NCBI GenBank assembly: GCA_016210985.1
Contig: JACQTD010000111.1
Span: 1 to 45,452 of the forward strand
DNA from: Acidobacteriota bacterium
GTDB taxonomy: Bacteria > Acidobacteriota > Blastocatellia > HR10 > JACQTD01
Reading direction: 5' to 3'
DNA: 45,452 nucleotides
A program made the position numbers and the translations under genes. Shown in pieces: positions 1 through 45,452 of this stretch (positions within the stretch are counted from its first letter, which is position 1; every line of letters starts with the position of its first letter). The notes below the pieces were generated by a model. The model made no database searches. It saw only the letters and a program-made list of their open reading frames with translations, and was not told the origin of the DNA.

Positions 1-1
1 C

Positions 2-277
2 CTCGATGTTGGCGAGATCAAGTCGCTCCTGCAGCGCGTGGCGAAGTCGATCCACCAGCAGCCCAATCGCGTCAAATACGTGATGAACGGTTTCGTCATC
101 GCCGTCGCCTGCTTCGTCAAACCGCTCCACAAGCTCGCGGTCGATACGGCGAACGGCATCGGCAAGGTCGCAGTCGACCTGGTCGGGGCGTGCAAGATTC
201 CGTTCGCGCCCGATCATATCAAGAAATTCGAGGTCCGCAGCGCGATCGGCAAGAAGCGCAAGTCGCCGAAGTGTTGA
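2..277 (+). CDS. C-terminal end of a protein entering from upstream of the window; function not recognised
   Basis: Frame 2 is open from base 2 to the TGA at 275-277 (LDVGEIKSLLQRVAKSIHQQ...GKKRKSPKC*). The ORF track shows only the part after an internal Met (38..277). I can name no family motif. Confidence 0.4.
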   Translation, partial: LDVGEIKSLLQRVAKSIHQQPNRVKYVMNGFVIAVACFVKPLHKLAVDTANGIGKVAVDLVGACKIPFAPDHIKKFEVRSAIGKKRKSPKC

Positions 278-297
278 TCGGACGGAGTGCGTGCAAT

Positions 298-834
298 ATG
301 TCGGAACCTGATTTGGCACGTCGCAGCTTTCTGCGATCGATCAGTACAGTGGGCGTTGGCACATTCCTGGCTGCCAAAACCAGTGCCTCTCAGACAACCA
401 AGCCGGCGCAGCCTGTTGAAGGCGTGTTTGAACTCGGCAAAGTTGCGCTGCGCTCGGGCACGATCCTCAGCAGCGCGAAACTTGCATTCAAAACTCACGG
501 TCAGCTCAACGCCGAGCGGAACAACGCCATTCTCTACCCAACGCCGTTCGGTGCGAATCATGGTGACATCGAGTGGCTCATCGGGTCCGGTCGGGCGCTG
601 GATCCGAAAAAGTACTTCATCATTGTCTCCGACCAACTCGGGAACGGTTTGTCATCGTCGCCCAGCAACACGGCACGACCTTACGATCGCATGCGGTTTC
701 CGAATGCATGGCAGGACATGGTGACGCTTCGCGTAATCAGTGGCGCGGCGCTATCATTTCTGTTGGACTCGGTGCCAGTGACTCCAAGTTTTCGGACACT
801 TGGGCAGCCTTTTAGCTTCTTCATGGTGTATTGA
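298..834 (+). pseudogene. Truncated Tat-signal alpha/beta hydrolase (MetX/homoserine O-acetyltransferase-like N-terminal third only)
   Basis: The ATG at 298 is followed by a twin-arginine signal (DLARRSFLRSISTVGVGTFLAA). ILYPTPFGANHGDIEWLIGSGRALDPKKYFIIVSDQLGNGLSSSPSN...RFPN resembles the N-terminal part of MetX-like hydrolases. The ORF ends after 178 aa, before any GxSxG nucleophile elbow, and its tail looks non-homologous. Confidence 0.5.
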
Positions 835-911
835 GGCGGTCGAACAGAGGTAGTGAGCTGCTGTCGGTGAGGTAAGCGAGGCGGTAGAGCGTTTCGCCCG
901 TGCAGCGGGGG

Positions 912-1526
912 TCATGCCGCGCCCCGTTCGGGTCCCCCACGCGCCGCTTCCCGAAACAGCCAGGCCGATCCGACGAAAAGCGCGACGAAGAACCCGTTCA
1001 GTGCCCCGATCTCTAGCGGCCCGCTCCCGGGGGAACCCAACCCGGCGATCAGCGCGACCACAGCAACCAACGCCTGAGCGAGCGCCGTCGCGAACAACGC
1101 GCGGGCCATCCCACGGGATTGGAAGCGCGCGATGATGGCACCGATGACTCCGACGGCGAGCACCCCGCCATACATCAAGTTGGCGTCGTTGTCCTCAGAC
1201 CCGATGATGCCAACGGCACCATTCAACCAGACGAGGAGGAACGCTGCCGCGAGCGCGACGCCGACGGCGGCTCGGTACGCGGTGCCGCCTGTCTTCCTCA
1301 CTGCTAGCTCATAGGGGACACCAACGCCGAACAGGAGCACGGCGGCGAAAGCGAAATCGGCCACATCCCAGACCACTTCATCGGTGAACTGCATCGCAAC
1401 CAAGGGCAGCAGCAAGATGAGCGCTGCGACAGCCCAGGCCGCTATCCTCCAACGGCTCCAGCGCTTTCCGACACCGTTCGCCGGGTTTCCTGTCACTGTC
1501 TTTCCCCCGTGCATGTCCGTGTTCAT
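912..1526 (-). CDS. Polytopic membrane protein, unknown function
   Basis: An internal Met (MNTDMHGG...) at 1526 is followed by several long hydrophobic Ala/Gly/Val/Leu-rich segments. There is no recognisable family. The 5' extension to 1655 in the ORF track looks like GC-rich read-through. Confidence 0.5.
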   Translation of the reverse strand: MNTDMHGGKTVTGNPANGVGKRWSRWRIAAWAVAALILLLPLVAMQFTDEVVWDVADFAFAAVLLFGVGVPYELAVRKTGGTAYRAAVGVALAAAFLLVWLNGAVGIIGSEDNDANLMYGGVLAVGVIGAIIARFQSRGMARALFATALAQALVAVVALIAGLGSPGSGPLEIGALNGFFVALFVGSAWLFREAARGGPERGAA

Positions 1527-2026
1527 CGTTCTTTCAAGGTCGATGGAGAGGAATAGCGCTGCAATGTACTTTATGTCGCAAAGTTCAGCAAGCGCCGGAA
1601 CAGCATAGCGAACGGCCGGAGGGGCCGAAGCGGTTGGGCGCGGCTCATGGCGCACCGGACCTTATCCCAGCCCTCGCGCTCGCCCACCGCTCCCTACGTG
1701 AAAGCGCGGTAAACGCGTCTGATCAGCGACAATTATTTCTTTCGGGCGTAGTGCCTCATCTCAGATTCAAACTATTCCAGGGTCGTTGCCTCATGAGGAA
1801 TCGTACCACCGAGCCTTGAGTTCGAATCCTCCTCATCATCTCGTCTCCGGATCTCGGGGCCGAGTGCTGGTCATCTTTTTTCGCCGGCACCTAGCCATCG
1901 CTCGTCAGAGACCTTCGCTCGGAAGAGGACTATTGGGTTGCTGCTCTCCGGCGGAGGCCTGCTCACGCGTCGGTGCTGCAGGTTATGGAGGTCGACGCCG
2001 CACGCAGCTCCCGGTGCCACCGTCGA

Positions 2027-2290
2027 TTAGCTCGACTGAGCCAGCGCCACCGCGTCGGCACCTGCTGGAAATCGGAGCTGCCCAGACGCATCGTTCGCGG
2101 TACGCCACACCACCTCGGCCACGTCGGACTCGGTCGTCACCGCAGCCGCACTCTGCACAAGTAAAGCGAAGATGCGCTGAGCGAAAGGCGCGTACGCCTC
2201 GGGAATCAGCCCTTCCAGGCGCGGTCCCGTGTTGCTCGTAAAGCGCGTCGTCGGGCCGTAGCCCGGCTCCACCCGCTTCACGCGCATGTG
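2027..2290 (-). pseudogene. C-terminal remnant (about 85 aa) of a short-chain dehydrogenase/reductase
   Basis: RVKRVEPGYGPTTRFTSN...ESDVAEVVWRTANDASGQLRFPAG matches the C-terminal tail of classical SDRs. The Rossmann N-terminus (TGxxxGIG) and the catalytic YxxxK are absent. A full-length gene would have to overlap the AraC gene that starts at 2299. Confidence 0.55.
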
Positions 2291-2298
2291 ATCGTGCA

Positions 2299-2958
2299 GT
2301 GAACGACCCACTCTCGGAAGTCATCGCGCTGCTTCAGCCCCGCGCCGTGTTCTCGAGACGCATCAGCGGCGCCGGTCGCTGGGGCGTCGCCTATTCGGCC
2401 TTCGGCCACCCAAGCTTCTGCGCCGTGCTCGAAGGGCGCTGTCGTCTCGCCGTGGACGGCCAGCGTGCCCTCATGCTCGAGGCTGGCGACTTCGTACTCC
2501 TGCCTGCGACACCGGGCTTTACCATGTCTGGCTTCGAAACGGTGAGGCCCGCGCGATTCGACCCGAAGGTGACGTCCGCCACGGCACGCGCACTGGACAC
2601 CCCGACGTACGGCTGCTCGGCGGCTGGTTCGTCTTCGACTCGCCCGATGCGGCAGATGCATGGCCAGCTCTCGCGTTCGTGGACGGTGGCCCATCTCGCG
2701 AAGACGGCCGCGCTTTCACGCTCCGCGTTCTTCGAGCGCTTCACGCACACCGTGGGCCTGCCGCCGATGGAATACCTGCTCGCATGGTGCATGGCCGTCG
2801 CGAAGGATCTGCTCCGCCGCAACGACTTCAGGCTCGACGAGGTCGCCGAACGCGTCGGCTACAGCTCGGCGAGTACCTTCAGCACCGCCTTCAGCCGGCA
2901 CGTGGGCCAGCCTCCGAGTCGCTACTCGCGCGAGCGCCGCACATCGCGTCGGACGTGA
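2299..2958 (+). pseudogene. AraC-family regulator (cupin N-terminus + HTH C-terminus) with scrambled middle
   Basis: The N-terminus (NDPLSEVIALLQPRAVF...LEAGDFVLLPA) and C-terminus (WTVAHLAKTAALSRSAFFERFTHTVGLPPMEYLLAWCMAVAKDLL...STFSTAFSRHVGQPPSRY) are typical AraC. The conserved central block EGDVRHG...HPDVRLLGGWFVFDSPDAA is readable only in the -1 frame at about 2565-2651. About 60-70 aa expected before the RQMH motif are missing. Confidence 0.6.
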
Positions 2959-2978
2959 CGCTGAGGCATGCCCCAGAT

Positions 2979-3395
2979 CTATGACTGCCCCAGCTCCCAT
3001 CTCAGGTCGAACCCGAAGACTGGCGGCTGAGACTTTCCGTCACCTGGCACGCTAAACCAGGAAATAGACACCGCGTCGACATGGCGGGCGCTCGTCTTGA
3101 CGGGCACGCCGCTAAGTTGTTGATCGAAATGCCATGTCCCTCGACCGCAGGTACTGCAATGCGCCCGCTGATTGGTGGCCGTGAGGGACGCCGTCGTCAA
3201 GACCGGTCTGACCAAGCGTGCCGCCCGCCATACTTCCCGGCATTCATCCGAGGCGAACCTGGAAGGGATCTGTTGGGATATCAAGGGGCCAGCGCCGGCG
3301 CCAATTTGAAAGCTCGCCGCTCGGCGAAAACAAGTCCAGGTGGTATGGGTCGGTGGTGAGAAATGCGGGCCAAGCTTGCTCATTCCCAGTTTCAC
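2979..3395 (-). CDS. GFA/CENP-V-like small protein, possibly degenerate
   Basis: The C-terminal half (AHCSTCGRG...ARHVDAVSISWFSVPGDGKSQ) resembles the GFA-family pattern (CxxCG ... H-I/V ... W ... DGLPQ). The N-terminal CxCG and HCxxC zinc ligands appear substituted (TCFRRAASFQIG, SDECREVW). This is a weak call. Confidence 0.3.
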   Translation of the reverse strand: MKLGMSKLGPHFSPPTHTTWTCFRRAASFQIGAGAGPLISQQIPSRFASDECREVWRAARLVRPVLTTASLTATNQRAHCSTCGRGTWHFDQQLSGVPVKTSARHVDAVSISWFSVPGDGKSQPPVFGFDLRWELGQS

Positions 3396-3700
3396 CTTGC
3401 CAAAACTCCTCCCGCAGCGTCAACAATTCGAAGCCTGGCGTGCTGGCACAAGAATGCCTGCCTGCCCGAGAACCAGGAATTGAAGATTCAGCCGCGGACA
3501 CCATATCGGGACCGCATGCATCTTGCATGGGGCGAGGGTCCTTACTCCCGATCGATTCCCACCGGCCCGCTGCCAGGTTGACGTGATCTTGCACTCGCGG
3601 TACCAGTCAACATCTCGCCGGATTCAGGGATGCAGTAAGGCTAAACGGCTATGCTACGAGGCGTCATTCACCTCTTGTCAGCGTCCAGCCCAAAGCCATA

Positions 3701-3877
3701 TCACGGCTGGACACAGGATACGCGCAGGCAGACGTTGCTCGCACCTGCCTGCACCCCTGGCTGTCCATCCGGCGTTGTGCAGTTACAGATGATTTGCGGA
3801 GCTGGGGGACATTGTTGCTGAAATGACACCGAGAACAAGAGAAGGAGCACGGGAAATACCAAGATCTTCACCTTCAT
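3701..3877 (-). CDS. Small exported cysteine-rich peptide (58 aa)
   Basis: The ATG at 3877 is preceded by GGAGG 5 nt upstream (3883-3887 on the complement). MKVKILVFPVLLLLFSVSF is a classic signal peptide. The roughly 38-aa mature part carries 5 Cys (QQCPPAPQIICNCTTPDGQPGVQAGASNVCLRVSCVQP). It sits in a lower-GC patch. Confidence 0.4.
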   Translation of the reverse strand: MKVKILVFPVLLLLFSVSFQQQCPPAPQIICNCTTPDGQPGVQAGASNVCLRVSCVQP

Positions 3878-4125
3878 TATTTCCTCCTTTTTGCACTGCC
3901 CTGTCACTACGAATTCTTACTTGGCTACGATGGAGCAGCTCGTGATGCTGCCAACAGTTGACAAGCCGCTTCACCACAGAGTGTTGCAAGAACCGTGCCA
4001 AGAGGAAGGACTCCACAGGGTCTAAGACTTTCCACTACTTCACAATAACTATGGACCTTGAGTCTGCAGGACGGGACAAAAATCGTGGAATTTTTTCCTG
4101 CTACCTAAGCCAACAACGACGATCG

Positions 4126-4180
4126 TGGGTACACCCGAGGCGATTCGAAACCGCCTTGGGCGGAACCTTTTGCTCCGGAG
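4126..4180. repeat. Degenerate third copy of the tRNA-Arg 3'-half / att repeat (integration scar or pseudo-tRNA piece)
   Basis: TGGGTACACCCGAGGCGATTCGAA has 2 mismatches in 24 against the att repeat. A roughly 9-nt insertion follows, then ACCTTTTGCTCCGGAG with 1 mismatch in 16. Weak tRNA-like similarity (GTAGCT) may extend to about 4224 on the complement, but no cloverleaf folds. Confidence 0.6.
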
Positions 4181-4331
4181 TCGAAGTCGGGGGAGCAATG
4201 GGCCCAATCCGGTACAGCTACCCAAAATGAAACCAGGTCAACAGCAGTTCGTGGAGTGTACGAGAGTTTTGGGTTTGTCTTTTTGGAAAAGGTCTCTAAG
4301 AGTGGCGAGAAGGAAAGCAGGGGCTGGCTGG

Positions 4332-4378
4332 ATTGGTACGCCCGAGGCGATTCGAACGCCTGACCTTTGGCTCCGGAG
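4332..4378. repeat. Distal att direct repeat (47 bp, identical to 12444-12490)
   Basis: ATTGGTACGCCCGAGGCGATTCGAACGCCTGACCTTTGGCTCCGGAG matches 12444-12490 base for base. The flanking bases differ on both sides. Confidence 0.9.
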
Positions 4379-4560
4379 AACCGTCAAGCCAGCGGAAGCC
4401 AAAGGAACCGGGATGCAGGCAGCAGCAGCCTGAAACGGGCCTAAGCCGCCGAAATCACATGTACTTGGCGGGGCTGATTCGGTATCCGATAAGCCTGCAG
4501 TGTTTTGGAGTGAAAATCGTCTTCCGTGCAGGAAAGTGGCCCAAAAATGGACCAAGTATG

Positions 4561-5070
4561 CTACGGGGTCAGGATGCCAAGAATCTTGTAAGTTTCAGAC
4601 TCAGACTTTTTGCCATCGATGCTCACGGGCCAAAATAACTTGGCCTTGTCACCCTTAAACTCTGCCTGTATCTCATTCACTAACGGCATCCGGCAGCTTC
4701 GACGATTGATGAAGTCCCCTCTGGGTGCGTATTTGCTCTCGCAATTCACGATTACGAGACGTCCATCTGGCAGTCTGAGCGTAAACGTGGCACCACGGAC
4801 GTCGTACGATACCTGTACGGGAGGCATTGCTGAGCCGGTTGTCGTAGATGTGGCGGTGCCGGTTGCCGGATTCCCCGTGCCAAAAACACTCGCACTCGAC
4901 GTCGAGCGCAATAACAGATGTCCCGGCACGACGTACGAATAATTCTGGTCGCTAGTCTGCCGATCAACAATTACTACGTTCAGTTTCTGTGCCTCGGTGA
5001 CGGTTGCGATCCCAAAGAGGCAGAACACTAGGCCAAACGATGCGATTCTCATTGGTACATGCAGAAACAT
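4561..5070 (-). CDS. Exported protein A of element cargo operon (169 aa), no recognisable family
   Basis: The ATG at 5070 has GGAGG on the complement at 5076-5080. The signal peptide is MFLHVPMRIASFGLVFCLFGIATVTEAQ. The mature part has a Thr/Ser/Gly-rich linker followed by a Cys-containing domain. Confidence 0.6.
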   Translation of the reverse strand: MFLHVPMRIASFGLVFCLFGIATVTEAQKLNVVIVDRQTSDQNYSYVVPGHLLLRSTSSASVFGTGNPATGTATSTTTGSAMPPVQVSYDVRGATFTLRLPDGRLVIVNCESKYAPRGDFINRRSCRMPLVNEIQAEFKGDKAKLFWPVSIDGKKSESETYKILGILTP

Positions 5071-5107
5071 ACAAGCCTCCTTAGTGGACTGCCGTCGATG
5101 TTTCGCG

Positions 5108-5767
5108 TTATTCTGCTTCGGCCTTCTCCCATTTCGCAACGAACTCTGCCAGTACCTCATAAACCATCGATTTGATGTTATCAGTTGTTTCTTGTAGAGA
5201 GTAATTCACCAGTAATGTGGTCTTCCCTGCTAGGTTGAGAGTGCCCGGAACGGGTTTGACGATTTGGCCAGTTCGAAAACGAGCCGTCATGTAAGTGTAC
5301 AGCTCTACAGAAATAGACTGCGCCCCTGACGAAGAACGCGACGTTCCACTAATATGCAGGACAAGAGCCGCCTCGGGCTCGATCGCAAAACGATCAGGGA
5401 AATGGTCGCGGATTACCTGCGCGGCGGCATATTGTAATCCCGATGAGGAATCAAAATTCTCAATCAATACCTTTGTCGAAAAACGGTTTGGTGTGCCTGA
5501 GAGTCCAGTCACCATCAATGACCGCGCAAGCCCCCAAGCACTGTCTGCCCCTAGCTTAGCGGCTTCCTCCATCAGCCCGGCGCATGGATCCTTTTTCGCA
5601 CTGTCGGGAATTCTTTTCGGGCGGCCCGTTTGCGCATTTCCAGGTTGTGCAGATCCTAATGCAGCCGTAAGTACACTTGATTGCTGTGCCTCGGTGACGG
5701 TAACCGTCCCGAAAAAGCAGAGGGCGAGGCTAAGCCACATGATACTCATTCGTACTTTCAAAAACAT
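5108..5767 (-). CDS. Exported protein B of element cargo operon (219 aa), no recognisable family
   Basis: The ATG at 5767 has GAGG upstream. The signal peptide MFLKVRMSIMWLSLALCFFGTVTVTEAQ is near-identical to that of protein A. An identical 18-nt stretch (5684-5701 = 4987-5004) encodes TVTEAQ. Confidence 0.6.
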   Translation of the reverse strand: MFLKVRMSIMWLSLALCFFGTVTVTEAQQSSVLTAALGSAQPGNAQTGRPKRIPDSAKKDPCAGLMEEAAKLGADSAWGLARSLMVTGLSGTPNRFSTKVLIENFDSSSGLQYAAAQVIRDHFPDRFAIEPEAALVLHISGTSRSSSGAQSISVELYTYMTARFRTGQIVKPVPGTLNLAGKTTLLVNYSLQETTDNIKSMVYEVLAEFVAKWEKAEAE

Positions 5768-5838
5768 ATGGGCCTCATGGGTGTATTGAGTCGAGAAGAT
5801 CAACAATGCTGGCGAACTTCCTCGTGACACCGGACACT

Positions 5839-6228
5839 CTATGGCCGTGGTTCGTAGGGGGTCTCGTCGAAATCCTCTAGTCCCTCAAATAGTTCCACGT
5901 ATGCAACGTCCCCAACACATTGAATATACTTGGCACTGATGACGTCACGGAACCACTCTGCTCGGTGACCAAATCCCTGGGCGACGAAATCTTGTTGTCC
6001 ACACATGACAACATATTCGCGTCGGGTAATTCGGTCGCGCAAGAAAACCAGGGTCGCATTTCGGGGGAGTAGTTCTTGACGATACTGCTCTTCGACAAAA
6101 TCATTGAACCGCTCCTGAGGTAGTACCTCCCACCGAGCCTTGAAGGGAACTAACCTTGGTACTAAGACCACCAGCACGAGCGTTCCAACTATTACGATTA
6201 GCAGCAAACGATACCCCCGCCACGTCAC
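5839..6228 (-). CDS. N-terminally membrane-anchored protein C, first gene of the cargo operon (129 aa)
   Basis: The GTG at 6228 has GAGGGAG 5-6 nt upstream. One TM helix (YRLLLIVIVGTLVLVVLVP) is followed by a roughly 95-aa soluble domain. No family is recognised. Confidence 0.5.
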   Translation of the reverse strand: MTWRGYRLLLIVIVGTLVLVVLVPRLVPFKARWEVLPQERFNDFVEEQYRQELLPRNATLVFLRDRITRREYVVMCGQQDFVAQGFGHRAEWFRDVISAKYIQCVGDVAYVELFEGLEDFDETPYEPRP

Positions 6229-6554
6229 CGTACTCCCTCGCTAGGTCACATAGGTTTAGGACTATACCCTGCTTACACGCGCTATAAGACATCAGTCAGA
6301 GGAGCTTCACGAATAAGTCTTTTCCCCAAATCTCTCGCTGAACTTCGAGTTGGGAAAGCCGTCGAGAGATTCTGAAAAACACTCGTTGAAGCAGACTGCT
6401 GACTTGGACATTCTAACGCCGCATCGTTCGCCGTACAATCCTCTGGTTCGCGTAGAGTCGGTTAGGCCAACCGGATCGAAGGCGCTTTCATCTACCCGTC
6501 GGCGCCGCCGCGACCCAATCTTCCAGACGGGACGAGCCTTGACGGGAGGCGTGT

Positions 6555-7433
6555 ATGACCAGCAAAAAAGGGAAATCTATTAGCTTCGACCTACCCCACG
6601 ATCCAACCGGGTCCGTTATTATGAGGATCTCGGTGAACCCGCAAGGGCTGGTTGACTCGATAGCCCACTTTATCTCGGACCTGGCGCCCACTAGAGCCTC
6701 GGAATCGAAGAGTCGCAACGCCTCCGCTTTTCGCGAGTCTCTGAAGAAGCGTTCACTTCCATCCGGGGACAAGTGGCCTGTGCCACCAGATGCCGTTGCA
6801 GCATCAATGATACAGTTGCTTCCGGTGGTTATGTCGCGGGCATTCGGGATAGCCCGAGACCTCGCCATTACCGGGATTATCGAGAAGAGTGAACCTTGCA
6901 AGCTCTGGCAAGATCCCAACCAACTGCAGAAACTCTGTCGTACCGGAGCCACACTCATGCTAAGGAGCTTCGGGCTGGTGCCCATTAAGTTGACACATGA
7001 GCAGATTCAGAGATGTCTGGAGGATGCCCTAAAGCAGTTACGGTACATCCAGGGTGAGCGTATGCGCGGAGAACGAATCCATACGGAACGATCTGCCAAT
7101 ACAAAAGAGAAGATTGGGGATTCGAGACGAGGCAAGAAACATTCGCCGGAAACGAAATCCAAGCTGAAACTGAAACGTCGGATTCAGCCACCGCCGAGTG
7201 AAGCGACCAAGGTCAAGATTGCAGTAAGCCAAAGAGGCAACCAGAACCGATTCGGTCGAGGAAAGCGACGGAACTTATTCGACGAGTTATCGCAATATAA
7301 CGATCCTGAGGCAAAGCGTTTCGCGTTAGAGCACGAAAATGAGCTCCGAGCCTGGCCATCAGGTGGATCAGGAAGTGGCCCCCAAAACGTCCCGTTCGAT
7401 GAAAACCGCCACGGCAAAGATCCTGAAGACTGA
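6555..7433 (+). CDS. NUMOD3-repeat DNA-binding protein with unrecognised N-terminal domain; no nuclease motif seen
   Basis: The ATG at 6555 has GGAGG 5 nt upstream. Three NUMOD3-like units are present (HTERSANTKEKIGDSRRG, KKHSPETKSKLKLKR, PPSEATKVKIAVSQRGNQN). I found no GIY-YIG, HNH or LAGLIDADG signature in the first roughly 180 aa. Confidence 0.6.
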   Translation: MTSKKGKSISFDLPHDPTGSVIMRISVNPQGLVDSIAHFISDLAPTRASESKSRNASAFRESLKKRSLPSGDKWPVPPDAVAASMIQLLPVVMSRAFGIARDLAITGIIEKSEPCKLWQDPNQLQKLCRTGATLMLRSFGLVPIKLTHEQIQRCLEDALKQLRYIQGERMRGERIHTERSANTKEKIGDSRRGKKHSPETKSKLKLKRRIQPPPSEATKVKIAVSQRGNQNRFGRGKRRNLFDELSQYNDPEAKRFALEHENELRAWPSGGSGSGPQNVPFDENRHGKDPED

Positions 7434-7617
7434 GAACTAACGGACAAGTATGCTTTTCCGTTTGATCTGACTCTGTTGGGTGATCTCATCAGCCCCGCCA
7501 GTTCTGTACCCTGCAACTCCGTCTCACCTGCGGCCCACTGCTCTCCCCTGATCAGGCAGTTAGTTAAATCCCGATCCCTTTGACTAACCGACTGTTTTCT
7601 ATATGAGGTGACAGTGC

Positions 7618-7836
7618 ATGCAAACTTCGAACACTGATGGCAAAGTCTTCATTTCGGTCAAAGAGGCGGCGGGGCGCATGAGCGTGAGTGAGCGCAGTGT
7701 GAGAGAAGCCTTGCGGTCCGGTCGTCTGAAGGCAGGGCGATTCGGTCGCCGAGTCCTTCTTCGTTGGCGAGATGTCGAGGAGCTGATTGAGGGCCCCGAG
7801 GGCGACACCAATGAGGACCGCAGCGATGCAGCATAG
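7618..7836 (+). CDS. xis: Excisionase / AlpA-like helix-turn-helix DNA-binding protein
   Basis: VSVKEAAGRMSVSERSVREALRSGRLKAGRFGRRVLLRWRDVEELI fits the excisionase-family HTH pattern. GAGGTG lies 7 nt upstream of the ATG. Its stop overlaps the primase start. Confidence 0.7.
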   Translation: MQTSNTDGKVFISVKEAAGRMSVSERSVREALRSGRLKAGRFGRRVLLRWRDVEELIEGPEGDTNEDRSDAA

Positions 7837-10321
7837 CCCCACTCGGGTTTCGGTTGACACTATCTTGAACCGGCTCGAAGGGGTAAAGGAATCTGCCTCT
7901 GGTTGGCGGGCGCTGTGTCCCGCACACGAGGACAGGAATCCAAGCCTGAGCCTGAGAGTGGGAGGAGGTGGTCGGCTCCTCCTGAAATGCCACGCGCAAT
8001 GCTCCTTGGAGAGCGTAGTGGCCGCGCTCGGCCTCACAGTGAATGACCTCTTTCCGCTGAACGGGAACGGGGCACGGCCCGGCCGGAGACAGCGGACGGA
8101 GATCGGCCGGGAGTTCTCGCCGGTGGCTGAAGACGCCAATCTCAAGAATGAGGCGCGTAAGAGGGCGAAGGTGCTCTGGCAAGGTGCCAGCCCCGCCCCG
8201 AACGACCATGCTTATTTGCTCCGGAAAGGCATCAAGGCCCACGGACTACGCCTGAATGATGGGAGGCTCGTGATCCCGCTGCTCGACGGTGAAGAAATTC
8301 AGAGCCTGCAATTCATTGGGCTAGACGGTGAGAAACGATTCCTCACGGGCGGGCGGATAACGGGCTGCTATTTCCCCATCGGCAAACCGGACGGCTCGTT
8401 GTGCATCGCTGAGGGTTATGCCACGGGTGCAAGCATCTATGAGGCTACGGGCTGCGCGGTGGCTGTGGCCTTCACCGCTGGGAATCTGCTGCCGGTGGCA
8501 CAGGCGCTGCGAGTGAAGTTCTCAGACTTGCGTCTAATAGTCTGCGCTGATGATGATGCCAAGAAGCCGGGAAATCTAGGACTAACGAAAGCTCGCGAAG
8601 CGGCGCTGGCAGTGGCCGGACTGTTGGCCATCCCCGACTTCGGCGATAACAGGCCGGAACATGCAACCGACTTCAACGACCTGCACTTGCACGCCGGACT
8701 TGAGGCGGTGCGCGGTTGTATCGAGAGGGCCCCGGCTTTGGAATCCAACGTAAGTCATGACGGTGCCTCATGGCCAGATCCGACACCATTCCAGGCCCCA
8801 GTGAAGCTCCCAACGTTTCCGGTTGAGGCGCTGCCCGAGCCGCTGCGCACTATGGTTATTGACGTGGCGTTAACGCGTCAAGTGCCGGTGGATCTTCCTG
8901 CCATGCTTGCCCTATCCGCAACGGCTTTAGTCGCCAGCGGTTCGTTTGAGATTCGATTGAATGACGCTCATAGTGAACCACTGAACATTTACACACTTAC
9001 GGCCCTTCCTTCTGGCGAGCGAAAGAGTGGAACTTTCAGGGATATGGTCGCGCCCCTTGAGAGAGCTGAAAAGGAGATGATCGAAGAGGCCGAGCCCATA
9101 ATTGCGGAAGCCTCACAGCTCAGGGCCATTGAAGATGCCAGGCTCAAGAATCTACGTGACAAGGCGGCAAAGACAAGCGACTCTGCGGTGAGACTTCAGG
9201 CGACCGAAGATGCGGTCAAGCTGGCGCAGAGCTTGACACCAGTTTCAGCTTTGCCGCGGCTTTTAACCGACGACGTGACACCGGAACGGCTAGCCGGGCT
9301 ACTTTTCGAGCAGAACGGGCGGATGGGACTCTTCAGCGCAGAAGGCGGAATTTTTGAAATCATCAACGGCCGGTATAGCAAGAACGGTAAGCCGAATGTG
9401 GAAGTTCTTATCAAAGGCCACGCGGGGGACACGCTTATCGTCGATCGAATGGGGCGGGCCGAGCACGTTGAACGTCCAGCACTGACGATCGGACTTAGCC
9501 CCCAACCGTGGGTTGTCGAAGACCTGGGGAATAACAAGACGTTTCGGGGAAGAGGGCTCCTGAACCGATTTCTCTATTCCTTCCCGGAAAGCCTTGTGGG
9601 CACTCGCGAGTACAAAGACATCGCCGTTAACAGGACCGCACGTGACGCGTACGGGCAAGCGATTCGGGAATTAATGACACTCACCCTGGCCGTGAGACTG
9701 GAGGATCGGCCCGCGACTTTGTGCCTGTCAACGGATGCTTCGCTGCTTTGGCGAGTGTACGCGGGTGAAATCGAGCGCGCGCAAGCGCCGGGCAAGCCGC
9801 TTTCAGGCATCTCAGGCTGGGCGTCCAAACTCGCGGGAGCGGTTGCGAGGATTGCCGGTGGTTTTCATTTGATCGAACATCGGCATGGTGATCCCGCGAG
9901 AGTGGTGATCACAACCGAAGTCATTCTGAATGCGTGGGCGGTTGGTGACTATCTCAAACAGCACGCACTCGCGGCCTTTTCGATGATGGGGGCAACACCT
10001 GACGTAGCCCTAGCCATGGCGGTTCTCAGGTGGATTCAACGCCGATCGCTAAAGGAATTCAGTCTTCGAGACTCCCATCGAGCACATCAAGGTGTTAACC
10101 GGGTTGACGAACTGCGGATAGCGCTCGAAGTCCTGGAGGAGAGACACTACCTCAGAGCGAAGCCCTTGCCCTCCCGAGAGGGCGCTGGACAACCACCTAG
10201 CCCTATGTGGGAAGTCAACCCGCGATTCCTTTCCAGGAATTCTAGGAGCACAACGGAACGAGGCGATTCTGTCATTTCTGTCAATTCTGTCTATAGGGTA
10301 GGAAATGAAATCTCCGCTTGA
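7826..10321 (+). CDS. Replication protein: primase zinc-ribbon + TOPRIM + DUF3987-like C-terminal domain
   Basis: The zinc motif is WRALCPAHEDRNPSLSL...LLLKCHAQC. The TOPRIM block is LCIAEGYATGASIYEATGCAVAVAF...LIVCADDD. The long C-terminal region resembles DUF3987/YfjI-type proteins. The start at 7826 (MQHSPTRV) overlaps the xis stop. Confidence 0.8.
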   Translation: MQHSPTRVSVDTILNRLEGVKESASGWRALCPAHEDRNPSLSLRVGGGGRLLLKCHAQCSLESVVAALGLTVNDLFPLNGNGARPGRRQRTEIGREFSPVAEDANLKNEARKRAKVLWQGASPAPNDHAYLLRKGIKAHGLRLNDGRLVIPLLDGEEIQSLQFIGLDGEKRFLTGGRITGCYFPIGKPDGSLCIAEGYATGASIYEATGCAVAVAFTAGNLLPVAQALRVKFSDLRLIVCADDDAKKPGNLGLTKAREAALAVAGLLAIPDFGDNRPEHATDFNDLHLHAGLEAVRGCIERAPALESNVSHDGASWPDPTPFQAPVKLPTFPVEALPEPLRTMVIDVALTRQVPVDLPAMLALSATALVASGSFEIRLNDAHSEPLNIYTLTALPSGERKSGTFRDMVAPLERAEKEMIEEAEPIIAEASQLRAIEDARLKNLRDKAAKTSDSAVRLQATEDAVKLAQSLTPVSALPRLLTDDVTPERLAGLLFEQNGRMGLFSAEGGIFEIINGRYSKNGKPNVEVLIKGHAGDTLIVDRMGRAEHVERPALTIGLSPQPWVVEDLGNNKTFRGRGLLNRFLYSFPESLVGTREYKDIAVNRTARDAYGQAIRELMTLTLAVRLEDRPATLCLSTDASLLWRVYAGEIERAQAPGKPLSGISGWASKLAGAVARIAGGFHLIEHRHGDPARVVITTEVILNAWAVGDYLKQHALAAFSMMGATPDVALAMAVLRWIQRRSLKEFSLRDSHRAHQGVNRVDELRIALEVLEERHYLRAKPLPSREGAGQPPSPMWEVNPRFLSRNSRSTTERGDSVISVNSVYRVGNEISA

Positions 10322-10583
10322 ACTGCTCCGGGAACTGAGAGACGGAAGACTCTCCAAGGCTGACCTTCTCCAATTGATCCGAGACCATGACCCAAGGCCA
10401 GAGACACGCGACGAAGTCTTACCCTACAGACAGAAATGCCAGAATGGACAGAATTCTCAAGAAGAGGGTCGCCGGGACTGGAGGCTCAACCCGGCACGGA
10501 CCTCGTATTGGCAAACTAGTGAGAATTGCCCGTCTTGCCGGGCGTGCGGGTGCGTGCCGTGTACTGAGCATTGGGTGATGTGA
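10305..10583 (+). CDS. Small hypothetical protein with Cys-rich C-terminus
   Basis: The ORF overlaps the primase stop by 17 nt. The C-terminus CPSCRACGCVPCTEHW is Cys-rich. No homology is recognised. It may be a spurious GC-rich ORF. Confidence 0.3.
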   Translation: MKSPLELLRELRDGRLSKADLLQLIRDHDPRPETRDEVLPYRQKCQNGQNSQEEGRRDWRLNPARTSYWQTSENCPSCRACGCVPCTEHWVM

Positions 10584-11025
10584 GGATCGCAGAGGGTGAT
10601 GGTCAACTGGCGAGGGGTGCCTTACCCTCGGGCACTAATTCCCTGGAGACTGGAGAGGGCGTTGCAAAAAGCGCAAAACACACGCGCGATGTCGGTTTGA
10701 TGCCTGCCAGCTAAGGCAAGACTTTAAGAAAGATCTTATATTCTACTATGGCATAAGACGTTACAAATCCAGTAAACCCCAAAAGGGAGGACTAATTGTG
10801 GCAGGTACTGACAGAAAAAACACCGAATTCTGGAAGTTACGCCCACCCAAGAGGCTGAATATGAATGCATGGTCGGATCAATGATCGGGCGCCAAAACAA
10901 AGTTTTTCTCAGAAAAATTCCGTCCTCGGCCCTCTCCCCACCCCCACCCCGACCGGTGGCGGCATTCCGACCAAGTGAAGTGTTCTCACTAGAGTCGCTT
11001 TGAGGAAAACCAGTAAACTTCTTAC

Positions 11026-11054
11026 TTGAGATTGTACATGTTTTCGTGTACATT
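11026..11054 (+). promoter_or_regulatory. Candidate promoter (TTGAGA-N17-TACATT) with two TGTACAT operator-like repeats
   Basis: TTGAGA lies at 11026-11031 and TACATT at 11049-11054. TGTACAT occurs at 11033-11039 and 11047-11053; its TGTACA core is self-complementary. The site is immediately upstream of the HTH-int bicistron. Confidence 0.3.
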
Positions 11055-11061
11055 AGTCGGT

Positions 11062-11307
11062 GTGGATCTAAAGAAGGCACGTGAACGGTTCGGAGTCAGC
11101 CTCGCGGAATTAGCCTACGGTTCGGGGTTAACCAAGTCTCTGCTTGCGGCTGTCGAGCGTGGTCGGTTCCGCCTTTCGCCGGACAAGGAAACTAAGATCA
11201 GGATTGCCCTGGAGCTGATCCGCGAGCATAAACGAGCTTGGAGGGAGATTCCTAAGCGGCTCGCCCGTGAGTTACGTGAGAAGCATAAGGCTGGAGGATT
11301 CAGATGA
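11062..11307 (+). CDS. XRE/Cro-like helix-turn-helix regulator, translationally coupled to the integrase
   Basis: DLKKARERFGVSLAELAYGSGLTKSLLAAVERG is an XRE-type HTH. The start is uncertain (GTG 11062, ATG 11038 or TTG 11026). Its stop overlaps the integrase ATG (ATGA at 11304-11307). Confidence 0.6.
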   Translation: MDLKKARERFGVSLAELAYGSGLTKSLLAAVERGRFRLSPDKETKIRIALELIREHKRAWREIPKRLARELREKHKAGGFR

Positions 11308-12422
11308 TTTACAAGCGGAGTGGTGTCTGGTGGACGCGGTTTCAGATTAACGGGGTACGGTATCACCTCTCGATCCGTGAGGCAGTGAATCGGCGAAAGG
11401 CGCAGAAGGCGGAGGATCGGCTAAAGGGCGAGCTGTTGGCAGGCCGATTTGAGATTCTCGATCAGCGCTCTGATCTCACCTTCAAGGTGCTCGCGAGTCG
11501 GTTCATGCAGTGGTCGAAAGACAACCGCCGGAGCTGGCGGAGCGATCAGTCGAGGATTAAGCCGCTGGAGGAATTCTTCAGCGAGCGGGGGCTCCGGGAG
11601 ATTTCCCCCATTTTGATCGAGAAGTTCAAGAACGAGCGGCGCCAGTCCATGAGACGGGGAAAAAAGCCGCGCTGTGCCTCGACGGTAAACAGGGAACTGG
11701 CCTTGCTGCGGCGCATCTTCAACCTCGCCATTCAAAACAAATGGCTGAGGGTAAACCCGGTTTCAGCCGTGAAGTTTCTTCCCGAAAGCCGGGGCCGCGA
11801 GCGCTACTTGACGGTCGAGGAAGAGCGGCGGCTTCTGGCCGTATGCAACCTGCCGGACCTCGCCTACCTCAAGCCGGTGGTCATCTTGGCGCTCAATACG
11901 GGTATGAGAAAGGGCGAACTGCTGAACCTAACTTGGGACCGTGTGAACCTGGAAGCCGGCGAGATTCTCGTCACTCAAACCAAGTCGGGCCAGGATCGGA
12001 CGATTCCCATAAGCCCGCTTGTGGCCGGCGAACTCGCGAAGCTCCGGGACACGGCTGACTCGGAGTTTATCTTCGCCAACCCGCTCACGGGAGATCGGTA
12101 CTCGGACCTCAAGAGCGTCTTCCCTCGCGCATGCAGGAAGGCGGGCATCTCCGGCGTGGTGTTCCACACGCTGCGGCATACGGCCGCGAGCCGGATGGTC
12201 GCGTCGGGGATGGACCTCCGTACCGTTCAGGAAATTCTCGGACATACCGAGATCGCCACGACCCAGCGCTATCTACACGCCATGCCCGAGCGCAAGACGG
12301 CGGCCGTTCAGGCACTCGCCCGGTACACCGAAGAAGCAATGATCCTGGAGCCTGAAAGCACCGATTTTGACAAGCAAGTGGCCCAAGAGTGGCCCAAACT
12401 CAAAGTGGTGGCCCAAGCGTGA
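11304..12422 (+). CDS. int: Tyrosine recombinase / phage-type integrase
   Basis: GGAGG lies upstream. The C-terminal catalytic region reads VVFHTLRHTAASRMVASGMDLRTVQEILGHTEIATTQRYLH (R...HxxR...Y). The gene ends 24 nt from the 3' end of tRNA-Arg. Confidence 0.9.
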   Translation: MIYKRSGVWWTRFQINGVRYHLSIREAVNRRKAQKAEDRLKGELLAGRFEILDQRSDLTFKVLASRFMQWSKDNRRSWRSDQSRIKPLEEFFSERGLREISPILIEKFKNERRQSMRRGKKPRCASTVNRELALLRRIFNLAIQNKWLRVNPVSAVKFLPESRGRERYLTVEEERRLLAVCNLPDLAYLKPVVILALNTGMRKGELLNLTWDRVNLEAGEILVTQTKSGQDRTIPISPLVAGELAKLRDTADSEFIFANPLTGDRYSDLKSVFPRACRKAGISGVVFHTLRHTAASRMVASGMDLRTVQEILGHTEIATTQRYLHAMPERKTAAVQALARYTEEAMILEPESTDFDKQVAQEWPKLKVVAQA

Positions 12423-12443
12423 AGGCGCTAAGTGATTGAGGGA

Positions 12444-12522
<79 letters not shown>

Positions 12523-12921
12523 GCCCTTTGTTGTGCACGCGGTAGCTTGCCTGATTCATGCCTCTCCACGCAAGCCGGAATCCACCCGTCTGCTCTTGGA
12601 CCCGGCCGAATCAGCGGTTCAACCCGCGCGATCGAAGAACTGCCCGGCCGCTCTCGATGGCCCCCCGTGGCCATATTTGCCGATGCCGATGCGATGGGAT
12701 ATATTTAGAAGAGTACTCGGCATGACTTGGCACTTGGATAACCAAACGCAGATACCGTCCTCTTAGCTCAGCTACGATTCGCACAGCCCGGCAGAACCGG
12801 TTGGAGTAGCCGGCTCACGAACAGCCACTTCCCGCGCCTCTCGTCACGAGAGGGATCGCGGCTCACGCCTGACCCGGCCCACGTAGCCACGGATGTCCGG
12901 CGGCAAATGGTGGAGGATGTT

Positions 12922-14976
12922 ATGCGATTGTTTTACCGAGGCAGTAGTGCAAATGGATTCCGGGCAGCGCTCCTAACGGCGCTTTGGTCACTGGTTGGAT
13001 TGACCGGATCCGTCCTTCCCGACGCTGCGTCCCGTGAGAGAAACCGCGCATGGGAGCCACCAAGGTCGTCCGCGGATTGTCCGGGTGAGGCAGCGAGGTC
13101 GTCCCGGCGAGAACCATCCCCAACACAAACCGCGAATTGCATTCCACCCCCCGCCGGGATGGTTGCCTGGTGGGCGATGGATGAAACCTCCGGATCGAGC
13201 GTGCTCGACATCGCCGGGGGACACCATGGCACAGCGCTGCCTGGCGCCATCGGCCCGTTTGGCGGTCCCGGACCGGTAACGTCGAGCTTGTGGCCTCCTC
13301 CGGTATTCCCTCCGGGCTTTGTGAAGACTTCGCTCTTCTTTTACGGCAACCGTCGCGTGGAGGTCCCGCATCATTCCGCGCTCGACCCCGGTTTGGGAGA
13401 GCTCACGATGGATGCCTGGGTGATCTACGCCTCCGCGGGAAGCGGTCAGCAGCTTACCGTAGTGGGGAAGTCGACTCCCGCCGGCGGATACGAGCTGTTC
13501 ATCCAGGATTTCTCGGTATCGATGGGATTTCTGGTCTTCCGAGTTATCAATGTCGGATCGTTTGCCGCTCCTATTTCTCCCGGCCAGTGGCATCATGTCG
13601 CCGCGACCATCACCCGACCGACTCCAAACAGTACCCAAAACCTGCTTTACATCGATGGTACGCTGGCCAATAGCTTCGGCCCCCTTGCCACAGGCCTCGT
13701 GGGCTCCGGTGCCAGCCTTCTGATCGGAGGCGACGGCGTAAATGCCGGTGAGATTGCCGTGGACGAAGTGGAACTATTCAACCGCGCGTTGACGCAACAG
13801 GAAGTCCAAGACTTGCACTCCGCCGGCCAGGCAGGCAAGTGCAAGCGGTCGCCGTGCGTGACCCCGCCTGCGGGAATGGTCGCCTGGTATCCGCTCGACG
13901 AGCCGCCCGGCGCCTCCTCCGTATCGGACATCGCCGGTTTCAACAACTCCGGCGCCCCCCGCGACGCCAACGGCGGGCCCACGCTCATTTCTACATTCCC
14001 GGGACCTCCCCCAGCCGGTCCCGTCCCGGTTACTTCACCTCCCCTGTCGCTGCCATCCGGACAGGTCAACGGCGCACTCTATTTTTATGGTCCCTCCGTC
14101 GAAGTGCCAAATCACCCCGATCTAAATTTCGGGAACAGCGATTTTTCGATCGACGCCTGGATTCGTCCGGTCCAGGTTGGACCGGGATTCGTCCAGCCGA
14201 TCGTAGACAAGCTGGAGCTGGCGTTCAACGGCCTGAGCGGGTATGCGTTTTATGTAGAGAATCAGCAGTTGAGATTTGCCGTCCGTACAAATCTGATCCT
14301 GTCGACCTTCAGCAGCCCGGCCAATTCGATCACGTTCAGTGTATGGACCCACGTGGCGGTTACCGTGAAGGCGGGGTTGTCGCCGGCGGTGGTCCTTTAT
14401 GTCAATGGGATTCCCGTGACGACATCGCCGGCCATTCCGCCGCTGACCGTCTTCAGCGCAGGTAGCAATACGGCGCTCTGGATCGGCGAAAGCCGGTTGC
14501 CCGGCGGACGGGGCGAGATCGCAGTCGATGAGCTCGAGATTTTCAATCGTGAACTCACCGCGATGGAGGTTCAGTCCATCTTCAATGCGGGTGGCGCCGG
14601 AAAGTGCAAATCTCAACCCGTCGCATTGCCTGACCTGGTGGTGAAAGAGGTTGGGGTTACGGGCCCGCTAGGGGACGGTAACTTCCTTGTTAGCTTTCGG
14701 GTCGAAAATCAAGGCCTGGCTCCGGTAGAAGGCCGGGTAAATCACGAGCTCCGGCTGATCAGCGCAGGCGGCGATCAGGATGGGATACTTCTGGACACCG
14801 TCACGACGAATACACTCGCGCCGAGCGCGTCTCAACGCTTTGTTGTCCCGTTCCGGATCATGGGGGCCGGCACGTCCGTGCGGCGGATCGTCCGCGTCAT
14901 CGCCGACAGCGACAGCCGGGTTAAGGAATCGAACGAGCTGAACAACGTGGGGGAATCAGCGCCATTTGAGTTTTGA
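12922..14976 (+). CDS. Secreted protein with two LamG-like (Laminin_G_3) modules and a C-terminal CARDB-like domain
   Basis: The ATG at 12922 has GGAGG upstream, followed by a signal-like N-terminus. A duplicated module runs PPAGMVAW..DE ... EIAVDE(V/L)E(L/I)FNR.LT..EVQ...AG.AGKCK. The C-terminus (PDLVVKEVGVTG...ESNELNNVGES) is CARDB-like. Confidence 0.8.
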   Translation: MRLFYRGSSANGFRAALLTALWSLVGLTGSVLPDAASRERNRAWEPPRSSADCPGEAARSSRREPSPTQTANCIPPPAGMVAWWAMDETSGSSVLDIAGGHHGTALPGAIGPFGGPGPVTSSLWPPPVFPPGFVKTSLFFYGNRRVEVPHHSALDPGLGELTMDAWVIYASAGSGQQLTVVGKSTPAGGYELFIQDFSVSMGFLVFRVINVGSFAAPISPGQWHHVAATITRPTPNSTQNLLYIDGTLANSFGPLATGLVGSGASLLIGGDGVNAGEIAVDEVELFNRALTQQEVQDLHSAGQAGKCKRSPCVTPPAGMVAWYPLDEPPGASSVSDIAGFNNSGAPRDANGGPTLISTFPGPPPAGPVPVTSPPLSLPSGQVNGALYFYGPSVEVPNHPDLNFGNSDFSIDAWIRPVQVGPGFVQPIVDKLELAFNGLSGYAFYVENQQLRFAVRTNLILSTFSSPANSITFSVWTHVAVTVKAGLSPAVVLYVNGIPVTTSPAIPPLTVFSAGSNTALWIGESRLPGGRGEIAVDELEIFNRELTAMEVQSIFNAGGAGKCKSQPVALPDLVVKEVGVTGPLGDGNFLVSFRVENQGLAPVEGRVNHELRLISAGGDQDGILLDTVTTNTLAPSASQRFVVPFRIMGAGTSVRRIVRVIADSDSRVKESNELNNVGESAPFEF

Positions 14977-15066
14977 GTTCCCGGACACGCACGCGTGCTG
15001 CATAGTCGATTCCTGGATTCCTGGAGACTGTAGCGGACTACGCTCGATACGTGGCACGGAGATGAA

Positions 15067-15139
15067 TGCGCCCGAGAGGATTCGAACCTCCAACCTACGG
15101 ATCCGAAGTCCGTTGCTCTGTCCGTTGAGCTACGGGCGC
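15067..15139 (-). tRNA. tRNA-Arg (anticodon UCG), CCA not encoded
   Basis: The complement reads GCGCCCG TA GCTC AACGGACA GAGC A ACGGA CTTCGGA TCCGT AGGTT GGAGG TTCGAAT CCTCT CGGGCGC A. It is 73 nt and forms a clean cloverleaf. Confidence 0.9.
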
Positions 15140-15224
15140 GCACGCTTGATTATCAGACATTTGCGAGGATAGCCGTTTCTGGCCGGAATTGTCCAGTAGC
15201 ATAGGTGTAGCAAGACTTGGCGCC

Positions 15225-15345
15225 GGAGCGCCCAAATCGACCAAGCAGTCCACGGTCCGGCAGTTGTTCTCCGGTGTAGGGTGAGAGTAGCGCAGCGTCA
15301 TACAAATGTCCTTATGACCCTGCATCTCCTGCACCGTGTTCGGCA
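15225..15345 (-). pseudogene. Remnant of the extreme C-terminus of a tyrosine integrase
   Basis: NTVQEMQGHKDICMTLRYSHPTPE matches the terminal LGH...T..Y.H motif of phage integrases (compare VQEILGHTEIATTQRYLH at 12230-12280). Nothing of the N-terminal roughly 300 aa is present. Confidence 0.55.
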
Positions 15346-15575
15346 TTGGCAATAATGCACTCATCGCATGATTTGATCCGCCAAATCATTCCGACTCTCT
15401 CAGGTGGATCGTCGTGCCTTACCTCGTCCTCACTCATGGCCAACCATCCTCCGCAAGAACGGCACTTGACGATTTCTCGCCCTTCTTCGCCCATACCCGA
15501 TGCGGCATCTCTCAGGGCCTGCTCCAGCCGTGCCTGGGATTGATACTGGACCGCATTGAAGAAGATTCGGATCAC
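15312..15575 (-). CDS. Hypothetical small zinc-ribbon protein (CxxC...CxxC)
   Basis: A GTG start has GAGGGA about 8 nt upstream. The motif is KCRSCGG...SCDEC. The 3' end runs into the integrase remnant in another frame. This is a weak call. Confidence 0.3.
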   Translation of the reverse strand: MIRIFFNAVQYQSQARLEQALRDAASGMGEEGREIVKCRSCGGWLAMSEDEVRHDDPPERVGMIWRIKSCDECIIANAEHGAGDAGS

Positions 15576-15932
15576 TCTTTTTCCCTCGGTGAAAAGAGAG
15601 ATGTTCGCAGAATTTTCGTGATTCCTAAAGAGGCGGTTTCACCGGTGAAAATACGGCCTTGCCTGTTGGAAGCGCATAGGGGTCTCCTTCCGGGCCAATG
15701 AGGAGCAGAAACAAAATCAACCCTTGATAATAAGGCGGTTGCAGGACTTGTGAGGAAATTCGCACTGTGGCACCGCGATTGCCTGACGGTTTGCACCTGA
15801 CGTCCGAGGGAGCTCACAAGCGGGCGTCACGTGAGTCAATTCTTGGCTTCTCTGGAATCGCCGGGAACTTGGAGGATCGGATCAGCCGAATACGGCATAA
15901 GACTCGCCTAGTGCGTCCGCAGCGAAAGAGCG

Positions 15933-15944
15933 GGCGGTAGGTGT
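15933..15944 (+). promoter_or_regulatory. ops-like motif GGCGGTAGGTGT in the leader of the polysaccharide operon (speculative)
   Basis: The 8-nt core GGCGGTAG equals the enterobacterial RfaH ops core. It lies on the non-template strand about 135 nt upstream of the first gene. A hairpin (GTCAGAA 15954-15960 / TTCTGAC 15974-15980) and a T-rich run follow. The same 8-mer also occurs at 880-887. Confidence 0.2.
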
Positions 15945-16077
15945 ATTAATCCGGTCAGAACTCGCTCCATTAATTCTGACGCTTTCCTGTTGGGGCGCGG
16001 ACCGAACATGCGCGCTGGCCTGGGCTCGGCAAAGGCGATGCCAGTGAGAATTGAGCGAAGAAGGAGGAAATGTAGCC

Positions 16078-16800
16078 GTGCATAACACCGATTCAGCTTA
16101 CTACTCAGGGAGGGTAGCCCGGCCGTTGACGGTCAGCAGCCCTCGGTTCGAGTTGCTGCCCGAGATCCCACACGGTGCTGTGTCGCGGGACTCCGTCGTT
16201 GCCGCGAAATGGAGACTGAAGCGGGCTATTGACATCGCCGGCGCGAGCATGCTGCTGGTCCTTCTTTCACCAGTTTTCCTCGTTGCCGCGATGCTCGTCA
16301 AACTTACATCGCGGGGCCCAGCCCTGTTCAAGCAAGAGCGGCTTGGGCTGAATCGGCGCCCCTTCGTGATGTTGAAATTCCGAACCATGGTAGTTGGCGC
16401 CGAGCAAGAAGAGGTCGCCTTTCGTGAGTCGAACCGCGGCACCTTCTTCAAAGTGAGGAACGATCCGCGTGTGACAAGAGTCGGAAGTTTCTTGAGAAGA
16501 TCCAGCCTCGATGAGCTTCCCCAATTCGTCAATATCCTAAGGGGAGAAATGAGTTTGGTCGGTCCCCGACCCCTTGCTGAACTGGAGCTCCTCCACTTCA
16601 GACCATGGATTGATCTCCGTCGGTTCAGTATGAAGCCAGGCCTGACGTGCATCTGGCAAGTCAATGGTCGAAGCCATACCTCGGATGAAGATCGAATGCG
16701 GTACGACCTTCAGTACATCGATCAATGGTCGCTGGGGTTGGATATCAAACTGATGTGGAAGACCATTCCCGCCGTCCTCAAAGGGGACGGAGCCGTGTGA
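16078..16800 (+). CDS. Polyprenyl-phosphate sugar phosphotransferase (bacterial sugar transferase family, initiating enzyme)
   Basis: Motifs are KRAIDIAGASMLLVLLSPVFL...LFKQERLGLNRRPFVMLKFRTM...DPRVTRVGSFLRRSSLDELPQFVNILRGEMSLVGPRP. The GTG at 16078 has GGAGG 8 nt upstream. Confidence 0.85.
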   Translation: MHNTDSAYYSGRVARPLTVSSPRFELLPEIPHGAVSRDSVVAAKWRLKRAIDIAGASMLLVLLSPVFLVAAMLVKLTSRGPALFKQERLGLNRRPFVMLKFRTMVVGAEQEEVAFRESNRGTFFKVRNDPRVTRVGSFLRRSSLDELPQFVNILRGEMSLVGPRPLAELELLHFRPWIDLRRFSMKPGLTCIWQVNGRSHTSDEDRMRYDLQYIDQWSLGLDIKLMWKTIPAVLKGDGAV

Positions 16801-16805
16801 GGAGG

Positions 16806-17474
16806 ATGATCGTGAACTTTTCAACATTTCTTCGGCTCCTAGGCCGGCACTGGTGGTTGATGATTCTGACTCCGGGCCTTGTGTTCGGCGCAACCGCCTA
16901 CTTCACGCACAAGCAGAGGCCCACGTATCGAGCGGTGGCCACGGTCATCGTCGGCCCGAATGAAAAACTGGCCCGGGTGGATGAAATCGCGGGGAGCTTG
17001 AATACGCTCGATCGGCGGAGCGTTGTCGCAACCTATGCAAGAATCCCATCCAGCCGCACGGTGCGCGAGCGCGCGCGCGAGGACCTGGGGCTGCAGCGTC
17101 ATGAAATCAGCCCCTACGATGTCAGGACGACGATTGTACCGGACACCAACGTCGTGGAGATTTCAGTCGAAGGTCCCGACGCTCGTTTGGCCACGGCAGT
17201 CGCCAACGCGGTCGTGGAACAAGCCAAAGATTATGTCCAGGAATTCTATGGCATCTTCGGACTGAAGCTGCTCGATCGAGCCAGTCAGCCTTCGCGGCCG
17301 GTGAGGCCTGTGATGTCGCGAAATCTCAGCGTAGGAGCCGTCTTTGGCTTGCTCATGGGGGTGTCACTCACGCTGCTGTATGACTACATCCGGCGCGCAC
17401 GCTCCATCACGGCCGAGTCGGCTGTGCCCGAACCGGCAACGGAACCCGAGGTCGAATCGGAATGGACGGCGTAG
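16806..17474 (+). CDS. wzz: Wzz/GumC-like chain-length determinant (short PCP, no kinase domain)
   Basis: The ATG at 16806 follows GGAGG. It has an N-terminal TM, a periplasmic domain (TYRAVATVIVGP...TNVVEISVEGPDARLA) and a C-terminal TM (VGAVFGLLMGVSLTLLYDY). Confidence 0.7.
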   Translation: MIVNFSTFLRLLGRHWWLMILTPGLVFGATAYFTHKQRPTYRAVATVIVGPNEKLARVDEIAGSLNTLDRRSVVATYARIPSSRTVRERAREDLGLQRHEISPYDVRTTIVPDTNVVEISVEGPDARLATAVANAVVEQAKDYVQEFYGIFGLKLLDRASQPSRPVRPVMSRNLSVGAVFGLLMGVSLTLLYDYIRRARSITAESAVPEPATEPEVESEWTA

Positions 17475-17547
17475 CCTGGAGACTTGCAGGCTCGGAGATC
17501 CGGCATCACGGGTTCGGAGGCCCGAACTCGAAACGGGAGCGAGTATC

Positions 17548-19077
17548 GTGGAAAGAGCGTTGAAGAACGCCGCGCAGCCATCTCTCGCCGCCCCTCGATC
17601 GCCGGAATTCTCCGAATTCATGCTTATCGCTTTGGCGGCCAGTTTCCTGGCGCTGGGAGGTGGCTACTATCTCAGCCTGAACCCCACCTGGTTACACCTC
17701 GACTTCCAGCCCTCCCAGGCTATCCACTGGGCGGGATTCCTGATTGGGGCGGCTGGGATGTTCGTGATTCTGATACGACCCGAACTTGGGCTCCTCGCCA
17801 TGGTAGCGGCCGTCTATACGAACGTGTCGGAGGTTGGGGTCCGGTATCACCATCTGCCATCGGTTCTTCAGTTCATCGTGGTGCTGGTGACGCTCGCCTT
17901 GTTGGTACGTCACTTGACTTCGAACCATTCGCGATTCGTCTGGGACTCGTCAGGCGGTCTGCTGATCCTGTTGGGGGGGGCAATCTTCTGCTCTTCCCTG
18001 AGCGCCGTCAGTCCCCAATTGACCGATGCAGCCTCGGTCGAACACCTGAAGAGCTTGTGGCTCTTTCTGATTGTGGTCAATCTGGTGACTTCGAAGGTTG
18101 TGCTCCACCGGACAGTTTGGGTCTTAGTGCTGTCGGGCGCCTTCCTGGGCACGATCAGTGTCTATCAAGTCTTCACATCGGCTTATGGGTTCGAGTTCGC
18201 AGGATTCGGTCAGATCAAACTGGCCCACATCGTCGGAGGTAAGCGACAGCCTCGGATCTCGGGGCCCTTGAGCGACCCGAACTTCTATGCCCAGATCCTG
18301 GTGCCCTTGGTGCCGCTCGCGCTCTTTAGACTATGGGATGAGTCAAAACTCCACCTGAAGGTCATCGCCGCGTACGCGCTAAGCGTCACCCTGCTGGCGG
18401 TGGTTTTTACTTACTCTCGAGGGGGTGGTCTGGCGCTCGCACTGGTGTTGTTGCTCGCGGCGATCACCAAAAAGGTGAAGCTGCGATATCTGCTGGTCAG
18501 TCTCAGCATCATCATCCCTCTCCTGCTCGTGGTTCCCGAAGAATTCGAAGTGCGGTTGGGCACGCTGAATCAGCTTGTTCCCGGAGAGGGCGCGCCGAGC
18601 TCCGCCTCGGACACTTCGTTCCAGGAGCGAATCCTGCTCACGCGGACGGCGTGGGAGATGTTTTCTGATCAGCCCCTACTCGGGGTCGGGGCGGGGAATT
18701 ACTCGGAGCATTATGAAGAATACTCCCAGCGTGTGGGTTCGACGATCAGCAGCTACAAAGATTTCGGCGCCCGACGCTTCCCTCATAGTCTCTACCTAGA
18801 AATCGCTGCTGAAATGGGATTGATTGGATTGATCCTATTCGGCGTAATCGTCGCGTTGGTTCTCTCGAAGGCGCTGGATGCGGTCCGCTGGTTCCGGGTC
18901 ACTCGCGATCCCCATTCCGCCGGTATGGTTTATTCACTTTTGCTCGGATTCATCGGCTACCTGACGACGAGCTTATTCCTTCATGGTCATTACCTTCGCT
19001 ACCTCTGGTTACTCGTCGCCCTCGTCGCGGCGGCGTGGCACATTGCGCGGCAGCAGATGGAGAACCATGATTCCTGA
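17548..19077 (+). CDS. O-antigen ligase / Wzy-like polymerase family membrane protein
   Basis: It is polytopic, with a Wzy_C-like block (FTYSRGGGLALALVLLLAAI). The start is uncertain: GTG 17548 with GGGAG upstream, or ATG 17620. Confidence 0.75.
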   Translation: MERALKNAAQPSLAAPRSPEFSEFMLIALAASFLALGGGYYLSLNPTWLHLDFQPSQAIHWAGFLIGAAGMFVILIRPELGLLAMVAAVYTNVSEVGVRYHHLPSVLQFIVVLVTLALLVRHLTSNHSRFVWDSSGGLLILLGGAIFCSSLSAVSPQLTDAASVEHLKSLWLFLIVVNLVTSKVVLHRTVWVLVLSGAFLGTISVYQVFTSAYGFEFAGFGQIKLAHIVGGKRQPRISGPLSDPNFYAQILVPLVPLALFRLWDESKLHLKVIAAYALSVTLLAVVFTYSRGGGLALALVLLLAAITKKVKLRYLLVSLSIIIPLLLVVPEEFEVRLGTLNQLVPGEGAPSSASDTSFQERILLTRTAWEMFSDQPLLGVGAGNYSEHYEEYSQRVGSTISSYKDFGARRFPHSLYLEIAAEMGLIGLILFGVIVALVLSKALDAVRWFRVTRDPHSAGMVYSLLLGFIGYLTTSLFLHGHYLRYLWLLVALVAAAWHIARQQMENHDS

Positions 19078-20395
19078 AGTTCACCCGGCCGGAAGGGATC
19101 TTAGACATGCGTCGCCGATCGAAGATCCTGGGCACTTGCAGCCTTCGCCCATGGCCTACATCATGTCTCGTTTTCCGCGTCTGACGGAGACGTTCATCCT
19201 GCGCGAACTGCTCGAGTTGGAGCGACAGGGACAACCGCTGGCGATCTTTCCGCTGCTTCGGGTTCAGCAAGCGGTGCGACACAGAGAAGCCCGCCCGCTG
19301 ATGCCCAAGGTTCTCTACACCTCGTATTTGACCCCCGCCATCTTCTCGGCCAACTTTCACTATTTGAGGCGATCCCCGCGCCGATACCTGGAAACCTTGT
19401 GGATGGTGCTCAAAGGGACCTGGGGATCATCGAATCTGTTCCTCGGTGCGGTCGCGGTCTTCCCCAAATCGGTCTACTTGGCGCGGTTGATCGAGGCGCA
19501 AGGAATCAAGCACGTCCACGCTCATTTTGCAACCCACCCCACCCTGGCGGCGCTCATCATTTCGGAGCTGACAGAGGTTGGATTCAGTTTCACCGCTCAT
19601 GCGCACGACATCTTCGTCCGAACAAAGATCCTCGATAAGAAGATTGAGAAAGCTCGCTTCGTCGTAGCCATCTCGGAATTTAACAAGCAATATCTGTTGC
19701 GGCTGTGTGCCCAGACGCCGGAAGATAAGATCAAGGTCATTCACTGCGGCGTCGAATCGGCGCGATATCTAACGAGGCGCTCGTCGGTGCTCAATAAAGA
19801 GGGTCGTTTCAGGGTTCTTTCCATTGCCAGCCTGCAACCTTACAAAGGAATTGAGTATCTCGTGAAAGCATGTGCGCTGTTACGAGCGGAGGTTCCCGAT
19901 TTCCGCTGTCTCATCATTGGCGAGGGCGAAGATAGGAAGCGCATCCAACGTCTGATCGGCAGGCTCGGTTTGGAGCGGATCGTCCTGCTGTTGGGAGCCC
20001 GGCCGCATCATGAGGTGATACCCCTGCTAGCCGAGGCCGACTTGTTTGTTTTGCCGAGCGTGGTGGCCCCGGATGGCCAAATGGAAGGCATCCCCGTCGC
20101 TTTGATGGAGGCCATGGCTAGCGGACTGCCTGTCGTCGCCACGCGATTATCCGGGATCCCGGAGCTGGTTGACGACGGAGTTTCTGGAGTGCTGGTTCCT
20201 CCTGGAAACGAGCGGGCTTTAGCTGACGCGATCTCTTTCTTATACCACCGGGAGCCTCTGCGCCGGATGTTGGGGCGGAGCGGCCGTGAGAAAGTCGTTG
20301 CCGAGTTCGAGTTGATGGACAATGTGAGGAAATTGCGTTCGCTGTTTTCCGAGGCGCACGACCGGGCATCCGTCACACAGGCGAGAAGCGCGTGA
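19067..20395 (+). CDS. GT4 glycosyltransferase (WcaL-like)
   Basis: The N-terminus MAYIMSRFPRLTETFILRELLELERQG is conserved, so the homology-favoured start is 19151. The C-terminus has an EGIPVALMEAMASGLPVVAT E-x7-E block. Confidence 0.8.
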   Translation: MIPEVHPAGRDLRHASPIEDPGHLQPSPMAYIMSRFPRLTETFILRELLELERQGQPLAIFPLLRVQQAVRHREARPLMPKVLYTSYLTPAIFSANFHYLRRSPRRYLETLWMVLKGTWGSSNLFLGAVAVFPKSVYLARLIEAQGIKHVHAHFATHPTLAALIISELTEVGFSFTAHAHDIFVRTKILDKKIEKARFVVAISEFNKQYLLRLCAQTPEDKIKVIHCGVESARYLTRRSSVLNKEGRFRVLSIASLQPYKGIEYLVKACALLRAEVPDFRCLIIGEGEDRKRIQRLIGRLGLERIVLLLGARPHHEVIPLLAEADLFVLPSVVAPDGQMEGIPVALMEAMASGLPVVATRLSGIPELVDDGVSGVLVPPGNERALADAISFLYHREPLRRMLGRSGREKVVAEFELMDNVRKLRSLFSEAHDRASVTQARSA

Positions 20396-21414
20396 TCGAA
20401 GAACGAATCAAGGAAAGGATGGGTTGCTGCCTCCCCAATCTTCAGGGCGGCGGCCTCGGGGCCGGCGTTCGGTGGAAGCCATTATTGGGCCGTGGACATG
20501 ACTCGAAGATTTATGAGACCACCGTGGCGAACGAGGATGGGAGTGGAGGGCGGCTGATCCTCAAGCTGCACCGGCCAGCTTGGGCCGCGTCACATGAAGC
20601 GGTTCAGCAGGGGGAGCCCTATGCTCGACGAGAGTACGAGTCGCTTTCGTGGCTCTGGCGTGAATTTTCACGACGCTCCGCTCGATTCGCTGTGCCAAAG
20701 CCATTCGATTATTTCCCGGAATGCGCCGGCTTGGTGGTCCAAAAATGCGAGGGCAAGCCGTTGGACCAGTTGCTGCGTTGGGCGCGCCTGCTCAAGACGT
20801 CATCCCAGCGCGAAAAGCTCTATGCGTGCGTGGGGGCGTGCGGGGAGTGGCTTGAATTATTTCATCGGATCACGGCGCGAGCAGGCCCTGCTTCGGAGAC
20901 CTATCAGAGGATCAACCGGGACTTCCACCACGATCTGGAAACGTGCGTCCACCTGGGGCTTGATGCAGGCCTGGCTTCCCAAGTGGCGTACGGGTTCGAG
21001 CAGCGGAAGTCCATCGCCGCCAGCGGCGATTCTCAAAGGGTCGGGTATCACTGTGACTTCGGCCCGCACAATGTGCTTGTTTCCGACGAAAAGATTACGG
21101 TCCTGGATTTCGAAGGCTTGCAGGAAGGGATCATCTACGAGGACCTCTGCTATTTCCTGGGCATGATCGAGACGTTCCCGCTTTATCATTTAAGTCACAA
21201 GATCTGTCGAGGCATGAAAGAGAGTTTTTTAAAAGGGTACTCGCGGCGCGGAAATTTGGATTGGGATCAACTTGATCTGTTCATGCCCGTCGCCACCGTC
21301 AAGTTCATGGCGCACAACCCAAGGCTCAAGCCACAAACAGGCTGGCTCGACCAGCGGAGGCGGCAGCAGCGGCTGAGGGTTTACACCAACTGGCTGGCCC
21401 GGAGGGTCCGGTGA
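20392..21414 (+). CDS. APH/choline-kinase-like phosphotransferase (protein-kinase fold), intact paralogue
   Basis: It carries the catalytic loop HCDFGPHNVLV (HxDxxxxN) followed by VLDFEG. The GTGA junction overlaps the previous gene. Confidence 0.7.
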   Translation: MIEERIKERMGCCLPNLQGGGLGAGVRWKPLLGRGHDSKIYETTVANEDGSGGRLILKLHRPAWAASHEAVQQGEPYARREYESLSWLWREFSRRSARFAVPKPFDYFPECAGLVVQKCEGKPLDQLLRWARLLKTSSQREKLYACVGACGEWLELFHRITARAGPASETYQRINRDFHHDLETCVHLGLDAGLASQVAYGFEQRKSIAASGDSQRVGYHCDFGPHNVLVSDEKITVLDFEGLQEGIIYEDLCYFLGMIETFPLYHLSHKICRGMKESFLKGYSRRGNLDWDQLDLFMPVATVKFMAHNPRLKPQTGWLDQRRRQQRLRVYTNWLARRVR

Positions 21415-22895
21415 GGCGGTCCTTCAGCGACGACCAAGCGACGACGCACGATGTGATCGCGCGCGCGGTTCGATCTGCCCTGTGGAGCTATACGTCGGCA
21501 GCCGGGAGCCGGCTGCTGGTTTTCGCCAGCACGGTCATTCTGGCACGACTGTTAATACCCTCGGAGTTCGGGCAGGTTGGATTCGCGCTGCTCGTCATCA
21601 GCTATCTGGATACGATCAGTGATTTGGGAGTCACGGCCGCACTGATATACGAGCGGAAGCGGTCCGATGAGGCGGCCAACATTGCGTTTATCGTTAGCCT
21701 CACGATGGGGGTATTGTGGCTGGGCCTGGCGAATGTGATGGCGCCGCTGGTGGCCGCATTTTTCAAAGATCCAGCGGTCGAGCCGATATTGCGTGTGATG
21801 GCGTGGGTGTTTGTCATCACAGCCTTGGGGAACACCCATGACGCGCTGCTGCGACGAGAGCTGGCCTTCAAGCAGCGGTTGATTCCGGACTTCTCGCGGG
21901 CGTTGCTCAAAGGGCTTTGTTCCATTCTTTTATCGCTGTTTGGTTGCGGCGTGTGGAGTTTGGTTTGGGGGCAGTTGATGGGAGCCGTGGCCGCGACGCT
22001 GGCGCTGTGGCTTGTCGTGCCTTGGCGACCTCGGCTGGCCGGTTCGTTGGATATGGCGCGTCGGATGCTCCGATTTGGGGGCCAAATTGTGTCCGTCAAC
22101 GTCTTGGCGGCCGTGGTTCACCATGTTGATTATTTAATTGTCGGACGACTACTGGGAAGCGCTGCGCTGGGGTTCTACAGTATGGCCTATCGCATTCCCG
22201 AATTCTTCATCACGATGGTGATCTGGGCCGTCAGCAGCGTGGCTTTCCCGGCTTACTCGAAACTACAGGAGGATCCTCCGGCGTTGCGGCGAGCGTTTCT
22301 TGCCACGCTGCGGTATCTCTCCCTACTCACCGTGCCAACCGGCGTGGGGCTGGCCATGTTAGGGTCGATGGTCGTTTCCACGCTCTACGGCGAGCAATGG
22401 GCGCCTTCAATTCCCGTGCTGCAAGCCCTCGCGATAGCCGGTTGTCTCCGCTCACTGGGATCGCATGCGGGGGATATTTACAAGGCCACAGGCCGACCGG
22501 ACATTCTCACCAAACTGGCACTTCTGCGCGCCGTGGCGCTGATTCCCGCGCTGGTGTGGGGGGCGGGCTTCGGAATTTTCGGAGTGGCGCTGGCACAACT
22601 GGCGGTGACCGGTGCCAGCACTTTGCTGAGTCTCTGCGTTGCCAGCAGAATCCTATCGATTCCGATACGAAATGTATTGACTGAACTCAAGCCAACCCTG
22701 CTGAGTACGGTAGCCATGGTTTTCGGTTTGCAACTCTTGCAACCCGTGGTCTCGGATTGGCCGAATTTCCTCAAGTTAGTGGTAGCTGTCCTTTCCGGGT
22801 TTGGGATTTATGCGGCCTCAACCTGGTTCATGAGCCGGGATACCCTGCTGCGGGCCCGGACCGCCATTGTTTCGTCATTCAGCAAGGCGATGTGA
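21411..22895 (+). CDS. wzx: Wzx-type polysaccharide flippase (MOP superfamily)
   Basis: It is a 494-aa polytopic protein whose N-terminal region is typical of 'lipopolysaccharide biosynthesis protein' flippases (LLVFASTVILARLLIPSEFGQVGFA...). Confidence 0.8.
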   Translation: MRRSFSDDQATTHDVIARAVRSALWSYTSAAGSRLLVFASTVILARLLIPSEFGQVGFALLVISYLDTISDLGVTAALIYERKRSDEAANIAFIVSLTMGVLWLGLANVMAPLVAAFFKDPAVEPILRVMAWVFVITALGNTHDALLRRELAFKQRLIPDFSRALLKGLCSILLSLFGCGVWSLVWGQLMGAVAATLALWLVVPWRPRLAGSLDMARRMLRFGGQIVSVNVLAAVVHHVDYLIVGRLLGSAALGFYSMAYRIPEFFITMVIWAVSSVAFPAYSKLQEDPPALRRAFLATLRYLSLLTVPTGVGLAMLGSMVVSTLYGEQWAPSIPVLQALAIAGCLRSLGSHAGDIYKATGRPDILTKLALLRAVALIPALVWGAGFGIFGVALAQLAVTGASTLLSLCVASRILSIPIRNVLTELKPTLLSTVAMVFGLQLLQPVVSDWPNFLKLVVAVLSGFGIYAASTWFMSRDTLLRARTAIVSSFSKAM

Positions 22896-22969
22896 GTTTT
22901 TGGTGCCGGTATCGTGTCGGGTGAAGAGCCGCATCCTATGGAGTACGCAACAGAAAAGTCGAGGCGAGT

Positions 22970-23482
22970 ATGAAAGCGCAAATCATAGCTACGTTGACCG
23001 CGGTAAGTGTTCTCAGCTCCTCAATCTCAGCGGCTTCCGCTCAAGGTGCCGCGGCCATCACCCAGATTCGCGTGAGAGTGGTCACGAGCACTCGGCCGGC
23101 CGCCGGAACTGATGACCCCGTGTATCTTGGTCTTGGCGGACGGGAGTTCAAGCTCGAGGACGGAGATCCAGCGTTTGACGATTACGCTGACGGCAGTGAC
23201 CACAGCTATATTTTTGGTGTGGGAAGTAACGTAGCTCGTGCGACATTGAACGATCCTAGGGATCCTCCGCGGACGACGGATGATCTGCAGGCGTTTCCGG
23301 TGTATATCCGGAAGAGTAGCGATACGGCCGGTGCCACGGTCGCCAATTGGGACGTGGAGGAAGTCATGGTCACGGTCAATCCGGGCCTTAGCCAGAGCAT
23401 TTACTCAGCGCTGGAGGGGCCAGAGCATCTCTGGCTCGGGAACGGCTCCGGCTTGGTCCTGTACCTGAAGCGCAGGCGATGA
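22970..23482 (+). CDS. Secreted PLAT/LH2-like domain protein
   Basis: The signal peptide is MKAQIIATLTAVSVLSSSISAASAQG. IRVRVVTSTRPAAGTDDPVYLGLGG ... NWDVEEVMVTV resembles the PLAT beta-sandwich signature (..T......AGTD..VY..L.G ... W....V.V). Confidence 0.45.
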   Translation: MKAQIIATLTAVSVLSSSISAASAQGAAAITQIRVRVVTSTRPAAGTDDPVYLGLGGREFKLEDGDPAFDDYADGSDHSYIFGVGSNVARATLNDPRDPPRTTDDLQAFPVYIRKSSDTAGATVANWDVEEVMVTVNPGLSQSIYSALEGPEHLWLGNGSGLVLYLKRRR

Positions 23483-23567
23483 GTAACCGGTGCTTGGCGC
23501 CCCGTGACCATGCACTAGGGATCCCGCAAGCCGGACGACGAGGCGCGGATTTCTTCGTTGAAATCGA

Positions 23568-24824
23568 ATGATGGTTGAACTGTCCCAACCCGGAGTGAAT
23601 GTGCGCTATGGCCGACATGATCGCTATGGCATCCCGCTCGATCACCCGGAAGCGCGCCGTTTTTATCTTGATCATCTTTTCGTGCCGCACTCGCGACGTG
23701 AAATGATCTGGGCGGCCGTCGCTCGCGCATCGTCTTCGGCGGGGCGAGTCATCCTAATCCGCGAGCCAGGGCGGGGTTTCCCGCCTGAACTCAACAAGCA
23801 AGAATGCCTGTCGCACGTCGAATTCCTGACCGGCGAACTGGAAAAACATCTCCGTCGGCCGGGGACGCCGGTGTCGGGGCCGCTCTTCGCCCTCACCCTT
23901 GAGGATTACCCGGATTCGGAGCGTCAGCAGAAGGTACTTTTTCTTTTCAGTCCATCATCGTCCATGCCCTGCGCGATCGCGAAGGTTACGGCGCAGAGCC
24001 GTCATGCGGTGACCCTGAAGGCGGAATACCGGACCCTGCAGACGCTCCAGGTAGAGTTGGATCGGGACTTACGCGCCACGATTCCTCGGCCACTCGGTTA
24101 TTTTGAAGCGGGCTCGTTCCCGGTCTTGGCAGAGACATTCCTGCCGGGCCACTCGATCTATTTCGACCTGCGGAATAGCTGGCGTCCGCATCGGTTGGCA
24201 CCCGGGCATTTTCGTCTAGCCCACGACTGGCTTGTCCGATTTCAAAGAGCCATGGAGCCTGAAGGCAGGAGCCTTGACAAGGAGATGATCGGCGAATACG
24301 TGGCTTGTCCCTTAGAGCGATTCCAACGCGCCTTTGAGCTGTCGGCTTCCGAGCGGAATCTCATTGATCAGGTCATGGGCTCGGCCCGTCGACTCCAGGG
24401 CGAGCACCTTTCTATCGTGGCGCATCAAGGGGATTTCTGGGCACGCAATTAGATCCAGAACGATGGGTCGATTGGGGTGACCGATTGGGAGGAGTTCAAG
24501 ACGCGGAGCCCGCCGTTTTCCGATCTCTTTTTGTTCGCGACGAGCTATGGCTTAAGTTTTCCATGGAAGCTGGGGCGGTGGACCGAGCCCGCCGTGGCCT
24601 TTCGTGCGACCTATTTTGCCGTGACCTGGCTGGCTCGACTCGTCCGCGAGTTCTTCCTCACGTATTGCCAGACGATGGAAACAACGCCCCGCCTCTTAGG
24701 AATTTTCTTCCCTGTGTTTTTGGCTGAACAGGCGCTCGAGCAGAGAGGAAAATCAGGCGCTCGAGCCTGGCGAAACTTGTTTCATTTCTACGCTCAACGG
24801 GAAGGACCAGCCTGCTTTGATTGA
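23568..24824 (+). pseudogene. Second APH-like kinase paralogue interrupted by an in-frame TAG at 24450-24452
   Basis: ORFs 23568..24452 and 24477..24824 are in the same frame. The read-through is HQGDFWARN-TAG-IQNDGSIGVTDWEEF, that is HxDxxxxN, then the stop, then the DWE metal-binding motif. The stop sits where the intact paralogue has a hydrophobic residue (NVLV). Confidence 0.65.
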
Positions 24825-26047
24825 CCACTTGGATGAACGCATTAGGCTCACCCAGCAGAGGAACTGGCATGAAGGCTCCGGGTCAAGAATTGCGTGCGCC
24901 GGCGAACGAAACAAAGCTACGGCCGCTGGTCCTGATCAGTAGTCTCGCCACGGGCGGAGCTGAGCGCGTGACCGTTTCGTTCATGTGTCGCCTGCGAGAG
25001 AAACAAATCGGAGCCAGGCTCTGTACGGTAACGGCTCGACACGACGGCCCCCTGGGCGCAGAAGTGTCGGCCCGTGGGGTCACTCGTTATGACCTTGGGG
25101 CGCGACGGCTCGCGGATCCAGTGGCTTTGTTGCGCCTCGTTCAAATGGTCCGCCGCGCTGAAATCAACATCATACACGCCCATGGGCAAGACGCCTCCAT
25201 CCTTGCTGCCGCCGCGCGGTGCTTGTCGCCCGTGAGGGTTGTCATTACGCGCCATGTTCTCGAGGAACCGTCAGGGAACTCACACCAGCGCTGGCGTGCG
25301 CGATTAGCCCTGGCTGCCGCTCGCCGCGCTGATGCGATCGTAGCTGTGTCTTCAGCCGTGGCAGACTGGCTGGCCGGGGTAGCCCGGCTCCCACGGAACG
25401 CAATCCATGTAGTCCCCAATGGGATCCACCTGGAACGATTCGACCGACCCGAACTGATCACGTGTCGAGATGAACTCCGCCGGGCGCTCGGCTTCGGACC
25501 AGAGGATCTTCTTGTCTTAGTACCTGCGGTTCTCCGTGATGGAAAGGGGCATCTTACGGTCATCAAGGCACTGCCCGCGCTCCAATCCCGAGTACCTACG
25601 GTGCGCGTTCTCTTTGCTGGCGGCGGCGAGTGCGAGGGACCACTTCGCCGACAGGCTCAAGCGCACCGCGGTGCGGTTGGGTTCCTGGGCCCTCGGCAAG
25701 ATATACCCGAGTTGTTGGCTGCGAGCGATGTAGTCGTACTGCCTTCGCAGGCTGAGGCTTTGCCCACCGTGCTGATGGAAGCCGCTGCCGCCGGCCGCCC
25801 CGTGGTGGCGACGCGGGTTGGCGGAGTTTCAGAAGTCGTGGAGGATGGGCATACCGGCTTCCTGGTAGCGCCAGACGATGTCCCAGGGCTGGTGGACGCC
25901 GTGGCCGTGCTATTGACCGACCGAGTGCGTGCGCGGACATTCGGCGACAGAGGCCGGTCGGTTGCTTATGCACGCTTTGACCTTGATCTGCAGATTGAGC
26001 GCACGCTGGCGCTCTGGTCGGAAGTGGTGATCGGACCGCAGCCATGA
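24821..26047 (+). CDS. GT4 glycosyltransferase
   Basis: Motifs are SLATGGAERV and EALPTVLMEAAAAGRPVVATRVGG. Start options are TTG 24821 (overlapping the stop), ATG 24833 and ATG 24869 (GAGG upstream). Confidence 0.8.
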   Translation: MTTWMNALGSPSRGTGMKAPGQELRAPANETKLRPLVLISSLATGGAERVTVSFMCRLREKQIGARLCTVTARHDGPLGAEVSARGVTRYDLGARRLADPVALLRLVQMVRRAEINIIHAHGQDASILAAAARCLSPVRVVITRHVLEEPSGNSHQRWRARLALAAARRADAIVAVSSAVADWLAGVARLPRNAIHVVPNGIHLERFDRPELITCRDELRRALGFGPEDLLVLVPAVLRDGKGHLTVIKALPALQSRVPTVRVLFAGGGECEGPLRRQAQAHRGAVGFLGPRQDIPELLAASDVVVLPSQAEALPTVLMEAAAAGRPVVATRVGGVSEVVEDGHTGFLVAPDDVPGLVDAVAVLLTDRVRARTFGDRGRSVAYARFDLDLQIERTLALWSEVVIGPQP

Positions 26048-27219
26048 AGATCACGTGGAGTGTTCCTGTGCGCGGCGAGCGTCTCGGCTCCAGTCGAGGT
26101 GATTTGGTGCGAGCCCAATATCTGATTGAAGCCTTGCAAGCCGACGGTCACGACGTGCGTGTGGTCGAGGATGGCTTGTCTTTCACGGTCCGGGCGTATC
26201 GCGGCGTAGTCCAACCTAGGCTACCGCGGCGAGTCGCGCTTATGTTGCGTGATATGGGCCGCTGGGTGCAGGGGTATCGGCACGGTCGCCGGGTTGCCGC
26301 AGCCGCGCGTGAGCAGAGGGCTGACGTGATCATCGAGACGCAGGTTCACTTCGCGGCATCGGGCGCATGGGCTTCGCGAATTACCGGCTTGCCGCTCGTG
26401 CTCGATGACTGTTCGCCGAGTTCCGAGGAAGGAGTCCTCGGCGTGGGCCTTCCAGGTCTCGCTCGCCACGTCCTAAAGCAGCAGACTAAGGCGGCGTCCA
26501 CGGTCATCGCGGTGTCATGGGCGATGTGCGCTGCGTTGCGTGCGGAAGGGATGCCGGCCGGCAAATTGCGCGTTGTGCCTAACGGCGTAAACATCGCGGC
26601 CTATGAAGGTGTCGATCGCCAGGCCGCGCGCGAGCGGCTGGGCTTGGGCGACCAGTGCGTGTTCGGCTTTATTGGCTCGTTCCAGCCCTGGCATGAGGTG
26701 GAGCTTCTGATCGAAGCCTTCGCACGGCTGGTGGACGACTACCGGGTTCACCTGGTTCTTGTTGGAGACGGACCGGGTCGCGAATCCGCATTGGCGGCCA
26801 GCCATCGCCTGGGTGTAAGCGATCGTGTCACGGCAGTCGGCGCGGTCCCGCCCTCCGATGTGCCCGAGCTGGTCTGTGCGTTTGACGTTGGCGTCCTGCC
26901 GGGGAGCAATGACTACGGCCACCCCATGAAACTCACGGAGTACGCGGCCGGAGGCGTGGCGTCGGTCGCGGCCGATCTGCCTCCCGTCCATGAGGTCCTT
27001 CAGGACGGTTTGACTGGACTGCTTTTTCCGCCGGGGAATGTGGATGCGCTCGCGGCAGCGCTCAGGCAGCTGGCGGTCGACGACCAACTGCGTGGGCGTC
27101 TGGGAGCCTGTGCTCGTGGCCGAGTGGCGTATGGGACGGCCTGGACGGACCGCGCGCGCGCCCTCGCCGCTTACGCCGCTTCGAACGGTTGGAGGGAGGA
27201 AGTCCGAACATCGATATGA
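26044..27219 (+). CDS. GT4-family glycosyltransferase
   Basis: An ATGA junction overlaps the previous gene. The C-terminal half has a GT-B pattern (FGFIGSFQPWHEVE...LVLVGDGP...PMKLTEYAAGGVASVA). Confidence 0.75.
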   Translation: MKITWSVPVRGERLGSSRGDLVRAQYLIEALQADGHDVRVVEDGLSFTVRAYRGVVQPRLPRRVALMLRDMGRWVQGYRHGRRVAAAAREQRADVIIETQVHFAASGAWASRITGLPLVLDDCSPSSEEGVLGVGLPGLARHVLKQQTKAASTVIAVSWAMCAALRAEGMPAGKLRVVPNGVNIAAYEGVDRQAARERLGLGDQCVFGFIGSFQPWHEVELLIEAFARLVDDYRVHLVLVGDGPGRESALAASHRLGVSDRVTAVGAVPPSDVPELVCAFDVGVLPGSNDYGHPMKLTEYAAGGVASVAADLPPVHEVLQDGLTGLLFPPGNVDALAAALRQLAVDDQLRGRLGACARGRVAYGTAWTDRARALAAYAASNGWREEVRTSI

Positions 27220-28403
27220 TCGAACTGGTCTTTTTCTCCTGTCTGGCCATCTGCGCTTACGTCTACTTTGGCTATCCGCTCCTGTTGGCGGTCATCGCTG
27301 CGCTACGGCGGCGTGACGTAGGCAAGAATGCCGTTACACCCTCCGTCAGCGTGATCATCGCTGCACACAATGAAGAGCGGGTCATGGCCGGGAAATTAGA
27401 GAACACCCTGAGCCTGGACTATCCCAAGGATCGATTCGAAATCATCGTTGGATCCGACGGTTCTAACGACAGGACCAACGAAATCATCGGTGCGTATGAA
27501 ACGAAGGGCGTGCGTGCGTTGTTGCTGCCTCGATGTGGCAAATTGCACGCCCTGAATGCAGCCGTAGCGGTTGCGACCCATGAGATTGTTGTTTTCACGG
27601 ATGCCAATGCCCTCCTCGAAAGATCCGCGCTGCGCGCATTGGCAGCCAACTTCTCTGACCCTGAGGTGGGAGGCGTCTGTGGTAATCAGAAATATCGTCG
27701 AACGCAGAACGGTGATTGCGCGGGTGAAGGTGAGAACCTTTACTGGCGCTACGACAAACTCATTAAGCGTCTCGAATGTCGGATCGGCAGCATTGTCGCC
27801 GCCGACGGGTCACTCTACGCCATTCGAAAGCGTCTCTTTGCGCCGATCGCCGATCCAGCACAGGCAGACGATTTTGCCATCTCGGCCCGGGTGGTGACGC
27901 AGGGCTCTCGTCTCGTGTTTGAAACCGGCGCTGTGTCGTATGAGGATCCCCCGAATTCAAGTGAGCGAGAGTTTTGGCGCAAAGTCCGGGTGAACAATCA
28001 CGGCATGCGAAGCATTGTGAATTTAAAGGAGGCCCTCAAACCGTGGCGCACCGGGATCTATGCGATTGAGCTTTGGTCGCACAAAGTGCTTCGCTATTTG
28101 GCGCCGCTCTTCCTGCTGATCGCTTTCGGAGCCAATGCCGTGCTGGCGCAAGGATCGCGCTTCTTTCAACTCTTGCTCCTTGGGCAGCTTTTGTTTTACG
28201 GCGGCGCGGCGATGGGCTACAAGCTCCGTCATCAGCGATGGGGACGGATCAGGCTTTTCTACGTGCCGTTCTACTTTTGCCTGGGCAACGCGGCAGCGCT
28301 GGTCGGCATGGCATCTCTGCTCAGAGGAGAACGGATCATATCATGGCAGCCGCATCGAGAATTCGATCATGCTCGGGAGGTGGAGACCAGATATGAAGTC
28401 TAG
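27216..28403 (+). CDS. GT2 glycosyltransferase with C-terminal transmembrane segments
   Basis: The ATG at 27216 overlaps the previous stop (ATGA), with GGAGGGAGG upstream. Motifs are VSVIIAAHNEE...IIVGSDGSNDRT...VVFTDANA. The C-terminal helices are hydrophobic. Confidence 0.8.
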   Translation: MIELVFFSCLAICAYVYFGYPLLLAVIAALRRRDVGKNAVTPSVSVIIAAHNEERVMAGKLENTLSLDYPKDRFEIIVGSDGSNDRTNEIIGAYETKGVRALLLPRCGKLHALNAAVAVATHEIVVFTDANALLERSALRALAANFSDPEVGGVCGNQKYRRTQNGDCAGEGENLYWRYDKLIKRLECRIGSIVAADGSLYAIRKRLFAPIADPAQADDFAISARVVTQGSRLVFETGAVSYEDPPNSSEREFWRKVRVNNHGMRSIVNLKEALKPWRTGIYAIELWSHKVLRYLAPLFLLIAFGANAVLAQGSRFFQLLLLGQLLFYGGAAMGYKLRHQRWGRIRLFYVPFYFCLGNAAALVGMASLLRGERIISWQPHREFDHAREVETRYEV

Positions 28404-29445
28404 AAGATTCTGGACCACCGTCGGTGCCGCTTGCATCCTCGTTGCGCAGGTGGGGAGAGCCCATGGCTTACCTCAGCAGGATCCGGCCGCTTCGAAACCC
28501 AGCGCCAAACCTCCATCTTCGAACCAGGCTGGCCGTGAGCAGGATGTGCTAGCGGATCCCCAGCGCGACGAAAGTCCGGAGGTAAAGATCCGCCTACCCA
28601 CAGCACGGCAGGGCCGCTATCGATTTGAGCTTGGTGTACTGCCGAGATATAATAGCAACTTGTTCGAAGCGACCGGCGGCGCGCCACGCCAGGTTGATTT
28701 TATCACGACGTTATCAGCGAAGTTTGGAGCCGACCTCTTTCGGAGGGGGACGACGGCGCTGACGAGCGAGTTCCAGTTTCGCCGACATACCTACGATAGA
28801 GTGAACCAGGCTGACTCGTCCAATTTTGATGTCGCGCTTGGGTATGAGTCAGGTCGATCCAGGCTAGAACTTACATATTTCTCCACGCCGAGGCGACTGG
28901 CGTTCATCTCGGGAACCCAAAACGTCTTTAACAGTGTAAATGGGGTCGAGGTAGAGTACTCGCGACCATTGACCCGTCGTAGCCGTGTGCGAGGCAGCTA
29001 TGAATTCGCACGCGAGATCTATTCTGTTCTCAAGGACCGAGATGCCGGAAGAAACAAGTTCAGCGCAGATGTTCGCTATCGCGTTCACCAGGCGCTGGTT
29101 CCCGGGATCGGCTTCGAATGGGAGCGTGTCGATGCGCAATCAGAGAATTTTGCCCGCCGTGGAGCCGCCCTCGTGCTGCTGCTAAACAGTCAAATCAAAG
29201 ACGTTGCCTGGATGAGCATCCGCTACCGTTACACGGAGAGAGATTACACTAGCATCGATCCGACAGCCGGCAATTCCGGCCGCAACGACCGACGACACGA
29301 TATTCGTTTCTATTCCAACATTAAGCTTACCAAGCGATGGTCGCTTTTCGTCTATAATTCATACACGAACAACCGTTCGACTCGTGCGCGCCGCACCTTC
29401 ACAGGCGATGAGCTGGGCATCGGGACTTTCTTTCGGTTCCCGTAA
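28393..29445 (+). CDS. Putative outer-membrane beta-barrel protein (possible polysaccharide export component)
   Basis: The signal peptide is MKSRRFWTTVGAACILVAQVGRAHG. The sequence has an alternating Tyr/Arg-rich beta-strand pattern and an aromatic-rich C-terminus (GIGTFFRFP). No Wza/OPX motif is recognised. Confidence 0.5.
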   Translation: MKSRRFWTTVGAACILVAQVGRAHGLPQQDPAASKPSAKPPSSNQAGREQDVLADPQRDESPEVKIRLPTARQGRYRFELGVLPRYNSNLFEATGGAPRQVDFITTLSAKFGADLFRRGTTALTSEFQFRRHTYDRVNQADSSNFDVALGYESGRSRLELTYFSTPRRLAFISGTQNVFNSVNGVEVEYSRPLTRRSRVRGSYEFAREIYSVLKDRDAGRNKFSADVRYRVHQALVPGIGFEWERVDAQSENFARRGAALVLLLNSQIKDVAWMSIRYRYTERDYTSIDPTAGNSGRNDRRHDIRFYSNIKLTKRWSLFVYNSYTNNRSTRARRTFTGDELGIGTFFRFP

Positions 29446-29447
29446 TT

Positions 29448-29591
29448 CTAGACGGTCTTCTTTGCGCTAAAGACGTCGAAACGGTCTCGACCGTCGTGGT
29501 GATGAAGGCCCTCTGCCATTTGGCTGCGGGCGGAATTGCCTGTACAGAGAATGAGGACGCGCCAGCGCTCAGGCCCGGGATTTGACGGCAT
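29448..29591 (-). pseudogene. arsC: N-terminal stub of LMW-PTP-type arsenate reductase ArsC
   Basis: [33 protein letters not shown] contains the CTGNSxRS P-loop. The frame stops after about 47 aa, 2 nt from the stop of the convergent beta-barrel gene. Confidence 0.6.
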
Positions 29592-30468
29592 AGACCCGGA
29601 CGCTCGCGGCGTATTCGTTGATGTTATGTTCGCGCAGCCGGTCGGCCAGCCGGCCATGGGCGAGGGCATCCGTGTCGGACGTGCCGCCTGGCGAACAGCA
29701 GCCGGAGGAAATCACGGGCATCGACTCGGACGATGAGGGCGGTGCCGAGCAACCCGACTGATTTTCGAGCTTCGAGTAGGTGTTGAGATCGGCTCCGGTG
29801 TCGATTACTTCGACCTGGGAGAGGCCGGCCGCGATCAGGCGTTGCCGATAGTCCTCGATCTCCAGCGCACCGGCGACGCAACCGACGTAAGCCAGCAGGT
29901 CGCGGGCAATTTCCCCCGGCAGCGGTTGTTTGAGCGCGATATCGCTCACCGCCAGCCGGCCGCCCGGTTTGAGCACCCGCGAAATCTCGCGAAAGACCGC
30001 CTGCTTGTCGGGCGCGAGATTGATGACACAGTTGCTGATCACACAGTCGACGGAACCGTCGGGCAGGGGAATCCGGTCGATCGTGGACAAGTGGAACTCG
30101 ACATTCTTCAGGGACCGGCCTCCAACGTCTTTTACGGCGTTCCTTCGGGCCAGGTCGATCATCTCGGGGGTCATATCGATTCCAATGGCGCGCCCCGTCG
30201 GGCCGACCTTTTCCGCGGCAATGAAGACGTCCAGCCCTCCGCCGCAGCCGAGATCCACAACGGTTTCGCCCGGCCGGAGATAGGCATGAGCTATGGGGTT
30301 ACCGCAGGAGAGCCCCATGTTGGCTTCCGCGGGGATCGAGGCCAGCTCCTCGGGGGTGTATCCGAACGCTTCCGCTACCTCGCGAACACCCTCTCGATCG
30401 CTCGAGAGGCCCTGGGTCGCGATCGAGCCATATCTTGTTTGAACTGCTTCGATGATCTCCTTGGACAT
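29569..30468 (-). CDS. arsM: Arsenite S-adenosylmethionine methyltransferase
   Basis: Motifs are VQTRYGSIA...[20 protein letters not shown], the SAM motif [28 protein letters not shown] and [13 protein letters not shown]. The C-terminal tail is Cys-rich. Confidence 0.85.
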
Positions 30469-30499
30469 GTTTTCTCTCCTGTTTGTCTAGTTTTCCAGT

Positions 30500-30718
30500 T
30501 CAAATGCGGAACGCTACCGCGTTCGAAGGTGGATGGTCGCATTGGACGATGATCGGTATGCTGGTCGTGCCTGCATGAAATCGATAAATCGCCGCTTCGA
30601 CGCCTGGAACGAACCGCCCGAGCGAGACGCCTACCAGCATGGCCAGAAAGATCCAAAGGGTCAGATATCGGTCCAGGAAGGAGAGCCCCGACGCCCTGTT
30701 ATCCCTGTGCTCGTTCAT
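30500..30718 (-). pseudogene. acr3: N-terminal stub (about 70 aa) of an ACR3-family arsenite efflux transporter
   Basis: LSFLDRYLTLWIFLAMLVGVSLGRFVPGV...GTTSIPI matches the ACR3 N-terminus. The sequence then diverges and stops, so about 280 aa are missing before arsM. Confidence 0.65.
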
Positions 30719-30748
30719 TCAGCCGTCCTCGAATACCCCGCTTCCGAA

Positions 30749-30776
30749 CGTCACATTCGGCTCAGCGAATGTGACG
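30749..30776. promoter_or_regulatory. Perfect 11-6-11 inverted repeat, candidate ArsR operator
   Basis: The arms are CGTCACATTCG (30749-30759) and CGAATGTGACG (30766-30776), separated by gctcag. The site lies in the divergent arsR / acr3-arsM intergenic region. A third CGAATGT half-site sits at 30809-30815. Confidence 0.45.
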
Positions 30777-30817
30777 GCATCATAGACCCGTTCAACATAT
30801 CTGTCAAGACGAATGTA

Positions 30818-30845
30818 TTGAAAAGTGATACCATCTCCGTATCAT
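30818..30845 (+). promoter_or_regulatory. Candidate arsR promoter TTGAAA-N16-TATCAT
   Basis: TTGAAA lies at 30818-30823 and TATCAT at 30840-30845. If this promoter is used, the arsR start would be ATG 30871 rather than 30844. Confidence 0.3.
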
Positions 30846-31284
30846 GGCGACCGGACATGGCGTATTCAACATGGAGCGGCTCTTTCGCGCGCTGGCGGAC
30901 CGCACGCGGCTCCGGCTCTTAAACCTGATATCCGAAGGGGAAGTCTGCGTCTGTTTCTTCGTGGAGGTGCTGGGAACCCCGCAGCCGAAAATCTCGCGGC
31001 ATCTCGCGTATTTGCGGCGCGCGGGGATTGTGGCGGCGCGGCGGGAAGGGAAGTGGATGCACTACCGGCTGGCTCCGCCGAAGGACCTCCTGGTATCACG
31101 GATTCTGACGGAAGTCAGGTCCTGGCTTGCGGAGGATCGGGAGATGCAACTCGACCGAGCCCGGCTCGTGAAGGTCTGCTGTTCTCCTGGAGTTCCACTC
31201 CGGCTGCAGGCCGCGCCCCGTCCTGCAAGCCTCTCGGGTGAATCCCGGACAGCGGAACACCGAAACAGACGACTCGCACGCTGA
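30844..31284 (+). CDS. arsR: ArsR/SmtB-family metalloregulator
   Basis: The sequence LADRTRLRLLNLISEGEVCVCFFVEVLGTPQPKISRHLAYLRRAGIV carries the CVC As(III)-binding motif and a winged HTH. The start is either 30844 or 30871. Confidence 0.8.
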   Translation: MATGHGVFNMERLFRALADRTRLRLLNLISEGEVCVCFFVEVLGTPQPKISRHLAYLRRAGIVAARREGKWMHYRLAPPKDLLVSRILTEVRSWLAEDREMQLDRARLVKVCCSPGVPLRLQAAPRPASLSGESRTAEHRNRRLAR

Positions 31285-31364
31285 ACCGGCTGGAAAGTCA
31301 AGCGCTAACGCCGTGAACGCCGAGCTGAAAAAAACGTCGAAGTATCGATGGTGGAGGCGGGCTT

Positions 31365-31477
31365 TTTGGAGTGCGCCGGCAAAGCGGAGCGGCGACGGCG
31401 CTTTGAGGTGGCTGCGACGGTTCCGATCTCAGCCAAAGCGGGGTCGGCGCCGAAGCGGCTTGCCCCCGCACTCCAAA
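31365..31477. repeat. Imperfect palindromic intergenic element of about 113 bp (two arms of about 45 bp)
   Basis: The left arm TTTGGAGTGCGCCGGCAAAGCGGAGCGGCGACGGCGCTTTG mirrors the right arm CAAAGCGGGGTCGGCGCCGAAGCGGCTTGCCCCCGCACTCCAAA. The terminal 11 bp are perfectly complementary (31365-31375 and 31467-31477). Confidence 0.5.
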
Positions 31478-31582
31478 GTGGGTGGGCGCTTCGGGTGCAG
31501 ACCAACCCACAACCGGCCCGGGCGAGCGGTTGACGGCGCCTTGCTTCCGTAATACCCTTGTAATCCTAGGTATCAATTCAGA

Positions 31583-31912
31583 ATGGACATCGATAAGGAA
31601 CTGCTCAAAGGGAGCGTTTCGCTCCTGATCCTCCGGCTGCTCTCACAGCGGGAGATGTACGGCTACGAGATCATCCGGGAGGCGAGCCGGCGGAGCGATC
31701 GCGCGTTTGAATTCAAGGAGGGCACGCTTTATCCGGCCCTGCATCTATTGGAGCGAAAGGGGTACCTGCGTTCAGCCTGGCGGACGGGAGAAAACGGACG
31801 CCGGCGAAAATATTATGCCTTGACCGCGAGGGGGCGGAAGCGGGCTGAGTCGAGCCGGCGGGGATGGGCGGTTTTCACCCGGGCGATTAACGCCGTATTG
31901 ATGGAGCCCTGA
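31583..31912 (+). CDS. padR: PadR-family transcriptional regulator
   Basis: LLKGSVSLLILRLLSQREMYGYEIIREASRRSD..FEFKEGTLYPALHLLERKGYL...RRKYYALTARG is a canonical PadR winged helix. Confidence 0.85.
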   Translation: MDIDKELLKGSVSLLILRLLSQREMYGYEIIREASRRSDRAFEFKEGTLYPALHLLERKGYLRSAWRTGENGRRRKYYALTARGRKRAESSRRGWAVFTRAINAVLMEP

Positions 31913-31920
31913 ACATCGTC

Positions 31921-32724
31921 ATGGAAGCAGCCGAACAACTGATCGAAGCGACGCTCGAAGCGTCCGGCCTTCCCGGCGCATCGCGCCGTGCCGAGGTCGC
32001 CGAGGAGTTGCGATCCCACCTTGAGGAACTGGTTTCGGACGCCCGTCGGGAGGGACGCTCCGCCGACGAGATCGAACGCTTGATGACATCGCGTTTTGGA
32101 TCCCCCTTTGGGATCGGACAGGATTTTTCCCGGGTTTACAGGCTCGAACGGGTTGTCCGCCGGAGTCTGGCCTTTGGGCTGTTGGGCCTGGTTTCGCTCG
32201 GCGCCGTCTCCTTCTTCGTTTACGCGATTCAATGCTTGGTTTCACTGGGCCTCGGACTCCCGCCCGCATTGGTATTCGCGCCCCATCACTGGAGGTGGGA
32301 GAACGAACTGCTTTCGGGACTTACGCTGGGTTACCTCGGACTGTTCTTTATTGAACGGCTTTTCGAAGACAGAAGATTCGTCAAATCGGTAGCTCTGGTC
32401 GGCGGGCTTTTTGTTCTGGCGAGTCTGGCGAGTCAGGCTTGGTGGCCAGGTCACGGAATCGGCCTCGCCGTGGCCTTCTTCAGCGCCGTGCTCGTGCGAT
32501 TTCTTGAGGTGCATTGCTCCCGAGGCGCCTTGCGATTCGCGGCTATACTCCTGTTCTTTCTGGTACTCGGTGCGATCGCGCATCAGGGCGCGACGATCCC
32601 GGGCGCTCGTGTCTTCTGGCTTTTTGTCGGGCCCATCGGTCTCGCCGTGGCGCTCTCGTGCCAGATCCTCACGTCAATGGCCGCCCTGTTCGACCGCCAG
32701 ATACTGAAGGGAAAATTCGCATGA
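31921..32724 (+). CDS. PadR-associated membrane protein (DUF1700/HAAS-like N-terminus + 4-5 TM helices)
   Basis: The N-terminus (EELRSHLEELVSDARREGRSADEIERLMTSRFGSP) is typical of sensor partners of PadR. A hydrophobic C-terminal half follows. Confidence 0.6.
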   Translation: MEAAEQLIEATLEASGLPGASRRAEVAEELRSHLEELVSDARREGRSADEIERLMTSRFGSPFGIGQDFSRVYRLERVVRRSLAFGLLGLVSLGAVSFFVYAIQCLVSLGLGLPPALVFAPHHWRWENELLSGLTLGYLGLFFIERLFEDRRFVKSVALVGGLFVLASLASQAWWPGHGIGLAVAFFSAVLVRFLEVHCSRGALRFAAILLFFLVLGAIAHQGATIPGARVFWLFVGPIGLAVALSCQILTSMAALFDRQILKGKFA

Positions 32725-33191
32725 AAAAGTCCTTGACGCTTTTATTCGCGCTGCTCAGCCTCACGTGCCCTGGGGTCGAGGCCTCGGAGAAGCCCGACTT
32801 CAGTGGAACCTGGGTTCTGAATTCGATGAAGAGCAAGAATATGGGTTTTATCGCCGGGCTTCAGGCTACGGTAACCGTGAAGCAAACGGAGGATCAGCTT
32901 GTCATCGAGGAATCGTCAGCGTTCCTGGGTCAGCAACACAAACGGGAAATCCATTATGATCTCAAGGGGAAGATCATGCCCAACGAAGGGTCTCAGGGCG
33001 AGAAGTCCGAAACCGTTTCGAGTTGGGTTATGGAGAAACTGGTGACGACCTGGACCAATGACGGCGCCAATTCCGGCACGAAGATCACCAGAACCGAGAC
33101 CCGGTACCTCCGTCCCGACGGAAAAACAATGATCGTGGAATCCGCACGCGGGACGACTCCTCCGGTCATCATGCTTTTTGAGAAAATGTGA
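32721..33191 (+). CDS. Small secreted protein (beta-rich, lipocalin-like guess)
   Basis: The ATG at 32721 overlaps the previous stop (ATGA). The signal peptide is MKKSLTLLFALLSLTCPGVEA. No family is recognised with confidence. Confidence 0.55.
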   Translation: MKKSLTLLFALLSLTCPGVEASEKPDFSGTWVLNSMKSKNMGFIAGLQATVTVKQTEDQLVIEESSAFLGQQHKREIHYDLKGKIMPNEGSQGEKSETVSSWVMEKLVTTWTNDGANSGTKITRTETRYLRPDGKTMIVESARGTTPPVIMLFEKM

Positions 33192-33220
33192 GTCTGGAGC
33201 GGCCCAGCCTGCCTGGGCGT

Positions 33221-33283
33221 TCGTAGTCCCGGCTTCAGCCGGAAGTTCTGCCTCGGCACTACCCGCCTGAAGGCGGAACTACG
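33221..33283. terminator. Nested-hairpin element between convergent genes (possible bidirectional terminator or REP-like unit)
   Basis: An outer stem TCGTAGT/ACTACGA encloses two hairpins: CCGGC-TTCA-GCCGG (33229-33242) and CCGCC-TGAA-GGCGG (33263-33276). A further GCCCAG-CCTGC-CTGGGC hairpin lies at 33202-33218. Confidence 0.4.
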
Positions 33284-33297
33284 AGCCTGGACACCGG

Positions 33298-36120
33298 TCA
33301 GTTAAAGCTCAATTGATAACCACCCAGTTCGCGCCCATTATCGTCGGAAGCCAGGATCGTGTATCGGCCGGTCGCGGGCAGGGCCACCGTGAAGCTCGCG
33401 TCGTTGAAGTTGGTCGATTTCCCGACACCCATTCCGTTTGAATCGAACAACTCAACCAGCGGGTTGAGACTCCCGGACGTCCGGAGCATCCGAATGGTGA
33501 CCATCTGGCCTGCAGTGTCGTCGAACCTGTAGGCGTCCATTTCCGCGGCGTCATTGATTGAACTGTTCGTCGACTGCCCGACGCTTACCATGACCGCGTT
33601 CGCCGGATTGTTCAATCGCTGCAGGCTTATCCCATAACCGCCCAATTCACGCCCGTTGTCATCGCTGACGAGCAGCAGGAGGGTTCCCGCTTTATCGACC
33701 GGCCTGTCTATGATGACATCGTCGAAGTCTGAGGACTCCAGGAGTCGAACGCCTGTGGGGTCGAACAGTTCGACCAGCGGATTAAGCGAACCGGATGACC
33801 GGCTCACGCGGATGCGAAGTGCGTCGCCTGCATCGACGGCGATGAGGTAGGAATCCATTTTCGCGGCAGCCGTGATCGAGGAAACGGAGTTCTGGCCGAA
33901 GACCAATGCCGTGGCTCCAGCCGGGGCGTCCAGTCGCTGCAGGCTGACGCCGTAGCCACCGGGGTCGCGTCCGTTATCATCCCCGAGCAAAAGATAATAG
34001 GTGCCGGAAGCGGTAGTCATAGTGTTGAGAATCGCATCGTCGAAGTCCGTTAATTCGGCGAGGCTCGCGCCGCTGGAGTCGAAGAGTTCGACCATGGGAT
34101 TGAGCGATCCAGTTGCCCGGCTCATGCGGATGCGGAGTTTGTCACCAGCATTGGCAACAATGCTGAAAGCATTCATCTCCGCCACCGCATCGATGGAGGA
34201 GCTCAAGTTCTGACCCGCGGTCAGCAGACGCGCACCGACGGGGTTATTCAATCGCTGCAAGTGGAGACCATAAGAGCCCGTCTCGCGTCCATTATCATCC
34301 TCGGCTCGGATTCTATAGGTGCCCGGCTCCGGTGCCGAAACCCCCAGTATAGCATCGTCGAAGTCGGCTACCTCTCCAAGAGCGTGGCCCTGCGGATCGA
34401 TAATCGTGATTTTGGGGTTCAGGCTCTGCGTGGCCCGGCTCATCCGCACGCGAATCACGTCTCCGGCAGTTGCCTCAAAGCCATAAACAATGGCATTGCC
34501 GGGCGAATCGATTGATCCAACCACGGTCTGGCCATACTGAAGCGGTAGAAGAGGCGCGGTCCATTCCACCGTAGCCGAACAGGTAAACCGGACACCCTTG
34601 GCAGTCCCGCTCGCCTCAATGGTGTCGGTACCCAGCGCTCCATTGCTCGTATAACTGAAAGAAGCCCTTCCCATACTGTCGGTAATCCCGGATCCTGCCA
34701 TGCCTGCGTTAGGGCCGCTCATCACATTGAAACTGACCGGCACCGAAGCTATGGGGCCGCTGATATCCGTCACGGTTTGAGTCAGCGTGTGCATGGAGCC
34801 GACCGTTCTGCTTGCCGACGAGGGCTCTACCAAGCAGCCGATCGAGTGGAATTCAAAAGCTCCCAAATCGACCGTTGCGGTGCCGTTACCGTCGCCATCC
34901 GCCACCCGCGGGTTGCCCGCCAGATCCTCTTCATACCCTGAGATCGATGCGTTGTCGCCCGCATCGATGGCGATGGACCCGCGCTGCAACTGATAGTTGT
35001 CCGCCGCAGGATCAACGAACTTCGGATCGCCGGTGATATTGCCGTTCCGGCCCACGGAGGCAAAGACGGCGTCTCCTCCGATAAGGCAATTTCGGATTGT
35101 CGTCCGGGCAAGCGTCCCTGCCCTATCGATTTCCGAACCTCCATAAATCACCACATCCCCGGGCAGTCCTCCAGCCCGGCCTCTCGATCCGGTGACAATG
35201 TTATTGACCAACAGGGCCCGGCTCTGCAGGTCCCCTAGCCCTATTCCCAGCCCGATGCCGAATCGGGTACTGTTCACGATCGTATTATTGACAATGGTGA
35301 AATCGTTGTTGGTATTCGGCGACCCCACAAGCTGGATGCCATCGGTTCCCGACGGAGACTCCCCGCTCCACGTGATCAGGTTGTTGATCATCCTCACCGT
35401 GCTCTGGCGTGCAGCGGAGTTCGGATCCTGAACGAACGTGGCTATCGCAATCCGGCCCAAGTCACTGAAACGGTTGCCGATAATGTCAGTGGAAGCGCCG
35501 ATCACTTCGATGCCATCGGCGAAAACGCCGTTCAACGGTCCTCCCAGGAACACGTTTGAGGTAATTACCGATGATGTCCCGGCCCCCAACTCGATGCAGG
35601 GTCCGCCTAGGTTCACAAACGTGCAATTCGAAATCTCGGCTTCGTCGCCATTCGTCAATATGATTCCGGTATCCGGCAGGGCCTCGAACCGGCAGTTCCG
35701 GATCTTGAGCCCCCTCGATGGTGCACCCGTGGCCTCGAGGGCATCACCTGTTCCACCCGTCACCGCGAGCCCTTCGAGTGTGATATTCTGCGCGCCCACG
35801 ATCTGGATCACCCGAGAACTCGTTCCCCTCACGATCGGCTTCTGGTCCGGCATCGCACGGACGGTGAGCGCTCCTTTACTCAGCCGGATCACCAGGTTTT
35901 CCATGTAGGTACTCGAATCGATGACCTCGACGGTATCACCCGGGCTAGCCGCATCGATCGCGGCCTGGATGGTGGCAAAATCAGCCGCGCCGGCGGTCTT
36001 AGAGACGGTCCAGGTCTTCGCCTGTGAAGAGGAAGAGAAATGCCAGCCCCCTCCCCACACGGGACCGGATGCCAGCGAGGCAACGGTCAGGATGATCCCT
36101 ATCTTCGTCATTCGCTTCAT
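33298..36120 (-). CDS. Secreted 940-aa protein: right-handed parallel beta-helix + Ig-like domain + four tandem PPC-like (pre-peptidase C-terminal-like) repeats
   Basis: The signal peptide is MKRMTKIGIILTVASLASGPVWG. Beta-helix repeats are present (NCRFE, NCTF, ITSNVF, INNLIT, IVNNTIV). GNPRVADGDGNGTATVDLGAFEF is a 'choice-of-anchor Q'-like ending. Four repeats then end in DDNGRE.GGYG.SLQRLN.P. Confidence 0.8.
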   Translation of the reverse strand: MKRMTKIGIILTVASLASGPVWGGGWHFSSSSQAKTWTVSKTAGAADFATIQAAIDAASPGDTVEVIDSSTYMENLVIRLSKGALTVRAMPDQKPIVRGTSSRVIQIVGAQNITLEGLAVTGGTGDALEATGAPSRGLKIRNCRFEALPDTGIILTNGDEAEISNCTFVNLGGPCIELGAGTSSVITSNVFLGGPLNGVFADGIEVIGASTDIIGNRFSDLGRIAIATFVQDPNSAARQSTVRMINNLITWSGESPSGTDGIQLVGSPNTNNDFTIVNNTIVNSTRFGIGLGIGLGDLQSRALLVNNIVTGSRGRAGGLPGDVVIYGGSEIDRAGTLARTTIRNCLIGGDAVFASVGRNGNITGDPKFVDPAADNYQLQRGSIAIDAGDNASISGYEEDLAGNPRVADGDGNGTATVDLGAFEFHSIGCLVEPSSASRTVGSMHTLTQTVTDISGPIASVPVSFNVMSGPNAGMAGSGITDSMGRASFSYTSNGALGTDTIEASGTAKGVRFTCSATVEWTAPLLPLQYGQTVVGSIDSPGNAIVYGFEATAGDVIRVRMSRATQSLNPKITIIDPQGHALGEVADFDDAILGVSAPEPGTYRIRAEDDNGRETGSYGLHLQRLNNPVGARLLTAGQNLSSSIDAVAEMNAFSIVANAGDKLRIRMSRATGSLNPMVELFDSSGASLAELTDFDDAILNTMTTASGTYYLLLGDDNGRDPGGYGVSLQRLDAPAGATALVFGQNSVSSITAAAKMDSYLIAVDAGDALRIRVSRSSGSLNPLVELFDPTGVRLLESSDFDDVIIDRPVDKAGTLLLLVSDDNGRELGGYGISLQRLNNPANAVMVSVGQSTNSSINDAAEMDAYRFDDTAGQMVTIRMLRTSGSLNPLVELFDSNGMGVGKSTNFNDASFTVALPATGRYTILASDDNGRELGGYQLSFN
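33301..34533 (-). repeat. Four in-frame tandem repeats of 106 aa / 318 bp inside the exoprotein gene
   Basis: Repeat starts are at residues 530 (GQTVV), 636 (GQNLS), 742 (GQNSV) and 848 (GQSTN). Shared motifs are AGD.LRIRMSR..GSLNP.VELFD and DDNGRELGGYG.SLQRL. Confidence 0.75.
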
Positions 36121-36399
36121 CCCCGATGTTCCTCGCTCGGTCCTCGACCGCAGCGGAAAGGATCAATAACACGAACTCGACGTCGACTCATTTAAAGGAC
36201 GGCCTGCAGCAGCGGCCAGCGCTCAACTCAAGAACGAACCGGGCCAGGTTAACGCAGCGGTTATCATGGTATCACGTCTCGGGCGGAATTTCGCACCTTA
36301 TACGATGGCCTCAGGCCGTGCGATGGAGATCCGAATTGATTTGGACAGGCCTCGAGGGAATCGGCTAGACTGCGCACTTTCGATCACCGGAGGTGGACT

Positions 36400-37503
36400 A
36401 TGGCAATTAAGAGAGTTGGCGTGCTCACTGGAGGGGGCGACGCTCCGGGGCTCAATGCTGCGATCAAAGGCCTCGTTACGCGGTGCAATGAACTGAACAT
36501 TGAGGTAATGGGCCTTCACGACGGGTGGCAGGCGCTGCTCGACCCCCACTGGGAGGAGGCCACTCCGCTGGATCACACCATGGTCAGGCGATGGGATCGC
36601 GACGGCGGCACCAACCTCGGGTCTTCCCGCACCAATCCGTTCAAAGCGGCCCCGGTCGGCGGCGGAGAACCGGTCGATCGGTCGGATGAAGCCGTCCGAA
36701 ATGCCGGGCGGCTGAAGCTCGACGCGGTTGTGGCCATGGGAGGAGAGGATACGCTTGGCGTGGCCAGCAAGCTATCTCGAAAGGGGCTTCCGGTGCTGGG
36801 CGTTCCCAAGACGATCGACAACGATCTGCCGGGCACCGATTACACCCTGGGCTTCGATACCGCATTGCAGAACTGCCTGGAGAGTATCGAGAGAGCACGC
36901 ACGCCCGCCGGCTCTCATCATATGGTGATGGTGGTCGAAATCATGGGCCGGCACGCAGGCCATCTTGCCTTCTGGAGCGGTGTAGCCGGCGGGGCCGATA
37001 TGATCCTGATCCCGGAGCACCCGTTCAGCTACCAGCTGGTCTATCAACTGCTCGAAGAGCGGTTGGGCGGGAACCCGAGAGACCGGAAGCGACCTCGCTA
37101 TGCCCTGATTGCCGTAGCCGAGGGAGCCACGGCGGTCGACGAGTCCGTAGTCACCGCGGACGTCCCGGTGGATGCCTTCGGTCATGTCAGGCTGGGAGGC
37201 ATCGGCAATCTGCTCTCGGAAAAAATCCATACCGAAACCCGCTTCGAGTCGAGGGCTGTGGTCCTGGGACACGCCCAGCGCGGCGGCTCACCGGGCGCTA
37301 TCGATCGGATTATGGGAAGGATGTTCGGCGTGGTGGCGGCCGATGCGCTCGGGCGCGGCGAAGTCGGAAAGATGGTGAGTGCGCGCGGCGTGGCGCCGGC
37401 GTGCACCTTGAGCCTGGTCGACATCTCCGCCGCTTCCGGACCGATTCGATTGGTGGATGTGAAGAATGTTTATGACCCGGAGCGGTACGTGGCCAAGATC
37501 TAA
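36400..37503 (+). CDS. pfk: 6-phosphofructokinase, PPi-dependent type by signature residues
   Basis: Motifs are VGVLTGGGDAPGLNAAI, GGEDT (Asp where ATP-PFKs have the last Gly of GGDGS), PKTIDNDL (Lys where ATP-PFKs have Gly) and MGRHAGHLA. Confidence 0.85.
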   Translation: MAIKRVGVLTGGGDAPGLNAAIKGLVTRCNELNIEVMGLHDGWQALLDPHWEEATPLDHTMVRRWDRDGGTNLGSSRTNPFKAAPVGGGEPVDRSDEAVRNAGRLKLDAVVAMGGEDTLGVASKLSRKGLPVLGVPKTIDNDLPGTDYTLGFDTALQNCLESIERARTPAGSHHMVMVVEIMGRHAGHLAFWSGVAGGADMILIPEHPFSYQLVYQLLEERLGGNPRDRKRPRYALIAVAEGATAVDESVVTADVPVDAFGHVRLGGIGNLLSEKIHTETRFESRAVVLGHAQRGGSPGAIDRIMGRMFGVVAADALGRGEVGKMVSARGVAPACTLSLVDISAASGPIRLVDVKNVYDPERYVAKI

Positions 37504-37550
37504 AGGACTTTGGATTATCGATGTCGGATTCCCAATCGGGAAACCGTGAT

Positions 37551-37612
37551 GTGGGAGGCCACTCCCGCAGGCCGATGGGGTGCGTTGATGACCGCACGGC
37601 TCGGCCTCCCAC
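37551..37612. terminator. Long stem structure between convergent pfk and addA
   Basis: GTGGGAGGCC (37551-37560) pairs with GGCCTCCCAC (37603-37612). An inner GTGCG/CGCAC hairpin is also present. There is no clear U-tract. Confidence 0.3.
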
Positions 37613-37619
37613 GGTATCT

Positions 37620-40600
37620 TCACAGGCTGCGACGGAAAGTCCATTGACGGCCAGGCCGGCACAATTGAAGGAAGCTGCAGTAACGACAGTGCTCCTCCGG
37701 CCGGGCGGGGCACTCATCAAACTCGAGGGACCTGATCATACTCGACATGGCATCATCGATGGCGGCCGCGGATCTTTCGTGAGAAACGAGCTCCGCCGGA
37801 AATTCAAATTCCATGTCGGGTGCCAGAAAGTGCAGCGTTCCCTTGACCCGTTCCACCTCCGGCAATAATTCGTGAACGGCAAGGATGTAAGCCTGCATCT
37901 GCAGCAGGTAGTCCCGGGCGAGCTGCTCGATTTCCGCAATGAGGTCGGACCCCGGAGTCCGGCTGCGCCCGGGTCGATTGGTCTTGAAGTCGATAACCTC
38001 GGCGTTGACGCGATGCCGCCCGGGCGGGAGGACCGGCTGATCCATACCCGAGCGATCCGGCCTGGCGTTCTCATAAAGCAGCAGTTTGTCGATCGATCCC
38101 TTTAGCGTTCCCTGTGGTCGGCGAAGCTGAAATGGGAGTTCGTGATAGACGCCCGGCGAGCCTGGGCCCGGGGGAAGATCGCCGCCCTGTCGCGATGTCG
38201 ATCTTGAGCGCTCGACTCTACGGCGCACCTCACTCTCCAGATAGTTCCGGGCCAGGGGCGTCAGGTCTCGAACCGCCTCGTCCTGATCGATCTCACGCAC
38301 GCGCTCTCCCCACTCGGATTCGGCTGCTCGAAGCACTTCAGCCAGACTCCTCCTCAACCTGATGATCGGATCTTCCCCCGGCTCGAACGTCTCACAGAAT
38401 CGATGGATCACGGAACCTCTCAGTGTCGCCGTCAGGTTGGCGGGAGGTTCGGGGGCCTCGGCATCATTCCAGAACGCCAGGACCTCGTCGCCGGGAACAT
38501 GCAGCCGCCGGTCGAAATAGAATTGCCGGGGACACCTCTGGAAGTTGAGCAACTGCGTCACGGTGAACGGCCGGGACGCTCCTCCCTGATCGATCCGGAT
38601 CGGCGCCAGCAACGGAAAATCTAGTTCGGCGGCAGATTCGCGTTCCACGGGCGCTTCCGCCCGCACCTCCGCATCCACAGGCAATCGTGCCCGGGTCGTC
38701 TCCCCGGTCTCGCGATCCCACTGGATTCGAACGGAAAGCCCGCCGTCGATGGTCAGCTCGGAATCGTCCGTTCCGGACTCCAGCCCAAGAGCAGACCCAA
38801 CCCAGCTCAGCCAATCGTCGGTTTTCGACTCCTCCGGTTGCGATGGGTTTACCACGCCGGAGAGAACCAGCCGGTCCTGAGCCCTGGTGGCCGCGACATA
38901 GAAGAGCCGCATGCTCTCGAATTGATCCCGCAGGTAGGCCCGCCTCCGCAACTGGTCGAACGTGGCGCCCTGGAGCGCTCTCCCCAGACCGTCGGGCACC
39001 TTTATGGAAAGACCCCAATGCCGGTCGAGAAGATGCCATCCGGTGCGCCTCCTCGAGCGGCTGTGAAGTTCGGGGATGATCACCACGGGGAATTCGAGAC
39101 CCTTGGACTGGTGGATGGTCATCAGGCGAACCACATCGGCTGAAACGTCGAGCGGCTCTTCTCCTTCGCGGCCTCCGGCCTTCTCGAAATCGAGGACATA
39201 CCGAACAAAATCCCGGATCAATTGAGTTCCCGCGCGTTCGAACCGCCCGGCGAGTCCGAGGAGTTTCTCAATATTGGCCAGACGCTGGGCGCCGTCGAAA
39301 TTCGCGGCGACTACGGTTCGAAGTTCGGATGCATCGATCGCGTTTCGCAGGAGGCCGGCGATACTTTCGCGCTGCCGCTTTTCGATCAAGCCGGCGAGAA
39401 GCCGATCGGCGGCGTCGAGGACCGGCCGTTCGTCTGAATCGATGCATGAGACCCGGGCATGGTGTCGGAGCGCATACCGGAGGTTTCGGACCCCGCGCCT
39501 GCGTCGGAGTCGCCCTACTTCCCAGCGTTCGTCCAGGGTGGGCGCGCAACGGAGCGCCAGCAGGGCATGGTCGGACAGGCCGCACAGCGGGGACCGAAGA
39601 ACAGCGGCCAACGCCAGATCATCCGTCTGATTGTCGAGGAAGCGGAGCAATTGGATCAGGTCGGTGATCTCTTCCCGCTGGTAGAAACCCTTCCCATGAA
39701 GAGTCACGAAGGGAATGCCGGCACGGCGTAGCGCGATTTCGTATGTTGACGCATGCGTCATGGCGCGAAAGAGAATCGCAATCTGGCCAAAGGTGAATTT
39801 CGGGGCCTCCGCCGTTCCTGGCTCACTACGACCCGCGGAAGCCGGCGTTCGTCCCACGCATTCGAGAATGGATCGCGCCACCTGTCGGGCTGCCCGTTCC
39901 CGGTGCCGGGCTGCCGCGGACTCCACCCCGATGGGCCGATCCGCCGACGAGCCGTCCACGACCATCAGTTCCACGAGCGGCGGGGGATGGGATGCCGGCC
40001 TCTCGTCGACCCCGGGTTCATGCTCAACGAAACCGAGCTGGCCAAGCTCCTCGACGGTCACGTCCCCGGGCGATCTGAAAACCTGTGCGAACAGATGATT
40101 GAAGAACCCGATCAGATGCGGCTGACTTCTGAAGTTGAGGTGCAATGGAACCGTGATTCCCCCCCGGTTCTCCAGATAACCTGTCATCTCCCTGAATACG
40201 TCGACGTCCGCGCCCCGGAAACCGTAAATCGACTGCTTCCGGTCACCGACGATGAAAATATTTGCTTGCCGGCCCGCCGAAAGCGCGAGCGCTTGCAGGA
40301 GGTCCCGCTGCAGCCCGTTAGTATCCTGGAATTCATCAATCAGAAAGAACCGGTATCGGTTCCCGATCCGCCGGATGACCTCGGGGTGCACACGAAGCAG
40401 CTCCAGCGCGCCGACCTGCAGATCGTCAAAATCGAGCGCCTGGAGTCGCTGTTTCTCTTCCGCCAGCCGTTGCTCAACCGTTCCAAGAACGTGCAGGATC
40501 TCGACGGCGTACGCTCGCGCGAGTTGATCGAAATAGAGCCTGGGCACCCGGCCGGACAGCTTCTCCGCCCAGATCAATTCGTCCAGCTCCCTCACCATCC

Positions 40601-41417
40601 CGGCAAGATTCCCGCGGGCTGAAGGCCGCGCGGATCGAAATCGGATCAGCGGGTGAACGATCTCAACCAGCGGCCGCGAACCCGGCTCGGCCCGCAGCAG
40701 ATCGAGAAGCGAGGGCCAGGCGGCCTCGGCTGCCGCCCGCTTCCCTTCGGCGCCGGGTGGAAGTCCGCTGGCGGAGAGAAACTCCCTCATCCGCCCGTCG
40801 AGCTCCGAAACCGCGGACTGGAGATCCTCCGCGGGACGGTGCGCCGATTGCGTTGCCTCGATCACGCGATCGATCGATAGGCCCTGATCGCGCAGCTCCC
40901 GGTAGATACGCATCATGGCCGCGACGAGATTCGCCCTTCCGTAACCTGCCGCAAGCCGCAGGACGGCGTCATCATCGGAGCTGATCAGCTGGGTAAGCGC
41001 GGATTCAACTATGCCTTCGAGAAGCAGCGCCGACTGATGTCCTTCGAGGAGCAGAAATTGTGGATCGACCTTCGCTTCGACCGGAAATTCGCGCAGGAGC
41101 CGTGCGCAGAAGCCATGGATGGTCGTGATGATCGAGCCATCAAGCGTTCGCTTGTAATTGATCCATTTGGCCCTTTGTTCCGGCGTGGCGGACCGGAGCC
41201 GCTCCTCCAATTCAGCGCGAAGCCGGTGGCGCATCTCATGGGCGGCGTGGTTGGTGAAGGTGAGCGCGACGATCTGGTCGACGGCGATCTCCTGGGTCGC
41301 CAGGATGTGGAGATAGCGTTCGACGAGGACCCGGGTCTTGCCCGCCCCCGGTCCGGCGGTGACCGACACGTGACGGTCAAGCGTGAACGCGGCCAGACGC
41401 TGTTCTTCCTTCAGCAT
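37620..41417 (-). CDS. addA: AddA-type helicase-nuclease (UvrD/PcrA-like motor + C-terminal PD-(D/E)xK nuclease with four-Cys motif)
   Basis: It has Walker A (TAGPGAGKTRVL), DEFQDT, and nuclease motifs (GSIDKLL, EVIDFKTN, QMQAY). The Cys pattern is QRCPRQF...HCRYCSFLQLC. The start ATG at 41417 overlaps the addB stop (ATGCTGA). Confidence 0.85.
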   Translation of the reverse strand: MLKEEQRLAAFTLDRHVSVTAGPGAGKTRVLVERYLHILATQEIAVDQIVALTFTNHAAHEMRHRLRAELEERLRSATPEQRAKWINYKRTLDGSIITTIHGFCARLLREFPVEAKVDPQFLLLEGHQSALLLEGIVESALTQLISSDDDAVLRLAAGYGRANLVAAMMRIYRELRDQGLSIDRVIEATQSAHRPAEDLQSAVSELDGRMREFLSASGLPPGAEGKRAAAEAAWPSLLDLLRAEPGSRPLVEIVHPLIRFRSARPSARGNLAGMVRELDELIWAEKLSGRVPRLYFDQLARAYAVEILHVLGTVEQRLAEEKQRLQALDFDDLQVGALELLRVHPEVIRRIGNRYRFFLIDEFQDTNGLQRDLLQALALSAGRQANIFIVGDRKQSIYGFRGADVDVFREMTGYLENRGGITVPLHLNFRSQPHLIGFFNHLFAQVFRSPGDVTVEELGQLGFVEHEPGVDERPASHPPPLVELMVVDGSSADRPIGVESAAARHRERAARQVARSILECVGRTPASAGRSEPGTAEAPKFTFGQIAILFRAMTHASTYEIALRRAGIPFVTLHGKGFYQREEITDLIQLLRFLDNQTDDLALAAVLRSPLCGLSDHALLALRCAPTLDERWEVGRLRRRRGVRNLRYALRHHARVSCIDSDERPVLDAADRLLAGLIEKRQRESIAGLLRNAIDASELRTVVAANFDGAQRLANIEKLLGLAGRFERAGTQLIRDFVRYVLDFEKAGGREGEEPLDVSADVVRLMTIHQSKGLEFPVVIIPELHSRSRRRTGWHLLDRHWGLSIKVPDGLGRALQGATFDQLRRRAYLRDQFESMRLFYVAATRAQDRLVLSGVVNPSQPEESKTDDWLSWVGSALGLESGTDDSELTIDGGLSVRIQWDRETGETTRARLPVDAEVRAEAPVERESAAELDFPLLAPIRIDQGGASRPFTVTQLLNFQRCPRQFYFDRRLHVPGDEVLAFWNDAEAPEPPANLTATLRGSVIHRFCETFEPGEDPIIRLRRSLAEVLRAAESEWGERVREIDQDEAVRDLTPLARNYLESEVRRRVERSRSTSRQGGDLPPGPGSPGVYHELPFQLRRPQGTLKGSIDKLLLYENARPDRSGMDQPVLPPGRHRVNAEVIDFKTNRPGRSRTPGSDLIAEIEQLARDYLLQMQAYILAVHELLPEVERVKGTLHFLAPDMEFEFPAELVSHERSAAAIDDAMSSMIRSLEFDECPARPEEHCRYCSFLQLCRPGRQWTFRRSL

Positions 41418-44400
41418 GACCCTACCCATCGGGCATCTTTCTGGCGGATGCGATAGGGCTCGTAGCGACAGACGGCGGAGAAGTCGCAATGGCTGCACGT
41501 TTTCAACCCGAGAGAAGGGACCGGCCTGAAGTCTCCCGTCCGGATTCGGTCGATGAAGCTCCAAATGTGTTGCAACATAACCTGGCGAAGGCCTTGCCAG
41601 TCCTCCTCACTTAAGTTGGACGGGACCTTCCCGCCGCGAAGTCCGATTTGCGTGTACGCCTTCAGCGCGGCCCGGTAGAGCCCCTTGTTGCGCCGCTCGC
41701 CGGACCCGCGCAACAGGTAGTAGCCGCCGCCGGCCACCGTTTGACCCGGCCGGAGGAGCCGCTCAACGGCTTCAAGATAAATGCCCAGTTGCAGGTCGCG
41801 GCCCGCTTTCATGTCGTTCACGCCCGAGCCGCCTGATCGCTTGTAGTCATAGGCAATCGTGGTTCCGTCCTCGGCCAGGTCGATCCGGTCGATCTGTCCC
41901 CGCAGGCGAACCGCTTCTCCGGCCGCCGGGGATGCCCTCCGCTGAATCTCGAGGAACGAGGATGTGGACTCAGGATCACTCGCCACCGACTTCATGCCAA
42001 AGGCCCACTCGACGAAGGTTGGAACCACACCGAGCGCCTGCGTGCGTTGCTGCAGCTCGCGTTCGTAGGCGACCACCTGATTCAGGATGATCTTGTGGAT
42101 TTCACGATCAAGCGACCGGATACGGGGGTTGAGCGGGGGCACGCGTGAGGCATGCTCGTCGAAAATCTCGTCCGCGATGCCGCCCATCTCCTCCTGCAAC
42201 CGGACGAGCTCGGCCTGGAGGAGGGATCTCCCCCGACGATTGGAAAAGAACCTCCGAAGCGCTTCGTGAAGCAGTTGCCCCTCCTCGGTCGCCGCCAGAT
42301 CGAGCGCCGCCTCGACGCGAGGTTCCAGTTTAAGGATCCGCTCGGCGAAGAACTTGTAGGGACAATTACCATATAGATTCAACTCGCTGGCGCTGAAAGT
42401 GTGTTCACACCCGAAGCTCGCTTCCAGAATATCGAATAGTTCCCTCCGGTCCAGCCTTCCGTCGAAGGGCCCGAATGCCTGACCGGCGCGCTCACGGCCG
42501 ATCCGGATCCTCCGAAGCGCAAGATCGCTCAAATGGCCTCGGTCTCTGCTCCAGGAGATCAACCGCCCGAGTTCAGCGGAAGTCAGGAGCCGGTGGTCGC
42601 GGTCACCCTGCAAGCATCGTTCTTCCTGCCGGCTGATTGCAGTCGCGAGCTCGGAACCCGTTGAGGCTGCGAGCAGGTCGTTTCCGTCGTAGTCGCTTCG
42701 GATGGTGCGCCGGCAGATTTTCCGTGGTGCAAGCGCATGTTCGATCTCCTCAATGAAATACGATGCGACAGTCTCGGTTCCATCCTCCGCGATTACGGGG
42801 CGGCTCAGGTAGAGCCGCTCCGACGCGCGACAGGCGACCTGATAGAGGTAATGCTCCTCCTTGAGCAGCGTCGCGGGCGAGATGTCCTCAAGCGTCAGGC
42901 CGTATTCTTTAAGCCGCTCGCGTTCTTCGTGGGGATAGATCCAGTCACGGCCGGCGCGTAACGGGAAGCCGCCCTCGACGAGTCCGGCGAGGAAAACCAC
43001 CGGGAACCGGAGGCCGCGAATGTCCGTGGCTTCCAGGACGGCCAGGCCGGCCGGGTCCGATGTTCCCGCACGCAGCGTCTGTGCCCGGAGGCACCGTTGT
43101 GCCTCTTCCACGAACGCGGGTAGCGTCGCCATGCCCGGATCGCCCTCGATTTCGAGGACGGAGTCGCTGATCTCGAATGCCTTGGCCGCCGCCGCCAGTG
43201 CACGACGCAGTCCCTCCAGTCCCCGGAGATCAAGGGCTATCTGATCGAGCCCGAGCCTTGACGCTGACATGGATAGGGGTCGCGCGATGCGCTCCCCGTA
43301 TTGGAGGTGACGGAAGAGGCTCAGTATGGCCGCACTGAGGTTTTGAGCCCGGCCCTCACTGGGAACCGCCACGAGCAAGGCACGCAGGTGCTCAACAACC
43401 AGCTTCGCCCAGGCGATCGCCAGCGGGTGAATCTCGCGCCGCCGGAGCGTCCAGCTCTGGGACGTCGCCGGCCATTCCTCCGCCTCCTCATCCGGCGAGG
43501 GGGCTTCGTTTCCATCCCCGGCGAAGGTCTCATCTTCGGAGCTGTTGGAAGGGAGTGGAATCAGACCTGAACGGGAAGGCGTCAGCCCGGCGTAGAGCTT
43601 CCGTGCCCGGGCGATCCACTCCGGGATGCTCAGATCGCTCCCGACATACGCGATGACATTCTCTAACGCATCGACGTCCCAGCGTCCGGCTCCCGATGTC
43701 CGGGCCGAACCGGGACTATCCGGTCCCTCTGCCGGGACGATGACCCGGGCAGCCTCCTCGCGGATGAGGTCCCCGGCCTCGACTTCCTTCAACAGACAGT
43801 TCAATTCCGCGAGTGCCGTCCGCGACGGTTGGAAGTACCCGGTCTTGAGCACGTCGGCCAGTTCGCCGGCACGCACACCCCGCGCGCCATGACCTCTCCC
43901 TTCAGCCATTAACCTGAGTAGCTTCACAGCAGCTCTGACCGCCGGCACATCGGTTACCGGTATCCGCGGCTCCAATCCGGTAGGGATGCCTTCATCGGCG
44001 AAGATCCGCTGGATGGTATCGGCATACGATGACCGTTCCCTGACGATCAGGACCATCTCTCCTAAAGCGTATTTCTCGATGAGCACAAGCCGCTTGATCT
44101 CGCGTGCGATCGAGCGGACCTCGGTCGCGCGATCACTGCACTCCAGAAGTTCCACGCCGGAGTCCGATGCTTCTATCGAGGTATGATCAGTCCCGCTGTC
44201 CGGCGGGGGCACCTCGTTGCCGCTATGCGGGACGGAGCGGGCAGAATTGAAGAGGTCGAGCTTCAGCGCCGCCAACCCGGCCGGGTGGGAGTCGCTTGGT
44301 TCCGGGGGACGGATTTCGAATGCGGCCATGGCGCGGAGCTGGTCAAGCGTCTCCCGGAAGGGGCTGAAGATTTCCGGATTGCGTTCGTCCCAATTGACAT

Positions 44401-45292
44401 TGACGATCACCTCCGGCACACGCGGGATGAGCCATCGGAGCATCAGCCCCTGTGCGGGCGTGAAGTCAAAGAAGCCATCGAGCACCAGCAACTGCACGTC
44501 CTCCAACCATGGCAGCCGCACGCGTTGACCATTGATTTCGCCGCGAAGGACCGCAATGGCCCGGAGCTGATCGGCATCGACCTCCGTCAATCGAAATTGT
44601 TCAAGCGCCTTGTGATAGAGGGAGTAGACCAGCCCGATTTCCCGGTCGAAGTCGATTTGCCGGGCGGGATGGCCGGTCTTGTGAGACGCGCGTAGGCCGG
44701 CGGGCAATTCCTCCGCCGAAGTCGCATCGGCTACGGCATCCAGGCGGCTAGGGAGGGGGTGGTCGGCGGATCGCCGCTCTACAATGCGCTCGAATTCTTC
44801 CGGCGTAATTCCTGCCCGCTGAATTTCACCTATCACGCCGGCTATGCTGTTGATGCATCCATCGTTCGAAGCCAGGGGCGCGAATGCGCGGATCCGGCCC
44901 GATTGCGTGAGCCGCCTGACGATGCGGGAGATCAGGCTGCGGGCGAGCGGAAGGACTTCACGGTCAATCGCCCCTCTGCCGGCCAGCGGAAGCCCGGTAT
45001 CCTCCTCGAGGGCGGTGGCGAGGAGGCGCCGGACAAATCCACGAAAGAGGTAGACGGGGACGGCGCCCCAGAGTGCCCGCCGACTCAGGCTGGCGAGCAG
45101 ACGGGTTGATACCGATTCAAGCAGAGGATAGGAAGCGGCCAGGTAGAGCAGGCGGGTTGCGGGCCCGCTGTCGAGCAACGAGGCGCAACGATTGATCAGG
45201 CGTGCGCGATGGCCACCCAGGATGGGGCCAAGCCAGATCTCTTTTGACAAGATTCCTCCCTCGCCTAACGGACGGACATGAAGTGCAGCCAT
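41411..45292 (-). CDS. addB: AddB-type subunit (degenerate motor domain + C-terminal Cas4-like Fe-S nuclease)
   Basis: The C-terminus has YGNCPYKFF...IDRIDL...YDYKRS...CSHCDFSAVC. The N-terminal P-loop position reads GPILGGHRARL, with no GK[ST]. It lies immediately upstream of addA and is coupled to it. Confidence 0.8.
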   Translation of the reverse strand: MAALHVRPLGEGGILSKEIWLGPILGGHRARLINRCASLLDSGPATRLLYLAASYPLLESVSTRLLASLSRRALWGAVPVYLFRGFVRRLLATALEEDTGLPLAGRGAIDREVLPLARSLISRIVRRLTQSGRIRAFAPLASNDGCINSIAGVIGEIQRAGITPEEFERIVERRSADHPLPSRLDAVADATSAEELPAGLRASHKTGHPARQIDFDREIGLVYSLYHKALEQFRLTEVDADQLRAIAVLRGEINGQRVRLPWLEDVQLLVLDGFFDFTPAQGLMLRWLIPRVPEVIVNVNWDERNPEIFSPFRETLDQLRAMAAFEIRPPEPSDSHPAGLAALKLDLFNSARSVPHSGNEVPPPDSGTDHTSIEASDSGVELLECSDRATEVRSIAREIKRLVLIEKYALGEMVLIVRERSSYADTIQRIFADEGIPTGLEPRIPVTDVPAVRAAVKLLRLMAEGRGHGARGVRAGELADVLKTGYFQPSRTALAELNCLLKEVEAGDLIREEAARVIVPAEGPDSPGSARTSGAGRWDVDALENVIAYVGSDLSIPEWIARARKLYAGLTPSRSGLIPLPSNSSEDETFAGDGNEAPSPDEEAEEWPATSQSWTLRRREIHPLAIAWAKLVVEHLRALLVAVPSEGRAQNLSAAILSLFRHLQYGERIARPLSMSASRLGLDQIALDLRGLEGLRRALAAAAKAFEISDSVLEIEGDPGMATLPAFVEEAQRCLRAQTLRAGTSDPAGLAVLEATDIRGLRFPVVFLAGLVEGGFPLRAGRDWIYPHEERERLKEYGLTLEDISPATLLKEEHYLYQVACRASERLYLSRPVIAEDGTETVASYFIEEIEHALAPRKICRRTIRSDYDGNDLLAASTGSELATAISRQEERCLQGDRDHRLLTSAELGRLISWSRDRGHLSDLALRRIRIGRERAGQAFGPFDGRLDRRELFDILEASFGCEHTFSASELNLYGNCPYKFFAERILKLEPRVEAALDLAATEEGQLLHEALRRFFSNRRGRSLLQAELVRLQEEMGGIADEIFDEHASRVPPLNPRIRSLDREIHKIILNQVVAYERELQQRTQALGVVPTFVEWAFGMKSVASDPESTSSFLEIQRRASPAAGEAVRLRGQIDRIDLAEDGTTIAYDYKRSGGSGVNDMKAGRDLQLGIYLEAVERLLRPGQTVAGGGYYLLRGSGERRNKGLYRAALKAYTQIGLRGGKVPSNLSEEDWQGLRQVMLQHIWSFIDRIRTGDFRPVPSLGLKTCSHCDFSAVCRYEPYRIRQKDARWVGSC

Positions 45293-45328
45293 CGCCGCGC
45301 CTCATCAGGAAAAGTCCGAGAGCTAATT

Positions 45329-45452
45329 ATGACAGATTGGTTCCAGGCGGAGCAGATGAACGCGTTCGTCGAACGCGGGTCCCAGACGGTCGCGCAGCCA
45401 CTGGTGGCGGTGATGATGACACGTGAAGACGAGCACCTGGTGCTGATAGGAG
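45329..45452 (+). CDS. Possible 5' end of a gene leaving the window
   Basis: The ATG at 45329 opens a frame to the window end (MTDWFQAEQMNAFVERGSQTVAQPLVAVMMTREDEHLVLIG...). No RBS or family is recognised. Confidence 0.25.
   Translation, partial: MTDWFQAEQMNAFVERGSQTVAQPLVAVMMTREDEHLVLIG

Follow-up and report, generated by a model that had tools for sequence, protein, structure and literature searches.

The three co-directional genes at the cargo end of a small integrated island in an Acidobacteriota genome are probably a mosaic: three evolutionarily independent genes for envelope proteins, assembled by chance as cargo of the "moron" type, with each product acting alone and probably in a protective capacity. 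The genes, here called A, B and C (Table 1), do not represent a conserved operon or system because their families co-occur nowhere else. The window referred to below is the whole 45,452-nt stretch of DNA that was analysed.

An 8.1-kb island encloses A, B and C, and a 45-nt sequence from the 3' part of tRNA-Arg(CCG) is repeated at both of its ends. It has the features that define a tRNA-integrated island: a tyrosine integrase lies beside the tRNA gene, and the 3' part of that tRNA recurs in direct orientation at the opposite end. A sequence-only reading of the window had taken the block for the cargo end of a tRNA-Arg integrative element, and the att repeats, the integrase and the Toprim/DUF3987 primase-helicase bear this out. 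That reading also judged the block to be lower in G+C than the host DNA, and the three genes indeed have a G+C of 0.51-0.52 against about 0.60 for the host, whose GC3 is 0.68. The degenerate third copy of the tRNA 3' part looks like what an earlier, since decayed integration left behind. The divergent region upstream of A contained no consensus sigma-70 site, a promoter and terminator scan over the block gave nothing above chance level, and the tRNA was the sole Rfam match over the block.

Table 1. Coordinates in the window of the island, its genes and the duplicated export cassette.
Feature	Position	Strand	Details
Degenerate third copy of tRNA 3' part	4128..4185		Just outside the present island
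attL	4334..4378		Left island end; exact 45-nt copy of the tRNA-Arg(CCG) 3' part, identical to 12446-12490
Gene C	4561..5070	-	169 aa, predicted exported; signal peptide of about 27 aa ending TEA|QK
Cassette copy 1 (gene C)	4984..5091	-	Ribosome-binding site and signal peptide
Gene B	5108..5767	-	219 aa, predicted exported; signal peptide ending TEA|QQ
Cassette copy 2 (gene B)	5681..5788	-	Ribosome-binding site and signal peptide
Gene A	5839..6228	-	129 aa, GTG start
Divergent intergenic region	6229..6554		Between A and the NUMOD3-like gene; presumed promoter site
NUMOD3-like gene	6555..7433	+	292 aa; single weak NUMOD3 motif, below the Pfam cut-off
Small DNA-binding protein	7618..7836	+	HTH_17 type (excisionase/AlpA-like)
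Primase-helicase	7787..10321	+	Island replication protein; zinc-ribbon, Toprim and DUF3987 domains
HTH_3 regulator	11026..11307	+	
Tyrosine integrase	11304..12422	+	PF00589, E 1.7e-36
tRNA-Arg(CCG)	12446..12522	-	Integration target; attR is 12446-12490

All three minus-strand ORFs are intact and lie where the sequence-only reading had placed them, each with a Shine-Dalgarno motif legible in the sequence: GAGGGAG 4 nt ahead of the GTG of A, GAGG 5 nt ahead of the ATG of B and AAGGAGG 5 nt ahead of the ATG of C. The intergenic gaps measure 71 nt between A and B and 37 nt between B and C, and since no terminator was found in either, we infer that the three genes would be co-transcribed from the divergent region. 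Hydropathy supports the predicted occurrence of one membrane-anchored and two exported proteins. A would have one N-terminal membrane-spanning segment (about residues 8-27) followed by an acidic soluble part of about 100 aa; its hydropathy profile contains a single very hydrophobic segment, with a mean Kyte-Doolittle value of 2.84 in the 19-aa window from residue 9. The profiles of B and C each contain one hydrophobic region, at the N terminus, and none further in. A hydrophobic N-terminal segment ahead of the conserved domain is found in 76 of 78 C-family members and 40 of 51 B-family members, and export of B and C is predicted from hydropathy, these family alignments and the low AF2 confidence over residues 1-28. 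A is a real gene, as indicated by its coding-type GC1 > GC3 > GC2 pattern. In a word-indexed search of 5.8 billion proteins, which distant relatives could escape, A matched only itself, and it appears to be a lineage-specific orphan with no detectable homologue.

None of the three genes belongs to a curated family of Pfam, NCBIfam, PHROGs or PADLOC. A search of PADLOC-DB with A, B, C and the NUMOD3-like protein returned 0 families at E <= 1, and the best match of the family profiles to PDB sequences reached only E 0.4. Weak matches to TgpA_N, DUF3931 and DUF6371 lay far under the cut-offs and fell on hydrophobic segments, and were rejected. The three genes had been described as unrecognisable; this stands with respect to curated libraries but not beyond them, as C has more than 827 homologous clusters, and B has 52 remote homologues and a predicted core of the LptE/PelC/TraT type.

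What B and C have in common is their export signal. There are exactly two copies of the 18-mer CTGTGCCTCGGTGACGGT, at 4987-5004 and 5684-5701, where 0 would be expected by chance. It lies, identical in both copies, at the cleavage site within a 108-nt direct repeat that is otherwise diverged, the copies being 71% identical overall. The repeat begins about 21-23 nt upstream of each ATG and ends at the codon after ...TVTEAQ. Alignment of the two proteins is limited to residues 1-33 (17 of 33 identical, E 5e-8), and nothing aligns in the mature parts. The duplicated 18-nt stretch, the near-identical signal peptides on unrelated mature proteins and a shared or recombined export cassette had all been proposed from the sequence, and all are confirmed, with the repeat covering both the ribosome-binding site and the signal peptide. 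A local DNA duplication or recombination copied approximately 108 nt, and because the copy ends exactly at the predicted signal-peptidase site, one gene has borrowed the export signal of the other. The donor may have been either B or C, as the nearest relatives of neither family carry this leader.

By analogy, the leader sharing of the Elp (OspE/F-like leader peptide) proteins can be regarded as a direct precedent for the B/C cassette. In the Elp proteins of Borrelia cp32 prophages, as in B and C, unrelated mature sequences on a mobile element possess a common leader and upstream region, acquired through recombination (PMC12018966). The Elp leaders differ in being lipoprotein signals distributed across many plasmid paralogues, whereas the cassette described here is found in one adjacent pair, encodes a type-I signal peptide and is only 71% identical between its DNA copies. 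The B/C pair is a clean bacterial example of a gene that became competent for export through a copy of the ribosome-binding site and signal peptide of the gene beside it.

The C family travels as a single gene, repeatedly at the edge of tRNA-integrated islands. It is a large, Acidobacteriota-specific family without a Pfam entry; its homologous clusters show 50-70% identity, and nearly all of the 109 loci in species-representative genomes are from Acidobacteriota. Around 80 C-family loci (1.1 Mb), 22 integrase ORFs were present in 18 loci and 25 tRNAs in 19 loci. From general knowledge, roughly 2-4 integrases and about 10 tRNAs would be expected in 1.1 Mb, and by that expectation C-family genes are enriched beside tRNA genes and integrases. 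In about 50 of the 80 loci, no integrase or tRNA is present within 8 kb. In five loci (L009, L044 of Edaphobacter modestus, L054, L057 and L064) the C homologue lies between exact repeats of a tRNA fragment, and L030 is a probable further att-bounded case that, like L015, has an integrase, a DUF3987 primase and C arranged as in the island of the window. The C gene is all that lies between the repeats in L009, and this att-flanked mini-island suggests that selection keeps the gene. Repeated siting in integrated islands, raised by the sequence-only reading for the whole block, is therefore upheld for C alone, through the five att-bounded islands at other tRNAs, but not for A or B. Ten longer C-family members contain no fused Pfam domain, except for one read-through ORF with Sel1 repeats.

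C is predicted to be exported by the Sec route and to be an all-beta protein with a disulfide and about 140 aa (142 aa for the mature part of the window copy). The AF2 model has a mean pLDDT of 82 and is all-beta, with long hairpins and a Ser/Thr-rich hairpin tip. The window copy lacks the near-invariant Cys pair of its family and may therefore be decaying. Foldseek searches against PDB and BFVD returned no match with E below 0.02 or TM above 0.3, and an initial lead toward aerolysin and FlgH was rejected, with E values of at least 0.02, TM-scores of 0.10-0.16 and nothing significant in BFVD. Sequence conservation across the C family is unusually high for an arms-race protein.

B belongs to a rare and divergent family. 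A word-indexed search returned only the self-match and implied that B was an orphan, a view overturned by an exhaustive HMMER scan, in which the 52 homologues showed 22-39% identity. For a metagenome scan the full family alignment proved too divergent, and a reduced alignment yielded one partial locus. The core motifs conserved in the family remain intact in the window copy. The AF2 model of B (mean pLDDT 84.5, core above 90) places helices against a five-stranded sheet with a long beta-hairpin, in the order E95-102, H108-122, E127-129, E135-141 and hairpin E149-166/E169-187, with flanking helices H63-85 and H191-218. Foldseek matched the model to Cj1090c, PelC, TraT, LptE and PqiC with E values of 4e-5 to 1e-3 and probabilities of 0.96-1.0, at low TM-scores of 0.2-0.3 for the query and at most 0.45 for the target. 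The core is thus predicted, from Foldseek probability and the order of secondary-structure elements, to be of the LptE/PelC/TraT type. No sequence similarity of B to LptE, PelC, PqiC or Cj1090c was found, B had no Pfam match at E <= 1, to the TraT model PF05818 or any other, and 0 of 51 family members matched TraT.

The TraT core has been described as closest to LptE, with a five-stranded sheet that carries two helices and, in addition, a long hairpin (bioRxiv 10.1101/2025.05.27.656304). Like B, TraT of F-like plasmids (PDB 9e2v, 9fs5 and 9fsm) is an envelope protein encoded on a mobile element, and it is similar in size (226 aa vs 219 aa for B); the predicted B core aligns with it over about 200 columns at a Foldseek probability of 1.0 (9e2v and 9fs5), although the TM-score is only about 0.3. 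TraT possesses a lipobox Cys and two membrane helices that form an outer-membrane helical barrel, and B has neither: residues 14-17 of B read LALC, which is not a lipobox, and there is no hydrophobic 19-aa window past the signal peptide. A lipobox-like string is present in only 3 of 51 B-family members. TraT forms a decameric ring in the outer membrane. The best structural matches to B, LptE, PelC, PqiC and Cj1090c, face the periplasm and plug a barrel or form rings; in contrast to B they are lipoproteins, as are nearly all proteins of LptE-like fold so far characterised, and they are encoded with partner machinery such as LptD, PelB or PqiAB. No partner genes of the LptD, PelB or PqiAB type were found in the island or beside B homologues.

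The sequence-only reading had proposed the block as an operon encoding an undescribed system, and A, B and C could then constitute one envelope exclusion system against phages or plasmids, composed of a membrane anchor and two periplasmic or outer-membrane components. The genes are co-directional, closely spaced and equipped with their own Shine-Dalgarno sites, they occupy the cargo position of an integrase/primase island, the predicted core of B resembles a surface-exclusion protein, and a common signal peptide could bring B and C to equal levels of export. Nevertheless, the three genes co-occur in no other genome, and we consider such a system very unlikely. A is an orphan, and the B-family HMM found 0 matches in 9,960 ORFs within 8 kb of 80 C-family loci; A and the NUMOD3-like gene likewise had 0 matches in ORFs around C loci. 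One ORF just upstream of a C homologue (L066, 7461-7880) gave a weak phmmer match to B (E 0.007) that the B-family profile did not recover, and it was dismissed as a chance match. The neighbours of ten B homologues all differ from one another and are unrelated to A and C; a 165-aa membrane protein in L084, 189-aa and 234-aa proteins in L090 and others show no mutual similarity and none to A. PADLOC gave no matches to the block, and B is devoid of the lipid anchor and the pair of membrane helices on which TraT function depends (PMC11733297). It is unlikely, too, that the genes are functionally unrelated and possibly decaying hitchhikers, fragments of captured host envelope genes that confer no benefit, and we rate this somewhat below the immunity role considered next. 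The orphan status of A, the loss of the Cys pair in the window C, the older degraded att scar adjoining the island and the divergence of the cassette copies would all suit such decay, but the three ORFs are intact with Shine-Dalgarno sites, the core motifs of B are preserved, and the C family is strongly conserved and kept even where the rest of the island is gone, as in the L009 mini-island.

A more specific role is that of orphan periplasmic immunity, in which B, C and perhaps A would protect against envelope-acting toxins (type VI effectors, contact-dependent inhibition toxins or bacteriocins) and would have been collected by a recombinase-bearing element. The concept is that of the acquired interbacterial defence (AID/rAID) loci of Bacteroidales, mobile arrays in which unrelated small immunity genes are associated with a recombinase (bioRxiv 10.1101/471110). 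The island cargo resembles these arrays in its unrelated small genes near a recombinase, here small, exported and partner-less proteins side by side near an integrase, although AID/rAID loci belong to a different phylum. C-family genes occur singly; they often lie in variable regions beside genes for other, non-homologous proteins that are exported or in the membrane, and some B homologues lie near RHS, GmrSD and toxin-antitoxin genes. AID/rAID arrays consist of immunity families, whereas the cargo matched no known immunity family and showed no toxin link; no cognate toxin gene was seen beside any homologue, and C, at 50-70% identity across classes, is far more conserved than is common among immunity proteins. 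We regard this role as unlikely, and it is in any case a sub-case of protective cargo. The converse, that C is itself a secreted toxic effector of the aerolysin type, pore-forming or otherwise, with neighbours supplying immunity, is highly improbable. Its top Foldseek matches were the long-hairpin proteins FlgH, epsilon toxin, lysenin and aerolysin, and the composition of its hairpin tip could be taken in the same sense; however, these matches are too weak to represent real structural similarity, the mature protein is smaller than most solved aerolysin-type toxins, and there is no conserved neighbouring immunity gene.

Chance assembly of independent cargo genes is the explanation that we favor, with a functional parallel in moron and lysogenic-conversion genes. 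Phages and prophages carry "moron" envelope genes, for example those for Cor and Llp, which are receptor-blocking lipoproteins. Such genes are single, self-contained, exported, att-proximal and exchangeable between elements, and the C family is likewise; in contrast, B and C have no homology to Cor or Llp and are not lipoproteins, and morons are borne by prophages whereas the carrier of B and C is a small integrase/primase island. Like the products of morons and lysogenic-conversion genes, each of the three proteins would act alone in the host periplasm or envelope. The most likely benefit would be protective, whether by masking or plugging an envelope component or by neutralising an incoming toxin that acts in the periplasm. 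B would act through its LptE/TraT-like core, which may bind oligosaccharide or form rings, and C through attachment to a conserved target in the envelope. We infer exclusion or immunity as the function of the cargo genes; no link of A, B or C to phage, plasmid or toxin resistance was found, including in PADLOC and PHROGs. A bolder version has a low probability in our estimation: C-family proteins would have a new fold and represent a novel class of periplasmic factors, each encoded by a single gene, that protect the host. They would be spread by tRNA-targeting islands among soil Acidobacteriota and would block a conserved receptor or channel of the envelope on which phages, conjugation or interbacterial toxins depend, and B would be a soluble TraT/LptE surface-exclusion core free of a lipid anchor.

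At present the main value of the analysis is negative, in that the locus should be left out of counts of candidate multi-gene defence systems. The C family, with hundreds of members, has no Pfam entry and no structural neighbour. Acidobacteriota are a dominant phylum in soil, and the biology of their phages and mobile elements has hardly been explored. If the protective reading is true, this phylum would have in the C family a first, accessible case of defence or immunity that is mobile and acts at the level of the envelope.

Genes A, B and C, at the cargo end of the tRNA-Arg(CCG) island, are intact genes for predicted envelope proteins, and their origins are independent. The block that they form is probably a mosaic of independent envelope cargo genes. 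The three minus-strand ORFs identified by ORF calling together occupy 4561-6228, each with a Shine-Dalgarno site 4-5 nt ahead of its start (A, GAGGGAG; B, GAGG; C, AAGGAGG). The codon-position G+C of gene A (GC1 0.68 > GC3 0.52 > GC2 0.35) is typical of genuine coding DNA. Near the N-terminus of its product is a single segment of high hydrophobicity (Kyte-Doolittle mean of 2.84 in a 19-aa window); another ~100 aa make up an acidic soluble portion (pI 4.8) that contains two cysteines. Protein B bears the database name 'MAG: hypothetical protein HY650_06190 [Acidobacteria bacterium]'. Because the gaps are small (A-B 71 nt, B-C 37 nt) and contain no terminator-like site, co-transcription is plausible; the two minus-strand terminator-like matches both fall within coding sequence, of C and B, a count at chance level.

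The island is bounded by att repeats: the last 45 nt (3') of tRNA-Arg(CCG), 12446-12490, are repeated exactly at 4334-4378. The cargo, with a G+C of 51-52% against ~60% in flanking DNA (long host ORFs have a GC3 of 0.68), lies at the end distant from the integrase. Given these repeats, the genes they enclose and the G+C contrast, the sequence-only reading described the anatomy of the element correctly. The NUMOD3 label that it gave the divergent 292-aa gene is tentative, because the sole motif is sub-threshold (E 0.002; 18.3 bits, where the cut-off is 20.4), the PHROG homing-endonuclease match is weak and no relatives occur among the ORFs of 80 C-family loci. A third, degenerate copy of the tRNA-Arg 3' part at 4128-4185, 150 bp beyond the left att site, suggests an older, decayed integration. 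Beside it, lower-G+C DNA at 3701-3907 (minus strand) encodes a small Cys-rich peptide, predicted to be exported (MKVKILVFPVLLLLFSVSF...CPPAPQIICNCTTPDGQPG...), for which an NCBIfam search gave no match. A second tRNA-Arg gene, with anticodon TCG (15067-15139, minus strand), is separated by 2.5 kb from the tRNA-Arg(CCG) that the island occupies; it is the same tRNA species that is targeted by the C-only mini-island of locus L009.

Features of the island and C-family loci enclosed by exact tRNA-fragment copies
Feature	Position	Strand	Description
tRNA-Arg(CCG)	12446-12522	-	ARAGORN
Tyrosine integrase	11304-12422		PF00589, E 1.7e-36; between att repeats
HTH_3 protein			between att repeats
Primase-helicase	7787-10321		Zn-ribbon, Toprim and DUF3987 domains; between att repeats
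HTH_17 protein			between att repeats
292-aa gene	6555-7433	+	single sub-threshold NUMOD3 motif; divergent, between att repeats
Gene A	6228-5839	-	129 aa, GTG start
Gene B	5767-5108	-	219 aa
Gene C	5070-4561	-	169 aa
Locus L009	7627-8573 of locus		tRNA-Arg(TCG), 52-nt exact repeat flanking 870-bp interval with C gene alone
Locus L044 (E. modestus)			tRNA-Arg(TCT), 6 kb, integrase present
Locus L054			tRNA-Val(GAC)
Locus L057			tRNA-Val(CAC), integrase present
Locus L064			tRNA-Met

In word-indexed searches gene A matched only itself, among 5.8 billion proteins, and so did gene B. When one genome was scanned for each GTDB species, 109 C relatives were recovered; the 80 that scored best are nearly all from Acidobacteriota, including Acidobacteriaceae, Bryobacterales, Vicinamibacterales and the cultured Edaphobacter modestus DSM 18101. 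When all ORFs were called 8 kb either side of these C-family genes (9,960 ORFs), there were zero matches to A, to the NUMOD3-like protein or to the B-family profile. One ORF in locus L066 gave a weak single-sequence match to B (E 0.007) and was rejected as a relative, being unsupported by the profile. The genes flanking ten B homologues were all different, and none was related to A or C. The sequence-only reading had proposed a three-gene unit and had itself made this idea depend on co-occurrence; because the three families never occur together in the loci examined, it is refuted on its own terms, and a coherent three-gene exclusion system is very improbable.

The shared leader of B and C, a predicted signal peptide also noticed from the sequence, is real and arose by local duplication of a putative export cassette. 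Exactly two copies of the 18-mer common to both genes are present, where chance predicts zero, and they fall within a direct repeat of 108 nt with 71% identity. In pairwise alignment the DNA similarity begins ~21-23 nt 5' of each ATG, so that the cassette includes the ribosome-binding site, and extends to codon 28 (...TVTEAQ), with none beyond. At the protein level, the BLASTP alignment of B with C is confined to residues 1-33, of which 17 are identical, and the mature parts do not align. As the leader is absent from the nearest C homologues, from B homologues and from every other ORF in the window, sequence comparison indicates that B or C must have copied its neighbour's 5' end locally, either gene being the donor. 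A leader shared by unrelated mature proteins has a precedent in a mobile element, the Elp proteins of Borrelia cp32 prophages (PMC12018966).

Protein B belongs to a rare family: exhaustive HMMER comparison with 1.84 billion cluster representatives recovered 52 distant relatives of ~200 aa (22-39% identity). Besides a hydrophobic leader of its own at the N-terminus, each has a conserved motif, YRFAAAEVIRTxF, and a single conserved Cys. The AF2 model (51 homologues; mean pLDDT 84.5, >90 from residue 60 on) predicts a ~35-aa disordered linker behind the leader, helix 63-85, a core of five strands and helix 108-122 that includes a beta-hairpin (149-166/169-187, 18 residues per arm), and a long C-terminal helix 191-218. 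Foldseek gave coherent PDB matches (E 4e-5 to 1e-3, probability 0.96-1.0) to Cj1090c, a Neisseria LptE-like protein, PelC, PqiC, LptE of several species and, over ~200 aligned columns, the TraT decamers 9e2v, 9fs5 and 9fsm. Since only modest TM-scores were obtained (up to 0.45 on target), we treat this as a fold-level resemblance of the model. The core of TraT has itself been described as a five-stranded sheet carrying two helices, nearest to LptE, together with a long hairpin (bioRxiv 10.1101/2025.05.27.656304). Unlike TraT, LptE and PelC, B has no lipobox (residues 14-17 are LALC; 3/51 relatives have a lipobox-like string), and unlike TraT, whose function needs the lipid anchor and helix alpha1 (PMC11733297), it has no hydrophobic segment past the leader. 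With no Pfam model matching B, or its relatives consistently, B is thus not a member of those families. It is, on the predicted structure, a soluble or otherwise-tethered periplasmic protein with an LptE/TraT/PelC core. Its homologues occupy variable regions without a constant partner gene. In three loci that look like variable or defence-island neighbourhoods, none of which shares a partner gene, the homologue lies beside an AAA_25 gene and a 68-aa gene (L092, 8230-10675), a BrnT/BrnA toxin-antitoxin pair (L093, 10001-12083) or a GmrSD_C gene, with an RHS-repeat gene farther off (L094, 8998-10660).

More than 827 clusters match protein C, with identities of 50-70%; every one is annotated 'hypothetical' and lacks a Pfam domain. 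Its AF2 model (78 homologues; mean pLDDT 82, 93-97 across much of the domain) predicts an all-beta fold of two long hairpins and then a smaller sheet. Foldseek found nothing significant in the PDB (best E 0.02, TM 0.10-0.16) or among viral models, and the C profile matched no PDB sequence. Long-hairpin proteins (FlgH, aerolysin-type toxins) top the list non-significantly and were discounted as evidence; a toxin role for C deserves scarcely any credence. The family has two conserved Cys pairs, of which the window copy retains C110/C126. The near-invariant Cys-x8-Cys pair (at least 90% of members) at the Ser/Thr-rich hairpin tip is replaced by a Cys-free Ser/Thr/Gly-rich stretch at residues ~55-80, a loss that could reflect relaxed constraint or altered specificity. 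One locus of the 80 (L024) has two C-family genes, 1.6 kb apart in opposite orientation (5809-6306, minus; 7947-8450, plus), and in L063 (6648-8384) the domain ends a 578-aa ORF with nine Sel1 repeats, which may have arisen by fusion or as an artefact of read-through.

The genomic context of C is more informative than its structure search. Across the 80 loci (1.10 Mb), integrase ORFs number 22 and are spread over 18 loci, and tRNA genes number 25, over 19; for bacterial genomes in general ~2-4 and ~10 would be expected. The solitary C-family genes are enriched near mobility markers relative to this general estimate, which is not a matched control. A tRNA lies within ~400 bp of the C-family gene in six loci, and in five exact tRNA-fragment copies enclose it; L030 is a probable sixth case (tRNA-Met), its repeat interrupted by the locus end. 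The window's arrangement of integrase, DUF3987 primase and C recurs in L015 and L030. The one-gene island of L009 is a minimal mobile cassette or else the remnant of a stripped island. C alone is therefore recurrent cargo in tRNA-integrating islands with varied integrases and targets; the suggestion of repeated carriage in integrase islands holds for C and fails for A-B-C together.

If the block is such a mosaic, each product would work separately in the envelope of the island host, as do the products of phage 'moron' or lysogenic-conversion genes. Among LptE/TraT-fold proteins are barrel plugs, ring formers and binders of anionic oligosaccharides. With its LptE/TraT-like core, B would bind or plug a component of the envelope, and C would bind a conserved envelope target. 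Any benefit to the host would most probably be protective, and we hold a protective function, granting the mosaic, to be possible and somewhat unlikely. In a closely related alternative, A, B and C would be orphan immunity proteins against competitors' periplasm-acting toxins, comparable to the recombinase-associated acquired interbacterial defence clusters of orphan immunity genes in Bacteroidales (bioRxiv 10.1101/471110). That the genes are hitchhiking or decaying is suggested by the lost Cys pair of C and by A being an orphan, but the three ORFs are intact and C has been kept in the stripped-down island of L009, and we consider it improbable.

Accessory envelope genes at the edges of integrated elements are an already known type. 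What is new is the rare family B, with a predicted LptE/TraT core and no lipid anchor, and family C, which is fairly large, phylum-specific, uncharacterised and without a structural neighbour. We advise against pursuing the locus as a candidate for a multi-gene defence system; the C family alone is a reasonable target of modest priority.
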